Assembly (NCBI GenBank): GCA_963845565.1
Contig: CAWJSJ010000002.1
Location: 2,400,001 to 2,464,000, forward strand
Length of the DNA stretch: 64,000 bases
Direction of reading: 5' to 3'
Origin: an uncultured Methylomirabilota bacterium
Lineage (GTDB): Bacteria; Methylomirabilota; Methylomirabilia; Methylomirabilales; 2-02-FULL-66-22
This document shows positions 1 through 64,000 of the stretch, piece by piece. The stretch's first letter is position 1. Each line of letters opens with the position of its first letter. Made by a program: the position numbers and the translations under genes. A model generated the notes under the pieces. The model did no database searches and had not been told where the DNA came from. It saw only the letters and a program-made list of their open reading frames with translations.

Positions 1-1
1 C

Positions 2-214
2 CGTCGCAATCGCAAGCGCGAATTCCGGAATCTGTGGATCATTCGCATCAACGCGGCGGCCCGAATGGCCGGGCTGTCCTATAGCCAGCTGATGGGCGGG
101 CTGCGCAAGGCGGGTGTCGCACTTGACCGGAAGGTCCTGGCCGATCTGGCGGTGCGCGACGCCTCGGCGTTCGGCGCCCTCGCGGCCCTGGCGAAGGGGC
201 AGGCCGCAGCCTAG
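2..214 (+). CDS. rplT: 50S ribosomal protein L20, 3' part (truncated by window edge)
   Basis: Frame 2 reads [21 protein letters not shown]...[27 protein letters not shown], the L20 C-terminal signature; TAG at 212-214; lies upstream of pheS as usual. Confidence 0.95.
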
Positions 215-237
215 CTCGGATCGCGACCCTCGATGCC

Positions 238-268
238 GCGCCCCGAGTCATTCGGGGCGCTCTTTTTT
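238..268 (+). terminator. Intrinsic terminator after rplT
   Basis: GCGCCCCGA-gtcat-TCGGGGCGC stem followed by TCTTTTTT. Confidence 0.8.
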
Positions 269-279
269 GTGGGGGACGG

Positions 280-1314
280 ATGAGTGATCTTGCGCAGGCT
301 CTAGCCTCCCTGGAAGCGGCGGCCCAGGCGGACCTGGCAGCGGCGGCGGACGTGTCGGCCGCGGACGCGGTCCGGATCCGGTACCTGGGTCGAAAAGGCT
401 CCCTGGCGGCGATTCTCCGCGGCTTGGGCGGGCTCGACGCGGCGGAGCGGCCGCTGGCGGGCAAGCTGGCCAACGAGGTCAAGACCCGGGTGGAGGCGGC
501 GATCGACGCTCGGCGCGACGATCTGGTGGCCGCGGCGCAGGCCGCGGCGCTGGCGGCGGACCGGCTGGATGTCACTCTGCCGGGGCAGCCGGTGGCCATG
601 GGGCGCCTGCACCCGAGCACGCAGGTGCTCCGGCGCATCTGCCAGATCTGGATGAACATGGGATTCCAGATCTACCGCAGTCGGGACGTCGAGAGCGACG
701 AGTTGAATTTCGAACTGCTGAACATCCCCGCGCATCACCCGGCGCGGGACATGTGGGATACCTTCTACACGGAGACCGAGGGCGTCCTGCTCCGCACGCA
801 CACCTCCCCGGGACAGATCCACGCCATGCGGGAATTTCATCCCGAGCCGATCCGCGTCATTCTGCCGGGGATGTGCTACCGGTACGAGCAGATCACCGCA
901 CGCTCGGAGATCCAGTTCCACCAGGTCGAGGGGTTGGCCGTCGGTCGGCACATCACGATGACCGACCTCAAGGGCACCTTGATCAGCTTCGCCCACCGGA
1001 TGTTCGGTGCGAACCGGAAGGTGCGCTTCCGCGCCAGCTACTTCCCGTTCACCGAGCCCAGCGCCGAGATGGACGTGGAATGCCTCCTCTGCGGCGGAAG
1101 CGGCTGCGGGATCTGCAAGCAGAGCGGCTGGCTGGAGATATTGGGGTGCGGTATGGTGCATCCCCGGGTGCTGCAGAACGGCGGCTACGATCCCGCCGTC
1201 TTCTCCGGGTTCGCCTTCGGCATGGGCCCTGAACGGATCACCATGCTGCTCCACCGGATCGATGACATTCGATTCTTCTGGGGCAACGACCTCCGCTTCC
1301 TGGAGCAGTTCTAG
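280..1314 (+). CDS. pheS: Phenylalanine--tRNA ligase alpha subunit
   Basis: HPARDMWDTF, LLRTHTSP, FHQVEG, YFPFTEPS and GFAFGMG motifs. Confidence 0.97.
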   Translation: MSDLAQALASLEAAAQADLAAAADVSAADAVRIRYLGRKGSLAAILRGLGGLDAAERPLAGKLANEVKTRVEAAIDARRDDLVAAAQAAALAADRLDVTLPGQPVAMGRLHPSTQVLRRICQIWMNMGFQIYRSRDVESDELNFELLNIPAHHPARDMWDTFYTETEGVLLRTHTSPGQIHAMREFHPEPIRVILPGMCYRYEQITARSEIQFHQVEGLAVGRHITMTDLKGTLISFAHRMFGANRKVRFRASYFPFTEPSAEMDVECLLCGGSGCGICKQSGWLEILGCGMVHPRVLQNGGYDPAVFSGFAFGMGPERITMLLHRIDDIRFFWGNDLRFLEQF

Positions 1315-1342
1315 CAGGCTGCTGAACAAGACCGAGGACACG

Positions 1343-3826
1343 ATGCGCGTTCCCATCAGCTGGCTGAAGGAATTCGTCGACATCCCGATCCCGATCCACG
1401 ACCTGGCCGAGCGGCTGACGTTTGCCGGTTTGGAGGTGGCATCCGTCCAGACGGTGGGACTGCCGGGGGGTGAGCTGCCCTGGGATCGGGACCGGATGGT
1501 GGTGGGGTGCGTGAGGGAGGTCGTGGCGCACCCCAACGCCGACCGGCTGGTGCTGGCCACGGTGGAGTACGGGCCAGACCAGGTGAAGACGGTGGTGACG
1601 GGCGCGCCGAACTTGAAGCTCGGCGACTGCGGCCAGAAGGTCGCGTTTGCCCTGGAGGGGGCCCGCCTCTGGGATGCCTACGCCGAGACGCCCCAGATCG
1701 TCACGCTGAAGGGGCGAAAGGTCCGCGGCGTCTATTCCGACGGGATGGTGTGCTCCGAGCGGGAACTGGGCCTCTCCGATAATCACGAGGGGGTCCTGAT
1801 TTTGGAGGACGACGCTCCGGTCGGGACGCCGCTGGCCGAGTATCTCGGCGACCAGATATTGGAGCTCGAGATCCTGCCCAACATGGCCCGCTGCCTGTCC
1901 GTCCTGGGCGTGGCGCGGGAAGTGGCCGCGCTCACCGGGGGTCGCGTCCGGGTCCCGGAGCCCACGATGCTCGAGGCCGGCGAGCCGATCGCCGGCCAGG
2001 TGCGGGTGGCGATCGCCGATCCGGAGCTGTCGGCCCGCTACGCGGCCACGCTGATTCGCGGCGTGCGGATCGGGCCGTCGCCGGGCTGGATGCAGCGACG
2101 GCTCCGCCTGGCGGGCATCCGGCCCATCAGCAACGTCGTGGATGTGACCAATTATGTAATGCTGGAGTGGGGGCAGCCGCTTCACGCCTTCGACTACGAC
2201 GTGTTGGTGCGCCGCGCGAAAGGGGTCCCGGAGATCACCGTGCGGCCCGCCTACCCGCACGAAATCCTGGTGACCCTGGATGGGGTCGCGCGGGCACTGA
2301 CGCCCGAGCGGCTGGTGATCGCCGATACCGCCGGTCCGATCGCCGTGGCGGGCGTGATGGGCGGCGCCGAAACGGAGGTCACCGCGGCCACGACGGCCAT
2401 CCTCCTGGAATCGGCAAACTTCCACTTCGTCTCCATTCGCAAGACCACCCAGGCCTTGAAGCTCCCCAGCGAGGCGAGCACCCGGTTCGGGCGCGGCGTC
2501 CCGCCGGCCCAGGCGGAGCCGGCCGCGCGGCGCGCCACGGAGCTGATCCGGACGCTGGCTGGGGGAACCGTCGCCCGCGGGGTCGCAGACTGCTATCCGG
2601 CGCCGCAGGTACCCTCGATGGTCACGCTCGACGTGGCCGATGCCAAACGCATTCTGGGCATGGAGGTGCCGCGGGACGAGATGGCGCGGATCCTCACGGC
2701 GTTGGAGTTCATCTGCCAGCCCGACGGGGAGGCGGCGCTTCGGGTCACCGCCCCGGTCAGTCGGCTGGATGTCGGGACCGGCATGATCGGCGTGCACGAT
2801 CTCCTCGAGGAGGTGGCACGCATCCTCGGTTACGACCGGATTCCCGTCACCGACATGGCGGATACCTTGCCTCCGCAGCGGAACAATCTTGCCGTGGAGG
2901 GAGAGGAGCGGGTTCGCGACCTGCTCGCGGTGGCAGGACTCCAGGAGATCATTTCCTACCGCCTGACCACACCCGAACGGGACGCGCTGGGGTTTCCGCC
3001 CGCCGAGCCGAGCGGCTCGGCACACGTGCGGCTGGCCAACCCGATCAGCGCCGATCGGGCGGTCATGCGTCGGACCCTCATGCCCGGTCTGCTCGAGGCC
3101 ATGGCGCAGAACGCGCGGGTGCGAGAACGGCTCTGGTTCTTCGAGGTCGGGCCGGTGTTTCTCCCGGCGCGCGATCAGAGACTTCCGGTGGAGCTGCGCC
3201 GGCTGGGAATCGGCATCGCGGGGCCCCTCACCCCGGGATCGTGGCGCGAACAGGATCCGCCGCGCGCCGACTTTTTCACGCTGAAAGGCGTGGTCGAATC
3301 CCTCTTGGCCGGTCTCCACGTCGGCGGGGTGGGGTTCGAGCCGGTGGAGAGCCCGCTGGTCGCACCTGGCCGAGCGGCGCGGGTGACCGTGCAAGGGAGT
3401 GCGGTGGGCCTGCTCGGCGAAGTGCATCCGCAGGTGCGCGCCCACTTCGATCTGACGGTGCAGCCCGTCTGCGTGGCCGAACTCGACCTGGAGCGCCTCT
3501 TCTTGCTGGTGCCGGTATCCTTCGGGGTGCGGTCGGTCCCGCGCTTTCCGCCGATCCTTGAGGACATCGCCCTCGTCGTGGATGGCGCGGTGTCGGCGGG
3601 GGCCGTGGCGGGAGTGGTCCGCGAGGCCGGGGGGTCTCTGCTGACCGAGGTGCGCCTTTTTGATGTCTACCAGGGGCCGCAGGTCGGCGCGGGAAAAAAG
3701 AGCCTCGCCTTTTCTCTGGCGTTCCAGGCCCCAGACCGGACGTTGACGGACGCCGAGATCGAGAAGGAGAAGGCGCGCATCCTCGCGGCGGTCTCGGAAC
3801 GTCTGGGGGCGCGCTTGCGGGCATAG
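1343..3826 (+). CDS. pheT: Phenylalanine--tRNA ligase beta subunit
   Basis: MRVPISWLKEF start after GAGG; HPNADRL, RPISNVVDVTNYVMLEWGQPLHAFD; C-terminal FDX-ACB domain. Confidence 0.97.
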   Translation: MRVPISWLKEFVDIPIPIHDLAERLTFAGLEVASVQTVGLPGGELPWDRDRMVVGCVREVVAHPNADRLVLATVEYGPDQVKTVVTGAPNLKLGDCGQKVAFALEGARLWDAYAETPQIVTLKGRKVRGVYSDGMVCSERELGLSDNHEGVLILEDDAPVGTPLAEYLGDQILELEILPNMARCLSVLGVAREVAALTGGRVRVPEPTMLEAGEPIAGQVRVAIADPELSARYAATLIRGVRIGPSPGWMQRRLRLAGIRPISNVVDVTNYVMLEWGQPLHAFDYDVLVRRAKGVPEITVRPAYPHEILVTLDGVARALTPERLVIADTAGPIAVAGVMGGAETEVTAATTAILLESANFHFVSIRKTTQALKLPSEASTRFGRGVPPAQAEPAARRATELIRTLAGGTVARGVADCYPAPQVPSMVTLDVADAKRILGMEVPRDEMARILTALEFICQPDGEAALRVTAPVSRLDVGTGMIGVHDLLEEVARILGYDRIPVTDMADTLPPQRNNLAVEGEERVRDLLAVAGLQEIISYRLTTPERDALGFPPAEPSGSAHVRLANPISADRAVMRRTLMPGLLEAMAQNARVRERLWFFEVGPVFLPARDQRLPVELRRLGIGIAGPLTPGSWREQDPPRADFFTLKGVVESLLAGLHVGGVGFEPVESPLVAPGRAARVTVQGSAVGLLGEVHPQVRAHFDLTVQPVCVAELDLERLFLLVPVSFGVRSVPRFPPILEDIALVVDGAVSAGAVAGVVREAGGSLLTEVRLFDVYQGPQVGAGKKSLAFSLAFQAPDRTLTDAEIEKEKARILAAVSERLGARLRA

Positions 3827-3888
3827 GCGGCGGTGCCGCGGCGTGGCGGAGACCGCGTGCACGCCCGTGTTCCCGCCCGCGAAAGACC

Positions 3889-3917
3889 TTTACAAAGACG
3901 GGGGGCTTTGCTAGGGT
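3889..3917 (+). promoter_or_regulatory. Putative sigma70 promoter of zapB-zapA
   Basis: TTTACA-17 bp-TAGGGT with TGn extension. Confidence 0.45.
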
Positions 3918-3945
3918 TTCCCCGGGCTGTCGGGAGTGGAGCGAT

Positions 3946-4257
3946 ATGGATATGGTGCTGGAACGACTTGGCGAGCTTGAACGGAAGGTCCGCGAGGCCC
4001 TCGGGGAACTCGCGCAGGCGCGCGCGGAGCGCGAGGGATTGTTGGCGAAGGTGGAGAGCCTGCAGGGCGAACTGACGTCGCGAGACCAGGAAGCGGCCGC
4101 GCTGCGCGCCGAGCGGGAACGGGAGGCGTCCGAGGCAACGCGGTTGCGGACCGAGCGCGAGGAAGTCCGGGCGAAAGTGGAAGGGCTTTTGACCGAGATC
4201 GGCCGCCTGGAGTCGGCGGTACAGGGAGCGGCGACCTACGCCGTCGTCAAAGAATAA
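3946..4257 (+). CDS. zapB: ZapB-like coiled-coil cell division protein
   Basis: 103-aa all-coiled-coil protein directly upstream of zapA (conserved synteny). Confidence 0.7.
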   Translation: MDMVLERLGELERKVREALGELAQARAEREGLLAKVESLQGELTSRDQEAAALRAEREREASEATRLRTEREEVRAKVEGLLTEIGRLESAVQGAATYAVVKE

Positions 4258-4342
4258 CTTGGCGGGAGAATTGTCGAGAACGGCATAAGGAGCCGTAACG
4301 AAATCACAAAAAATGGCCAAAGTATTTCGTAACGACTCCTAA
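4237..4342 (+). mobile_element. Bipartite ~105-bp MITE-like repeat, diverged copy 1 (overlaps zapB 3' end)
   Basis: TACGCCGTCGTCAAAGAA...AACGGCATAAGGAGCCGTAACGAAAT...ATTTCGTAACGACTCCTAA aligns with copies at 5215, 33749, 44914 and 63573. Confidence 0.8.
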
Positions 4343-4354
4343 GAGGGACGTGGG

Positions 4355-4648
4355 ATGACAACGGACGACCGGGGGGCGGACGTCGAGATCTTTGGCGAGC
4401 GATATACCCTGCGGTCGGGCGACGCGCCGGAGTACCTGCAGCGCGTGGCGGAGTACGTCGACACCAAGTACCGCGAGCTGGTCAGACAGAGCCCCAGCCT
4501 CGTGCCCTCCAAAGTGGCCGTTCTGGTGTCGATCAACATCGCGGACGAGCTCTTCAAGCAGGGCGACGCGATCCGCCGCCGCGAGCAGGACGCCGTGGCG
4601 CGAATCGACGGGATTGCGGCATTGCTGCGGCGCGAGGACGCCGCATAG
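4355..4648 (+). CDS. zapA: Cell division protein ZapA
   Basis: VEIFGERYTL...YLQRVAEYVD...AVLVSINIADEL ZapA pattern; upstream of 6S RNA. Confidence 0.9.
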   Translation: MTTDDRGADVEIFGERYTLRSGDAPEYLQRVAEYVDTKYRELVRQSPSLVPSKVAVLVSINIADELFKQGDAIRRREQDAVARIDGIAALLRREDAA

Positions 4649-4761
4649 ACGGTCGGGATCGACGGCCGACGGTCGGCGGCCCGGTCTGGTGGGCCGCCGA
4701 AAAGGGCTTGCAGCGAGGAATGGCCTGTGTTAGCGTGGCACTCAGCGGTGTGGCATATCGA

Positions 4762-4950
4762 GAACCCCTACCGTGTACGTGATGCGGTAACTTTTTTTGA
4801 GCCTACACCCTCAGAACGGGAATCCCTCCGAGAACGCCGTGTGCAGGCCTATCCGCTCTGGTGGATGGGAAGCCTAAAGCGTTTGCGGGATGCCCACCTG
4901 GTGAACCAGGTTCAAACAGGGTCCAGCACACGGCACAATGGTAGGGGTTC
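4762..4950 (+). ncRNA. ssrS: 6S RNA
   Basis: ~190 nt; 5' GAACCCCTACCGT pairs with 3' ATGGTAGGGGTTC; TTGAGCC / GGTTCAA internal stem; canonical position after zapA and before rny. Confidence 0.85.
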
Positions 4951-5214
4951 CTTGTTGTCGCGTCCCTAGAGACCCCGCTGTTTTTTCCCACACCCTGACC
5001 CCGCGCCGTTCCTGACAGCGTCCGCCCGATCGTCTCACAACCGGATTCTCGTTTGCCGCCCCTTTCGGGAGGCACGCCTCCCGTTGCGCCTGATGCGTCG
5101 CCAGGTCAGCGCAACCGGATCGTCCGTCCGGGGCGGGGACAGATGGGGAGGATGGTCAACGGCAACTCGGGCTCCGCACCGGGTGCGGCGCCGATCGGCG
5201 GCGCCGGCCCGCGG

Positions 5215-5320
5215 GAAGCCGTTGTCAAAGAATTGGTTGAGCGGAGACATTCCGAAACGGCATAAGGAGCCGTAACGAATATAGAAAGAGATGTATAGGT
5301 TATTTCGTAACGGCTCCTAA
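5215..5320 (+). mobile_element. Bipartite ~105-bp MITE-like repeat, copy 2
   Basis: AAGCCGTTGTCAAAGAA...TTCCGAAACGGCATAAGGAGCCGTAACGAA...TATTTCGTAACGGCTCCTAA. Confidence 0.85.
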
Positions 5321-5401
5321 GCGGACGGCTGCGTGGGAACAGGCCGGGCCGCGGTGGCGGCGCCGGTCTCGTGAAGCGACGCGGAGGTGGGAGGGAATCC
5401 C

Positions 5402-6964
5402 GTGGAAATCTGGATTGTGGCAGCGGTGGCGCTGGGAATGGTGCTGGTCGGCCTGATCGTCGGCCGCGCCCACGAGCAGCGGCGGCAAAATCGGCTCAAG
5501 CAAGAGGCGGGAGAGGAGGCCAAGCGCATCATCCGCGAGGCGGAGCGCGAGGTCGAGGCGAAGCGCAAGGAGGCGGAACTCGAGATCAAGGGCAAGACGC
5601 TGCAGGCCCGGACCGAGTTCGAGCAGGAGTCCCGGACGCGACGGGAGGAGATCCAGAACGTCGAGAAACGGCTGAATCAGCGGGAGGAGATTCTGGACCG
5701 GAAGCTGGAGGTCATGGACCGGCGCGAACGCGAGCTGGCCGGCCGGGAACAGGAGCTCCGCGGCCGGGATCAAGCGGTGAGCAAGCAGGAAGCGCACTGG
5801 TCCCAGGTGGTCGCCGAGGCGCAGCGGAAACTGGAAGTGGTGGCCGGCCTCACCGCGGAGGAGGCCAAGGCCCAGCTGGTGCAGTCGTTGGAGGAGGAGG
5901 CGAAGCTGCACGCCGCCTCGATGGTCAAGCGCATCGAGGACACCGCCACCGAGACCGGGGAAGAGCGCGCCAAGCAGATCATCGGGCGCGCCATCTGCCG
6001 GATTGCGTCCGAGTACGTCGCCGAGGCGGCGGTGTCGGTGGTGGATCTGCCCAGCGACGATATGAAAGGGCGGATCATCGGTCGGGAAGGCCGGAACATC
6101 CGGGCGCTGGAGAAGGCGACCGGGATCGACATCATCGTGGACGACACGCCCGAAACGATCATCCTCTCCGGGTTCGACTCCATCCGGCGGGAGGTCGCGC
6201 GGGTGGCCATCCAGCGCCTGATCCAGGATGGCCGCATCCACCCGGCCCGGATCGAGGAGACGGTCGAGAAGGTCGCCAAGGAAGTCGAAAAGGACATCCG
6301 CGAGGCCGGCGAGCAGGCGTGCTTCGAGCTGGGGATCACGGGGATGCATCCGGAGCTGGTCCGGATGGTCGGGCGACTCAAGTACCGCTACAGCTATTCC
6401 CAGAACCAGTTGGCGCACACCAAGGAGGTGGCCACGCTGGCGGGACTCCTGGCGGCGGAGCTCAAGCTGGACATCAAGGCGGTCAAGCGCGCCGCCCTGC
6501 TGCACGACATCGGGAAGGCGGCAGACCAGGGGACGGAGACCTCGCACGCGCTCCTGTCGGCGGAGCTGGCGAAGAAGTACAACGAGGATCCGCGCGTCAT
6601 CAACATCATCGCCGCCCATCACGAGGAGGTGGCGCCGCAGTATCCGGAGGCCATCCTGCTGCAGGCGGCCGACACGCTGTCCGCGGCCCGCCCCGGTGCC
6701 CGGCGGGAGATCATGGAGACCTACGTCCGCCGGCTGGCCAAGCTGGAGGAGATCGCCACGTCATTCAAGGGAGTCGAGAAGTGCTTCGCGATCCAGGCCG
6801 GGCGTGAGGTCCGCGTGGTGGTGGAGAGCGAGCAGATCACCGATCAAGCTGCCTTCGTCATGGCTCGGGACATCGCCAAGCGGATCGAGGACGAGATGGA
6901 GTATCCCGGACAGATCAAGGTGACGGTCATCCGGGAAACCCGGGCGGTGGAATATGCGCGATAG
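5402..6964 (+). CDS. rny: Ribonuclease Y
   Basis: N-terminal TM helix, coiled coil, KH domain (MKGRIIGREGRNIR), HD domain (LLHDIGK); start could be 5387. Confidence 0.96.
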   Translation: MEIWIVAAVALGMVLVGLIVGRAHEQRRQNRLKQEAGEEAKRIIREAEREVEAKRKEAELEIKGKTLQARTEFEQESRTRREEIQNVEKRLNQREEILDRKLEVMDRRERELAGREQELRGRDQAVSKQEAHWSQVVAEAQRKLEVVAGLTAEEAKAQLVQSLEEEAKLHAASMVKRIEDTATETGEERAKQIIGRAICRIASEYVAEAAVSVVDLPSDDMKGRIIGREGRNIRALEKATGIDIIVDDTPETIILSGFDSIRREVARVAIQRLIQDGRIHPARIEETVEKVAKEVEKDIREAGEQACFELGITGMHPELVRMVGRLKYRYSYSQNQLAHTKEVATLAGLLAAELKLDIKAVKRAALLHDIGKAADQGTETSHALLSAELAKKYNEDPRVINIIAAHHEEVAPQYPEAILLQAADTLSAARPGARREIMETYVRRLAKLEEIATSFKGVEKCFAIQAGREVRVVVESEQITDQAAFVMARDIAKRIEDEMEYPGQIKVTVIRETRAVEYAR

Positions 6965-7003
6965 AATTCGAATTTCGAATTTCGAAATTCGTTTTTCGAA
7001 TTC
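6964..7003. repeat. Heptamer (ATTTCGA-type) palindromic tandem repeat
   Basis: GAATTCGAATTTCGAATTTCGAAATTCGTTTTTCGAATTC fills the rny-ymdB gap. Confidence 0.75.
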
Positions 7004-7008
7004 TTGAG

Positions 7009-7785
7009 ATGCGCATTCTCTTTATCGGGGACATTGTGGGGCAGCCGGGCCGCAAGATGGTGGCGCGGCACGTCCCACGGCTGGTGGCGGTGCACGGCGT
7101 GGATGCGGTCATCGCCAACGCCGAGAATGCGGCCGCCGGCTTCGGGATCACGCCCAATGTCGCCCGGGAGCTGTTCGACTCGGGCGTGGCGCTGCTCACC
7201 TCGGGAAACCACGTCTGGGACAAGAAGGAGGCGGAGGGCTACCTGGCGATCGAGGGACGGATCCTCCGCCCCGCGAACTACCCGGACGAGGTCCCGGGCA
7301 GCGGGAAGAGCATCCTGCGGGTGGGCGAGCGGCTGGTGGGAGTGGTGAACCTGCAAGGGCGGGCCTTCCTCCCCCCGATCGATTGTCCTTTCCGGGCGGC
7401 CGACCGCGAACTCGCCGAACTCCAACGCGTCACCGACATCGTGCTGATGGATTTCCACGCGGAGGCCACGGCCGAAAAGCAGGCGTTCGGCTGGTACGTG
7501 GACGGTCGGGTCTCGGCGGTGCTCGGCACCCACACGCACGTCCAGACAGCCGACGAGCGGATTCTGCCGGGGCGGACGGCCTACATCACCGACGTGGGCA
7601 TGACCGGCCCGCGCGACTCGGTGATCGGGATGCGACCAGAGGATGCCATCCCGAAGTTCCTCACGCAGATGCCCAGGCGCTTCACCGTGGCGGACGGCCC
7701 GGCACAACTCAACGCCGTCCTGGTGGACATCGAGGATGGCGGCCGGGCCAGCGCCATCCAGCGACTCCAGATCGTGGACGATTAG
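7009..7785 (+). CDS. ymdB: YmdB-family (TIGR00282) metallophosphoesterase
   Basis: GDIVG, NAEN, GNH, DFHAEATAEK, GTHTHV motifs; downstream of rny. Confidence 0.93.
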   Translation: MRILFIGDIVGQPGRKMVARHVPRLVAVHGVDAVIANAENAAAGFGITPNVARELFDSGVALLTSGNHVWDKKEAEGYLAIEGRILRPANYPDEVPGSGKSILRVGERLVGVVNLQGRAFLPPIDCPFRAADRELAELQRVTDIVLMDFHAEATAEKQAFGWYVDGRVSAVLGTHTHVQTADERILPGRTAYITDVGMTGPRDSVIGMRPEDAIPKFLTQMPRRFTVADGPAQLNAVLVDIEDGGRASAIQRLQIVDD

Positions 7786-7798
7786 GAGCCGTCACGCA

Positions 7799-8656
7799 AT
7801 GACCCACGCCGCGCGGATCATTGACGGGAAGCGGATCGCGGCAATCGTTCGCGAGGAGGTCCGCGAGCGGGTGCGGCGCCTCCGCGAGACGCATGCCGGA
7901 GCGCCCGGCCTGGCAGTGATCCTGGTCGGCGACGACGCGGCCTCCGCCACCTACGTGCGCAGCAAGACCAGAGCCTGCCAGGACGCCGGCATCGCCTCGC
8001 GGCAGGTTAACTTCCCCCGCTACATCTCGCAGGACGAACTGACGAGCGCCATCCAGAGCCTGAACCGGGATTCCGGTATCCACGGCATCCTGATTCAGCT
8101 TCCCCTCCCGGCGCATCTCGACGAGCGGGCCGCCCTGGAAGTCGTGGATCCCGGCAAGGACGTCGACGGGTTCACGTACGCGAACATCGGGCGCCTGGTC
8201 GAGAACCGGGCGCGGTTCGTCCCCTGCACGCCCGCCGGCGTCCTGGAGCTTCTGGATCGGGAGCAGATCGCCATCGCGGGCACGCACGCCGTGGTGGTCG
8301 GGCGAAGCGAGATCGTGGGGAAGCCCGTCGGGATGCTGCTGCTTCACCGGCACGCCACCGTGACCCTCTGCCACTCCCGCACCGCGGACCTGGCGGCGGA
8401 GACCCGCCGGGCCGACATCTTGATCGCCGCTGTCGGGCGCCCGCACCTGATCACGGGCGAGATGGTGAAGCCCGGCGCGGTTGTGGTGGATGTGGGGATC
8501 AACCGTATCGAAGACAAGCTCGTCGGCGACGTGGACGACGCCTCCGTCCTGCCCGTCGCCTCCGCCCTCACCCCCGTCCCCGGCGGCGTCGGTCCGATGA
8601 CGGTAGCCATGCTGCTGAAGAACACCGTTCACGCCTTCGAATTGGCATCCAGATAG
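7799..8656 (+). CDS. folD: Bifunctional methylene-THF dehydrogenase/cyclohydrolase
   Basis: YVRSK, KDVDGF, PCTP, GRSEIVGKP, TPVPGGVGPMT. Confidence 0.96.
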   Translation: MTHAARIIDGKRIAAIVREEVRERVRRLRETHAGAPGLAVILVGDDAASATYVRSKTRACQDAGIASRQVNFPRYISQDELTSAIQSLNRDSGIHGILIQLPLPAHLDERAALEVVDPGKDVDGFTYANIGRLVENRARFVPCTPAGVLELLDREQIAIAGTHAVVVGRSEIVGKPVGMLLLHRHATVTLCHSRTADLAAETRRADILIAAVGRPHLITGEMVKPGAVVVDVGINRIEDKLVGDVDDASVLPVASALTPVPGGVGPMTVAMLLKNTVHAFELASR

Positions 8657-8783
8657 CCAGCGGTACCACGCGAGGCAATGATCGCCGCCTGCCGCACCCC
8701 GCATGCGCCTCACCGCCCCGGCAGCGAGCGATCGCCCGCCTGGCATGGCACAACATCGGGCGCCGAGAGCGCGGCGCCGGTCG

Positions 8784-9485
8784 CTAGGGCTTTCGGTGTC
8801 GATAGCTCAGGCAGAACCCGTCATCCAACGTGGCGCTGACCGTCACCGTGTCGAAGTCGGGATGCTTGCGGACCAGGTCGAGGTAATCCTGCATGGCGCC
8901 GGTTTGCCGGATGGCGTTGTGGACCGCAAGGAGGCCGCCGGGGGTGAGTGTGCGTGGGTACAGGGCATTGAAGTAGTCGACCTGGCCTTCCTTGTCGGCG
9001 TCCAGGAAGACGAAGTCGAACGGGCCCGCGAGTGTGGGGACCTTCGCATGCGCGTCGCCATGGATCAGCGTGACCCGCTCCGAAAGCCCCGCCTCGCGGA
9101 GGTGCCGTCGCGCCAGGTCATGTCGTGCCGAATCGATCTCGATCGTGGTCAGCCGTCCGCCGGTCTCCTCCAGGGCGAGTCCCATCCAGACCGCCGAGTA
9201 CCCATGGGAGGTGCCCACCTCGAGGACGCTCCGCGCCCGGGTCGCCTTGACCAGGAAATGCAGAAATTCTCCATCCGCTCGGGGTACGCTCCAGTATCGG
9301 CCTCCCTTGGCCTCCATATCGCGTAGCAATCGCTGGAGTTGTGCGGGGTCGCGCCTGCCCGGCCGGACGCCGCCCTCTGCCGCGTTCGCCGCCGATCGCC
9401 ACCGATCGCCAAGCGCCAAGAGGCCCAGCGTCGTGCCGGCAGTCGCCAGGAATTCCCGACGCCTGGATTTCCGTGGGGTCGTCAT
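8784..9485 (-). CDS. Class I SAM-dependent O-methyltransferase with twin-arginine signal peptide
   Basis: VLEVGTSHGYS, TTIE, FDFVFLDADK, VHN motifs; N-terminus MTTPRKSRRREFLATAGTTLGLLAL...AANA. Confidence 0.85.
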   Translation of the reverse strand: MTTPRKSRRREFLATAGTTLGLLALGDRWRSAANAAEGGVRPGRRDPAQLQRLLRDMEAKGGRYWSVPRADGEFLHFLVKATRARSVLEVGTSHGYSAVWMGLALEETGGRLTTIEIDSARHDLARRHLREAGLSERVTLIHGDAHAKVPTLAGPFDFVFLDADKEGQVDYFNALYPRTLTPGGLLAVHNAIRQTGAMQDYLDLVRKHPDFDTVTVSATLDDGFCLSYRHRKP

Positions 9486-9498
9486 AGTCAGTCGCCGC

Positions 9499-11997
9499 CT
9501 ACCGGTTGCTGGCTTGCGGAGGAGGGGCGGCGAGGGGTGGCACGGCCCCTCGGGGTGGTGGCAGCCGGCCGGGACCTGGTGCGGGCGATGGCGCAGCGGT
9601 CCGTGGCGACGCCTGGTCCGCGGCGGGCGCCGGGCGAGGGGCCGGATCGGCTGCCGGAGTGAGCGGCGGGGCGATCGCCGCCGGGCGAGGGGCCGGATCG
9701 GCCACCGGGGCGAGCGGCGGGGCGATCGCCGCCGGCCCTGCGAGTTCGGCGCCCTGGCCGGGCTGCTCCGGGACGGAGCTGCGATTCGCCGGAGGGGATG
9801 AGCGGCCCAGCTGGAGATCCTCATTCGTCGGGCCCGTCCCGTTGGGCGCGGGGAAGTCCTCGGCTTCCGTTCCTGCCAATGCCTTCTGCATGAAGTGGAT
9901 CCAGATGGGGAGCGCGAGGCGCCCGCCGGTCTCGGCGGAGCCCAGGGAGCGCTTGACGTCGTACCCGATCCAGACCCCCGCCACCAGGCTGGGGCTGAAG
10001 CCGACAAACCAGAGGTCGGTGGCGTCGTCCGTGGTTCCGGTCTTGCCGGCCAGTGGTCGCTGGAGGACTTTGGCGCGGGCGCCCGTGCCGCGCTCGATCA
10101 CGCCCTTCATGACATCGACGAGGACGTGGGCCGTCTGTGGCCGCATCACCTCCTGGGTTTCCGTGACGTGTTGCTCCAAGATTCGCCCCTGCAGGTCGGT
10201 CACCCTGCGGATGGCGAACGGCTCTGCCCGGACGCCCCCGTTGGCGAAGACGCCGTAGGCGGAGACCAGCTCCAGCGGGGTGACCTCGGACACGCCCAAC
10301 GCCAGGGCTATCTCGCGGCGCAGTTCGCTCTCGATGCCCACTTGGTGGGCCAGCTTGATGACCGGATCGACTCCGACCTGCTGGAGGAGCTTGACCGTGA
10401 CGACGTTGATCGAGTTCTCCAGCGCGCGTCGCAGCGTCGTGGGGCCATGGAACTTCCGATCGAAGTTCCGGGGCGACCACTCGACGACCTGGCCGCCCAC
10501 CCGGGTGTGGAAGCTGATGGGCGAGTCGTCAATGACCGTGGACGGTGTGAGCCCGCGGTCAAACGCCGCGGCATAGATGAACGGCTTGAAGGCGGAGCCG
10601 GGCTGCCGCTTCGCTTGCGTGGCTCGGTTGAACTTGCTGCGTTCGAAATCGTAGCCGCCGATGAGGGCCTTGATGGCCCCGTCCCGCGGGTCCAGGGCGA
10701 TGAGGGCACCCTCCAGCTCCGGATGCTGCTCGAGGCCGAGGTCGACCGTCTTGCGCTGCTCATTTACCGCCAGCACCTGGACGAGGATCGGGCCGCCCTC
10801 CCGGAACGCCTCGCCGGGATTGGCGAGCTTGGTCCACTTCAGGCTGTCGAAGCGGAATCTCCCCGCGGTACCGACCCAGCTGGACCTCCACAGACTTCGG
10901 TTTGATCTTGAGCACCGTCCCCGGCAGGATCTCGCCCACCCGGGGGGTATAGGGGCCCATCCGTCCGCGCAGGCCCTCGGCCTTGGCCGGGCGGTACCCG
11001 TGACCCTTGTCCAGGTCGCGGAGGCCGCCGACCAGAGCCTCTTCCGCGGCCCGGTACATCGTCAGGTTGAGCGTCGTGTAGACTCTGAGGCCCGTGTTGT
11101 AAAGCGCGTACGCCCCGTAGGTCTCCTCCAGGATCTGGCGGACGTGCTCCACGAAGTAGGGGGCGACGGTGGCGCTCCGCGTGAAGAGGGTCTCGTTGAA
11201 CGGTGTGCGGCCGGCCTCGTCCGCGTCGGCGCGGGTGATGTACTTCTCGTCGACCATCCGGTTCAGGACGTGATCGCGTCGTCGCCGGGCGCGCGGCCGG
11301 ATCCACGATCGGGAGAGAACCGGTTGGGCGCACTGGGCAGGCCGGCCAACATGGCGGCCTCGGCGAGGTTGAGGTCGCCCACCGGTTTCTTGAAGTAGGT
11401 CTGCGCGGCGGCCTCCACCCCGTAGGCCCCGTGGCCGAAGTAGACGAGATTAAAATAGAGCTCCAGGATCTTCTCCTTGGAGAACTGTTTCTCGATCTCG
11501 ACGGCGAGGAGGGCCTCCTTGACCTTGCGGGAGATGTTCTTCTCGGGGGTGAGAAAGAGGCCGCGGGCGAGCTGCTGCGTGATCGTGCTGCCGCCCTGCG
11601 CCCGGCGCCGGGCGACGAGGTTCATGACCAGGGCCCGGCCGATTCCCCGCATTGACAGGCCGTGGTGCTCGAAGAAGCGGGAATCTTCGACGGCCAGCAC
11701 CGCCTGCTTCAGGTGGGCGGGGATCTGGTTGAGCGGGACCAGTGTGCGCCGCTGCTCGTAGAACGAGTGGAAGGGCTCGTCCTGATCGGTGTAGAGCGTG
11801 GTGGCGATGCTGGGCTGGTACTCCTCGAGGCCGTCCAGGCTCGGCAGATCCACCAGGAATGCGGCGAAGATGCCGGCTGCGGCGCCGAACCCGATGACGA
11901 TCGTCACGATGAGGCACCAGAAAGCCGTGACGATGACCCGGCGCCACAACCCCTGTCGGCGGGTGGAAGTTGGCCGTGCACGCTCCGGAGTCGCCAT
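9499..11997 (-). CDS. mrcA: Class A penicillin-binding protein 1A, split by ~3 frameshifts (probable assembly indels)
   Basis: Transglycosylase motifs (EDSRFFEHHG, GGSTITQQLA, RKVKE) in 11263-11997; transpeptidase SAFK, SIN and KTG motifs in 9499-10776; intervening parts in other frames. Confidence 0.85.
9629..9735. repeat. ~51-bp tandem duplication encoding a Pro/Ala-rich PBP1A tail (AAIAPPLxPxADPAPRP x2)
   Basis: CCGGGCGAGGGGCCGGATCGG...GAGCGGCGGGGCGATCGCCG occurs twice. Confidence 0.75.
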
Positions 11998-12004
11998 GGC
12001 GCAA

Positions 12005-12013
12005 AATATAACA
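12005..12013 (-). promoter_or_regulatory. Extended -10 promoter, probably giving a leaderless mrcA transcript
   Basis: Minus strand TG-T-TATATT 7 nt upstream of the ATG at 11997; no Shine-Dalgarno sequence. Confidence 0.5.
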
Positions 12014-12146
12014 CACGGTCGGCCGCGTGCCTAGCGCCAACGGGCGCGCCGCGCGGCGTCCGACGGGAGATCTGCACGGTCTTTTCGGTTGCGGGGATGA
12101 CCCTCCTGTGGTAGAAAGCGCGCCTGTTGTGGAAAGGATTCGCGGC

Positions 12147-13394
12147 ATGACTGGGACCGCCATCGAGCAGGAAGCACAGCGCCAGCTGGCCATCCTCAAG
12201 GCCAGGTGCGTGGATCTGTTGGTCGAGGAGGAGCTGCACCGAAAGCTCTGCCGTTCGCTGGCGACCCGGACGCCGCTCCGGGTCAAGCTGGGTTTGGACC
12301 CGACCGCGCCCGACCTCCACATCGGCCACACCGTGGTCATCCACAAGCTGCGCGAGTTTCAACTGCTGGGCCATCAGGTCATCTTTCTCATCGGGGACTT
12401 CACCGGACGCATCGGCGATCCCACCGGCCGCTCCGAGACGCGCAAGGCGCTCACCGAGGCTCAGATCGCCCAGAATGCCGAGACCTACAAACGGCAGATC
12501 TTCAAGATCCTGGACCCGCACCAGACGGTGATCGACTACAACAGCCGGTGGGGCAAGACCCTCGGCTCGGAAGGGATCATCAAGCTGGCCGCCCAGTACA
12601 CCGTGGCCCGCATGCTGGAGCGGGACGATTTCCAGAAGCGCTTCGCCGAGGGCCGTCCCATCAGCATCCACGAGTTCCTGTACCCGCTGCTGCAGGGGTA
12701 CGACTCCGTGGCGCTCCAGGCCGACGTGGAGCTCGGCGGGACCGACCAGAAGTTCAATCTGCTGGTCGGCCGAGAGTTGCAGCGCGAAGCCGGCCAGGAG
12801 CCACAGGTCATCATGACGCTGCCGATCCTGGAAGGGCTCGACGGCGCGCAGAAGATGAGCAAGAGCCTGGGAAACTACATCGGGATCGACGAGCCCCCCC
12901 AGGCCATTTTCGGGAAGGCGATGTCCATCCCCGACGCGCTGATCGTGCGGTACATGGAGCTGGCGACCGCCATCGCGCGCGACGAGATCGCGGCGATGGC
13001 GAAGGGCCTGGCGAGCGAGGCGGCGAATCCGCGCGACGCCAAGGTGCGCCTTGCCAAGGCGCTGGTAACGCAGTACCATTCGGCCGAGGCCGCAGAGGAG
13101 GCGGCGCGCTGGTTCGCGCAGACCTTCAGCGCCCGGCAATTCCCCGATGACGCGGAGGTTGTGCGCGTGGACTCGGGAGCCCTCGAAGCCGACGGGCAGG
13201 TGGGAATTGCCCGCTTGATCGTCGTGTGCGGCAAGGGGGCAATCAGCAGCTCGGAAGCCGGCCGGCTGGTCGCGCAGGGCGGGGTGAAGGTCGACGGAGA
13301 AGCCATTTCCGATCGAGAGTCTCGCGTCTCTCTCGACCGCGAGCGGCGCTTGCAGGTCGGCAAGCGCCGTTTCTACAAGGTCTCGAGAGCGTGA
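12147..13394 (+). CDS. tyrS: Tyrosine--tRNA ligase
   Basis: GLDPTAPDLHIGH, KMSKS, C-terminal S4 domain. Confidence 0.97.
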   Translation: MTGTAIEQEAQRQLAILKARCVDLLVEEELHRKLCRSLATRTPLRVKLGLDPTAPDLHIGHTVVIHKLREFQLLGHQVIFLIGDFTGRIGDPTGRSETRKALTEAQIAQNAETYKRQIFKILDPHQTVIDYNSRWGKTLGSEGIIKLAAQYTVARMLERDDFQKRFAEGRPISIHEFLYPLLQGYDSVALQADVELGGTDQKFNLLVGRELQREAGQEPQVIMTLPILEGLDGAQKMSKSLGNYIGIDEPPQAIFGKAMSIPDALIVRYMELATAIARDEIAAMAKGLASEAANPRDAKVRLAKALVTQYHSAEAAEEAARWFAQTFSARQFPDDAEVVRVDSGALEADGQVGIARLIVVCGKGAISSSEAGRLVAQGGVKVDGEAISDRESRVSLDRERRLQVGKRRFYKVSRA

Positions 13395-13415
13395 CGGCTT
13401 CGCCGAAGGTTCTCG

Positions 13416-13464
13416 AAATTTCTTTTAAAAAGTAGTTGACAAGGTTCGTGCACACGAGTATAAA
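13416..13464 (+). promoter_or_regulatory. rRNA operon promoter with UP element
   Basis: AT-rich tract, TTGACA (13436)-17 bp-TATAAA (13459). Confidence 0.85.
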
Positions 13465-13566
13465 GAGAATCCCACGGCGGGAGGTTCCACGGCTGATGGG
13501 AACCGAAGATCCCGCGGGGACGTTCTAGAAGTGAAGCGGCGGGAGGTTTTTGAGCCCGCCCCTTTT

Positions 13567-13578
13567 TGTTCTCTGACA
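13567..13578 (+). promoter_or_regulatory. Leader boxA antitermination element
   Basis: TGTTCTCTGACA resembles TGCTCTTTAACA; preceded by a boxB-like hairpin. Confidence 0.6.
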
Positions 13579-13680
13579 ACAGAATATCATTGCTACGAGC
13601 TTGTGGGTGGACACATGAGTAATTACACCTCCGTCCGCCAGGACGGGGTGTCCGAGATCTCTCGTAAGAGAGACCGTATA

Positions 13681-15248
<1,568 letters not shown>

Positions 15249-15463
15249 AGCTTGGCCAGTCCCTCGAAAGTTGGACTGTACGGCTTCTGGTCGATTTACC
15301 CCAAGTTGGTAGCAATGATATCTAATACACGCGCGCATCTCTGGTGCGACACGGCGGGGCGGGGAACACTGCTGCCCCGTTGTCTGTCTGGAGACGAGGC
15401 CGAACCGTTGCGCGGCCCGAAGGTAGGCCAGCGGCTGCTGCGGTGGCGCTTCGTCGGTCGCGG

Positions 15464-15540
15464 GGGCCTTTAGCTCAGCTGGCTAGAGCGCACGCTTGAT
15501 AAGCGTGAGGTCCCTGGTTCGATCCCAGGAAGGCCCACCA
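15464..15540 (+). tRNA. tRNA-Ile(GAT)
   Basis: Cloverleaf, anticodon arm CACGC-TTGATAA-GCGTG, encoded CCA. Confidence 0.97.
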
Positions 15541-15544
15541 CAGG

Positions 15545-15612
15545 AATTGACGATTGACGATTGACGATTTTCGATTGTTCAATCGGCAATCAAAAATCGG
15601 CAATCGGAAATT
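15545..15612. repeat. Heptamer-repeat hairpin (GATTGAC)n...(GCAATC-type)n
   Basis: ATTGACG x3 ATTTTCG ATTG ... CAATCGG CAATCAA AAATCGG CAATCGG between tRNA-Ile and tRNA-Ala. Confidence 0.85.
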
Positions 15613-15618
15613 TACTGT

Positions 15619-15694
15619 GGGGATGTAGCTCAGTTGGGAGAGCACCTGCTTTGCAAGCAGGGGGTCAGCGGTTCGATTCCGCTCATCTCCACCA
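15619..15694 (+). tRNA. tRNA-Ala(TGC)
   Basis: Cloverleaf, CCTGC-TTTGCAA-GCAGG, encoded CCA. Confidence 0.97.
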
Positions 15695-15741
15695 TGAGAG
15701 TGTGCTGCGCGTAAGAGTGTCCCCAGGAACATGTGGGGATT

Positions 15742-15753
15742 TGCTCTTTGACA
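15742..15753 (+). promoter_or_regulatory. Spacer boxA
   Basis: TGCTCTTTGACA upstream of 23S. Confidence 0.8.
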
Positions 15754-15800
15754 ACTGAATAGCGATCGGGTGTCTATATTGTTTCTCCGAGCAGAAGTGG

Positions 15801-18825
<3,025 letters not shown>

Positions 18826-18861
18826 CATTTTTCTTCTTTCATTCGATACTTTCGGGAAGCA

Positions 18862-19218
18862 ATGAGACACCCGATTCGCTATTCGTCTTTGCCAATGCGA
18901 TGCGTCGCTTTTGTGCTTGGCTTAAGCGGTACGCTGGTGCTTGGAGCGGACGATGTGTTGCCGGCGAACCAGGGAAAGCCCGAGGTGGCTACCCAGGTTC
19001 AAAAGGCGCCGGTAAAGTCGGCGGGAAAAGCCGATGTGAATACGGCGAGTGTCGACGAGCTCTCGCGACTGCCGGGGATGAACGTTCAGACCGCCGAAAA
19101 GATCATCGGAAATCGTCCGTACCGAAAGCTGGACGAACTGATCACCAAGAAGGTGCTGGGCAAGAAAGAGTTTGCGCAGGTTCGGGAGTATATCGTGATC
19201 AGGTCCGGCAAGAAGTGA
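18862..19218 (+). CDS. ComEA-like helix-hairpin-helix DNA-binding protein with signal peptide, in the 23S-5S spacer
   Basis: Hydrophobic N-terminus (CVAFVLGLSGTLVLGA), linker, then DVNTASVDELSRLPGM...AEKIIGNRPYRKLDEL...FAQVREYI (HHH_3 pattern); alternative start ATG 18895. Confidence 0.85.
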   Translation: MRHPIRYSSLPMRCVAFVLGLSGTLVLGADDVLPANQGKPEVATQVQKAPVKSAGKADVNTASVDELSRLPGMNVQTAEKIIGNRPYRKLDELITKKVLGKKEFAQVREYIVIRSGKK

Positions 19219-19247
19219 TGTGTCGCGGTTGGCTCGAGTCCTGAAGT

Positions 19248-19365
<118 letters not shown>

Positions 19366-19372
19366 TTTTTTC

Positions 19373-19416
19373 AAAGGGCCTCATGCGTTTTAAGCATGAG
19401 GCCCTTTGTTTTTCTT
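19373..19416 (+). terminator. rRNA operon terminator
   Basis: 14-bp stem AAAGGGCCTCATGC/GCATGAGGCCCTTT followed by a T-rich tail. Confidence 0.9.
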
Positions 19417-19557
19417 ACGGCAGCGGTCTTGCGCGGCACCGGATGGCATTTCTGCCGGATTCTGGCGTGTCCTCGCCAACGCCCTGGCGGGAGATGTCAA
19501 TTGACAGGGATGCAAGCGGTGTGTTAAATACTTGGATCAAAATGGCCGGAAAGACGG

Positions 19558-21027
19558 ATGAAAATCGCCTTCTCTGATACCAGGCAATCGTGGACCTCCC
19601 GGCTTCTCGTCGCGGTTGCGATCGTGACGGGCGCGGTGCTGTGTCTCGCGCCAACGGTTACTGCCGGGCAACCGGACAACTCGCAAAGACCTCCATCCGG
19701 TTCCTCAACACCGCCCCGCGAAACTGTCGCGCCGGTTTCAACCACGGCCGGAATCTCCAAGATCCGAATCGGGAAACACCCGGACTTCACCCGCGTCGTG
19801 CTGGAACTGACCGGGTCATATGAATGGACGATCGAGCAGCCCCCCGGCGGTCCGGTGCGGATCCTGATTCCTGGGGCCGGCGTGGATGCGAGCATCCGTC
19901 GTCTCGAGTTTTCCAGCGGAGTGATCCGGTCGGTACAGACGACGCGACGCGCCAACGGCATTGAAGTGATCTTGGTTTGCCAACCCGCCGGGGTGAAGCT
20001 ACGTACACAGACCCTGACGGAACCGGAACGGTTGGTGGTGGACGTGTCCCTTCCGGCTGCCGGGGAGGAGGGGCGGACGCTGGCACTGGCCGGCGTACCC
20101 CCACCAGGAAACCCGGCCAAGGCCGCCGCTCCGGCGCCGGCGCCGCGCACCGGGTTGGAGAAATCCCCCGCTTCAGAGGCTCCCACTCCTGAACCGGCGG
20201 ATCGGGCGGCGCGTATCCCCGCACCCCTGGGAAGCGCGGGGAAGGAGGCGGCCGGGGGGAGCGGGACGGGTGCAACGGCATTGCCGGACCGGGACGGTAC
20301 CAGAAAACCGTTGACGATCGTCCTCGACCCCGGCCACGGCGGACACGACACGGGCGCCATTGGGCCGACCGGCTTGATGGAGAAGGACGTGGTGCTGGAC
20401 CTGGGGTTCCGACTCCGGCGCCTGTTGCAGGACCGGCTCGGCGTCCGGGTGTTGATGACCCGGACCGAGGACGAGTTCGTGTCGCTCGCCGACCGGAGCG
20501 CCTTTGCCAATCGCGCCAAAGCGGACTTTCTGATCAGTCTGCACGTGAACGCGGCCAGCAAACGGGGAGCCGTCGGGTTCGAGACGTTCTTCTTCGCGCG
20601 TGAGCCGTCCGATAACGACGCGCGCGCCTCGGCGCAGCGGGAGAACCTGGTGGTCGAGGGCAACGGGGCGGGTGGGAACGACTTGGAGGCCTTGCTCAAG
20701 ACCACGCTCGCCGACATGGCGGTGACTCGCGATATCAAAGAATCGAGCAATCTGGCGGAACGCCTCCTGGCGTCCCTGGAGAAGATCCTGCGGGTCGACA
20801 ATCGCGGGGTCAAGTCCGGTCCGTTCTACGTCCTTGCCACAGCGGCCATGCCCGCCGTCTTGGTGGAGAGCGCGTTCATCACGAATCCCAAAGAGGAGCG
20901 AAAGCTCCAACGCGAGGAACACCGGCAGCGGATCGCCGACGCGCTGTATGAGGGGATTGCTGCGTACAAGGTCCGCTACGAGCAGCGACTGGGCTTGCGG
21001 ACCGTCCCGGCCGGCGTCGGGTCCTGA
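19558..21027 (+). CDS. N-acetylmuramoyl-L-alanine amidase (AMIN + Amidase_3)
   Basis: Signal peptide, AMIN-like RVVLEL/RLVVDV, IVLDPGHGG, EK, SLHVNA, PAVLVE. Confidence 0.92.
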   Translation: MKIAFSDTRQSWTSRLLVAVAIVTGAVLCLAPTVTAGQPDNSQRPPSGSSTPPRETVAPVSTTAGISKIRIGKHPDFTRVVLELTGSYEWTIEQPPGGPVRILIPGAGVDASIRRLEFSSGVIRSVQTTRRANGIEVILVCQPAGVKLRTQTLTEPERLVVDVSLPAAGEEGRTLALAGVPPPGNPAKAAAPAPAPRTGLEKSPASEAPTPEPADRAARIPAPLGSAGKEAAGGSGTGATALPDRDGTRKPLTIVLDPGHGGHDTGAIGPTGLMEKDVVLDLGFRLRRLLQDRLGVRVLMTRTEDEFVSLADRSAFANRAKADFLISLHVNAASKRGAVGFETFFFAREPSDNDARASAQRENLVVEGNGAGGNDLEALLKTTLADMAVTRDIKESSNLAERLLASLEKILRVDNRGVKSGPFYVLATAAMPAVLVESAFITNPKEERKLQREEHRQRIADALYEGIAAYKVRYEQRLGLRTVPAGVGS

Positions 21028-21031
21028 GCCG

Positions 21032-21646
21032 ATGCCCACCCAGCGTCGGACCGGTTCGCTGTGGCCCTGGCTCACCGTGCTGGTGACGAGCGGGGCGGTG
21101 ATCGGCGGGATCGGCTGGGACGTCTGGCCGCGAACGGTGGACTTGTCGGTCCTGCGTTCCCGCGTCCCGGGCGGCGCGATGGCGCCGACTCCGGCGGCCG
21201 AACAGATCAGCGTGCGTCTTTTTTTCCCCCAGGAGGCCAAACCCGTCCTTGCGGAAGAGGCGCGAGATGTTCCGCGCCGATTCCTCTTGTCGGATTCCGT
21301 ACGGGCCGTGGTGGCGGAACTGACCAAGGGGGGCGGGCCCGGGACGGCGCCGCCGCTTCCGCCGGAGACCGACATCCGTCAGGTCTCCCTGGATGCGTTT
21401 GGGATTCTGTATCTGGATTTCGCCGCAGGAATTGAGGCGCTGACCGCTGGAGATGCCACCCGCGCGGAGTTGAACATTTCGGCCGTGGTCCTCACGCTCA
21501 CGGCCAATTTCAGCGAGGTGAAGCGGGTGCAATTCTTATCGGCAGGTAGCGAGGTCTCCGCCCAGATCGGGAGCGCCGACCTGCGTCGTCCGTTGCAACC
21601 CTCCTTTCCCGGCGAGGAGTCCCAACCGATCACCCTCCAACCGTAG
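21032..21646 (+). CDS. GerMN-domain membrane-anchored protein
   Basis: TM anchor, [31 protein letters not shown]; usual amidase-GerMN-rph neighbourhood. Confidence 0.8.
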
Positions 21647-21723
21647 GAACGGCAGTAGGGGCGGGGCTCCCACCGCAGGTGTCGGCTCGCCTGCACACGC
21701 TTCGCACAGTGAACGGAGACGCC

Positions 21724-22608
21724 ATGCGGCCCGACGGGCGACAACCCAACCAGATGCGACCGGTGACGATCACGCGGGATTTCCTGCGCCATGCCGAGGG
21801 GTCGGTCCTGATCGAAGTGGGAGACACGAAAGTCGTGTGCACGGCCAGCGTGGAGGATCGGGTGCCCCCGTTCCTCCGCGACACCGGACAGGGGTGGGTC
21901 ACGGCCGAGTACGGCATGCTCCCCCGCTCGACCAAGACGCGCACTTCGCGTGAGACGTCGACCGGAAGACCGAGCGGGCGAACCTTCGAGATCCAGCGGT
22001 TGGTGGGACGCTGCCTGCGGGGCGTCGCGAACCTCGCCGCGCTCGGGCCGCGCACGATCTGGATCGACTGCGACGTCATCCAGGCCGACGGGGGGACGCG
22101 CACGGCCGCCATCACCGGGGCGTACGTCGCGCTTGCCGACGCGTTGCACTACCTCCGAAAGAACGGGCAGATCGCCACGCTTCCGCTGAAAGACTTCGTG
22201 GCGGCCACCAGCGTCGGCGTGGTGGAGGGGCAGGTCGTCCTGGATCTGTGTTATGCCGAAGATTCGATGGCCGATGTAGACATGAACGTCATCATGACGG
22301 GCGGCGGCAAGTACATCGAGGTTCAGGGCACCGCAGAGGACGCCCCGTTCGATCGGGGCCAACTGGACGCCATGCTCACCCTGGCGTCCACGGGGATCCA
22401 GGATCTCATCGCCATGCAGCGGCGTCTGCTGGCCGAGCGAGGCGGCGGCCACCAAGTAAGCCCAGGAACCTCCGTCGTCGATCGTCGTCCGCTGAAGCCC
22501 GCCACTTATTTTCCAAACAGGGCACGGGCGACGACACCGACCAGCCAGGTTCCGCCGCCGATGAATGCCACGAAGCCGCCCAGCAGCACGATCAGTGCCG
22601 GACCATGA
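21724..22608 (+). CDS. rph: Ribonuclease PH (atypical C-terminal extension)
   Basis: [43 protein letters not shown]. Confidence 0.95.
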
Positions 22609-22709
22609 CTCAATGATGTGGTGAAGTCTTCGCCCCGCCGCAAGTTGCCCACCCAATGCACGACGCCATAACTGAGGGCCATCGCCCCGAAGAAGAGCGC
22701 GTACTCCAT
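22506..22709 (-). CDS. Small two-TM hypothetical membrane protein (67 aa)
   Basis: [19 protein letters not shown]...[22 protein letters not shown], purine-rich SD (GGAGAGAGGGAG) before the ATG. Confidence 0.6.
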
Positions 22710-23034
22710 CTCCCTCTCTCCTGTGTCCCTGCTCTGCTCGGTGGGATGTTGCGCGCCGGTCGACGCGTTCGGGCGATGGTACCACAGGCTCGGCGCCGAC
22801 CGCCAGGGGTGCGCGCCGGCTATTCTCGTGCTTGAAGTGTGGGCGGCTGGCGACTCGATCGCCGAGGAGCCTGATTGCCACGGAAGGGACGCGGCATGCG
22901 GGTGGAGTATGCCGTCGTGACGGCGGGCCCTTTTCCGTTGCGCGCCACTCGGATTACATGTTAGAAACAGCCGTCCTTTGGAATCGGTGTCGCGTAGGGA
23001 TCGAGAATTTCTGGGCCGCGAGGGCATTAGTGGC

Positions 23035-23063
23035 TTGACAAACCAACCCCTCACCCATAAAAT
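23035..23063 (+). promoter_or_regulatory. Near-consensus sigma70 promoter overlapping the rdgB 5' end
   Basis: TTGACA-17 bp-TAAAAT. Confidence 0.65.
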
Positions 23064-23679
23064 CACGCTCGTCATTGCGACCGGCAATCGCGGGAAATTC
23101 AAAGAGTTTGCCGAGTTGCTGCAAGGCCTGAATGCCGACATCGTGCCGCTCGACCGGGTTGGGCCTGTCGAGGTTCCTCCGGAGAGCGGCGACTCGTTTC
23201 AGGAGAACGCGCGGCTGAAAGCGGTGGCCGTCGCCACCGCGCTCGGAGCTGGGTTCTGGCTGATGATTCCGGTCTCGAGGTGGATGCGCTGGGGGGTGCC
23301 CCGGGTGTCCTTTCGGCCCGGTTCGGCGGCCCAGGTAAGACCGACGCCGAACGGTGCGACCTGCTCTTGGACAAACTCATAGGGATTGCTTCCGAGCGGC
23401 GAACGGCACGCTTTCGCTGTGTGGTTGCCCTCGCCGAGCCGGGCGGACGGGTGCACTGTCGCCGAGGGAGCTTGTGAGGGGCGTATCGCGTCGGCGCCGC
23501 GGGGCTCCCACGGGTTCGGGTACGATCCCGTGTTCGAGATCCCGGCGCTCGGCAAGACGCTGGCCGAGGTTGGGCCAGAGATCAAGAACCGCCTGAGCCA
23601 CCGGTCCCAGGCTGTCGCCAAGATGCGCGCGATCCTTCAGACTCTTCTGCCGACAGGTGACCGACGGCGGGAGGGGTGA
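23035..23679 (+). CDS. rdgB: RdgB/HAM1 dITP/XTP pyrophosphatase, two frameshifts (probable indel errors); start uncertain
   Basis: [54 protein letters not shown] spread over three frames. Confidence 0.85.
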
Positions 23680-23707
23680 GAGGCCGGAACGCCGGAAGAT
23701 GTTACCT

Positions 23708-23784
<77 letters not shown>

Positions 23785-23793
23785 GTCGGAGCG

Positions 23794-23873
23794 AATTGGA
23801 GATTGCAGATTGTCGATTGAAGATTTCGGGATTGGCACTCCCAATCGGCATTCTGCAATCTGAAATCTGCAAT
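23794..23873. repeat. Heptamer-repeat hairpin
   Basis: ATTGGAG ATTGCAG ATTGTCG ATTGAAG ATTTCGG ... CAATCGG CATTCTG CAATCTG AAATCTG CAAT. Confidence 0.85.
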
Positions 23874-23879
23874 GTACCT

Positions 23880-23957
23880 GCGCCCGTAGCTCAGCCCGGA
23901 TAGAGCAACGGCCTCCGGAGCCGTGTGTCGGGTGTTCAAATCACCCCGGGCGCGCCA
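23880..23957 (+). tRNA. tRNA-Arg(CCG)
   Basis: ACGGC-CTCCGGA-GCCGT, CCA. Confidence 0.95.
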
Positions 23958-23960
23958 AGG

Positions 23961-24035
23961 GATTTTCGATTGAGGATTGTCGATTGACGATTCCGACCGA
24001 AACAATCGTCAATCATCAATCGGCAATCGTCAATT
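23961..24035. repeat. Heptamer-repeat hairpin
   Basis: GATTTTC GATTGAG GATTGTC GATTGAC ... CAATCGT CAATCAT CAATCGG CAATCGT CAAT. Confidence 0.85.
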
Positions 24036-24045
24036 GTAAGGTTGT

Positions 24046-24123
24046 GGTGAGCGTAGCTCAATTGGTTAGAGCACTGGACTGTGGCTCCAGGGGTTGAGGG
24101 TTCAAGTCCCTCCGTTCACCCCA
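24046..24123 (+). tRNA. tRNA-His(GTG), with G-1
   Basis: CTGGA-CTGTGGC-TCCAG, C discriminator, CCA. Confidence 0.95.
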
Positions 24124-24128
24124 AAGTC

Positions 24129-24197
24129 GATTGCGATTTCGCGATTGCGGGATTGTCGTGAAGTCAATCGACAATCGTCAATCTGCAATCGTCAATA
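24129..24197. repeat. Heptamer-repeat hairpin
   Basis: GATTG-rich arm, then CAATCGA CAATCGT CAATCTG CAATCGT CAAT. Confidence 0.8.
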
Positions 24198-24207
24198 TTC
24201 GGGAGAG

Positions 24208-24284
24208 GCGCCCGTAGCTCAGTCGGATAGAGCGGCTGGCTTCGAACCAGCAGGTCGGGAGTTCAATCCTCTCCGGGCGCGCCA
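24208..24284 (+). tRNA. tRNA-Arg(TCG)
   Basis: GCTGG-CTTCGAA-CCAGC, CCA. Confidence 0.95.
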
Positions 24285-24300
24285 AGCGGGCGTTCACCCG

Positions 24301-24374
24301 AATGACCAATGACAAGCGAGCAATGACCAATCGTGATGTTCCGTTGGTCATTCGGGATTGAGAATTCGTCATTG
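24301..24374. repeat. Heptamer-repeat hairpin, AATGACC/TTGGTCA type
   Basis: AATGACC AATGACA ... AATGACC AAT ... TTGGTCA TTCGGGA TTGAGAA TTCGTCA TTG. Confidence 0.75.
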
Positions 24375-24382
24375 TGTTCGGG

Positions 24383-24458
<76 letters not shown>

Positions 24459-24466
24459 AGAAAAGC

Positions 24467-24557
24467 ATTGTCGATTGATGATTTCCGATTGGCGATTGCC
24501 TGGGGAAAGACATTCAGTGACGGTTCAATCGTCAATCGGCAATCGTCAATCTGAAAT
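24467..24557. repeat. Heptamer-repeat hairpin
   Basis: ATTGTCG ATTGATG ATTTCCG ATTGGCG ATTG ... CAATCGT CAATCGG CAATCGT CAATCTG AAAT. Confidence 0.85.
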
Positions 24558-24569
24558 GTTTTTACGGAT

Positions 24570-24645
24570 GGGCCGCTAGCTCAGATGGTAGAGCAGCTGA
24601 CTCTTAATCAGCGGGCCGAAGGTTCGAGTCCTTCGCGGCCCACCA
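24570..24645 (+). tRNA. tRNA-Lys(CTT)
   Basis: GCTGA-CTCTTAA-TCAGC, CCA. Confidence 0.96.
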
Positions 24646-24794
24646 TCCGTTTCTGTTGACAATCCTGCGCGAGGCAACGAGGGGCGGCGCCGGGCGTCGC
24701 TCGACGCGGATACCTCGCATGTCGTCGGTTTGGAGAGTGCGGGCGAACCAGCCGCGAGGGCGCACAGCAGCTCACACCGAGGCCCTTGCCTCCG

Positions 24795-24878
24795 GCGAGA
24801 GTGGCGGAATGGCAGACGCGTCCCGTTTAGGGCGGGATGGGGTAACCCGTGGGGGTTCAACTCCCCCCTCTCGCACCA
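24795..24878 (+). tRNA. tRNA-Leu(TAG)
   Basis: TCCCG-TTTAGGG-CGGGA, long variable arm, CCA; upstream of tig. Confidence 0.93.
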
Positions 24879-24914
24879 AGCCGATTCTTCCTTGTTCACC
24901 CCACGTGAGAACCC

Positions 24915-26219
24915 ATGAAAGTCACAGTTGAAGAACTCAGCCCGTCCAAGCGAGCCCTCCACGTCGAGCTGCCATCCGAGCGGGTGACCGACCGGGTCGA
25001 GGCGGCGTTCCGAGAGTGGGGTCAGAAGCTCCAGCTCCCCGGTTTCCGCCGCGGCCGGGTTCCGCCAGAGATCATCCGGAAACGGTTCCAGGCCGAAGTC
25101 CATGAAGAAGTCCTTCGGGAACTGATTCCCGACTCGTACCGGGAGGCCTTGACGCAGGCGGCGATCGAGCCGGTCAGCCAGCCCGAGGTCGAGGATGTCC
25201 ACTTTCATGCCGGGGAGCCCCTGACCTACCGGGCGGTGGTGGAGATCAAGCCGCCGGTGACGGCGAAGGATTACCGTGGCATCACCCTCGAGCGCGAGAA
25301 GGTCGAGGTGTCGGACCAGGAGTTGGACCGGGCGCTGGAGTACCTCCGCGAAGACGCGGCGGAATACGTCCCCATGGAGGGGTGGCCGGCCCTGAAGGAC
25401 GATCTGGTCGTCCTGGATCACGAGGGCAGCATCAACGGGAAGCCGTTCAAAGGCGGGAGCGGGAAGAACCTCACCGTCGCGCTGGGCCACGAAGGGTATC
25501 TGCCGGGATTCACCGAGCAACTGATGGGGACGCAGAAGGGCGAGCACAAACAGTTCACACTGCAGATCCCGGCCGACGGGCCGCGCAAGGAACTGGCGGG
25601 GCGATCCGTGGAGTTTCGCGTGACGGTGAAAGAGGTCAAGAAGCGGCGCGTGCCGGAGCTGAACGACGAATTCGCCAAGACCGTGGGGGACGTGGAGAAT
25701 CTGGCGGCCTTGCGGGAAAAGCTCCGCCAGCAACTCGTGCAGCGCAAGACGCGGGAGCAGGACGCCGCGCTCAAGCGCACGCTGATGGAGAAGCTGGTTC
25801 AGCAGCATGCCATCGAGGTGCCGGAGGCGATGGTGGACCGCGAGGCGGCCGCCGTACTGGAGGAGCTGGCGATGACGCTCCGGGCGACCGGCGGTCGCAT
25901 GGAGGGTCTCCCCCAGGATCCCGAGACCCTGCGGACCACGGCGCGCGAGACCGCCACGCGCCGGGTGCAGCAGGCGCTCCTCCTGGAGGCGGTAGCCAAG
26001 CAAGAGAACTTGGCGGTGACCGAGGACGAGATCGAAGCCGAGATCGCGGCGATGGTCCGGGCGTATCCCGCCGACCGCGGGACTGCGGTGCGGCGCGCCC
26101 TCGACGACCCGGAGCGCAAGGCCGGACTGAGCGGGCGAATCTTGGAACGCAAGGCCATGGATTTTCTGTTCCAGCACGCCACCATCAGCGACGCGTTTCA
26201 TCTGATCAAGCCGGCGTAA
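24915..26219 (+). CDS. tig: Trigger factor
   Basis: LPGFRRGRVP ribosome-binding motif, FKBP domain; tig-clpP-clpX order. Confidence 0.96.
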   Translation: MKVTVEELSPSKRALHVELPSERVTDRVEAAFREWGQKLQLPGFRRGRVPPEIIRKRFQAEVHEEVLRELIPDSYREALTQAAIEPVSQPEVEDVHFHAGEPLTYRAVVEIKPPVTAKDYRGITLEREKVEVSDQELDRALEYLREDAAEYVPMEGWPALKDDLVVLDHEGSINGKPFKGGSGKNLTVALGHEGYLPGFTEQLMGTQKGEHKQFTLQIPADGPRKELAGRSVEFRVTVKEVKKRRVPELNDEFAKTVGDVENLAALREKLRQQLVQRKTREQDAALKRTLMEKLVQQHAIEVPEAMVDREAAAVLEELAMTLRATGGRMEGLPQDPETLRTTARETATRRVQQALLLEAVAKQENLAVTEDEIEAEIAAMVRAYPADRGTAVRRALDDPERKAGLSGRILERKAMDFLFQHATISDAFHLIKPA

Positions 26220-26264
26220 GCCGTTGTCAAAAAGATGGACAACGTATTTCGTACCGGCTCCTAA
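26217..26264 (+). mobile_element. Internally deleted 48-bp copy of the bipartite repeat, starting at the tig stop codon
   Basis: TAAGCCGTTGTCAAA ... TATTTCGTACCGGCTCCTAA retains both outer ends. Confidence 0.75.
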
Positions 26265-26318
26265 CCCTGTATGCCACATGCCCGTCCCGCCCCTCGGGGG
26301 ATTGCGGGTGGAGGACTT

Positions 26319-26957
26319 ATGCTGGTTCCCATGGTGGTCGAGCAAACCAGCCGCGGCGAGCGCGCTTACGACATCTTCTCGCGGCTGCTCAAGGATCGGA
26401 TCATCTTCATCGGGACCCCGATTGACGACGTGGGGGCCAACCTGGTCATCGCGCAGCTCCTGTTCCTGGAGGCCGAGGACCCGGACAAGGACATCCACGT
26501 GTACATCAACTCCCCCGGCGGGTCGGTGACCGCCAGCTTGGCGATCTACGACACCATGCAGTTCGTGAAGCCGGCCATCGAGACGATCTGCATGGGGCAG
26601 GCCGCCAGCGGCGCGGCGCTCCTGCTGGCGGCGGGGACCAAGGGGAAGCGCATGGCCTTGCCCAACTCCCGGATCATGATCCACCAACCCTACGGCGGCA
26701 CCCAGGGGCAGGCGGTGGACATCCAGATCCAGGCCAAGGAGATCCTGCGGATGCGGGAAGAGCTGAACCGGATTCTGTCCCACCACACCGGCCAAACGCT
26801 GGAGCGGGTCGAGAAGGACAGCGACCGCGACTACTTCATGTCGCCGGAGGAGGCCAAACAGTACGGGCTGGTGGACGAAGTGATCTTTTATCGGGACCTG
26901 GCCAAACGGAAGGCGGAGGCGGCTGCGCCGCCGCCGTCGCTTCCCCAGACGGCCTGA
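26319..26957 (+). CDS. clpP: ATP-dependent Clp protease proteolytic subunit
   Basis: [29 protein letters not shown]. Confidence 0.97.
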
Positions 26958-27025
26958 GGCGGCGGGGCGAGTCGTTTCCTCCGGGGACGAGGGGACGGCT
27001 CGATCGTCACCAGGGAGAGGGGCGG

Positions 27026-28273
<1,248 letters not shown>

Positions 28274-28393
28274 CGGCGCAGCGCGTGCCGTCGGATCCGC
28301 TGGCGGCGTGACGACTCTCGGAGACGCAAGCGCCCGCCGTTCCCCCCGTGGGGATCCCGGCGGCGGACGCGAGGCGATGGGGCGGGGAGGCGA

Positions 28394-29323
28394 ATGAGCA
28401 GCGTGTCCGGGTTCCGACGACGGCCCTCGCGCGCGGCGAGGCGCGCCGGGCTTCCTCTGGTTCTCCTGCTGATGGCGTGTCTCTTGCCGGGGTGCGCCGC
28501 CTACGACTTCCTGTACGGCAAACCTGCGCGGCGAGAGTCCCAACAATCGGAACAGGATCTGCTGCGGTCGGCGGAGGGCCAGCTGCAGCGGGGACAGTAC
28601 GAAGACGCGCGCAAGTCTCTGCAGCGGCTGATGAATCAGTATCCCGAGAGCGACCTGGTCGCGACGGCCCGCCTGGGGACGGCGAAGGCGCTATACATGG
28701 AGAAGAAGTACGACGAGGCCCGCGCCGAGTACCAGCGTTTTCTCGAGTTGCACCCACAGCACGAGCGGGCGGACGAAGCCGTCTACTACATGGGGATGGC
28801 ATATTTCCGGTCGGCGGACAGCCCGGACCGGGATCAGACCCATACCAAGAAGGCGCTGGGGGAGTTCCGGCTGCTGGTCAAGCAGATGCCCGATTCGCAA
28901 TACGTGCCCGACGCCCAGCAGCGGATCGAGGCGGCGCGCAAGAAGTTGGCCGAGAAGGACCTGTACGTCGGGCGGTTTTACTTCGACCGGGGCAACTACG
29001 CCGCCGCCGCCGGACGCCTCCAAAACCTGCTGGGCGACTACAACCGGGCGGGCTTCGACGACCAGGCGCTCTACTTCCTGGGAGAATCGCTGTGGCGGCT
29101 GGAGCAGAAGGACGAGGCCCGTGCCGCTTTCCTCCGACTGATCCAGGAAGAGTCGCAATCCGAGTGGGCTCCGCCGGCCGCGGACCGGCTGGGGGTCGTG
29201 CTGGTGCGGACGGGGCCGCCGAAACCCAAAGGGCCGAGCACCTGGGAGCGCGTCAAAACGGGGATGGGCGCCATCTGGGATGAGCTGGGCGACACCGTTC
29301 GGAGCTACCGGCTCTTCAATTGA
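28394..29323 (+). CDS. bamD: Outer membrane protein assembly factor BamD (lipoprotein)
   Basis: Lipobox LPGC, TPR repeats, DRDQT motif, VGRFYF. Confidence 0.85.
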   Translation: MSSVSGFRRRPSRAARRAGLPLVLLLMACLLPGCAAYDFLYGKPARRESQQSEQDLLRSAEGQLQRGQYEDARKSLQRLMNQYPESDLVATARLGTAKALYMEKKYDEARAEYQRFLELHPQHERADEAVYYMGMAYFRSADSPDRDQTHTKKALGEFRLLVKQMPDSQYVPDAQQRIEAARKKLAEKDLYVGRFYFDRGNYAAAAGRLQNLLGDYNRAGFDDQALYFLGESLWRLEQKDEARAAFLRLIQEESQSEWAPPAADRLGVVLVRTGPPKPKGPSTWERVKTGMGAIWDELGDTVRSYRLFN

Positions 29324-29369
29324 AGACGGGCCGGGCCAGGGCGGACGGGAAGGACGGCAGGTCGACAAG

Positions 29370-30086
29370 GTGGCCACGGAAACACGGTTGCTCATTCAGC
29401 GGGGTACGGCGGCATTCCGCGCGGGGGCGTATGCCGAGGCGGAGAGGCCCCTGCTCGAGGCGATGGCGCGCGACGCCAACTTCGCCAACGTGTACCACAT
29501 GCTGGGCGTGATCGCCGGCCGGCGCGGTGCGCCAGGGCGGGCGATCGAGCTGTTTCGGCGCGCCCTGGCCCTGAACCCGCGGTACAGCGAAGCGCAGCTG
29601 AACCTGGCCATTACCCTGGCCGAGACCGGGGCCTACGACCAGGCGGCCGAGGAGATCGGCCGCGTGCGAGCGCGGGAGCCGGTCGAGGCCGGACGACCCG
29701 GCGCTGCGGCGCGTGGGGCCTTGGCCAACGCGCATGCCGATCTGGCGCGCCAGTACCACGCGTTGGGCATGTACGCGGACGCGGTGGGGGAGTACGACAA
29801 GGCCATCGGACTGTGCCCGGATTTCGCGGATCTCCACCTCGCCCGCGCGGTGAGTTGCCGGGAGCGTGGGGACGACGCCGGCGCCGCCACCGCCGTGACG
29901 CGCGCCCTGGAGCTGAACCCGCGGTACGTGGACGCGCACGTGACACAGGGGTGCCTGTATCAGCGGGCGGGGCAGGCCGCGGCGGCGATCGCGGCGTGGC
30001 AGCGGGCCCTGGCGCTCGATCCCGGGCACAAGCTGGCCCGCGTCTACCTCGCCCAGGCGACGGCCTCCCGGGTAGCCGGGACGTGA
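29370..30086 (+). CDS. Tetratricopeptide repeat protein
   Basis: Repeated ALxLNP/ALDP TPR units. Confidence 0.8.
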   Translation: MATETRLLIQRGTAAFRAGAYAEAERPLLEAMARDANFANVYHMLGVIAGRRGAPGRAIELFRRALALNPRYSEAQLNLAITLAETGAYDQAAEEIGRVRAREPVEAGRPGAAARGALANAHADLARQYHALGMYADAVGEYDKAIGLCPDFADLHLARAVSCRERGDDAGAATAVTRALELNPRYVDAHVTQGCLYQRAGQAAAAIAAWQRALALDPGHKLARVYLAQATASRVAGT

Positions 30087-31024
30087 CCCTCGCGGACCCA
30101 CTCCCCGACTCTCTCCTGTCCCAGACGCGGGCGCTGCTGCGCACCCGCGGCCTGCGGCCGCGCCGACGGCGTGGCCAGAACTTCCTGGTGGATCCCAGGG
30201 TCCGTGATCGGATCGTGGCCGCCGCCGGCATCGGTCCGGGGAGTCTGGTGCTCGAGGTCGGCCCCGGCACGGGGATCCTGACCGAGGCCATGCTCCGGGC
30301 CGGGGCCAGCGTCATGGCGGTCGAACTCGACCGGGACTTGGCGCAGGCGCTCGCGGACCGGCTGGGACGGGACCCGGCGCTGGTCGTGCGGGTGGCGGAC
30401 GCGCTGACGTTCGACTTTTCCGAGGCGCTGCGCGGCGACCCGCGGCAGGGCCGCATCCGGGTCGTCGCCAACATCCCGTACTACATCACCACCCCGTTGA
30501 TCCTCCGATTCCTGCGCCACCGGGAGCTGTTCGACGCGTTGTTCCTGACGGTGCAGCGCGAGGTGGCGGAGCGTCTGACGGCGGCGCCGGGCGGCAAGAC
30601 GTACGGGGCCCTGACCCTCGCGTGCCGGTACTGGGCCGATGTGCGCACGGTGCTGCCCATCCCGCGCACCGCGTTCTTTCCGGTTCCCGAGGTGGATTCG
30701 GCGCTGGTCCGGTTCGATCTCCTGGCCGGCCCGCGGGTCTCGGTCCGGGCCCCGGGGCGGCTCTTCGCCGTCATCCGCGCCGCGTTCGGCACCCGGCGGA
30801 AGACCCTGCGGAACGCGCTCTGCCGCGGCGGCTGGCCGGGGGAGTCGGTGGATGCGGCGCTCGGCGCGGCCGGAATCGAGGGGCGGCGGCGAGGGGAGAC
30901 GTTGACGCTGGAGGAGTTCGCCCGACTGACCGAGGCGTTGCCGGCGACCATGGACCGCGACGCCGTTGGCGAGGCCGGCCCGGATCGAGAGACGGGATCG
31001 TCTCTCGATGTGGCTGCCGGATGA
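30083..31024 (+). CDS. rsmA: 16S rRNA m6,2A1518/1519 dimethyltransferase
   Basis: GQNFL, LEVGPGTG, VANIPYYIT, QREVAERL, RRKTLRN. Confidence 0.95.
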   Translation: MTLADPLPDSLLSQTRALLRTRGLRPRRRRGQNFLVDPRVRDRIVAAAGIGPGSLVLEVGPGTGILTEAMLRAGASVMAVELDRDLAQALADRLGRDPALVVRVADALTFDFSEALRGDPRQGRIRVVANIPYYITTPLILRFLRHRELFDALFLTVQREVAERLTAAPGGKTYGALTLACRYWADVRTVLPIPRTAFFPVPEVDSALVRFDLLAGPRVSVRAPGRLFAVIRAAFGTRRKTLRNALCRGGWPGESVDAALGAAGIEGRRRGETLTLEEFARLTEALPATMDRDAVGEAGPDRETGSSLDVAAG

Positions 31025-31057
31025 TCAGTCGTCCACGCGGAAAGGGACGGAATCTCG

Positions 31058-32224
31058 ATGAGCGAGTCGCTGTTTCAGACGGCCAAGGATGAGGAGATCA
31101 AGGCAGGACAGGTCACGGACGTCTACTTCGCGCGGACCCTGGAGATCCTCCGGCGGCGCGGCGTGGCGAAGCGGGTGACGGCGGAGGTGGTCCTGAAGAG
31201 CTTTCCCTCGGGGTGGGCTTGGGGTGTCTTGGCGGGGATCGACGAGGTGGCCACGCTGCTCCGGGACCTGCCGGTGCGCGTCCGCGCCTTTCCCGAGGGG
31301 GCGGTGTTCGGCACGATGCAGCCGGTCCTGACGGTCGAGGGGCGGTACGTGGACTTCGCGCAGTACGAGACAGCGCTCCTGGGGTTGCTCTGCCAGGCCT
31401 CGGGGGTGGCGACCAAGGCCGCCCGGTGCAAGAAGGCGGCCGGGGAGCACCCCGTGGTCAGCTTCGGCGCGCGACGGATGCATCCGGCGCTGGCGCCGAT
31501 GATCGAGCGGAATGCCTATCTCGGGGGATGCGACGGGGTTGCGGTGGTCAAGAGCGCCGAACTGCTGCAGCTCGAGCCGAGCGGAACGATGCCCCATTCG
31601 CTGATCCTGATGTTGGGGGACACGGTGGTGGCGGCGCAGGCGTTCGACGAGATCATCGATCCTGCCGTCCGCCGGGTGGTGTTGATCGACACCTTCGGCG
31701 ACGAGAAGGTGGAGGCGGTCCGGGTCGCCGACGCGCTGCGCGACCGGCTGTACGCGGTGCGGCTGGACACGCCCGCCTCGCGCCGCGGCGACCTCGTCGG
31801 TATCCTGCGCGAGGTGCGGTGGGAGCTCGATTTGCGCGGATTCCAGCACGTGCAGCTGTTTGTGAGCGGCGGGCTGGACGAGGAGGAAATCCTTCGCCTG
31901 AATCCGGTGGCGGATGCCTACGGGGTGGGGACCGCCATCAGCAACGCCCCGGTGCTGAATTTCGCCTTGGATATCGTCGACGTGGACGGATCGCCGGTCG
32001 CGAAGCGCGGGAAGATGTCGGGCCGAAAGGAGGTCTTCCGCTGCGCGGGGTGCGGCCAGCATTTCGTGGTGGCGGCGCAGGCGCCCCGCCCGGCCTGTTG
32101 CGGGAGCGAGATGGCGCCCCGTCTCCTGCCGCTGATCGAGGGCGGGCGCGTCGTGCGGGCCATGCCGGACGTGCACGCGCTCCGTCGACAGGTATTGGCC
32201 GAACTCACCCAGGTGGCCCTCTGA
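31058..32224 (+). CDS. pncB: Nicotinate phosphoribosyltransferase (short form with C-terminal Cys cluster)
   Basis: TDVYF, SFGARR, GTMPHS, LIDTF, VRLDT, VSGGL. Confidence 0.9.
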   Translation: MSESLFQTAKDEEIKAGQVTDVYFARTLEILRRRGVAKRVTAEVVLKSFPSGWAWGVLAGIDEVATLLRDLPVRVRAFPEGAVFGTMQPVLTVEGRYVDFAQYETALLGLLCQASGVATKAARCKKAAGEHPVVSFGARRMHPALAPMIERNAYLGGCDGVAVVKSAELLQLEPSGTMPHSLILMLGDTVVAAQAFDEIIDPAVRRVVLIDTFGDEKVEAVRVADALRDRLYAVRLDTPASRRGDLVGILREVRWELDLRGFQHVQLFVSGGLDEEEILRLNPVADAYGVGTAISNAPVLNFALDIVDVDGSPVAKRGKMSGRKEVFRCAGCGQHFVVAAQAPRPACCGSEMAPRLLPLIEGGRVVRAMPDVHALRRQVLAELTQVAL

Positions 32225-32281
32225 GGGCATGACCCGTGATCACGCTCCGATGATCGTTTCGGAGACGCGAGAGGACGACGC

Positions 32282-32716
32282 ATGAGGACGGGGGGGCGGG
32301 GCGGTCACCGCATCGGCAGGGCGCGCTGGCTCCGGAGGCTGGAGGGCGCGGTGACCATCGTGGCCTTTACGGAATCCGGACGGATGCACCGGGCGCGGGT
32401 CGGCAAACGGTCGCTTCTGGTTGCCGCACTCCTGACATGTATCCTGCTGGTCGGCTTCACCACGTCGGCGCTGCGACTCTTCCGCGGTCAAGTCGACCTG
32501 GCGCGTATGGCCTACCTGGAGCGAGAGAACCAATCGCTCACCTCGCTCCTCGAGGGGCAGGCGGAGCAGCTCAGCCGGCTGAAAGTGGAGGTCGCGCGGC
32601 TGAAGGAGTTCGAGCAGAATCTGCGCGTGGTCTCCGGGATGGATGCGCAGGCCGAACCAGCGGTCGGCGCGGGGCCGACGCGCGGGCCGAAGAAGGACCC
32701 GCCCCGCAAGCGTTGA
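32282..32716 (+). CDS. Hypothetical TM + coiled-coil protein resembling the N-terminal half of M23 peptidases
   Basis: One TM helix, then LERENQSL...LKEFEQNLRVVSG coiled coil; no HxxxD/HxH catalytic motifs. Confidence 0.55.
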   Translation: MRTGGRGGHRIGRARWLRRLEGAVTIVAFTESGRMHRARVGKRSLLVAALLTCILLVGFTTSALRLFRGQVDLARMAYLERENQSLTSLLEGQAEQLSRLKVEVARLKEFEQNLRVVSGMDAQAEPAVGAGPTRGPKKDPPRKR

Positions 32717-32769
32717 CGGAGAGCTCGGGCGCTCGGGCGGGTGGGCCGGTGTCTTTCGCAGAGGGCAGT

Positions 32770-33687
32770 ATGCGCGAAGAGGCGGGTTCCGAAGGGGCGG
32801 CGCGCCGGTCCGGGCTTCACGCCCGGCTGGAGGAAGAGGCGTATCGCGGACTCCGCAACCTGGTGCTGGCCGCCGGGGGGATCGATCTGAACCGGTACAA
32901 GGACCGGTGTGTCCTGCGACGGATCGCCGTCCGGCAGCGCGCGTCAGGCGCCGCAGATCTCCGTGCCTACCTGCGCCTGGTGGGCCGCGATCCCGTCGAG
33001 CGCGAGCACTTGGTGAAGGCGCTTACCATCCATGTCTCCCAGTTTCTGCGGAACCCCACCACGTTCCGGGCCATCCAGACGGAGGTGCTGCCCGCCATTC
33101 TTGCGGACAAGGCGCGGATGGGCGGCCGAGCGCTGCGGCTCTGGAGCGTGGGGTGCGCCTGCGGAGAAGAGCCGTATTCCTTGGCACTCCTCCTCTCCGA
33201 GATGGCCTCGGAGACGGTCCGAAAACACTCCACGACGATCTACGGAACCGACATCGAGCCGGAGTGCCTGCGCGTGGCGCGGGAGGCGCGGTATCCCGCC
33301 GTCAGCCTCAAATCCGTCCCGGCCCACTGGAAGCAGCAGTACTTCACGCCGGTGGGGCTCGATTACGAGGTGAGACCGGAGATCCGCCGTCTCGTCTATT
33401 TCAAGTTGCACAGCATCCTCGATCCGGTGCCGTTCGGTCGGATCGATCTCGTGGTCTTCCGAAACGTCCTCATCTATATGACGGACCCGCTCCAGGAACA
33501 AGTCCTGCTGCGACTGTCCGAAGCGCTCAATGCGGGGGGGTACCTGGTGCTGGGGAAGGTTGAGGGGCTGGCCGGATCAACCCGGGAACTGTTCGAGCCG
33601 GTCAACGTTCCGGAGCGGATCTATCGCAAGCGTGGCCACCCGGCGCCCGAGCGACCGTCCCGAGGACTGGAAGCCCTCTGGAAATAG
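32770..33687 (+). CDS. cheR: Chemoreceptor glutamate methyltransferase CheR
   Basis: LTIHVSQFLRN, LWSVGCACGEEPYS, GTDI, FRNVLIY, GYLVLG. Confidence 0.92.
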   Translation: MREEAGSEGAARRSGLHARLEEEAYRGLRNLVLAAGGIDLNRYKDRCVLRRIAVRQRASGAADLRAYLRLVGRDPVEREHLVKALTIHVSQFLRNPTTFRAIQTEVLPAILADKARMGGRALRLWSVGCACGEEPYSLALLLSEMASETVRKHSTTIYGTDIEPECLRVAREARYPAVSLKSVPAHWKQQYFTPVGLDYEVRPEIRRLVYFKLHSILDPVPFGRIDLVVFRNVLIYMTDPLQEQVLLRLSEALNAGGYLVLGKVEGLAGSTRELFEPVNVPERIYRKRGHPAPERPSRGLEALWK

Positions 33688-33748
33688 GGCTTTCCGCTTG
33701 ACTTCGTCGTTTCGTGTACGATACTTATACGCGCCACGTCTGCGCCGC

Positions 33749-33853
33749 TAAGCCGTTGTCAAAGAATTAGTTGAGCGGGGATCTTCCGAAACGGCATAAG
33801 GAGCCGTAACGAAATAGAAAGAGACGCATAGGTTATTTCGTAACGGCTCCTAA
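33749..33853 (+). mobile_element. Bipartite ~105-bp MITE-like repeat, copy 3
   Basis: TAAGCCGTTGTCAAAGAA...GGCATAAGGAGCCGTAACGAAATA...TATTTCGTAACGGCTCCTAA. Confidence 0.85.
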
Positions 33854-33907
33854 GTTCGGATGTGATCGACGGTTCGCGCGGACTCTGTCCCCGCGAGGAG
33901 GGAGTGT

Positions 33908-35173
33908 ATGCAATCCACGACGATCGGCAAGAAGCTGTATCTGGGATTCCTCGCGGTCATTGTGGCCACGGGCGTCCTGCCGGGTCTGTTGTCAACGGCC
34001 CTCCGTCGGTTCATCCCGCAGGAGTATGTCCTCATTTTCACGGGCGTCTTGGGCATCTTCCTCGGCATCATCCTGGCCTTCGTCATGTCGCGAAGCTTGA
34101 CGACCGAGATTCGCGCGCTGGCGGCGGCGGTCCGGGTTGTTGCGGAAGGCGATCTGACCAAGGATGTTCCCGTCAACACGGCCGACGAGGTCGGGGAGCT
34201 GGCCCAGACCTTCAACCAGATGGTGCGAAGTCTGCGTGAGATCGCGCGCGAAGTGAAGTCTACCTCGGACGCCGTGACCGGGTCCGCCGTCGCCCTCTCG
34301 GCCTCGGCAGAGGAGATGAACTCCTCCACGGAGGAGATCGCGGCCACCGTGGAGCAGATCGCCAAAGGGGCGGAACACCAGGCCGGTTTGGTGGAGCAGA
34401 CCTCCAAGGTGATGCGCGAGATGGCGCGGGCGATCACGGAGATCGCCTCGCGCGCCAAGGCGGCCGCCGAGGCGGCGGCCGAAGCGGGCTACACGGCCCA
34501 GACGGGCGGCAAGTCGGCCCGTGAGGCCATGGACAAGATGAAGGGGGTCTTCAGCATCGTGGAAGGGGCCGCCGGCGGGGTGAAGGCGCTGAGCGAGCGG
34601 ACTCAGCAGATCGGGATCATCGTGGACGTGATCACCAAGATCGCCCAGCAGACCAACCTCCTGGCCCTGAACGCCACCATCGAGGCGGCGCGGGCCGGGG
34701 AGGCGGGCCGCGGCTTCGCCGTGGTGGCCGAGGAGGTGCGCAAGCTGGCGACCGAGGCCGCCACCTCGGCCGAGAAGATCGCCGAGATCGTGAGGGAAGT
34801 CCAGACGGAGAACACCCGGGTGGTCAGCTCCATGGAGGTCGCCACGCGGGACATCGCCTCGGGCCGGGAGGTCCTGACCTACACCAGCGACGCCCTCGAG
34901 GAGATCGTGCGGGGGGTCGTGGACGAAGTCAAGAAGGTCCAGGAGATTTCCGCCCTCACGCAACAGCAAACCGAGGGCGCGCAATCCCTGGTGAAGACCA
35001 TCGACGAGATCGCCAAGGTCGCCGAGGACAACGCGGCGTCGACGGAGGAGGCCTCGGCGGCCACCACGGAGCAGACGGCTTCCATGGAGCAGATGGCGCA
35101 ATCGGCACAGCAGCTGAGCGGTCTGGCGGACAAACTCAAGACCTTGGTGGCGCGCTTCCATGTCGGACGGTAG
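33908..35173 (+). CDS. Methyl-accepting chemotaxis protein, 2 TM without periplasmic domain (DifA-like)
   Basis: Two TMs joined by ~10 aa, HAMP domain, [37 protein letters not shown]. Confidence 0.95.
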
Positions 35174-35717
35174 CGGGGGCCAGCGCGCGCTCGTCCGCTT
35201 GGACTCCGCCGAGGTCGCGGAGGAGTCGCGGGAGGAGATCCGCCGCGTCATCCTCTTCCAGGCGTGCGACGAGTGGTTCGCCCTGCCCATCGGTTTCGTG
35301 GGAGAGGTCCAGCCACTGGATCGGGTGACGCGCGTTCCGACCGCACCCCGTGATGTTCTGGGGATTCTCAACATCCGGGGTCGGGTGCTGACGCTTTTCG
35401 GCCTGGCCGAATGTCTCAACATCCCGCCCGGACAGGAGCCGTGCACCCACGTGGTCGTGCTCGATTTGGGGGATGCCGAATTGCGCATCGGCCTCGCGGT
35501 GCAGCGAATCGGCGGGGTGCGACGCGTTCCGGTCTCGGCGCTGGAGCCGCCGCCGCCTCGCGAGAGCGGACCGGGATGCCTGGAGGGGGTGTTCGAGGCC
35601 GGTGGACAGGTGGTCGGCCTCTTGGATCTGACGCGCGTTTTCGCGCGATCCCTCTCCGACTGGGGGATCGCGCTCGAGGCGCGCACTGCGACGGAACGAC
35701 AGGGTGCGGACCAGTGA
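35160..35717 (+). CDS. cheW: CheW coupling protein
   Basis: FALPI, TRVPTAP, GILNIRG, GLLDL. Confidence 0.9.
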
Positions 35718-35742
35718 CGGCTGGCCGCCATCGGAGGTGGGT

Positions 35743-36156
35743 GTGATCAAGATCCTGGTCGTGGACGACGCGATCTTCATGCGCAGCATGATCCGTGACA
35801 TCTTTGCGCGGGGACCGTTCGTGATCGCGGGCGAGGCCGAGAACGGGGTGGAGGCCGTGCGGTTGTACCAGGAGCTCCGCCCGGACCTCACGACCATGGA
35901 CATTGTCATGCCGCAAATGGACGGGATCACCGCGCTGCGGGAGATTATCCGCTTCGACCCTACCGCCAAGGTTGTCATGTGCAGTGCCCTCGGGCAGGAG
36001 GCTCTGATCGCCGAGTCCATCGAAGCGGGCGCCTGCGATTTTATCGTCAAGCCCTTCCAGCCCAGCCGGGTCCTGAAGGTGGTGCAGAGCGTGCTGGGCT
36101 TGGACGATCAGTTGCGGCTGCCGGCGTCGCCGGGTCGTCCGGGAGACGGGCGGTGA
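35743..36156 (+). CDS. cheY: CheY-like response regulator
   Basis: ILVVDDAIFMR, MDIVMPQMDG, CSALGQ, FIVKPF. Confidence 0.92.
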   Translation: MIKILVVDDAIFMRSMIRDIFARGPFVIAGEAENGVEAVRLYQELRPDLTTMDIVMPQMDGITALREIIRFDPTAKVVMCSALGQEALIAESIEAGACDFIVKPFQPSRVLKVVQSVLGLDDQLRLPASPGRPGDGR

Positions 36157-36824
36157 CGGAAGGCGGCGGTGAACCGCACGGGTCGGACCGCCGGTCCCGG
36201 ATCGGGCTGCCGGTAGGGATCGGCATCGGCGCTTCCGCGGGGGGGCCTCGCGCTCTCTTGACCTTGCTCACCGACCTGCGGCTTCCGCGATCCGCCTTCG
36301 CGTTCTTGGTCCAGCACATCCATCCGAAATTCACCAGCATTCTGGGTCGTCGGCTCAACGAGGCGGCGTCCATTCCGGTGGAAGAGGCGCAGGACGACGC
36401 CGCGGCCAAGCCCGGACGAGTGTATCTGGCGCCGGGCGGGCGACACCTTGTGGTGGAGCGGGGCTGGCCCGGTGTGTTTCGGATGCGCTTGACCGACCGG
36501 CCTCCGCGCCATGGTGTCCGCCCCTCGGTGGACGAATTGTTTCTGTCGCTGGCGGCCGTCTTCGGGCCGCGGTCCATCGGTGTGGTGCTGACCGGGATGG
36601 GGCGCGACGGGCTCGAGGGGGCCAGGGCCATCAAGGCCCAGGGGGGCACGGTTCTCGCCGAGGCGGAGGCGACCTGTGTCGTGTACGGGATGCCGCGGGT
36701 GCTGGCGGAGGCCGGTCTGACGGATCGCCTGATTCCCATCGACGAGATGGCTACGGCTATCCGTGAGGTCTCGTCGGCGGTGGCCGACGTGCGCCATTCG
36801 GCCGCGACCCCGGGTCAAGGGTAG
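36153..36824 (+). CDS. cheB: CheB methylesterase lacking a receiver domain
   Basis: GASAGG (Ser), VQH (His), RPSVD, LTGMGRDG (Asp), VVYGMP. Confidence 0.88.
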   Translation: MTEGGGEPHGSDRRSRIGLPVGIGIGASAGGPRALLTLLTDLRLPRSAFAFLVQHIHPKFTSILGRRLNEAASIPVEEAQDDAAAKPGRVYLAPGGRHLVVERGWPGVFRMRLTDRPPRHGVRPSVDELFLSLAAVFGPRSIGVVLTGMGRDGLEGARAIKAQGGTVLAEAEATCVVYGMPRVLAEAGLTDRLIPIDEMATAIREVSSAVADVRHSAATPGQG

Positions 36825-36830
36825 ATCGCC

Positions 36831-38867
36831 ATGGACATGTCGAAGTACGTCAAGATGTACGTCAGCGAATCCCGGGACCGGCTGCAGCGCATGGATGGGC
36901 TCCTGCTCACGCTCGAACAGGACCGCGGGGACCGCGGGGCCATCGACACCCTCTTCCGCGAAGCGCACTCCATCAAGGGGATGTCCGCCTCCATGGGGTA
37001 CGAGGAACTGGCCAAGGTCTCGCATCGCATGGAGGACTTCTTGGAGCAGTTCCGCGGCGGTACCGGGGCACTGGAGCGCCGCGGGGTGGACATTCTCTTC
37101 GAGGGGGTGGATCTGCTGCGGCGCGCGGTGGAGGAGATCGCGGCCGGATCGGCCCCGACGCTCGCCGCCGACGAGTACTTGGCCACGATGGCCTCTCTGG
37201 CGTTGACGAACGCGCCACGCCCAGCGGCGCCGCGCGAGGCGTCGCCGGTGCCGTCGATCTCACCCGGGCCGGCGGCAGGGGGAGCCTCCCCCGGGCGGAG
37301 CCAGTTCGCGGTGGATCTGCGGATCGCTCCGGACGCGCCGCTTCCCTCGGCGCGAGCGTATATCACCCTGCGGCGGGTCCGCGACCTGGGCGAGCTGATC
37401 CGATCCGCGCCGACCCTGGAGCAGGTTCAGTCCGGTCAGTTCTCCGGCGCGCTCTCCATCCTGGTGGCCACGACGCGCAGCGCGGGCGACGTGCAGGCGT
37501 TCCTGGCCGGCCTCCCCGACGTGGCCTCGGTGGTGGTGCGCCCAGCGGACGGTGGGGCAGCGCCCTCGTCCGCGGGGCCGGCCGCGCCGGCGGACGCACC
37601 GCCGTCCCCCGCTCGCCCGACGGAACCAGCGGAGCGCCCCCGGTCGGAGGCTGTCCGGTCGCCCGCCGAGGCGACACCGCCGATCGCCTCTCCGGCCGCA
37701 CCGCGCCCCGCGGCGGTTCCGCGCCGTCCGGTGACGATGATGCGGGTGGACACGCGCTTGCTGGACGACCTGATGGATCAGGTGGGCGAGCTCGTGACGG
37801 CCAACGGGTCGCTGCTGGAGGTCAGCCATGGGATCGACTCCCCGGGTCTTCACGAAAGCGCCGGACGGGTCGAGGGGCTGGTGAAGGCGCTGCAGCAGCA
37901 GGCAATGAAGCTCCGCATGATGCCCCTGGAAATGATCGCGGACCGCTTTCCTCGGGCGGTCCGCGACCTCGCCAAGAAGCGCGGCAAGGAGGTGACGTTC
38001 GAGGTCCTGGGCAAGGAGACCGAACTGGATCGGGCGATCCTGGAGGAGTTGCCCGACCCGATTCTCCATATCCTGCGGAACGCCATCGATCACGGGATCG
38101 AACCCGCCGAGGAGCGGGTGCGGCGAGGCAAGCCTCCCGTGGGGACGATTCGTCTGGAGGCGATGAAAGAGCGCGAGAGTGTGCTGATCCGGGTCGCCGA
38201 CGACGGTCGGGGCATCGACCCGGCAGTCCTCCGCCGGGTGGCGATGGAGCGAAACGTGATCAGCCGTGAGCAGGCCGAGACGCTGCCGGATTCCGAGGTC
38301 ATGATGCTGATCACGCTGCCGGGCTTCAGCACGGCCAAGGAGGTGACCGACCTCTCGGGCCGCGGCGTCGGGATGGACGTGGTGCGGGGTGCGGTCGAGT
38401 CGCTCCGAGGCAGCCTCGTCATCGAGTCGGTGATCAACCAGGGGACGACGTTCACGCTCAAGCTGCCCCTGACGTTGGTGGTGGTCGCCGTTCTCCTGGT
38501 CGCCGTCGGCGAGGAGCGGTACGCCCTGCCCGTGTCCACGGTTGAGCAGATCCTCGAGATTCGGCCGGAGGAGATCCAGCGCGCCCAGGCGCAGGAGGTG
38601 TTCGCGCGGGACGGGGTGCTCCTGCCGCTGGTGCAGCTCCGGCAACTGCTGGGAGCGCCGGCGGTGGACGGCGCGGCGGCGCGGCTGGTGGTGGTCTGCG
38701 AGATGCGCGGGCGCCTGATTGGCCTGGTCGTCGACCGCTTCATCGGCTATCGTGAGGCCGTGGTCAAGCCGCTGGACAAGGCCCTGAAGGGGGTACGAGG
38801 GTTCGCCGGTGTGACCATCCTGGGGGACGGGAGCACGGTGCTCATCCTGGATCTCAACACGCTATGA
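36831..38867 (+). CDS. cheA: Chemotaxis histidine kinase CheA
   Basis: Hpt FREAHSIKG, P2-like region, HILRNAIDHG, GFSTA, GRGVGMD, C-terminal CheW domain. Confidence 0.96.
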   Translation: MDMSKYVKMYVSESRDRLQRMDGLLLTLEQDRGDRGAIDTLFREAHSIKGMSASMGYEELAKVSHRMEDFLEQFRGGTGALERRGVDILFEGVDLLRRAVEEIAAGSAPTLAADEYLATMASLALTNAPRPAAPREASPVPSISPGPAAGGASPGRSQFAVDLRIAPDAPLPSARAYITLRRVRDLGELIRSAPTLEQVQSGQFSGALSILVATTRSAGDVQAFLAGLPDVASVVVRPADGGAAPSSAGPAAPADAPPSPARPTEPAERPRSEAVRSPAEATPPIASPAAPRPAAVPRRPVTMMRVDTRLLDDLMDQVGELVTANGSLLEVSHGIDSPGLHESAGRVEGLVKALQQQAMKLRMMPLEMIADRFPRAVRDLAKKRGKEVTFEVLGKETELDRAILEELPDPILHILRNAIDHGIEPAEERVRRGKPPVGTIRLEAMKERESVLIRVADDGRGIDPAVLRRVAMERNVISREQAETLPDSEVMMLITLPGFSTAKEVTDLSGRGVGMDVVRGAVESLRGSLVIESVINQGTTFTLKLPLTLVVVAVLLVAVGEERYALPVSTVEQILEIRPEEIQRAQAQEVFARDGVLLPLVQLRQLLGAPAVDGAAARLVVVCEMRGRLIGLVVDRFIGYREAVVKPLDKALKGVRGFAGVTILGDGSTVLILDLNTL

Positions 38868-38958
38868 TCCCGACCGGGACCGGGTGTCTCGGCCCCAGGC
38901 GGCAGCGGGGAGTCCGGCCGGCAGGTCGCGCGGGGCGCCGGGGGTGACTGGGGCGGCA

Positions 38959-39588
38959 ATGGCAGAACGGGGCGGAGTCCTGTCACCGGACGTGGCGCGG
39001 GTCCAGGGGATCAGCGACCGCAGCCTGTCGCGGGCGGAACGATCGCTCGGCACGATGCTCGGCCATTCGGTGCGTTTCGCGGTCCGGGGGGTGCACGCAG
39101 TATCGTCCAGCGCGTTGCCCTCCCTGGCCGAGGACGCCGAGCGGGACCGGTTGGCCGTGCTGCGGTTTCGGATTCTGGGCCAAGGGAGCGGGTGGATCCT
39201 GCTCTTGCTTTCCCGACCCACGATCTACCGTCTGCTACAGTTGCTGATGGGTGCGCCCGCGAATCCGCGTGACCTTACCGAGATCGAGCGTTCGGCGGTG
39301 CGAGAGGTGGGGAACCTCCTGGCATCGTCCTTCCTGAGCGAACTGGGCGACCTGGTGGGCCGGCGCCTGATGCCTTCGCCGCCGGAGCTGCATTTCGAGC
39401 AGGTGCCCCGCGTCGTGCGCGAGGTGCTGGCCTCGCTCCACGCTCTCGCCGCCGAGGTCGTGGTCATCCAGGCCCGCCTCGAGGATGCGGAGGGGGACAT
39501 TCACGGACGGTTCTTCGTGGTGCCCGAGGTCGGCGTCCTGGAGCCGATCGCGCGCGGCGCGGCGGAGGGCCGGGGGGTGATTCCATGA
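38959..39588 (+). CDS. cheC: CheC-family phosphatase
   Basis: SAVREVGNLL (one ExxN active-site motif), PSPP; downstream of cheA. Confidence 0.8.
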   Translation: MAERGGVLSPDVARVQGISDRSLSRAERSLGTMLGHSVRFAVRGVHAVSSSALPSLAEDAERDRLAVLRFRILGQGSGWILLLLSRPTIYRLLQLLMGAPANPRDLTEIERSAVREVGNLLASSFLSELGDLVGRRLMPSPPELHFEQVPRVVREVLASLHALAAEVVVIQARLEDAEGDIHGRFFVVPEVGVLEPIARGAAEGRGVIP

Positions 39589-40412
39589 CGACAACGATCG
39601 CGGCGCTGGATCCGGCCCTGCGGGGACGGTACGACGCGTTGCGCGACCTGTTGCGAGAGATGGGTCGGGTGGTGGTGGCGTTTTCCGGGGGCGTGGACAG
39701 CACGTTTCTCCTCGCGGTGGCCGTCGAGTGTTTGGGGGAGAACGCGCTGGCCGTGACGGGTGTGTCCCCCAGTCTGGCGGCGGCCGAGCGGGACGAGGCG
39801 GCAGCGCTCGCCGCGCGCCTTGGGGCGCGACATCGCTGGATCGAGACGGGAGAGATGGATCAGGCCGGATACGTGGCCAACGCGGCGGACCGCTGTTACT
39901 TCTGCAAGGCCGATCTATTCGGGCGACTCCAGGCGCTGGCGCGCGGCGACGGCTATCCGTGGGTGGTGGAGGGGGCAAACCTGGACGACCTCGGCGATCT
40001 GCGCCCCGGCCGCCAGGCCGCACGCGAGCAGGGGGTGCGGAGTCCGCTCCTGGAGGCCGGCCTCAACAAGGCGGGTATCCGGGCGCTCTCCCGGGCGCTC
40101 GGCCTCCCTACCTGGGAGAAGCCTGCCATGGCCTGCCTGGCCTCGCGGATTCCGCACGGGACTCCCGTGACGATCGAGCGGCTCGGCCAGGTGGAGCGGG
40201 CCGAGGCCGCGCTGCGCGCGCTGGGCTTTCGCTCGGTCCGGGTGCGTCACCACGAGATGATCGCGCGCATCGAGTTGCCCCCCGACGAGCGCGCGCGGCT
40301 CCTCGATCCGGCCGTCGGAGGCGAAGCGGTCCGGACGGTCAAAGCCGCCGGGTACCAGTACGTCGTCTTGGACCTGGAAGGCTATCGCCCCGGGGGCCGG
40401 CCCACGCCGTAG
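39585..40412 (+). CDS. larE: ATP-dependent sulfur transferase LarE (TIGR00268)
   Basis: AFSGGVDS PP-loop, CYFCK, RPG, CLASRIP, VRVRHH. Confidence 0.9.
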   Translation: MTTTIAALDPALRGRYDALRDLLREMGRVVVAFSGGVDSTFLLAVAVECLGENALAVTGVSPSLAAAERDEAAALAARLGARHRWIETGEMDQAGYVANAADRCYFCKADLFGRLQALARGDGYPWVVEGANLDDLGDLRPGRQAAREQGVRSPLLEAGLNKAGIRALSRALGLPTWEKPAMACLASRIPHGTPVTIERLGQVERAEAALRALGFRSVRVRHHEMIARIELPPDERARLLDPAVGGEAVRTVKAAGYQYVVLDLEGYRPGGRPTP

Positions 40413-40430
40413 ATGTGTCAGAACCATCCG

Positions 40431-40796
40431 TCACGCGGCGGGCGGACGACCTGCGGCGCGATGGGGCGTGAAGACAGGGTACAGTTCCAGCTTGGTTTCG
40501 CTCGCCCGCAGGTTGTAGTCCTCGACCAGCGCCTCGGCCTGGCGCAGGTACTCCGGCTGCCACAGCTCCAATCGGAAGCCGAGGTTATCGGAGAACTCGC
40601 CGATCGTCCTCCACCAGAGCCGGATCCCGAACAGCCGCTGCGGCGCGGCCAGCCGCCGGGGCTGGTCCGACGGTCGGTAGCGGCCCTTGGTGACGCTCCA
40701 GGCCAGCCGCGAGGTAACCTCGGGCCCGAAGTGCTTCTTCACGAGTGACTCGACCAGGGCGGCGTTTGCCCTGCCGGCGTTCCGGATTTCGACCAT
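40431..40796 (-). CDS. Hypothetical protein (121 aa)
   Basis: ATG with GAGGGG SD; GC3-biased codons; globular composition. Confidence 0.6.
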   Translation of the reverse strand: MVEIRNAGRANAALVESLVKKHFGPEVTSRLAWSVTKGRYRPSDQPRRLAAPQRLFGIRLWWRTIGEFSDNLGFRLELWQPEYLRQAEALVEDYNLRASETKLELYPVFTPHRAAGRPPAA

Positions 40797-41040
40797 GGTT
40801 CACCCCTCTGGTGGCGCGGTTCCCCGCGACGGTAAGCCCAAGCACCGGGCTCCTGGCACCTCCTCCGTACCGTGGATCTTTACTCCAAATAGACCCGATC
40901 TGCAAGGAGTTCATGCCGACAGCCGGTCGCGGTGGAAACGCGAGAACCATGGTCGGGAGTTCAACCGTCGTTGTGGAACGGCAGGCGCGGGGTCGCCAGG
41001 CGGAGGGGTCAGGAAAGCCTGACATTGCGCCGCCGCCGGG

Positions 41041-41070
41041 TTGATTCTTTGCGCCGATTTCCCGTATACT
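41041..41070 (+). promoter_or_regulatory. Putative sigma70 promoter of the sugar operon
   Basis: TTGATT-18 bp-TATACT. Confidence 0.45.
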
Positions 41071-41160
41071 CTCCCGGCGTGTCGCGACGCCCCGGGGCGT
41101 GTGTCCGGGGAATCGCCGCTCTTCCCGTGTGTCGCTCCCCTAGCTGTGGAGGTCGTCATC

Positions 41161-42192
41161 ATGAAAGCACTGGTCCACACCGCCCCCCTAAAGTTCGAGC
41201 TTCGGGACGTCCCGGTTCCACAGCCCCAAGAGCAGGAGGTCCGCATCCGCGTCCAGGCCGTCGGCATCTGCGGCTCCGATGTCCACGGGTACACCGGCAC
41301 CACCGGCCGTCGCATCCCGCCCATCATCATGGGCCACGAGGCCTCGGGGGTGGTGGAAAGCGTGGGGCGGGCGGTGACGGGCATCGCCCCCGGCGAGCGC
41401 GTGACGTTCGATTCCACGGTCTATTGCAATCAATGCCCCGCCTGCCGCCTGGGGCACGTGAACCTGTGTCAGACTCGGAAGATCATCGGGGTCTCGACGC
41501 CGACGTTCCGCGCCGAAGGGGCCATGGCGGAGTACGTCGTGGTTCCCTCCTGGATCATCCACAAGTTGCCGCCCGCGGTGTCCTTCGAAGAGGCGGCGAT
41601 GATCGAGCCCGCCGGTGTCGGGATGCACGCCGCGCGGATCACGCCCATCGACGTCAATGATGTCGTAGTGGTCGTCGGGGCGGGTCAGATCGGCCTCTTG
41701 ACCGGCCAGGGTGCACGCATCAAGGGCGCCGGGACGCTGGTGTTCATGGACGTCAAAGACGACCGGTTGGCCTTCGCCAAGAAGATGGGAGCAGACCTGG
41801 TCATCAATACCGCGAACGGGGACCCGGCGGAGGCGCTCCAGAAGGCCATCGGCCGACCGGATGCCGACGTGGTCTTCGAGGCGGTGGGGCTCGAGGCCAC
41901 CGTCGCCATGAGCATCCGGCTCACCAAGCTGGGCGGGAACCTCACGCTCATCGGGAACGTGACGCCGAAGATCCAGGTGAATCTGCAGGAGATCATCTCG
42001 CGCGAGGTGACGATCCGGGGTTCGGCGGCGATTGCGGGCGAGTACCCGGCGTGCCTCAACCTGATCGCGCAAGGCCGGCTGCAGGTGAAGCCGCTCATCA
42101 GCCGGATTCTGCCGCTGTCGGAGGGGCAAGCGTCCTTCGACGCCCTGCACCACGGGGAGCCGGGTCTGATGAAGATCCTGTTGCGGCCGTGA
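41161..42192 (+). CDS. Zn-dependent polyol dehydrogenase (MDR family)
   Basis: GICGSD, GHE, CxxCxxCx7C, GAGQIG. Confidence 0.9.
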   Translation: MKALVHTAPLKFELRDVPVPQPQEQEVRIRVQAVGICGSDVHGYTGTTGRRIPPIIMGHEASGVVESVGRAVTGIAPGERVTFDSTVYCNQCPACRLGHVNLCQTRKIIGVSTPTFRAEGAMAEYVVVPSWIIHKLPPAVSFEEAAMIEPAGVGMHAARITPIDVNDVVVVVGAGQIGLLTGQGARIKGAGTLVFMDVKDDRLAFAKKMGADLVINTANGDPAEALQKAIGRPDADVVFEAVGLEATVAMSIRLTKLGGNLTLIGNVTPKIQVNLQEIISREVTIRGSAAIAGEYPACLNLIAQGRLQVKPLISRILPLSEGQASFDALHHGEPGLMKILLRP

Positions 42193-42198
42193 CGAGGA

Positions 42199-42276
42199 GG
42201 GCGCAAAGGGCAGAGCGCAGAGCGCCAAGGACAGACACGTAGGACGCCATGCGCTATGCGCCATGCGCTTGGCGCC
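42199..42276. repeat. Heptamer-repeat hairpin, AGAGCGC / ATGCGCY type
   Basis: AGGGCGC AAAGGGC AGAGCGC AGAGCGC ... CATGCGC TATGCGC CATGCGC TTGGCGC. Confidence 0.65.
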
Positions 42277-42293
42277 GGCGACCGGAGGTTGGG

Positions 42294-43085
42294 ATGGCCG
42301 GACAATTCGATCTGACCGGAAAGGTGGCCGTCGTCACGGGCGGCAGCCGGGGGTTGGGCCAATACTTCTCCCGCGCGCTGGCGCGGGCGGGGGCGGATGT
42401 CGCGATCACGAGTCGGACGCTCGAGGCGCTGGAACAGACCCGGACCGAGATCGAGGCGGTCGGTCGGACGGCCCTCCCCTGCGTGCTCGACACGCGGAAA
42501 ATGGAGACGATCCAGCCGATGGTGGACCACGTCCTGCGGCGGTTCGGTCGGATCGACATCCTGGTGAACAACGCGGGGTGCAATGTCCGAAAGCCGGCAG
42601 TGGACATGACGCCCGCGGACTGGGACACCGTGGTGGGGACAATCCTGCGGGGCGCCTTCTTCGTGTCCACGGCCGTGGCGCGCTCGGCCATGATCCCGCA
42701 GCGGCAGGGGCGGATCGTGAACATCGGCTCGGGCACCTCGCTCTTCGGGATGCCGGGCATCGCGCCGTACTGCGCGGCGCGTGGCGGCATGACGCAGATG
42801 ACGAAGGCCCTGGCGGCGGAATGGGCCCCGCTCGGTATCACCGTGAACGTGCTGGCGCCGGGGTGGTTCAAAACGCCGCAGACCGCCATCCTCTACGAGG
42901 ATCCGGAGTGGGTGAGCAGCACCGTCGCGAAGATCCCCGCGGGCCGCACGGGGCTTCCCAACGACATGGACGGCGCCGTGGTGTTCCTCGGCTCGGATGC
43001 CGCCGCATACGTCACCGGGCAGCTTCTCTTTGTGGATGGTGGCTTCAGTATCGGGGCGATGAGCGCGTTGCCGAAACAGAAGTGA
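42294..43085 (+). CDS. SDR oxidoreductase (gluconate 5-dehydrogenase/KduD-like)
   Basis: TGGSRGLG, NNAG, YCAAR (YxxxR variant), LAPGWF, VDGG. Confidence 0.88.
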   Translation: MAGQFDLTGKVAVVTGGSRGLGQYFSRALARAGADVAITSRTLEALEQTRTEIEAVGRTALPCVLDTRKMETIQPMVDHVLRRFGRIDILVNNAGCNVRKPAVDMTPADWDTVVGTILRGAFFVSTAVARSAMIPQRQGRIVNIGSGTSLFGMPGIAPYCAARGGMTQMTKALAAEWAPLGITVNVLAPGWFKTPQTAILYEDPEWVSSTVAKIPAGRTGLPNDMDGAVVFLGSDAAAYVTGQLLFVDGGFSIGAMSALPKQK

Positions 43086-43125
43086 AACGGGCGGACGAGG
43101 GAACGCAGTTCCTGGGGGAGCGAGT

Positions 43126-43974
43126 ATGGTGAACAACGACACGGTGAAGCGACTTCGGAGTATGGCGATGCAATTACGGGCCGACGTCGTGGAGATGATC
43201 GGCGTGGGCAAGGCGGGGCACCTGGGCGGGTCGGTTTCGCTGGGCGAGATCGTGGCCACGCTCTATTTCCACCAGATGCGGTTCGATCCGAAACGCATCA
43301 CGGACCCGAACCGCGACCGGTTCCTGCTCAGCAAGGGGCATGCGGTGCTCATCCAGTATGCCGCCCTGATCGAGCTTGGCGTCATCCCGCGCGCCGAGAT
43401 CAAGCAGGTGAAGACCCTGGCCGGTCTGCTCCAGGGGCATCCGGACATGGCCAAGACGCCCGGCATGGAAGCCGTCACCGGCTCCCTGGGGCAGGGCCTG
43501 TCCATCGGGGTGGGTATGGCCCTTGGGCTACGGCTGGATCAGCGTCCGAGCCGGGTGTATGTCATCATGGGGGACGGGGAACTCTCGGAGGGACAGCTCT
43601 GGGAGGCCGCCATGGCGGCACCCCGGTTCCAGGTGGACAACCTCACCGGCATCGTGGATCGGAACCGGGTCCAGGCGACCGGCCCCACCAAGGACATCTT
43701 CGACATTCCGAACATCGAGCAGAAATGGGAGGCCTTCGGCTGGCACGTGATCACGGTGAACGGCCACGACGTGGCGGCGGTCATCGCGGCACTGGAGGCC
43801 GCCGAGCAGGTGAAGGGGCGCCCCACGGTCATCGTGGCCGACACGGTGAAGGGCAAGGATATCTCCTTTGCCGAGAACAATGCCGCCTTCCACAACGGAA
43901 TCATGACCGAGGAACAATACCGGCAGGCCATGGCCGAGCTCGATGCGCGGCGGGCCGAGATCGAACGACTCTAG
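43126..43974 (+). CDS. Transketolase, N-terminal (TPP-binding) subunit
   Basis: GHLGG, LSKGH, QGHP, GSLGQG, GDGE...N. Confidence 0.93.
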   Translation: MVNNDTVKRLRSMAMQLRADVVEMIGVGKAGHLGGSVSLGEIVATLYFHQMRFDPKRITDPNRDRFLLSKGHAVLIQYAALIELGVIPRAEIKQVKTLAGLLQGHPDMAKTPGMEAVTGSLGQGLSIGVGMALGLRLDQRPSRVYVIMGDGELSEGQLWEAAMAAPRFQVDNLTGIVDRNRVQATGPTKDIFDIPNIEQKWEAFGWHVITVNGHDVAAVIAALEAAEQVKGRPTVIVADTVKGKDISFAENNAAFHNGIMTEEQYRQAMAELDARRAEIERL

Positions 43975-43986
43975 GAGGGGACCAGC

Positions 43987-44934
43987 ATGGCACCGGTGAA
44001 GAACCTTCGTGAAGCGTATGGCCAGGGCCTGGTCGCCCTGGGAAAACAGAATCGGGATGTCGTGGCACTCGAGGCTGATCTCGGAAAGTCGACCCGCTCG
44101 ATTCTCTTCCAGGCGGAGTTTCCGGAGCGGTACTTCGAGATGGGGATTGCGGAGCAGAACATGGCCTCCACCGCAGCGGGCCTGGCCCTGGTGGGGAAGA
44201 TCCCCTTCATGCATTCCTTTGCGGTGTTCGCCTCGGGACGCGCCTTCGACCAGCTGCGCAACGCGGTCTGCATCCCGGGGCTGAACGTGCGGATCTGCGG
44301 CTCCAGCTGCGGTCTGTCGGACTTCGGCGACGGCAAGACGCATCAGGCCCTGGAGGACGTGGCCATCATGCGGGCGCTCCCGGGGATGACGGTGCTGAGT
44401 CCGGTAGACGCCACTGAAGTGGCGAAGATGATGGCCTGCGTGCTGGACTGGAAGGGTCCCGTGTACCTGCGGATCAACCGGAACGACCTGCCGTTCGTCA
44501 CCCCGGACAGCGAGCCGTACCACATCGGGAAGGTCTGGAAGCTCCGGGAGGGGTCCGACGCCGCGGTGTTTGCAAACGGCGTCATGGTGTCCCGGGCGTT
44601 GGAGGCGGCCGAGGCGCTCGCCAAGGAGGGGGTGTCGGTCCGGGTGTTGAATGTCAGCACGATCAAGCCGCTGGACCGCGACGCAGTGATTGCCCACGCG
44701 GCGGGGGTGCGGGCCATCGTCGTCGCCGAGGAGGCGAATATCATCGGAGGGCTGGGGTCGGCGGTGGTCGAGGCGGTGCGGGGTGTGCGGCACGCGCCGG
44801 TGGAATTCGTCGGCGTCCGGGACCGCTTCGGCACCTCCGCGGAGAACTACGAGATCCTGCTGGACCACTACGGTCTCACGACGCAGGCGGTGACGGAAGC
44901 TGTGCGGTGCCTCTTAGGAGCCGTTACGAAATAA
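43987..44934 (+). CDS. Transketolase, C-terminal subunit
   Basis: ADLGKST, GIAEQNM, DGKTHQ, GPVYLR, GGLGS. Confidence 0.93.
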   Translation: MAPVKNLREAYGQGLVALGKQNRDVVALEADLGKSTRSILFQAEFPERYFEMGIAEQNMASTAAGLALVGKIPFMHSFAVFASGRAFDQLRNAVCIPGLNVRICGSSCGLSDFGDGKTHQALEDVAIMRALPGMTVLSPVDATEVAKMMACVLDWKGPVYLRINRNDLPFVTPDSEPYHIGKVWKLREGSDAAVFANGVMVSRALEAAEALAKEGVSVRVLNVSTIKPLDRDAVIAHAAGVRAIVVAEEANIIGGLGSAVVEAVRGVRHAPVEFVGVRDRFGTSAENYEILLDHYGLTTQAVTEAVRCLLGAVTK

Positions 44935-45018
44935 CCTCTACATCTCTTTCTATTTCGTTACGGCTCCTTATGCCGTTTCGGAATGTCTCCGCTCAACTTA
45001 TTCTTTGACAACGGCTTA
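44914..45018 (-). mobile_element. Bipartite ~105-bp MITE-like repeat, copy 4 (inverted; encodes the transketolase C-terminus)
   Basis: Reverse complement of the copy at 33749; TTA GGA GCC GTT ACG AAA TAA = LGAVTK*. Confidence 0.85.
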
Positions 45019-45061
45019 GCAAACGCGTGAGGTTCGAGCGACCAGGGCATCGTTGTCCCGT

Positions 45062-45105
45062 AATGACGACACCCCTTCCGGCCTACCGGAAGGGGTGTCG
45101 TCATT
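45062..45105. terminator. 20-bp perfect hairpin between convergent genes
   Basis: AATGACGACACCCCTTCCGG-ccta-CCGGAAGGGGTGTCGTCATT. Confidence 0.7.
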
Positions 45106-45122
45106 TCTTGGGATACCCTTGG

Positions 45123-45956
45123 CTACCCTGCGAAGCATTGTCTGCCGCCGTCCACGCGGATAATCTGGCCACTGATGTAGCTGGCCCCCGGGGAGGCCAG
45201 GAAGGCAACGGTGTGGGCGACCTCGGCCGGCCGACCGTATCGCTCCAGGGTGCCTTCCTCCACTAGCATCGCGTCATTGATGGGGCGGCTGGCTGCGAAG
45301 CGGGAGGTAATGATGTCACCCGGCGCGATGGCGTTCACGGTGACGTTGTGGGAGCGCAACTGCGTCGCCAGGCAGCGGGTGTATTCGTGCACGGCAGCCT
45401 TGGCGGTGGCGTAGATGGCCCCCAGCTCGAACCCTGCCAGGCCTGCGATGCTGCCGATGGTGACGATGCGGCCGCTCTTGCGGGCGATCATCTCCGGTGC
45501 CACCTCCCGACAGACGAAGAGGCAGGTCATGAGGTTTCGGTCGAGGACCGAGCGAAGATCCTCACCGGAGATGAAGACCGCGTCATTCTTGATGGGTCTG
45601 CCCGCCTGAGGGGCACCCGTCCCGCCCGCTCCGATGTCTCCTCCCGCGCAGTTGACCAGGATGTCTATCCGGCCTAGTGCCGCGCGGACGCTCCGCACCG
45701 CGCCCGCGACCACCATCGGGTCGGCCAGGTCGCCGTGCACCGGGACGATGGCGCTCTTTGTCTCGGCGGCCATATCCCGCGCCACGGCCTCCAGGGAATC
45801 GCCCTCGCCGAAGGCTCGAGCCGAGGTTGGCGTCGTGCCGTGAATGGCCACCGACGCCCCCAGAGTTGCTAGGTGTGCGGCGATGACGCGGCCAATGCCG
45901 CGAGAAGAGCCGGTCACAAATGCCGTCTGTCCCGAGAACATCCTGGTGTCCGCCAT
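45123..45956 (-). CDS. SDR family oxidoreductase
   Basis: [34 protein letters not shown]. Confidence 0.9.
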
Positions 45957-46302
45957 TCCGCTGTCTCCTTGTGTCGAATGATGCCGAGGAAATCCCCGCG
46001 TCCCATGCGCCTGGTGCGGCAGGGCCGAACCGTCGGCGCGTACCGCGCACTGTATACGCAAGCGGGTAGGGCTTCGTCAAGCAGAACCCGCAGCGCCAAG
46101 CCGCGAGTGGTGTCGGGGAAGACGCCGACGGACAGGCGAGATAGGGCGTGCGGAGCGGGGGAAAGGCGGTAGTCTTTGTGGAGCCAGTCCTTGGTGAGGT
46201 CAAAAGGGTGGTAGGGACACTCAACCTCGACCTGGTCCGGGATGACCGGATGCCAGGTCGAGGCTAGGTCAGCACAGGGCCTTTAAGGCCTATCGCCTGA
46301 GA

Positions 46303-48532
<2,230 letters not shown>

Positions 48533-48644
48533 TCAACCGCAGGCGATCCGGAGCGCACTCAGATGGAGACCTCGGGCTTGCGGCGGCCGACTGGCCGTTG
48601 CACCGCGCGTGTCACGCCTCATGGAAACTCGACTGGATCTAGAC

Positions 48645-48659
48645 TTAGACACTGTCCAC
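48645..48659. promoter_or_regulatory. Putative PerR/Fur-type operator upstream of katG
   Basis: TTAGAC-act-GTCCAC imperfect 15-bp palindrome, similar to the site in the regulator's own promoter. Confidence 0.4.
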
Positions 48660-48680
48660 TACTCGACGCAAAAAAAACGC

Positions 48681-49076
48681 CTATCGCCGCCTCCGTCCCC
48701 GCATCACGACCTGGTACTCGCGCACCTCGAACCCATCAACCGTCGCCGCACCCGTGATCTTGACCGCGTTCCAGGGAACGTCAAAGACCTTCCCGGTCTC
48801 GTCGTCGATGAGGTGGTGATGCGGCTCGACATGTGCGTCGAAGACGATGACCCCGTCTTTCAGGGGTTGCAACTTGAGCAACCCCTTTTCGGCGAGGAGA
48901 TTGAGGGTGTTGTAGACTGTCGCGCGCGACAACGTCGGGCAGCGGCGGCGCACCGTTGCCCAGACTTCATCCGCTGTGGGATGGGTATCCGTTTGCAGGA
49001 CGAACTCGGCAACGGCGACTCGTTGCGGAGTGGGCTGAATGCCGTACCCTCTGAGCGTATCCATCGCTTTGTGCAT
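48681..49076 (-). CDS. Fur-family regulator (PerR/FurA-like)
   Basis: TPQR, HPTADEV, SRATVYNTL, HHH; adjacent to katG; no CxxC motifs. Confidence 0.9.
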   Translation of the reverse strand: MHKAMDTLRGYGIQPTPQRVAVAEFVLQTDTHPTADEVWATVRRRCPTLSRATVYNTLNLLAEKGLLKLQPLKDGVIVFDAHVEPHHHLIDDETGKVFDVPWNAVKITGAATVDGFEVREYQVVMRGRRRR

Positions 49077-49083
49077 GACACCT

Positions 49084-49114
49084 TTATAATATGTCTAAAT
49101 TTATATAAAGTCAA
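49084..49114 (-). promoter_or_regulatory. Promoter of the fur-family gene with an overlapping Per-box-like site
   Basis: Minus strand TTGACT-17 bp-TATTAT; TTATAA-tat-GTCTAA at 49084-49098. Confidence 0.6.
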
Positions 49115-49442
49115 TACCAAGAAGGAACAGCGAACGAGCAGTGTGTGGGTTGAAGGGGAAGCGGCCGAATCCTCCCGGACGGGCTTTGCCGCCGTTCCAG
49201 GGGTCTTCGTGCAAGGTTCAACAGTTCGAGTCGCCTCCCCAATGGAGGTGCTTGCAGGCGAGGCCGCCTTCAAGTAGCATCTGCGACAGTGAAAGGCATT
49301 CATGGGTAACACGCAAACCGGATAGACGCGAATCGGCCTGACGGCGTGAGCGATCAAGACGTGTGACGGAAAGGGGGTATGTGGCGCGGCGTCTCAGTTT
49401 GCGGCGTGGCCGGGTCGGTGTCGCGAACACAAGGAGGGAGCC

Positions 49443-50045
49443 ATGAACCTTGCCATGGGGAACAAGAACGTCGTGCTGGGGCTGATCGTGATCGTCGTGT
49501 TTCTCAGCATGAGTATTCACATCGAGCGTAGTGCCAGCCAGCATGCCTTCCACGCCAAGGCGGCCGCGGTGACGGTGGACACGAAGAACACGCCTGACCT
49601 TCTCGACGACCAGATCACCGACGTCCGCAAGGGGCCCGCCTACCGGACCGGCGGGATCTATTTCACCAATTATTACGCGGCGTCGTACGTGCCCGTTCCC
49701 AACAACTTCTACTACACCGCCTACAACATGCGCCTGAACGCCTGGCTCTTCGCGCTCTTCGGCATCGCCGTGGGGTTCATCGTGGGGCTCCAGACCCAGG
49801 CCAGCCTGGCGCTGCGGCAGTGGGCGTCCTGGCTGGCGGTCGCCGCCGTCCTGCTGTATCCGATTCGCGACCTGTATTTCTTCTGGGGCCGCTGGATGAA
49901 TCCGGCGTTCTCGGGCGGGTGGGTGTCACAGGTCGTCTATCCACTGAAGGTGCTCGGCGGTGTCGCCATCGGGGTGGCCCTGCTTCTGGCCTTGGTCGTC
50001 TTTGTGCAAGGGGCCAAGAAGGCACGAGAAGGGGCGAAACCGTAA
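49443..50045 (+). CDS. Hypothetical integral membrane protein (~4 TM)
   Basis: Strong AGGAGG SD, GC3 bias, hydrophobic segments, Tyr/Asn-rich loop. Confidence 0.8.
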   Translation: MNLAMGNKNVVLGLIVIVVFLSMSIHIERSASQHAFHAKAAAVTVDTKNTPDLLDDQITDVRKGPAYRTGGIYFTNYYAASYVPVPNNFYYTAYNMRLNAWLFALFGIAVGFIVGLQTQASLALRQWASWLAVAAVLLYPIRDLYFFWGRWMNPAFSGGWVSQVVYPLKVLGGVAIGVALLLALVVFVQGAKKAREGAKP

Positions 50046-50390
50046 GCGCACGACGCGCTCGGCTCTGTGACCACAAGGGTTGCCGTACGCAGGGGGTAGC
50101 AACCGTCGGGATGTAGCGGAAAGCGTTAGCGGAGGCTTTCGTTAGAATTTAGACCGGCCCGCCCCGAAGTGAACGAGGCGGGCCGTCCTGTCTGCGCGCC
50201 TCAACCCCGCACGGAGATGCGGTGTGCCGCGGCGGCCCTGGCGGCGTCGCCCAGGTATATGCCGTGGCAGACGAGGGCCCACCGCAGGGCATCGTCAAGA
50301 CTTTGGCTTGACGCCGCTAGGCGTCCTGCGGCATGCTGTGGGCGCGTTGTCGTTGCGCCGACGGGAACGAGAGCGCGGAGGAAGACCGCG

Positions 50391-50933
50391 GTGGACTTCG
50401 TCAGAGTTCTGGACACCGTCACCCGTTTTCTGGACGGCCGCGGCTTTCGATACGCCCTGGTGGGCGCTTTCGCCTTGTCCGTGTACGGGTTGAGTCGTGC
50501 CACGCAGGATATCGACTTCGCCGTGGACGCCGAAGCGCGACGCGACCTGGTCTCTCTGCTCGAGTCGTTGGGTTACGAGACCCTGTACTGTTCCGCAGGA
50601 TACTCGAATCACGTCCATCCGCTCTCGGGGCTTGGGCGCGTGGATTTCATTTTTGTCGGTGAACCAACGGCCACGAGCCTCTTCGACAGCGCCACGGCTG
50701 CACCGTTCCTCGGGAGAATCATCCGCGTGCCCAAGCCGGAGCACCTGGCGGCCATGAAGGTGCTGGCCATGAAGAACGACCCGAGCCGCACCTTTCAGGA
50801 GATGGCCGATCTTCAGTTCATCCTGGGCCTGGCCGGGGTGGATGTCGGCGAAATCCGCAATCACTTCGAACGGCATGGCCTTCTGGAGAGATTTGATGAA
50901 CTCCGTAAGATCCTCGACACCGCTGGACCTTGA
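50391..50933 (+). CDS. Nucleotidyltransferase-fold protein (AbiEii/DUF6036-like)
   Basis: YALVGAFAL...RATQDID, LAAMK, D-x-x-D C-terminal motif. Confidence 0.75.
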   Translation: MDFVRVLDTVTRFLDGRGFRYALVGAFALSVYGLSRATQDIDFAVDAEARRDLVSLLESLGYETLYCSAGYSNHVHPLSGLGRVDFIFVGEPTATSLFDSATAAPFLGRIIRVPKPEHLAAMKVLAMKNDPSRTFQEMADLQFILGLAGVDVGEIRNHFERHGLLERFDELRKILDTAGP

Positions 50934-51105
50934 GGCAGGCCTTCGCACGCTCTCGGAAGATGTGCTGGCCCTGCGCCGGGCGAGACGCGGGACGGCGATG
51001 TCGCTGCAGGAATACCTCGACTTTCTCCGGCAGTTCGTCGACCCTCCGGCGGCCGCCCTCAGAGCCCGCCGGGGACCCAGGGGGGACACGCCTTTCCAGC
51101 TCTGA
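50896..51105 (+). CDS. Small hypothetical protein overlapping the nucleotidyltransferase gene
   Basis: 69 aa, EDVLALRR...YLDFL...PFQL; GGAGAG upstream. Confidence 0.55.
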   Translation: MNSVRSSTPLDLEAGLRTLSEDVLALRRARRGTAMSLQEYLDFLRQFVDPPAAALRARRGPRGDTPFQL

Positions 51106-51139
51106 GGCACGTCGCAACACCTCACGCAAGGAGCGCATC

Positions 51140-51886
51140 ATGAGGCACAATCTTGCCAAAACGAAGCTGGCGGCAGGAAAACCGGTCAGTGTGGTGGCGC
51201 CAGGGTACAGCTCGGCCGGGCTGGTCGAGTTGCTGGGACGGATGGGTTTCGACGCGATCTTCATCGATTGCGAGCACGGCTCGGTCGGTTGGGAGGACGT
51301 CGAGCACATGGTCCGCGCAGCCGAGCTTGTCGATGTCACACCGATCGTCCGGGTACAATCGAACGATCACTCAACGATCACCCGGGCGCTTGACCGCGGG
51401 GCCGGCGGGGTGCAGGTGCCCCACATCAACACCCGCGCCCAGGCGGAGGCGGCGATGCGGGCGGCCAAATTCGCTCCCATCGGCCACCGGGGCTACGCCG
51501 GGGGTCGAGCGGCCCTCGGCGTGAAGGGTAATTTCACCGTGCACGCCAATGCGGAAACCATGGTCGTCGCGATGCTGGAAGAGGTCGAGGCGTTGAAGAA
51601 CTTGGACGAGATCCTGAAGGTCGAGCACATCGATGCCTTCTTCATCGCACCGGGCGATCTCGCCCAGTCCATGGGCTTCCCAGGGCAGATGGATCATCCG
51701 GAGGTTCAGGCGGCGGTGCAGGATGCCGTCCGCCGCGTGCGGGCGGCGGGTCGGGCGCCCGGTGTTCTGGCCACCAACGGGGCGAGCGCTCGCCGTCTCC
51801 TCGATCTGGGCGCACTCTTCATCTACGTCGCGATGGCGAGCCTGCTCCAGCCGGGCACGCGGGACTTCCTGGCGGAATTCAAGTGA
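51140..51886 (+). CDS. HpcH/HpaI-family aldolase
   Basis: FIDCEHG, IVRV, LDRGAGGVQVP, KFAPIGHRG, FIAPGDL. Confidence 0.9.
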   Translation: MRHNLAKTKLAAGKPVSVVAPGYSSAGLVELLGRMGFDAIFIDCEHGSVGWEDVEHMVRAAELVDVTPIVRVQSNDHSTITRALDRGAGGVQVPHINTRAQAEAAMRAAKFAPIGHRGYAGGRAALGVKGNFTVHANAETMVVAMLEEVEALKNLDEILKVEHIDAFFIAPGDLAQSMGFPGQMDHPEVQAAVQDAVRRVRAAGRAPGVLATNGASARRLLDLGALFIYVAMASLLQPGTRDFLAEFK

Positions 51887-52069
51887 GGCCGTGAGGGACC
51901 GCAGCGGATCGTCGGCGTGTCCCGTGCGAGTTAGCGACTTGCGGACGTTGGAGGCGGTTCGCCCTTCAAGCTCTTGGCGGGATCGGCGGCGTTCCGGAGT
52001 GCCCCGGTGTCTGGTGCGGCGCGCCCGGCGTGCCGTCGGATGCCCCGGAGTCATGTCGGGGAGCGTCTC

Positions 52070-54328
52070 ATGAAACTCACCTCCGAGATGGTGCTGCGGA
52101 TCGACGAAATCCTGGCGGCCGCCCAAGCACAAGGGCGGAGTACCTTGTACGAGCACGAGGTGTACAGGATTCTCCAGACAATCGGTTTGGGAGTCCCGCG
52201 CCATCGGTTCGTGGGTGATGTTGCCGAGGTCACCGCGGAGGTACTGGCGGGTGTCGGGCACACGGTGATGGTCAAGATCGTCTCGGCGGGGATTCCCCAC
52301 AAGCAGAAGGTCGGGGGGGTCCGGAGGGTCGCCGCCTCGGATTCCCTCTATGTGCAGTTCGTCCTGACGCGGATGCGCGAGGAGGTCCTCTCGCATTTCA
52401 CCCCCGGCGAGGCGCCCGAAATCGCCGGATTTCTTTTGGTGGAGTACGTCCCGCACACGCAGGCCATCGGCTACGAGGTCCTGGTGGGTTTCCGCGAGGA
52501 CGAAGCCTTCGGGCCGGTGCTCACCGTCAGCAAGGGAGGGGACGACGCGGAATTCTTCGCCGCGCATTACGATCCGGCCAATCTCTTCCTCCCGCCCATG
52601 GAGTATCCTGACGCCCTGGCCTTCATGAATTCACTGCACATCCGGCACAAGTTCGCGGAGACCGGCCACCTGGAGTTCCTGGAGCATATGGCCAAGGCGG
52701 TCGCCGGCATGAGTCTGCTGGCGTTTCGGTACTCGCCGATCGCCGCGGAGCCGCGGTTCATCTTCACGTCCTTCGAGGTGAACCCCTTCGTGATCTCGAA
52801 AGACAATCGGTTTGTGGCGCTCGACGGGCTGGCGGAGTTTCGGGCTGTCTCCGCGGCGGACGCGTGGGTTCCCCATGGAAACGCGGCCAATCTCGAGGCC
52901 TTCTTCCGACCGCGGGGCGTTGCCGTGGTCGGGGTGTCGTCCGACTCATCCAGGTACAGCCTGGGGCGGGACATCGCGGCGCTGCTGCACGATCTGGGCC
53001 GGGACGACCTGGTGCTCATCAACCCGAAGGGGGGCGCCGTGCGGTTTGACGGCGCGGTGTACCCCCTCTATCCGAGCCTGGAGGATCTGCCGACCCCCGT
53101 CGACTTGGTCGTGTACGCGGCGCCGGCGCCGAGCGCCCCGGACTTTCTACGGAGCCTGGCAGGAACCAAGGTGAAGGCCGTGATCCTCATTCCCGGCGTG
53201 CTCGCCTCGGTGCCGTACCCGGAGTTTGCGCGCCAGCTTCGCGAGGCCGCGCCGCCGGGCGTGCGGCTCATCGGGCCCAACTGCATGGGGGTCTATGTCG
53301 CGCCGGACCAGGACGCCGCTCTTCCATCGCCGGGCGTCAACACGCTCTTCGTCAACGAGAAGCGCCTGGAGGTGCGTTCCGCCGCGCGGGCCAATGCCGT
53401 CCTGCTCACGCAGAGCGGCGCTCTGGCGGTGACGGCGCTGGATAAACTGCGCGGCTGCCGACCGTTTCGCTCGGTGGTGAGTTTCGGCAACAAGTGCGAC
53501 GTGAACGTGGCCGACTTGCTGGCGTACCTCGAAGGCGACCCGGCCGTGGGCGTGGTGGCCCTCTATGTAGAGGGGTTCAACCCCGGAGAGGGCCGCCGGT
53601 TCTTCGACATGGCCAGGCACATGGATACGCCGATCGTGGCGTACAAGGCGGGCCGGACGCAAGCGGGTGCGCGGTCGGCGGCCGCCCACACGGCGGCGTT
53701 GTCCGGGAGCTACGAGGTGTTCCGGGCTGCCTGCCAGCAGGCGGGCGTCATTCTGGCCGAGACCATCGAGGCGTACTACGATCTGGTGAAGGCGTTCGCG
53801 CTGCTGGCCGGCAAGCCGCCCACGGGGAACCGGATTGCCGGCGTGGTGAACGCGGGGTTCGAAAGCACGGTGGGCGCCGACGAGCTCAAGGGGCTGACGC
53901 AGGCGCAGCTCGCCGCCGCGACCATCGAGCGGCTGAACGCCATCAACAGCTACGGGCTGGTGGATACCTCCTCGCCGTTTCTCGATGTCACCCCCATGGC
54001 CGACGACCGGATGTATGCGGAGTTTGTGGAGGCCGTCATCCGCGACCCCGGGGTCGACTGTGTGTTCGTCGCCGTGGTCCCGCACGCGGTCTCTTTGAAG
54101 ACGGACCCCGAGACGTGCCGGGATCCCGACGGACTGGCAAGCCTGCTGCTGGACCTCGCGGTGGAGTACGGCAAGCCGATGGTCGTTTCGGTGAACGCCG
54201 GCCGGTATTACGCCGATTTCGTCTCGGTCCTCGAGGAGGGCGGACTGCCGGTGTATGCCGACATCCGCTCGGCGATCGCCTCCCTCGACACGTTTGTCTC
54301 GTACCGCCTTGCCAAGGCGCACGCCTGA
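52070..54328 (+). CDS. ADP-forming acyl-CoA synthetase, fused with ATP-grasp domain first
   Basis: HK...GGV, FGPV and EVNP ATP-grasp motifs N-terminal; then VAVVGVS, INP, IGPNCMG, SFGN, and AAHT phospho-His. Confidence 0.85.
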   Translation: MKLTSEMVLRIDEILAAAQAQGRSTLYEHEVYRILQTIGLGVPRHRFVGDVAEVTAEVLAGVGHTVMVKIVSAGIPHKQKVGGVRRVAASDSLYVQFVLTRMREEVLSHFTPGEAPEIAGFLLVEYVPHTQAIGYEVLVGFREDEAFGPVLTVSKGGDDAEFFAAHYDPANLFLPPMEYPDALAFMNSLHIRHKFAETGHLEFLEHMAKAVAGMSLLAFRYSPIAAEPRFIFTSFEVNPFVISKDNRFVALDGLAEFRAVSAADAWVPHGNAANLEAFFRPRGVAVVGVSSDSSRYSLGRDIAALLHDLGRDDLVLINPKGGAVRFDGAVYPLYPSLEDLPTPVDLVVYAAPAPSAPDFLRSLAGTKVKAVILIPGVLASVPYPEFARQLREAAPPGVRLIGPNCMGVYVAPDQDAALPSPGVNTLFVNEKRLEVRSAARANAVLLTQSGALAVTALDKLRGCRPFRSVVSFGNKCDVNVADLLAYLEGDPAVGVVALYVEGFNPGEGRRFFDMARHMDTPIVAYKAGRTQAGARSAAAHTAALSGSYEVFRAACQQAGVILAETIEAYYDLVKAFALLAGKPPTGNRIAGVVNAGFESTVGADELKGLTQAQLAAATIERLNAINSYGLVDTSSPFLDVTPMADDRMYAEFVEAVIRDPGVDCVFVAVVPHAVSLKTDPETCRDPDGLASLLLDLAVEYGKPMVVSVNAGRYYADFVSVLEEGGLPVYADIRSAIASLDTFVSYRLAKAHA

Positions 54329-54540
54329 CCGCACCGAGGGGCGTCACCGCCTGCGCTTGCAGCTGGTCTCCGCCGACACACGGCGGTGTTGCGCTCCCTC
54401 GGCCCGGTCCTGGTATCTCTCTGCAGCGTGTCGCGCGATCCCCGTCCCGTCCGGCGGTACACCGGGCGTGGGGTCGCGTCAGCCTCTGGTGTCCCTCTCC
54501 GGACCGGGGTGCCACAATCGACCAAAGCGCGGAGCTGTCG

Positions 54541-55591
54541 ATGTGCACACGCGAGGTCTGGCTCGTCCGGCGCGCCGGGTCGCTCGACCGGTTGGCGCGG
54601 CATACCGAATCGCTTCCCGATCCGGGGCCGGACGAGGTGCGGGTCGCCATCGAGGCGATCGGCCTCAACTTCGCGGACCTCTTTGCCTGCCTCGGGCTGT
54701 ATTCCGCGACACCGGCGGGCGCCTTCGTCCCCGGGCTCGAGTGCGCGGGCGTGGTGGAGGCCACGGGATCGGGGGAACCTCGGCGGCGCGGCATCGCCCC
54801 AGGCGATCGGGTCATCGGGTTGACTCGTTTCGGTGCGTATGCCACGGCCGTCAATCTTGACGTGCGATACCTGTTTCCGGTCCCGCCAGGGTGGAGTGTC
54901 GTCGAGGCAGCCGCGTTTCCGGTTCAGGCCCTCACGGCCTGGTACGGATTGATCGAACTGGGCGGGCTCGCGCCCGGCGACGCGCTCCTCGTGCACTCCG
55001 CGGCGGGCGGGGTGGGCCTCAACGCGCTCCGGATCGCCGAGGCGACCGGCGCGCGAATCATCGCGACGGTGGGGCGCCCGGCCAAGCGCGATTTTCTGGT
55101 GGAGCGCTGCGGGCTCGCACCCGCCCAGGTGATCGTGCGGGATCGCCGCGGTTTCGGGACGCAACTCGACGATGCACTCGCGGCTCTCGACGTCGACGGC
55201 CTCGACGTCGTCCTCGACGCGATCGCGGGCCCCTTCTTCCGGCCCGCGTACGAGCGATTGCGGCCTGAAGGGCGCCTGGTCCTCTATGGCGCCGCCGATC
55301 TGATGCCGAAGCGGGCGCGGCCGGATTATCTTCGTCTCGCGCTCAAGTACCTGGGCCGCCCGCGGCTGGACCCGCTCCGGATGATCGCGGAGAACAAGAG
55401 CGTGATGGCCTTCAACCTGATCTGGCTCTGGGACCGGGTGGATCGTTTGTCCCAGGCGTATGGCGCGTTGTCCCGTCTGACGCCCCAGTCCGCCGTTCGT
55501 CGGCCGCCGTTTCGCCTTCGCGGACGCGCCTGCGGCGCTCCGCTACCTGCAGAGCGGGGCGAGCATCGGCAAGGTGGTACTGGAGGTCTGA
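54541..55591 (+). CDS. Quinone oxidoreductase/VAT-1-like MDR, frameshift near 55490
   Basis: GLNFAD, PGLECAG, HSAAGGVG; C-terminal SIGKVVLEV* in another frame. Confidence 0.8.
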
Positions 55592-55828
55592 GGTGGGACG
55601 AGGACACCCTACGTGTGTTGTCCGGCGCGCTGTCTCTCGGCTCGAAGGGCACATGCGGTGACAGCCGGGAGCCCGCCCAGCCAGAGGAAACAGTCGCCCG
55701 GCGACACGGCGGCGATGGGTGCCTTGATTCCCAAGGCACGCCTTTTCTTACGGTGCGTCCCAAATGTTGTCGTCTCTCGCCTGAGAGGATAGAGTCGGAA
55801 AGCGGCAAGGAAGCGGAGGAGGGGAAGG

Positions 55829-56416
55829 ATGTGGTCGCGCATCATCGGCTTCGCGGGCGCCGGGCTGGCGCTGGCTGTGTCGGCCATCGGCCCAACCGGG
55901 GCGGAGGAACCGGCCTGGGACGCGTTACGCGGCGGCGGGCAGGTCGTGCTGATCCGGCATACGTCGACGGTGGCCGGTCTCGGGGACCCACCCGGCTTTC
56001 GTCTGGACGACTGTGCCACGCAGCGCAACCTCTCCGAGGCTGGGCGCGCCGAGGCGCGTCGGATCGGGGCCGCCTTTCGGCGGCGCGGGATCCCGGTCGC
56101 CCGAGTCCTGTCCAGCCGTTGGTGCCGATGCCTGGAGACGGCCCGACTGGCGTTCGGGCGCGTGGAGCCCTGGCCGGGTCTGGACTCCTTCTTTGACGAC
56201 CGCGGCCGCGAGCGGGAGCAGACGCGCGCCGCGCTCGCCCTGATGGCCGAGCCGCATGCCGGCGGGAACCTGGTGCTGGTCACGCACCAGGTCAACATCA
56301 CCGCGCTCACCGGGATCGTCCCCGCGATGGGCGAGTTGGTCGTGCTCACGCCGCAAGCGGGCGGAACCGCACGGATCGCGGGCCGTCTTGGCCCGGCGGA
56401 GTTGGCCGACCGCTGA
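55829..56416 (+). CDS. Secreted histidine phosphatase family protein
   Basis: Signal peptide, LIRH, QRNLS, SSRWCRCLET, LVTHQ. Confidence 0.85.
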   Translation: MWSRIIGFAGAGLALAVSAIGPTGAEEPAWDALRGGGQVVLIRHTSTVAGLGDPPGFRLDDCATQRNLSEAGRAEARRIGAAFRRRGIPVARVLSSRWCRCLETARLAFGRVEPWPGLDSFFDDRGREREQTRAALALMAEPHAGGNLVLVTHQVNITALTGIVPAMGELVVLTPQAGGTARIAGRLGPAELADR

Positions 56417-56477
56417 GCGTATCGCTGAGTGTCCTGTGGAGGGTCAAGACCCTCCCCGGTCTGGGAGAGTGAACGGC

Positions 56478-56987
56478 ATGAGTCAACAACATGGTCGCGG
56501 GCCAGAGTTCGATGCCGAGACGGTCGGTTCCGGAGCGACGGACTCCACCTTGCCGGAGCGAATTCGGCAGGTGGTGCAGGGGGAGCCCTACGCGGTTCTC
56601 TCCACCCAGGGGGACGGGCAGCCCTACGCCTCCATCGTGGCGTTCGCGATGGCGGACGACTTCCGGACCGCGGTCTTCGCCACCCCCATCGCCACGCGGA
56701 AGTATCGCCTCTTGACGGGCTGCGATCGCGTCGCGCTCTTGATCGATAACCGCTGCAAGCATCCCGATAACATGATGCGGATCGAAGCCATTACGGCGAC
56801 GGGTCGGGCGATTCCGGTGGAGCGGGACGCGAGCTTCGACCGCTGGTCACGCGTCCTGTTGGCGAAGCACCCGCATCTTGCCGGGTTTGTCGCCTCGCCG
56901 TCCGTGGCGTTGTTTCGCATCGAGATCCTCCGTTTCTTTCACGTCGAGCGATTCCAGGAGGTGCACGAGTGGCGGCCCGGAATGTGA
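56478..56987 (+). CDS. Pyridoxamine 5'-phosphate oxidase-like FMN-binding protein
   Basis: AVLST...PYASIVAF...FAT...TRK split-barrel pattern. Confidence 0.8.
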   Translation: MSQQHGRGPEFDAETVGSGATDSTLPERIRQVVQGEPYAVLSTQGDGQPYASIVAFAMADDFRTAVFATPIATRKYRLLTGCDRVALLIDNRCKHPDNMMRIEAITATGRAIPVERDASFDRWSRVLLAKHPHLAGFVASPSVALFRIEILRFFHVERFQEVHEWRPGM

Positions 56988-59230
56988 GAGGGATCATCCC
57001 GCTCGCCGACGTGACGACTGCGGTCGAGCCATCCGTGGGTGGCAAGGCGGCCCGGCTGGCCCAGCTGATCCGGGCGGGCTTCCGGGTCCCACCGGGGTTC
57101 TGCATTCCAGTGGCGGGCTACGACCGGTTCGTCAAGGCGGCGGACCTGGCCACCGTGGTCCGGCTGGCGTTGGGGCGCAAGCCGCTAGAGGCGATGCGCT
57201 GGGAAGAGCTCTGGGACACCGCCCTTCGCATCCGGTCGGCCTTTCTGGCGGCGCCCATCCCAACCCCGCTGGCCGCCGCCATCACCGGGGCCGTGGAGGC
57301 GCTGGGGGCCGGCGTGTCGCTGGCCGTTCGGTCGTCGGCGCCAGGCGAGGACTCGGCAACAGGAGCCTTTGCGGGGATTCACGAATCGGTGGTCGGTCTG
57401 ATCGGGGGGCCGGCGGTGCTGGAGGCGGTGAAGGTGGTGTGGGCCTCGCTCTGGTCGGATGCGGCCCTGCTGTACCGGCGTGAGCTGGGACTGGATCCCT
57501 CGCGAAGCCGGATGGCCGTCTTGGTCCAGGCCATGGTCACCGAGGACCGCTCCGGCGTCGCCTTCGGCCGCGACCCTCGTGAGGTCGAGTCCCGGCACGC
57601 CATCGTTGAGGCGGTCGCCGGCCCCTGTGGGGATCTGGTAGACGGGCGGGTGGATCCCGACCGGTGGATTCTGGATCGGTCGTCTGGCACAGTCGTCGAG
57701 TGGCGGCTCGGGGCCAGGGTGTCCGGCGCCACAGGAGAGCCGCTCTTGGCCGCCCCGGATTTGTCGGCACTGCATCGGGCCCTGACAAGCGTCGAGGCGC
57801 TCTTCGGTTGGCCGCCGGACGTGGAGTGGACCGGCCGGGCGCCTCGGCTGACGCTCCTGCAATCACGACCCATCACGACGGCGGGTCCCGCCGAACCAGG
57901 CGACAAGCGGGCGTGGTATCTCACGCTGCGACCGGGCCCTCGACGTCTGCGCGATCTGAAGAAGCGGGTCGCGGATGAATTGATCCCGGCGCTGGAGGCG
58001 GAAGGGGAGCGCTTTGCGGCGGAGGATCTCACGCGGCTCGACGACGCGGCGCTGGCGACGGCCGTCGAGACGCGCCTTGCCGCGCTGGAACGCTGGAGGC
58101 AGGTGTACGAGGAGGCCTTCATTCCATTCGCCCACGGGGTGCGACGCCTCGGCCAGTACTACAACGATGCCGTCCGACCGCGCGACCCGTACGAGTTCGT
58201 CGGTCTCCTGCGGGGACAGCGCATGCTGGCCTCTCAGCGGAACCAGGCGCTGGCGGATCTGGCGGGGATGGTTCGCGGGCATCCGGAACTTCGGGGAGCG
58301 TTGGCAGGGGCGGAAGGGCCGGACGCGCGACTTCAGGCGGCCCAGGCGGTCAGCGGTGGGGAAGCGTTCGTCCGGGCCTTCGAGGATTGCATGGCCCGGT
58401 TCATGGACATCAGCTACCAGGGCGAGCGACTGGGCGACCGATCCGACGCCGCCCTGGCCGGGGTGCTGGAGCTGGCCGCGGGGGACGGGCCGCGGGCTTC
58501 GACCGGCCCGGACGCCGCCTCCCCGGATGAGGCCGCGACGCTTGAGCGTCGGCTCCTGGAGGCAGTGGCGGAAACGCATCGGGAGGAGGCGCAGGAGGCG
58601 ATCGAGATCGGGCGGTTGAGCTGGCGGCTGCGGGACGACGACAACATCCTCCTGGGGCGAATCGAGAGCCAGCTGCTGCGCGCGGTGCGCGTGGGCGCCG
58701 ATCGCCTGCGGGCGGCGGGCCGGCTGACGGGGGACGTGGTCGGAGAGGAGACGGCGGGCGAGATCGTCAAGGCGCTGCGCGATCCGGGGCGGCGGGTGGT
58801 CGCGCTTTCGCCCCCTGCGGCGGCGGCGATCCCCTCGCCGATGGCTGCCGGAGAGACGCCGCGCCAGCTGGTCGGCCAGCCTGCCGCGCCGGGCCTGGCC
58901 ACCGGACGCGTCCGCCGAGTGCGAGGTGCCGCCGATCTGGCGCGCTTTCACGCGCGGGAAGTGCTGGTCTGCGATGCCATCCAGCCGACGATGACGCATC
59001 TGGTGCCCCTGGCGGCTGCGGTGGTGGAGCGGCGGGGCGGCATGCTGATCCATGGTGCCATCATCGCGCGTGAGCTGGGCATTCCGTGCGTCAACGGCAT
59101 CGCCGATGCGGCAGAGATCCTGGCGGACGGGGATCTGGTGACCGTGGATGGTCACCTGGGGATCGTCACGGTCGGGGAGCCGGAGTTTGACCTGGAGCGT
59201 CATGCGGCTGGGCCTCGGCCCGCGGGCTGA
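56984..59230 (+). CDS. PEP-utilising/phosphohistidine-swivel enzyme (PPDK_N + central domain + mobile His domain)
   Basis: VGGKA, AVRSSAPGED, FAG, DVEW, LQSRPIT; C-terminal GGMLIHGAIIARELGIPCV. Confidence 0.85.
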   Translation: MRGIIPLADVTTAVEPSVGGKAARLAQLIRAGFRVPPGFCIPVAGYDRFVKAADLATVVRLALGRKPLEAMRWEELWDTALRIRSAFLAAPIPTPLAAAITGAVEALGAGVSLAVRSSAPGEDSATGAFAGIHESVVGLIGGPAVLEAVKVVWASLWSDAALLYRRELGLDPSRSRMAVLVQAMVTEDRSGVAFGRDPREVESRHAIVEAVAGPCGDLVDGRVDPDRWILDRSSGTVVEWRLGARVSGATGEPLLAAPDLSALHRALTSVEALFGWPPDVEWTGRAPRLTLLQSRPITTAGPAEPGDKRAWYLTLRPGPRRLRDLKKRVADELIPALEAEGERFAAEDLTRLDDAALATAVETRLAALERWRQVYEEAFIPFAHGVRRLGQYYNDAVRPRDPYEFVGLLRGQRMLASQRNQALADLAGMVRGHPELRGALAGAEGPDARLQAAQAVSGGEAFVRAFEDCMARFMDISYQGERLGDRSDAALAGVLELAAGDGPRASTGPDAASPDEAATLERRLLEAVAETHREEAQEAIEIGRLSWRLRDDDNILLGRIESQLLRAVRVGADRLRAAGRLTGDVVGEETAGEIVKALRDPGRRVVALSPPAAAAIPSPMAAGETPRQLVGQPAAPGLATGRVRRVRGAADLARFHAREVLVCDAIQPTMTHLVPLAAAVVERRGGMLIHGAIIARELGIPCVNGIADAAEILADGDLVTVDGHLGIVTVGEPEFDLERHAAGPRPAG

Positions 59231-59256
59231 TGGAGCAGCCCATCGAGGGGTGACCA

Positions 59257-59420
59257 GGAGAGCGGGGGCGCATGTCGTCGTCGCGGACATCCAGGGCGGT
59301 CAGGTCGAAGAGACCGCGCTGCGCGTGGCCGCCGAGACCGGTCGGCGGACGCTGGCGGCGCCGATACGCCTGGGGGGCGGCGGCGCTGGACGCGCTCGGC
59401 GTGTCTGCCGAGGAGGCCCC
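59257..59420 (+). pseudogene. Remnant of an SDR (sugar-alcohol dehydrogenase-like) gene
   Basis: AGAHVVVADIQGGQVEETALRVAAETGRRTLA matches SDR betaB-alphaC; no GxxxGxG, no YxxxK and no start codon. Confidence 0.5.
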
Positions 59421-59563
59421 GGGCCGGCTGCTCCGCTCCCGGAGCACTCCCGCGCGTTGCTCGCCCATATCGGGACCGCCTGTGATAGGATGCACGCCTG
59501 GAAAGCGCGAGGCTGTCCGGTACTCGACGTCGAATGAGGCGGCCTGCCCGAGCGGAGGATTCC

Positions 59564-60595
59564 ATGCGAGTGGCCAGAGTCATGGCGCCGAAGGTGATGC
59601 GGCTGGATGACGCGCCGATCCCATCGCCGAAGCCCGGCGAGGCGCTGGTGCGGATCACGGCGATCGGCATCTGCGGCTCCGACCTGCAGTACTACACGCA
59701 GGGCCGGATCGGCGAATTGGAGTTCGGCGCCGGCCACATCATGGGGCACGAGATCGCCGGGGTCGTGGAGGCGCTTGCCCCGGGGACGGATGGCCCGCCG
59801 CCCGGGACGCCGGTGGTCGTGGACCCCGCGATCGCCTGCGGCCGCTGCCGGTTCTGCCTGGCCGGCGATCCGAACTTCTGCGAGACGCTCCGGTTCGTGA
59901 GCAGCCCCCCGTATCCCGGTGCGTTGCAGGAGTATCTCGCGCACCCGGCCTCCTTCCTGCTTCCCGTCCCGCCCGACTGGTCCCCGGCGACGACGGCGAT
60001 GCTGGAGCCGCTGGGTGTGGCGCTCCACGCCGTCGATCTCGGGCATCTCTCGGTGGGGGACGCGGTGGCGGTCTTCGGCTGCGGCCCCATCGGGCTCATG
60101 GTCGCGCGCGTAGCGCAGCTCTCCGGTGCGCGCCTCGTCTGTGCATCGGAGCCCTTGCCGCACCGGCGCGCGGTCGCATTGCGATTCGGCGCGGCGGCGG
60201 TCTTCGACCCAGCGGATGTGGACGTCGTGCGGGAGATCAAGGACCGCACCGACGGATACGGCGTGGACGTGGCCTTCGAGGCGGCCGGGAGCGAGGCGGC
60301 CACGATCCAGGCCATCCAGGCCCTGCGCCCCGGGGGCACGCTGGTCCTCCTGGGCTACTGGACGCAGGACCGGGTGGCCATCCCGGGCATCAGCGCCATG
60401 CGCAAAGGGCTCACCGTCCGTTTCGTCCGACGCATGAAGAACACGTTCGACCGGGCCATCGATCTCGTGCGGCGCGGCCAGGTGGACGTCCAGAGCCTGG
60501 TGTCGCACGAGTTTCCGTTGGAGCAGACGGCCGAGGCGTTCGTGCGCGCCGAGCGGCGCGCACCCGACGTGATCAAGGCGGTGATTCGCCTGTGA
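59564..60595 (+). CDS. Zn-dependent polyol dehydrogenase (sorbitol dehydrogenase-like)
   Basis: GICGSD, GHE, CGRCRFC...C, EPL, GCGPIG. Confidence 0.9.
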   Translation: MRVARVMAPKVMRLDDAPIPSPKPGEALVRITAIGICGSDLQYYTQGRIGELEFGAGHIMGHEIAGVVEALAPGTDGPPPGTPVVVDPAIACGRCRFCLAGDPNFCETLRFVSSPPYPGALQEYLAHPASFLLPVPPDWSPATTAMLEPLGVALHAVDLGHLSVGDAVAVFGCGPIGLMVARVAQLSGARLVCASEPLPHRRAVALRFGAAAVFDPADVDVVREIKDRTDGYGVDVAFEAAGSEAATIQAIQALRPGGTLVLLGYWTQDRVAIPGISAMRKGLTVRFVRRMKNTFDRAIDLVRRGQVDVQSLVSHEFPLEQTAEAFVRAERRAPDVIKAVIRL

Positions 60596-61320
60596 CTCAA
60601 CGCATGAAGAGGGGATGCGACATGACCGGTCCCGGGACGAGTCTGGTGCGACGGGGCGAGGTGCAAATCAAGACGGCGAGCCTGGAGCGCGTGGAGGCGG
60701 TCCGGGAGACGCTGGAGTCGCGGGCCTGGGTGACGGTCGCGATGGGCCCGCCGGACCGCGCCGCGATCGCGACGACCCGCCTCGCGTTTCTCAACCACAT
60801 GCTGGACCACATCGCCTATCGTGGGCGCTTCAATCTCTGGGGGAGCATTGAGGAGATCCTCGTGGAGGGGGCGCCGTCCGGAGCGCCCTCCCGCCTGCTC
60901 GATCACGTGATCTGTGAGGACCTGGGGGCCACGCTGGGCGGGGCGCTGGGACGGCTCTTCGTGGAGCAGAGCGCGACGGTCGGCGTCAACGGCTGCGGGG
61001 TCGGGGTCGCCACCATTGACGAGGCGGTGACGCGGGTCGTGCTGAGCGTCGAGGGGCGGCCGGGGTTCTTCTTCGCGAACGCGACCGGAAGCATGCCGGA
61101 GCGGGTCGAGGACATGTTCTGCTGCGACCTCCTGAACTTCCTGGAGGGTCTGTCGCGCGGAATGGAGTGCACGCTGCACGTGGACCTCCTCAAGGGGCGG
61201 GATCCGCACCACATGTGGGAGAGCGCGTTCCGGGCGGTGGGAGAGGCGCTGCGCGAGGTCTTCGGCCCCTGCGAGCGCCGGAAGGGGCTCGTCCCGGGCC
61301 TCAAGGGAACCAAGCGGTAA
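60592..61320 (+). CDS. Divergent imidazoleglycerol-phosphate dehydratase (HisB)-fold protein
   Basis: FLNHML, DHVICEDLG, IDEA, GRP, DPHHMWE, PGLKG; alternative start 60622. Confidence 0.75.
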   Translation: MTQRMKRGCDMTGPGTSLVRRGEVQIKTASLERVEAVRETLESRAWVTVAMGPPDRAAIATTRLAFLNHMLDHIAYRGRFNLWGSIEEILVEGAPSGAPSRLLDHVICEDLGATLGGALGRLFVEQSATVGVNGCGVGVATIDEAVTRVVLSVEGRPGFFFANATGSMPERVEDMFCCDLLNFLEGLSRGMECTLHVDLLKGRDPHHMWESAFRAVGEALREVFGPCERRKGLVPGLKGTKR

Positions 61321-61462
61321 ACGTGGTGAGGGGCGTTCAGTCCGAACGTTTCCGCCGGGCGTCGGTGGTCCGGAGGACACGCCGGGTAGGTCGTGGCGAG
61401 AGCGCTGCGAGGTGTGCGTTGAACCGTGACGGCAAGACGACAATTAACGAAAGGGGGCGCCC

Positions 61463-62158
61463 GTGTTGACGGTTCCTGAGCTGGCCCAGATGATCGATCA
61501 CTCCGTCCTGCTGCCTCAGCAGACCGAAAAGGATCTTGAGGAGGGTGTCGCGCTGGCCTGCACGTACAATGTGAAGTGCATGGTCCCGAAGATCTTCCAG
61601 ATTCCCCAGGCCAAGAAGCTCCTGGCGGGATCTGCAGTGCGGCTCTGCGCGCCCATCGCCTTCCCGCAGGGACTGAACCCCCCGGAGGCCAAGCGATACG
61701 AGGCGGAGTGGGCCCTCCAGCAGGGGGCGGTCGAGCTGGACATGGTGATCAACATCAGCGCCCTCAAGTCCCGCCTGTACGATTTCGTGGAGCGGGACAT
61801 CGCCGGTGTGGTCGAGGCGGCCAGCCGGTACGGGGCCCCCGTCAAGGTCATCCTGGAGACCTGTCTCTTGACCGACGAGGAGAAGGTGGTGGGGTGCAAG
61901 ATCGCCGAGCGGGCGGGCGCCGGGTTCGTCAAGACCTCGACAGCGACTCAGCCGGGCGGGGCGACGGTGGAGGACATCCGGTTGATGCGGGCGACGGTGG
62001 GCCCGAAGGTGGTCGTCAAGGCATCCGCCTATGTCACCGATATCGAGAAGACGCTGGCGCTGTACGAGGCCGGGTCCCGACGCTTCGGCACGGGCTACAC
62101 GAAGGCGATCCTGGAGGGGCTCAAGAAGAAGCGGGCCGAGGCGGGTTTACCGGTATAG
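61463..62158 (+). CDS. deoC: Deoxyribose-phosphate aldolase-family protein
   Basis: IDHS, FPQG, ELDMVIN, VKVILET, FVKTST (Schiff-base Lys), VKAS. Confidence 0.8.
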   Translation: MLTVPELAQMIDHSVLLPQQTEKDLEEGVALACTYNVKCMVPKIFQIPQAKKLLAGSAVRLCAPIAFPQGLNPPEAKRYEAEWALQQGAVELDMVINISALKSRLYDFVERDIAGVVEAASRYGAPVKVILETCLLTDEEKVVGCKIAERAGAGFVKTSTATQPGGATVEDIRLMRATVGPKVVVKASAYVTDIEKTLALYEAGSRRFGTGYTKAILEGLKKKRAEAGLPV

Positions 62159-62305
62159 CAGACCATCGGGTACCCATCCGAGGGGTGGGTGAGGGCCATC
62201 CGCGGAGACCCATCCTCGTCACAAAGGCCGCGATCCGCCTGGCCCTCCGGCCCACCCCGGTCCGCAGCCCGCCCGCCGAGGCGTCATCGCGGGGGAGACC
62301 ATTCC

Positions 62306-63328
62306 GTGAGGCCGCGCGTCCTGCTGAGCATCAACGTCACCACCGAACAGGTGGCGCGCCTGGAGCACGCCGCCCCGGGCGTCGACATTGTGAGCGCGCC
62401 CGGCGGCATCGCCCTTCATCCCCCGACCGACCTCGACCGCATGGAGCCCACCTGCCCGGCGTACCACCCCGATCTGGACCTGGCGCCGCTGCTGGCCTCC
62501 ATCGACGGCATCGTCGCCTATGATCTGCCAACCGATCTTCCGGTCCGCGCGCCCCGACTGCGTTGGGTGCAGGTCCTTCACGCCGGCGTTGACGGCGTCT
62601 GGCAGCCCTACCTGGCCGACCCCGCGCTCGCCGTCACCACCGTCAGCGGCACACACCCGATCCCCATGACGGAGTTCGTGCTCAGTCTCCTGCTCTACTT
62701 CAGCAAACGGCTCGACCGGTTTCGCGCCCAGCAGGAGCGGCGCGAGTGGCGCAAGGCGGTCGTCGACGAACTCCACGGCGCGACGGTCGCCATCGTCGGC
62801 TACGGCACGATCGGCGCGGCGCTCGCCCAGACGCTGCACCCGCTCGGCATGCGCGTCATCGGGGTCCGCCGCACGCCGGACGGCGACGCACCGCTGCCAC
62901 CGTGGCTGGTCGCGCTTCACGGCCCGGAGTCGCTGGCGTCGGCGTTGGCAGACGCGCGCTTTGTGGTCAGTATCCTGCCGCGCACGCCGGAGACGGAGGG
63001 CTTCTGGACCGACGCGACCTTCAACCACTTGCCGCGTGGGGCGGTCTTCATCAACGTTGGCCGCGGCCGAACGGTCGACGAGCCGGCACTGATTCGCGCC
63101 CTCGACGACGGCCGGCTGCGGGCCGCCGGGCTGGATGTCTTCTCGGTCGAGCCCCTGCCCGCCGACAGCCCGTTGTGGGGGCGCCCGGATGTCCTCGTGG
63201 TTCCGCACACCGGCAGCGAGACCATCCACTACACGGACCGGGCGCTGGCCATCGTGGCCGACAACCTGGCCCGCTTTGCCGCCGGGCAGCCCCTCCGCAA
63301 CGAGATCGACAAGCACCTGCGCTACTAG
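62306..63328 (+). CDS. D-2-hydroxyacid dehydrogenase
   Basis: AGVD, GYGTIG, INVGRG, LDVF..EPL, PH. Confidence 0.9.
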   Translation: MRPRVLLSINVTTEQVARLEHAAPGVDIVSAPGGIALHPPTDLDRMEPTCPAYHPDLDLAPLLASIDGIVAYDLPTDLPVRAPRLRWVQVLHAGVDGVWQPYLADPALAVTTVSGTHPIPMTEFVLSLLLYFSKRLDRFRAQQERREWRKAVVDELHGATVAIVGYGTIGAALAQTLHPLGMRVIGVRRTPDGDAPLPPWLVALHGPESLASALADARFVVSILPRTPETEGFWTDATFNHLPRGAVFINVGRGRTVDEPALIRALDDGRLRAAGLDVFSVEPLPADSPLWGRPDVLVVPHTGSETIHYTDRALAIVADNLARFAAGQPLRNEIDKHLRY

Positions 63329-63506
63329 CTGCGCCGGGGCCGCGGTCTCAGACGCGTTCGCCCCAGTACGTTTTCACCGTCCGGAAGATGCGCCGTGGCC
63401 ACTTGCACGGATCGCCGCCATCCGGGGAAATTGAGCCGGTGCGCGGTCTGCCATCCGGATCCGCGTGAGCGGTCTGGCCGACATTGGGCGCTCCACAGCC
63501 CATCCA

Positions 63507-63557
63507 AAACACCACCGCCCCCACCGGAAGAGAATCCCGGAGGGGGCGGTGGTGTTT
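63507..63557. terminator. Long hairpin between convergent genes
   Basis: AAACACCACCGCCCCC ... GGGGGCGGTGGTGTTT. Confidence 0.65.
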
Positions 63558-63572
63558 ATGCGGAAGGGGTCG

Positions 63573-63677
63573 TTAGGAGCCGTTACGAAATAATCTATAC
63601 ATCTCTTTCTATTTCGTTACGGCTCCTTATGCCGTTTCGGAATGTCTCCGCTCAATTTATTCTTTGACAACGGCTTA
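63573..63677 (-). mobile_element. Bipartite ~105-bp MITE-like repeat, copy 5 (begins at the SOD stop codon)
   Basis: Near-identical to 44914-45018; its terminal TAA is the sod stop codon. Confidence 0.85.
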
Positions 63678-64000
63678 CTTCGCCTTCGCGAGATTCCCCG
63701 CCACGAAGTCCCAGTTCACCAGGTGGTCCAGGAACGCCTGCACGAAGTCCGGACGGCGGTTCTGGTAATCGAGGTAGTAGGCGTGCTCCCAGACATCCAC
63801 GGTGAGCAACGCGGTCTGCTTGCCCGCCATCGGCGTGTCCGCGTTGGCCGTGCTGACGATCTTGAGGGTGCCGCCTTCCGTCACCAGCCAGCCCCACCCG
63901 CTGCCGAACCGGCCGACGGCGGCCGCCTTGAACTGCTCGACGAACTTGTCATAGCTTCCGAAGGTTCCGTCAATCCGGCGGGCCAATTCCCCCTGCGGCC
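63675..64000 (-). CDS. Fe/Mn superoxide dismutase, C-terminal part (truncated by window edge)
   Basis: [30 protein letters not shown] motif suggests the Fe type. Confidence 0.93.

Follow-up and report, generated by a model that had tools for sequence, protein, structure and literature searches.

The stretch of Methylomirabilota DNA analysed here (64,000 nt, hereafter the window) contains a complete rRNA operon on the + strand, comprising 16S, two tRNAs, 23S and 5S as identified with Rfam, and the spacer between its 23S and 5S genes holds a real protein-coding gene. This gene (18895..19218, + strand, stop codon included) encodes a 107-aa ComEA-like HhH protein, and its assignment is based on a Met-Arg-Arg start shared with relatives, an HHH_3 domain, dN/dS values and orthologs in the same slot. 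Such orthologs were found in 24 genomes of four families (f1, f2, f7 and f8), including the single-contig genomes G014 and G043, and many Methylomirabilota have inherited the gene as part of their single rRNA operon. We consider it likely, with a probability of roughly 0.7 for the joint reading, that the gene is transcribed only within pre-rRNA by a boxA-modified polymerase, that RNase III releases it together with 5S as a 9S-like RNA, and that translation from ATG 18895 yields an exported or anchored protein binding DNA non-specifically.

The operon is preceded by a probable promoter at 13436..13464 (+), a consensus match read in the sequence, with TTGACA and TATAAA hexamers, a 17-nt spacer and an A/T-rich stretch upstream. 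Downstream lies a leader boxA-like element of presumed function, TGTTCTCTGACAA (13567..13579, +), a fuzzy match with two mismatches to the spacer boxA; the sequence after it, CAGAATATC, is similar to the beginning of the 23S helix strand described below. The 16S rRNA (13681..15242, +; RF00177, 1611.5 bits) is succeeded by tRNA-Ile (GAT; 15464..15540, +) and tRNA-Ala (TGC; 15619..15694, +), both found by ARAGORN and Rfam, and then, just 5' of the 23S helix, by the spacer boxA-like element GCTCTTTGACAA (15743..15754, +), which we take to resemble the E. coli boxA consensus. The boxA-like pattern has two matches in the window, compared to 0.09 expected, and the spacer element was kept in the 23S 5' flanks of all ten organisms for which these were retrieved. 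The 23S rRNA (15801..18826, +; RF02541, 2947.2 bits) and the 5S rRNA (19249..19365, +; RF00001, 103.4 bits) delimit, by their Rfam bounds, a 23S-5S spacer of 422 nt (18827-19248). After 5S comes an intrinsic terminator with a 15-bp stem and a T run (19372..19415, +; listed as 19372-19408 by a consensus scan), and a strong hairpin with a T-rich run was likewise found after 5S in 15/15 operons folded.

The initial annotation had proposed that the ORF is transcribed from the antiterminated rRNA promoter, with no terminator between 23S and the ORF and the only strong one after 5S. The consensus scan, covering positions 13000-20000, agreed on the terminators: on the + strand no terminator-like site was listed between the 23S 3' end and 5S, and the other match (15719-15740) falls within the 16S-23S spacer. 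The same scan, set to sigma-70-type sites with at least 9 of 12 matching positions, gave no + strand promoter-like match beyond 13051, and hence neither a separate promoter nor a terminator isolating the ORF was found by it. The promoter at 13436 is itself absent from the scan because its -10 hexamer ends in A. The boxA-like elements and the lack of internal promoter-like or terminator-like sites in the scan support the antiterminated transcription in part, and from them we infer the co-transcription itself. The window belongs to a genome (G000) of 5.36 Mb in 6 contigs, 98.7% complete, which contains one 5S gene and therefore a single rRNA operon; a gene for RNase III is also present (58.4 bits; G000:C2, about 2,572,4xx).

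A same-strand ORF had been described in the spacer at 18862-19218 (+, 118 aa), and this frame was recovered as described, within the 422-nt spacer. Its frame is open in 23 of the 24 gene-bearing genomes, the exception being G009, and 13 close homologs with 59-95% identity come from independent metagenome sources. Conservation of the ORF and its dN/dS in relatives, proposed earlier as a check, pointed to purifying selection. In the domain, the mean pairwise differences at the three codon positions were 0.34/0.22/0.63, and in the N-terminal part 0.60/0.57/0.63. The median pS of the domain was 0.77 and the median pN 0.29 (57 codons, 15 sequences, 105 pairs), and the median dN/dS was 0.20 for the 25 pairs with dS < 2, a value to be read with synonymous sites near saturation. 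The copy in G009 (L010) was left out of this analysis, because its match lies at the start of a contig and is spread over two reading frames. Since third-position variation dominates and pS exceeds pN in the domain, the frame is not a chance ORF.

The flanks of 23S were folded together, using 65 nt before 23S and the first 100 nt after it, and gave a long intermolecular helix in 10/10 organisms (window: -63.5 kcal/mol). The helix core is formed by a 5' strand at 15757..15789 (+) and a 3' strand at 18853..18884 (+), and an alignment of six g1 sequences showed four core pairs with compensatory double changes, most other pairs being invariant. The 23S processing helix is the usual substrate of RNase III, and the flank-to-flank helix found here is this 23S processing helix. 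The 59 nt after 23S form its 3' strand, and 10 nt remain before ATG 18895. The ATG at 18862, from which several gene callers also start the 118-aa form, lies within the core 3' strand at spacer positions 36-38, pairing with 5' positions 44-42, and positions 36 and 37 are at covarying pairs; other g1 genomes have GGG, GAA or GAG there. The start at 18862 was therefore rejected, as the ATG is missing in the other g1 genomes and occupies covarying helix positions, and the start common to relatives is ATG 18895 (Met-Arg-Arg), giving 107 aa.

Before ATG 18895 no Shine-Dalgarno-like purine run was seen, the leader being pyrimidine-rich. For f7, the Methylomirabilis-like family, the fold puts both an AGGA and the ATG into internal helix loops, with codons 2-5 base-paired to the 5' flank. 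Support for this distal part of the helix over the f7 start codon comes from conservation: it contains no double change, and one of the four sequences (L021) breaks three of its eight pairs. At the other end of the gene, 30 nt separate the stop codon from 5S in the window, 13-70 nt in relatives and 7 nt in f8.

The position of the gene is conserved too. Among 41 related genomes, 20 had a match to the ORF, and in 15/15 of the best loci 5S lies directly downstream on the same strand; the 23S 3' end is upstream in 14 of them, and at the fifteenth the contig begins inside the ORF. A profile built from 15 orthologs (A1) was searched in 201 genomes of the phylum and split the matches into a high-scoring set of 116-148 bits and a remainder that did not exceed 88 bits. 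Seven further high scorers were all from f7, and all seven adjoin 5S (23S visible in 6/7). No rRNA genes were found near the f9 family loci at 10/10 loci. A census of the 23S-5S spacers, made without G015, G094 (where the contig ends), G096 and G168, gave an ORF in 10 g1 genomes (the copy of G009 being broken or incomplete), in 1/1 of f2, in 12/12 informative f7 genomes and in one f8 genome from another order, whose 380-nt spacer encodes a 114-aa HHH_3 ORF. Spacers of f4 (5/5 genomes examined, 56-64 nt), f5 (3/3, 55-56 nt) and the Rokubacteria-like f9 (4/4, 70-109 nt) contain no such ORF. A 5S gene was assembled in 37 of the 66 genomes of the order. Family and genus labels were taken from the genome collection and the groupings rest on a 23S tree; as contigs with rRNA are often mis-binned, this tree is a safer guide than the family labels of short contigs. 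The conclusions do not depend on two unpublished genomes, G080 and G168.

Two g1 genomes are without the gene. G012 has a 76-nt spacer in which the helix strand alone is kept, and G013 has a 160-nt remnant consisting of the helix strand, ATG CGA CGC AGC TAG and a piece encoding KQFARIRD, the result of an internal deletion. Over the last 300 nt of 23S these two are nearest to the window (94%, versus 87-88% for three other ORF-bearing g1 genomes), and in the 23S tree they form a clade (100/99) nested in g1 (100/100) as sister to the window and G004. As the gene was deleted in this nested clade, it was recently lost there and is dispensable, the helix strand being retained. G013 also carries a second CGCTATTC before 5S.

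The 23S tree sets f9 apart from the rest at 100/100. Its backbone among g1, f7, f4, f5 and f8+f2/g2 is unresolved, so one gain followed by losses and several gains are indistinguishable; a single gain was considered on the basis of this tree and dropped, the backbone giving no support either way. In the protein tree the non-rRNA copies, from f9 and the second paralog of the window genome, form one clade (100/100) with the spacer genes on the opposite side, which makes a single origin of the spacer genes possible. The canonical ComEA of the window genome forms a long branch that lands inside f7 in this tree. Inspection of the final 75 nt of 17 spacers revealed no direct repeats flanking the insert.

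When compared to Pfam, the protein matched HHH_3 (PF12836) with 52.5 bits against a gathering cut-off of 27 (E 5.3e-14, residues 54-111 of the 118-aa form), and the orthologs from f7 and f8 scored 58.7 and 39.6 bits; the HhH domain proposed in the initial annotation is thus borne out by HMM search. PsbU (PF06514) also passed its cut-off of 24.5 with 26.9 bits, the f7 ortholog reaching 38.8. The NCBIfam ComEA models failed (TIGR01259 comE, 26.2 versus 152.35; TIGR00426 ComEA HhH repeat region, 17.8 versus 53.1). When aligned, the orthologs share a conserved domain of ~60 residues, preceded by a hydrophobic N-terminus and a linker that both vary. The N-terminus of every ortholog (15/15) combines 1-3 basic residues with a subsequent uncharged hydrophobic stretch 15-29 residues long. 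A putative export or anchor segment was hence retained from the earlier proposal of a signal peptide, and a cleavable signal and a membrane anchor both fit it. The domain has a net charge of +6 in the window and of +5 to +11 across 15/15 orthologs, the one feature that argues for nucleic-acid binding. Canonical ComEA has two hairpins of the G-hydrophobic-G type. The first HhH loop of the window protein is indeed PGMN (LPGMN), as noted earlier, and relatives have PGI[S/T/G] or PGM[T/A/S/G]; the second hairpin reads V-L-G-K-K, and GIG is missing from it in 15/15 orthologs.

AlphaFold2 predicted the protein with pLDDT above 90 over approximately residues 50-105 and as unstructured before, and together with Foldseek it defined an (HhH)2 domain at residues 47-102 of the 107-aa protein (19033..19200, +). 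The best Foldseek match was the Thermus ComEA-related structure 2duy (TM 0.83 normalised to target, rmsd 1.7 A), followed by Tex, Geobacillus ComEA 8dss (rmsd 1.5 A, 66 columns) and PsbU; all Foldseek E-values were above 1e-3 because the domain is small (60 residues). A profile search of the PDB gave EEPD1 (1.4e-11), 2duy (1.9e-10), ComEA 8dss (9.6e-9) and PsbU (2e-8), and Tex was also matched. A 960-aa frame with an HhH match (L003) was considered as a ComEC or ComEA fusion and rejected, its translation being of Tex type by eye, with Tex among these PDB matches.

The window genome encodes a canonical ComEA elsewhere, as a 183-aa ORF at G000:C1 ~512.2-512.7 kb with LPGIG and VPGIG hairpins, an HHH_3 match of 74 bits (G000:C1:512506-512688) and a position upstream of an scpA-like ORF (named by eye). 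The spacer protein shares 29% identity with it over 58 residues. Of the earlier assignment as a ComEA-type protein, the HHH_3 domain therefore stands, and the identification with the organism's ComEA does not, given the canonical copy and the scores below the NCBIfam cut-offs; the spacer protein is a diverged ComEA paralog. ComEC was found in 5/5 genomes tested, including two without the spacer gene. A closer paralog of the spacer protein (42% identity) adjoins a gene for a TolC-like outer-membrane protein, and this sister paralog carries a His/Met-rich stretch. The neighbours of the sister, non-rRNA paralogs vary (OEP, CitMHS/TrkA_C, an ABC substrate-binding protein, an HtrA-like protease), and their neighbourhoods (33 ORFs, 11 loci, Pfam) gave no clue to function.

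Reads across both junctions of the ORF had been suggested as a check, and the 23S-ORF junction was bridged by one contig from an RNA library. This 379-nt contig (metatranscriptome X1, record 3; 17 differences) covers 18732-19056 and so includes 95 nt of 23S plus the following 230 nt. Contigs from X1, X2 and X3 (two studies) cover 18919-19238 with 2-16 differences, and X16, for which the kind of library is not known, covers 18669-19254. The ORF-5S junction was bridged by no read or contig under a 31-nt criterion, with four runs considered as assembled contigs. Such RNA contigs show neither ends nor strand, and RNA libraries can contain DNA. The depth was 1-50 over the ORF versus 10^3-10^6 over mature 23S, and the low ORF depth fits a processed by-product of the precursor. 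At most 0.30 of the sampled words were found in any sequencing run, mostly from the rRNA parts, and uncovered bins are not evidence. Contigs also contain joints between the 23S end and 5S that leave out 412-487 nt, most readily attributed to other organisms in which the spacer is short.

The joint reading connects the features that were observed, namely the gene, its selection and synteny, the helix, the boxA-like elements, the terminator and the fold. RNA polymerase would initiate at the rRNA promoter and be modified at the boxA elements, and 16S, tRNA-Ile, tRNA-Ala, 23S, the ORF and 5S would be carried on one RNA ending at the post-5S terminator. RNase III would then cut the long helix made by the two 23S flanks. 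This would yield a 9S-like precursor, composed of the 3' helix strand, the ORF and 5S, that doubles as messenger and from which a cleavage beside 5S would later part the message. Translation is expected to begin at ATG 18895, 10 nt past the helix, behind the pyrimidine-rich leader without a Shine-Dalgarno sequence, and a Sec signal or membrane anchor would make the domain extracytoplasmic, its most likely activity there being non-specific binding of dsDNA. Co-transcription, the cleavage sites, the mode of translation, export or location and the DNA ligand are thus predictions of this reading. A further proposal, which we make tentatively and at somewhat less than even odds, is that the promoterless message is a by-product of ribosome synthesis: RNase III would make its 5' end and unmask the start, the folded 5S would protect its 3' end until trimmed, and one message would be made per ribosome. 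If true, an envelope DNA-binding function would be hard-wired to growth rate.

Expression independent of rRNA, from an own promoter in the 23S 3' end or the helix strand and with the position as a historical accident, seems improbable to us. The promoter scan was limited to its sigma-70-type threshold, and having overlooked the likely rRNA promoter at 13436, it could equally have passed over a weak promoter or one for an alternative sigma factor; the bridging RNA contig, matching the window from 18732, is also compatible with a start inside 23S. Against such a promoter, the last 100 nt of 23S and the next 59 nt are constrained as rRNA and helix, the gap between helix and ATG measures a mere 10 nt, the scan listed no + strand promoter-like site after 13051, and since no terminator intervenes the antiterminated polymerase would read through the gene anyway. 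It is highly improbable that the gene is a neutral or decaying passenger, or that rRNA repeats produced it as an assembly artefact. Its loss in G012 and G013, its absence from f4, f5 and f9 and the split match at the contig start of G009 would agree with this, but the frame is open in nearly all carriers with a dN/dS of ~0.2 and dominant third-position variation, and the gene is present in the single-contig G014 and G043. With a single rRNA operon in the genome repeat collapse is impossible, the 13 near relatives have independent sources, and orthologs that are 34-47% identical to the window protein exclude copies of one contaminant contig.

A different role for the protein is compatible with co-transcription and concerns the ligand: the domain may be a PsbU-like HhH fold serving as a periplasmic structural or ligand-binding subunit of an envelope complex, not a DNA factor. 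Passing the PsbU cut-off makes a role other than DNA binding possible, and PsbU chains among the fold matches, the second hairpin without GIG, the separately encoded canonical ComEA and ComEC, and the sister paralog with its TolC-like neighbour and His/Met-rich stretch all point the same way. On the other hand, a search for the photosystem II reaction-centre gene (PF00124) gave 0 hits in the 98.7% complete genome, with a control search that hits Synechococcus, and without photosystem II the PsbU match reflects the shared HHH_3 fold. The best matches in sequence and fold are ComEA-related proteins (2duy, 8dss) and the Tex HhH, all 15 orthologs have a strongly basic domain, and the sister family has no consistent neighbourhood over its 11 loci. 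We therefore regard a PsbU-like role as unlikely, if worth keeping in view, and non-specific DNA binding as the preferred reading.

The host phylum is biogeochemically important, including nitrite-dependent methane oxidisers and their relatives, and the operon offers a natural system for several questions: how an mRNA made by antiterminated rRNA polymerase, uncoupled from ribosomes, is translated, whether rRNA processing licenses translation, and what advantage a cell has when the supply of an envelope DNA-binding protein follows ribosome output. To our knowledge, rRNA operons are taken as non-coding apart from tRNAs, and the spacer gene may escape notice where annotation pipelines, rRNA depletion or masking are applied. 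The long 23S-5S spacer is in turn a marker of these lineages.

ComEA and ComE are periplasmic DNA receptors of natural transformation, and in Neisseria copies of comE lie beside rRNA operons. Like these receptors (2duy, 8dss, Neisseria ComE), the spacer protein is small, with a predicted N-terminal export or anchor segment and a C-terminal basic (HhH)2 domain of the HHH_3 family, and it shares with 2duy the short RPY form without a 4-residue insert. Unlike ComEA, it scores below the NCBIfam cut-offs, has V-L-G-K-K in place of G-I-G and is encoded in an rRNA operon. PsbU is the 12-kDa extrinsic subunit of photosystem II. The spacer protein is similar in passing its Pfam model, in its HhH-like fold and in being a small, here predictedly exported, protein; it differs in that its host genome lacks a photosystem II reaction-centre gene, and it shares HHH_3 ancestry with PsbU, not membership.

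The E. coli 9S RNA is a precursor of 5S that is released from the rrn transcript by RNase III and trimmed by RNase E. The segment predicted here similarly extends from an RNase III cut in the 23S stem to the terminator, with 5S at its 3' end; in contrast to 9S RNA, this predicted precursor of ~0.55 kb would contain a translated 107-codon ORF, and we know of nothing comparable for 9S RNA. A full-text literature search returned no report of a ComEA-like gene between 23S and 5S, nor of such a feature in Methylomirabilis. In the parts of Lui et al. 2021 that deal with rRNA operons (PMC8172020), protein genes, often homing endonucleases, are described between 16S and 23S or between 23S and 5S in circularised CPR genomes, and the authors state there that they are aware of no other report. 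On this basis, protein genes in rRNA spacers have so far received passing mention for CPR bacteria. The CPR/Patescibacteria cases in those parts resemble the present one in having a same-strand protein gene between 23S and 5S that counts as belonging to the operon, and differ in their ultra-small genomes and homing endonucleases, as the gene reported here is found in a free-living lineage with genomes of 2.5-7 Mb, belongs to a known DNA-binding family and is orthologous across four families with traceable losses. What is new here is an identifiable envelope HhH family whose gene has remained between 23S and 5S in four families of a phylum outside the CPR, with its start at or within the processing helix and with losses that can be traced.

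Stepwise deletion of the spacer gene, which encodes the 107-aa HhH protein between the 23S and 5S rRNA genes, is visible in two close relatives, G013 (locus L078 on contig G013:C290) and G012 (L079 on G012:C31). The former retains a 160-nt remnant in which a start codon is soon followed by a stop, with a fragment coding for part of the C-terminus beyond it, and the spacer of the latter is clean and 76 nt long. The sequence CGCTATTC occurs a second time in G013, immediately 5' of 5S. The nearest relative of the window's protein in the genome collection was found in G009 (L010, G009:C23:1-482; 79% identity over the C-terminal part), at the extreme start of its contig, where the match is broken into two reading frames near nt 160-172, so that the gene is frameshifted or the assembly is at fault there.

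Two contigs bearing this rRNA operon (L031 and L034) carry the record titles 'Candidatus Baltobacteraceae' and 'Patescibacteria group'. In both, the rRNA genes on either side of the ORF and the ORF's profile score agree with those of the Methylomirabilales loci, and they are probably mis-binned or mislabelled rRNA contigs; the HhH protein tree and the 23S tree include neither of them. Deletions or an unusual 23S are suggested for family f5, as the 3' half of its 23S (L065 of G024 and L085 of G209) fitted Rfam model positions 1243-2925 into only 1445 nt with a reduced score of 1009 bits, and its branch in the 23S tree is long (0.43).

In the window, the first gene past the terminator of the operon (19558-21027, + strand) codes for a periplasmic cell-wall hydrolase, an AMIN-domain N-acetylmuramoyl-L-alanine amidase (Pfam Amidase_3, 177.5 bits). 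A second boxA-like match, GCTCTTGGACAA, with one mismatch, lies farther downstream (23363-23374, + strand) and precedes a pair of tRNA genes (23708-23781 and 23880-23954) by approximately 340 nt.

The window's own genome encodes a second HhH paralog of the RPY type, a protein of 133 aa (L002:1393-1794, corresponding to about 6.35-6.75 kb of G000:C6) sharing 42% identity with the spacer protein. This paralog contains a His/Met-rich stretch, HSMPMHGQH, and its gene is directly adjoined on the 5' side by one for a TolC-like efflux protein of the outer membrane (Pfam OEP); on the 3' side follow an ORF for a secreted protein rich in Met, Gly and Ser and, farther along, a SAM riboswitch. Together, the stretch and the neighbouring genes hint at a metal-related context for the paralog.

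Follow-up and report, generated by a model that had tools for sequence, protein, structure and literature searches.

To our knowledge, bacterial rRNA operons are thought to give stable RNAs only (rRNA and tRNA), and transcripts of the rRNA antitermination complex are regarded as untranslated. The locus described here carries an open reading frame (ORF) between its 23S and 5S rRNA genes, and the question is whether this ORF is a protein gene and, if so, from which start codon and from which RNA it would be translated. An earlier note on this DNA had proposed that the first start codon of the ORF, ATG 18862, is buried in the stalk that joins the two ends of the 23S precursor, a kind of stalk cut by RNase III, and that translation may depend on rRNA processing that frees an ORF–5S RNA. 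The analysis pointed to a conserved gene lodged beside a conserved stalk, and to a probable start codon outside that stalk.

Spacer gene and its predicted protein

The Rfam model search revealed a complete rRNA operon (16S, two tRNAs, 23S and 5S) on the + strand of the window, that is, the whole stretch of 64,000 nucleotides analyzed here. A likely rrn promoter (13437–13465, +; TTGACA, 17-nt spacer, TATAAA), read directly from the sequence and preceded by an A/T-rich stretch, is followed by the genes for 16S rRNA (13681–15242, +; RF00177, 1611.5 bits), tRNA-Ile (GAT; 15464–15540, +), tRNA-Ala (TGC; 15619–15694, +; both ARAGORN and RF00005), 23S rRNA (15801–18826, +; RF02541, 2947.2 bits, uninterrupted over model positions 1–2925) and 5S rRNA (19249–19365, +; RF00001, 103.4 bits), and the operon ends in a strong intrinsic terminator (19372–19418, +) with a 15-bp stem and a T-run. 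The 3′ end of the 16S rRNA reads CACCTCCTTT, the anti-Shine-Dalgarno sequence. The entire genome (5.36 Mb, 6 contigs) gave a single match for 5S rRNA; therefore, the operon in the window is the only one in the genome. Its 23S–5S spacer is 422 nt long and contains an ORF of 118 aa (18862–19218), whose frame has a further ATG at 18895.

The ORF list, alignment, dN/dS and PF12836 together delimit a conserved ComEA-like gene at 18895–19218 (+), with 107 aa plus stop, as against 118 aa in the longer reading from 18862. Inspection and alignment revealed an N-terminal MR and hydrophobic stretch, MRCVAFVLGLSGTLVLGADD (18895–18954, +); a hydrophobic stretch of approximately 15–20 aa after a basic residue was found in all 14 aligned orthologs, followed by a variable linker. 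To judge from its composition, this N-terminus probably serves as a Sec signal peptide or as a membrane anchor, and the AlphaFold model has pLDDT <50 over the same segment (18895–18954). The remainder contains a helix-hairpin-helix (HhH) domain recognized by Pfam (HHH_3, PF12836; 19021–19194, +; residues 43–100 of the 107-aa protein), which scored 52.5–52.9 bits against a cut-off of 27 and is likewise present in 14 of 14 aligned orthologs; residues 45–103 were modeled with pLDDT >90.

Profile search of the spacer protein matched HhH families only, with PsbU and ComEA models among the weaker matches, and the NCBIfam cut-offs for ComEA were not reached (TIGR01259, 26.2 vs. 152.35 bits; TIGR00426, 17.8 vs. 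53.1 bits). The top Foldseek match was the ComEA-related structure 2duy (TM 0.83 on the target, rmsd 1.7 Å), with a modest E of 3e-3, and the next best was ComEA (8dss_B), with an equally modest E of 5e-3; a profile built from the 14 orthologs matched the same Thermus ComEA-related protein 2duy at 2.4e-10 and ComEA 8dss at 9.6e-9. Source annotations of cluster members read ‘ComEA family DNA-binding protein’, ‘competence protein ComEA’ and ‘helix-hairpin-helix domain-containing protein’. The genome also encodes a ComEC homolog (PF03772, 227 bits) and a free-standing paralog of the spacer protein (G000:C6:6460-6735).

Comparison of the coding sequences revealed dN/dS values of 0.15–0.60 in 27 of 28 pairs within the genus, the remaining pair being saturated, and of 0.20–0.27 in six of ten pairs within family f7, where the other four were saturated. 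Variability at codon positions 1, 2 and 3 was 0.315, 0.232 and 0.486, respectively; synonymous sites were near saturation, and the same frame was intact in all 24 spacers examined. As judged from these comparisons, the spacer ORF is a genuine gene under purifying selection.

Pre-23S processing stalk and start codon

The earlier note had described complementarity between the two flanks of the 23S rRNA as a pre-23S processing stalk, and that description holds. Co-folding of 15740–15810 with 18815–18900 gave one continuous two-strand stalk of approximately 60 bp, in which 15757–15775 pairs with 18884–18865 (one bulge at 18875), 15777–15791 with 18864–18851, and 15793–15809 with 18832–18816. Its 5′ arm (15756–15809, +; co-fold and covariation) consists of a distal helix (15756–15791) and a proximal helix (15793–15809), and its 3′ arm (18816–18885, +) of the proximal helix (18816–18832), an internal loop of 18 nt (18833–18850) and the distal helix (18851–18885). 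An independent repeat search recovered an 11-nt perfect core (15765–15775/18865–18875) and the 23S helix-1 pairing (15795–15808/18817–18830). The co-fold pair list also places a GGGAAG motif, ATG 18862 and the next seven codons inside the duplex, as had been claimed.

The duplex is real by the measures of energy and covariation. Its energy was −76.5 kcal/mol, far outside that of 200 shuffles of the 3′ strand (mean −36.4, sd 3.5, best −50.2); with longer flanks it was −104.2 against −66.6 ± 3.5 (20 shuffles), and z ranged from −8 to −13 across six operons of the genus. Standard pairs were found in 322 of 366 pair cells of these six operons, with changes on both sides at 6 of 61 pairs (four central pairs clear, two doubtful), and in family f7 203 of 270 cells were paired and 7 of 54 pairs were altered on both sides; these counts were made by a custom script on a structure taken from one member, and hence are biased toward that structure. 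The stalk is conserved in 11 operons, with both-sided, compensatory changes within the genus, and its complementarity encloses the mature 23S ends. A relative from family f4 that lacks the ORF, the one ORF-less stalk folded, forms the same stalk (−93.8 vs. −55.3 ± 3.2) with the end motif CTCTATTC, and its 5S gene begins 14 nt later. On its 5′ side the stalk abuts a boxA-like element, GCTCTTTGACAA (15743–15754, +), which occurs as a single exact copy in the window, is nearly invariant among the 11 operons, and presumably resembles the boxA consensus of E. coli rrn operons. The duplex is a conserved boxA-proximal 23S rRNA processing stalk. Stems flanking 23S rRNA are cut by RNase III, according to one report (PMC6582327). 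The genome encodes an RNase III homolog (locus L125); this one full-length match to TIGR02191 (positions 1–218, E 6e-35) scored 122 bits and thus fell short of the curated cut-off, 166.25.

The two candidate start codons were compared in nine distinct sequences of the genus, the window included. The stalk ends at 18884/18885, and a pyrimidine-rich linker of 10 nt, GTCTTTGCCA (18885–18894, +), leads from the stalk-end motif CGCTATTC (18877–18884) to ATG 18895. A start codon stands at the 18895 position in all nine sequences (ATG in eight, TTG in L013); the next two residues are R-R, R-C or Q-R, and the hydrophobic stretch comes after them. The distance from the stalk-end motif to this start is exactly 10 nt in seven of the sequences, the exceptions being L010 (15 nt) and L013 (4 nt). 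ATG 18862 (18862–18864, +; paired with 15779–15777), which had been taken as the first start, lacks conservation across the genus: besides the window, L013 alone carries an ATG in frame inside the stalk (it has ATGATG upstream), the other seven sequences have no start codon there, and in two of these (L004 and L008) the frame is closed by a stop codon downstream of the 18862 position. The window reads CAATG-AGAC where relatives have CAGGGTGGAT, and these substitutions, which are specific to the window and create ATG 18862, are compensated on the 5′ arm.

The GGGAAG motif (18854–18859), put forward as a Shine-Dalgarno element, proved instead to be a conserved part of the stalk arm in six of six operons and lies 2 nt from ATG 18862. 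The accompanying remark that ATG 18895 lies 10 nt past the stalk with no Shine-Dalgarno element was borne out when the linker sequence was checked. Genome-wide, GGAG/GAGG shows an approximately twofold peak at −13 to −9 (672 of 1635 candidate starts vs. 413 in the control), so that ATG 18895 is no exception in lacking one; a count restricted to the window (19/146 vs. 50/373) was discarded as uninformative owing to spurious ORFs. Taken across the genus, the alignments suggest that the functional start is probably ATG 18895, not ATG 18862, and that the burial of the latter is probably an incidental product of stalk drift. Relatives without the ORF carry the same motif CGCTATTC at the stalk end and their 5S gene 12–14 nt later, in the positional counterpart of the linker; because they share the stalk-end motif and then continue into 5S, the gene can be described as a cassette between stalk and 5S.

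The longer form is also represented. The 118-aa reading from the upstream ATG occurs in three other close relatives, all members of the 90%-identity cluster, and gene callers differ on the start (118 aa vs. 107 aa); together with the TTG and upstream ATGATG of L013, these members leave some chance that ATG 18862 is used. In family f7 the conserved start falls within the stalk (+31 to +35; of the 11 sequences, 8 have ATG, 2 have GTG and 1 has TTG), a position that fits the idea of the earlier note better than an explanation with the start outside the stalk.

Accessibility was computed by partition-function folding of the precursor and of the fragment without the 5′ arm, and the values are thermodynamic predictions only. 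The predicted probability of being unpaired rose from 0.05 to 0.84 for ATG 18862 on removal of the 5′ arm, but was unchanged for ATG 18895 (0.67 vs. 0.65) and for its initiation region from −15 to +12 (0.25 vs. 0.24). The initiation region gained accessibility in three of six genus operons (0.33 to 0.59, 0.44 to 0.60 and 0.24 to 0.51), and in four of five operons of family f7 the start, although predicted to be unpaired in the precursor, became paired once the fragment was free, the opposite of unmasking. Consistent unmasking of the conserved start was not predicted across the 11 operons. In these models a start unmasked by RNase III is predicted at the non-conserved ATG 18862 and not at the conserved ATG 18895, and folding would back processing-gated translation for ATG 18862 only.

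Transcription of the spacer and routes to translation

The only 5S gene of the genome lies behind the ORF; therefore, rRNA transcription must cross the ORF, and this gene order necessarily makes the gene part of the pre-rRNA. A consensus scan for sigma-70-type promoters gave no + strand match in 18500–19500, and a scan for terminators gave no such site in 18500–19371, the first being the strong one at 19372–19408. The earlier note had regarded the ORF RNA as a piece of the rRNA precursor, and the sole downstream 5S gene, with no terminator or sigma-70 match between, agrees with it.

RNA libraries contain the spacer as well. Six metatranscriptome runs contain 25–33% of its sampled words, and RNA-library contigs cover the ORF in four of four runs from four studies, DNA carry-over being possible; coverage in X18 extends to 13 of 30 bins only. 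A 379-nt RNA-library contig of a close relative joins 23S to the ORF (18732–19056), where DNA carry-over is again possible. Depths were calculated per contig on assembled contigs with strains mixed; on this basis, the summed depth was ~89 at 18795–18880 and ~5 in the ORF body in X19, ~11 and 1.5–8 in X5, and flat at ~43 in X15. A drop of this kind might reflect a stalk arm that persists longer than the ORF RNA, but it was not counted as evidence. Unitigs of 86 nt that stop at 18880 in two studies were considered as RNA ends and rejected as assembly bubbles, because variants lie at 18840, 18845 and 18850, and 30 nt further gives 18880. A contig of X5 that joins 18824 to 19250 is most likely from an ORF-less relative.

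That the ORF yields no protein, its frame being open by chance or through an RNA-level constraint on the spacer, is hardly credible. Long overlapping frames do run at 18819–19244 (+) and 18922–19374 (−), and show that open frames arise easily in this G+C-rich spacer; however, an overlapping frame exceeds the HhH frame in only two of eight relatives’ operons (L030 and L032; rRNA ends located by blastn), whereas the gene frame stays intact in every spacer examined despite near-saturated synonymous sites, with dN/dS well below 1, the greatest variation at third codon positions and a conserved part that is a recognized protein domain. A separate transcript of the ORF, with or without 5S, from an internal promoter formed by the last bases of 23S and the A/T-rich stalk loop is an unlikely source of its mRNA. 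The 23S terminus reads TTGACC and is followed after 17–20 nt by −10-like hexamers in the window and several relatives, including, by eye, TTGACC-N18-TATGAT in L004 and TTGACC-N17-TATCAT in L009, with both hexamers in the loops, and a transcript made without the 5′ arm would have an unpaired leader. Against this, the hexamers in the window are weak (TTCGAT at 17 nt, 3/6; GATACT at 20 nt, 4/6) and vary among relatives, TTGACC is the universal 23S end, the stalk partly explains the bases of the loop, and the scan of 18500–19500 gave no promoter-like site on the + strand; in addition, RNA-library unitigs cross the 23S/spacer junction (18795–18880) and are deeper there than in the ORF body.

The remaining alternatives concern the route from the precursor to the protein. 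ATG 18895 could be translated directly on nascent or unprocessed pre-rRNA, with stalk cleavage irrelevant, as its position outside the duplex and its equal predicted accessibility with and without the 5′ arm would allow; we consider this route doubtful, since 10 nt separate the start from the end of a stable upstream helix, which thus lies in the stretch that the 30S subunit normally covers, predicted accessibility rises without the arm in half of the six genus operons, and precursor rRNA in other bacteria is packed by antitermination and assembly factors. The model of the earlier note, in which ATG 18862, its GGGAAG and the first seven codons stay locked in the stalk until RNase III has cut it and the 5′ arm has come away, draws on the predicted freeing of that codon in the 3′ fragment, the 118-aa form in close relatives, the f7 start inside the stalk and the encoded RNase III homolog. 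It nevertheless seems distinctly improbable: most of the genus has no start at that position and two sequences have a stop downstream, GGGAAG is stalk arm rather than a properly spaced Shine-Dalgarno element, the ATG itself is a product of compensated substitutions in the stalk, the strands would still be joined by a distal helix of approximately 34 bp if the cut fell near the 23S end, and the f7 start is predicted to be paired, not freed, in most operons.

The explanation that we propose, to which as a whole we give somewhat better than an even chance, is that of a cassette gene in the pre-rRNA that starts at 18895, the burial of ATG 18862 being incidental. A comEA-like gene, encoding a signal peptide or anchor and one HhH DNA-binding domain, would occupy a cassette between the distal stalk end and 5S, and the overlap of gene and stalk would reflect the position of this cassette. 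Its mRNA may be the 5′ portion of a long 5S precursor that is left after the 23S stalk is cut, and in the genome of the window initiation would take place at ATG 18895, independently of a Shine-Dalgarno element, on the pyrimidine-rich linker. The stalk, if effective at all, would more likely limit translation by retention of the RNA in the precursor particle than act as a strict on-switch. A stricter version, in which the ComEA-like mRNA of Methylomirabilota exists solely as a by-product of rRNA maturation, in one copy per 23S/5S, with the stalk and its cleavage deciding what share of this abundant RNA is translated, is possible, but we do not favor it.

Distribution and relation to known systems

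The ortholog search in 41 genomes (G000, the genome of the window, and 40 relatives) revealed 15 ortholog loci, all with an adjacent 5S gene and 14 also with a 23S 3′ end; the contig of the fifteenth begins within the ORF. Four paralog loci from the same search have no rRNA. Among 151 sampled genomes of the phylum, all 16 loci at E ≤ 6e-33 lie between 23S and 5S (families f1, f2 and f7); these tallies include one unpublished genome, G080, on which no claim depends. The best 13 loci of family f9 (E about 1e-22) are all far from rRNA, and four f9 genomes have short spacers of ~70–110 nt without the gene. Family f8, from a different order of the same class, contributed one genome whose ~380-nt spacer carries the gene, and the spacer location has been seen in four Methylomirabilota families (f1, f2, f7 and f8). 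Families f4 and f5, from the window’s own order and with one genome each, have a spacer of ~55 nt without the ORF. A public genome collection yielded 53 loci: ten are flanked by rRNA, in each case Methylomirabilota-like, and rRNA flanks are absent from the 43 that belong to other phyla. The f7 proteins are named Candidatus Methylomirabilis in their sources.

Quick maximum-likelihood trees placed 23 of 23, and then 24 of 24, spacer proteins beyond one branch (SH-aLRT 91 and 89, respectively), and free-standing paralogs of the genus grouped with f9, apart from the spacer lineage. Single capture is consistent with these trees, although a short alignment, an arbitrary root and a long f8 branch make them fall short of proof; given the patchy distribution, with absence in f4, f5 and four f9 genomes, it also requires several losses. 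The arrangement appears to have been inherited vertically in several Methylomirabilota families.

An ordinary protein gene has been kept intact in the 23S–5S spacer across several families, with its start abutting the 23S processing stem. If the stricter by-product version were true, ribosome production would govern how much of an exported DNA-binding protein is made, including in nitrite-dependent methane oxidizers. Were the protein made from the precursor fragment, the locus would offer a natural system for the use of pre-rRNA pieces as mRNA and for competition between processing enzymes and ribosomes, and would raise the meaning of a secreted DNA-binding protein made in step with ribosome synthesis. 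The locus also bears on annotation, in which rRNA spacers are as a rule masked; here, moreover, gene callers choose different starts. No description of a protein gene in the 23S–5S spacer of these bacteria was found in the literature covered, which lay outside subscription journals.

Several known systems share parts of this arrangement. RNase III-dependent unmasking of ribosome binding sites occurs in E. coli adhE and in messages of phages lambda and T7, where, as here, the start region lies in or beside a long RNase III-type duplex with distant upstream sequence; in the present case, however, the duplex is the rRNA stalk, the start in the genus lies outside it, and its predicted accessibility is unchanged without the arm. 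ORFs are known inside rRNA genes, namely the S23p family in 23S intervening sequences and intron homing endonucleases, and they resemble the spacer gene in that a protein is encoded within the rRNA transcription unit and expressed from precursor-derived RNA; here, by contrast, the ORF is in the spacer, the 23S rRNA is uninterrupted (model positions 1–2925), and the protein is an ordinary cellular one of ComEA type, apparently inherited vertically rather than mobile. The tRNAs in rRNA spacers (tRNA-Ile and tRNA-Ala in this operon) are likewise second products released from pre-rRNA by processing, but they are stable RNAs, whereas the product considered here would be an mRNA.

The E. coli 9S RNA is the 5S precursor that remains after RNase III cuts the 23S stalk, and the corresponding fragment in the window would likewise run from the stalk 3′ arm through 5S to the terminator and arise once per rRNA transcript; the leader, which measures tens of nt in 9S RNA, is ~400 nt here and encodes a conserved protein. 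The DNA receptors of natural transformation of the ComEA/ComE1 type, which are periplasmic or anchored in the membrane, share with the spacer protein an N-terminal hydrophobic leader and a C-terminal HHH_3 domain, whereas the spacer protein falls below the NCBIfam cut-offs, forms a lineage apart from the paralogs and is encoded in an rRNA operon. What the literature covered does not describe is the placement of a conserved cellular gene in an rRNA spacer; its closest analogues are E. coli 9S for the RNA, starts unmasked by RNase III and ORFs in 23S intervening sequences or introns for the idea, and ComEA for the protein.

Patchy occurrence of the spacer gene among families

Analysis of the 23S-5S spacers revealed that the HhH gene is patchily distributed, since it is also present in a genome of family f8, which belongs to another order of the class, and the spacers of the f4, f5 and f9 genomes contain no ORF. 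In the f8 genome (locus L131; G081:C8, about 1120-1500), the spacer of ~380 nt is filled by an HhH gene, whose ORF begins ~29 nt past the 23S end. A single contig from the RNA-library run X5 joined the 23S end (18824) straight to the 5S start (19250), skipping 425 nt; this contig was probably derived from a co-occurring short-spacer relative. In the f5 genome (G024:C97; L128 and L119), the 5' end of the 23S gene could not be located at the distance where it was expected, and a second copy of 23S positions 2724-2794 (71 nt) was present past the 5S gene. This may represent an insertion or a rearrangement.

Start of the spacer gene and overlapping frames

The first three codons of the spacer gene (18895-18903; ATGCGACGC) had the same nucleotides, synonymous positions included, in six of the nine genus sequences, and this identity hints at a constraint at the RNA level near the start. 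Two long open frames overlap the gene, one on the plus strand (18819-19244) and the other on the minus strand (18922-19374). Of the eight relatives' operons compared, only two (L030 and L032) had an overlapping frame that exceeded the HhH frame in length; the two frames in the window seem to be side effects of G+C-rich coding sequence.

Elements flanking the rRNA genes

A likely promoter of near-consensus sequence (TTGACA-N17-TATAAA; 13437-13465) lies ahead of the 16S gene, with an A/T-rich stretch upstream of it, and the 16S leader contains a second boxA-like element (GTTCTCTGACAA; 13570-13581). Two further tRNA genes (23708-23781 and 23880-23954) are located ~4.3 kb downstream of the operon.

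ComEA-like paralog and RNase III homolog elsewhere in the genome

The window's genome also carries a free-standing ComEA-like paralog (44% identity; locus L002, G000:C6:6460-6735). This gene is located upstream of a SAM riboswitch (L002:2432-2544), at a distance of ~0.65 kb, and the same arrangement occurs in a relative (L024). The L002 paralog clustered in the tree with the f9 homologs, apart from the spacer gene. An RNase III homolog (L125; G000:C2:2572128-2572763) scored below the curated cut-off; the open frame that contains it is 425 aa long, roughly double what is usual for this enzyme.
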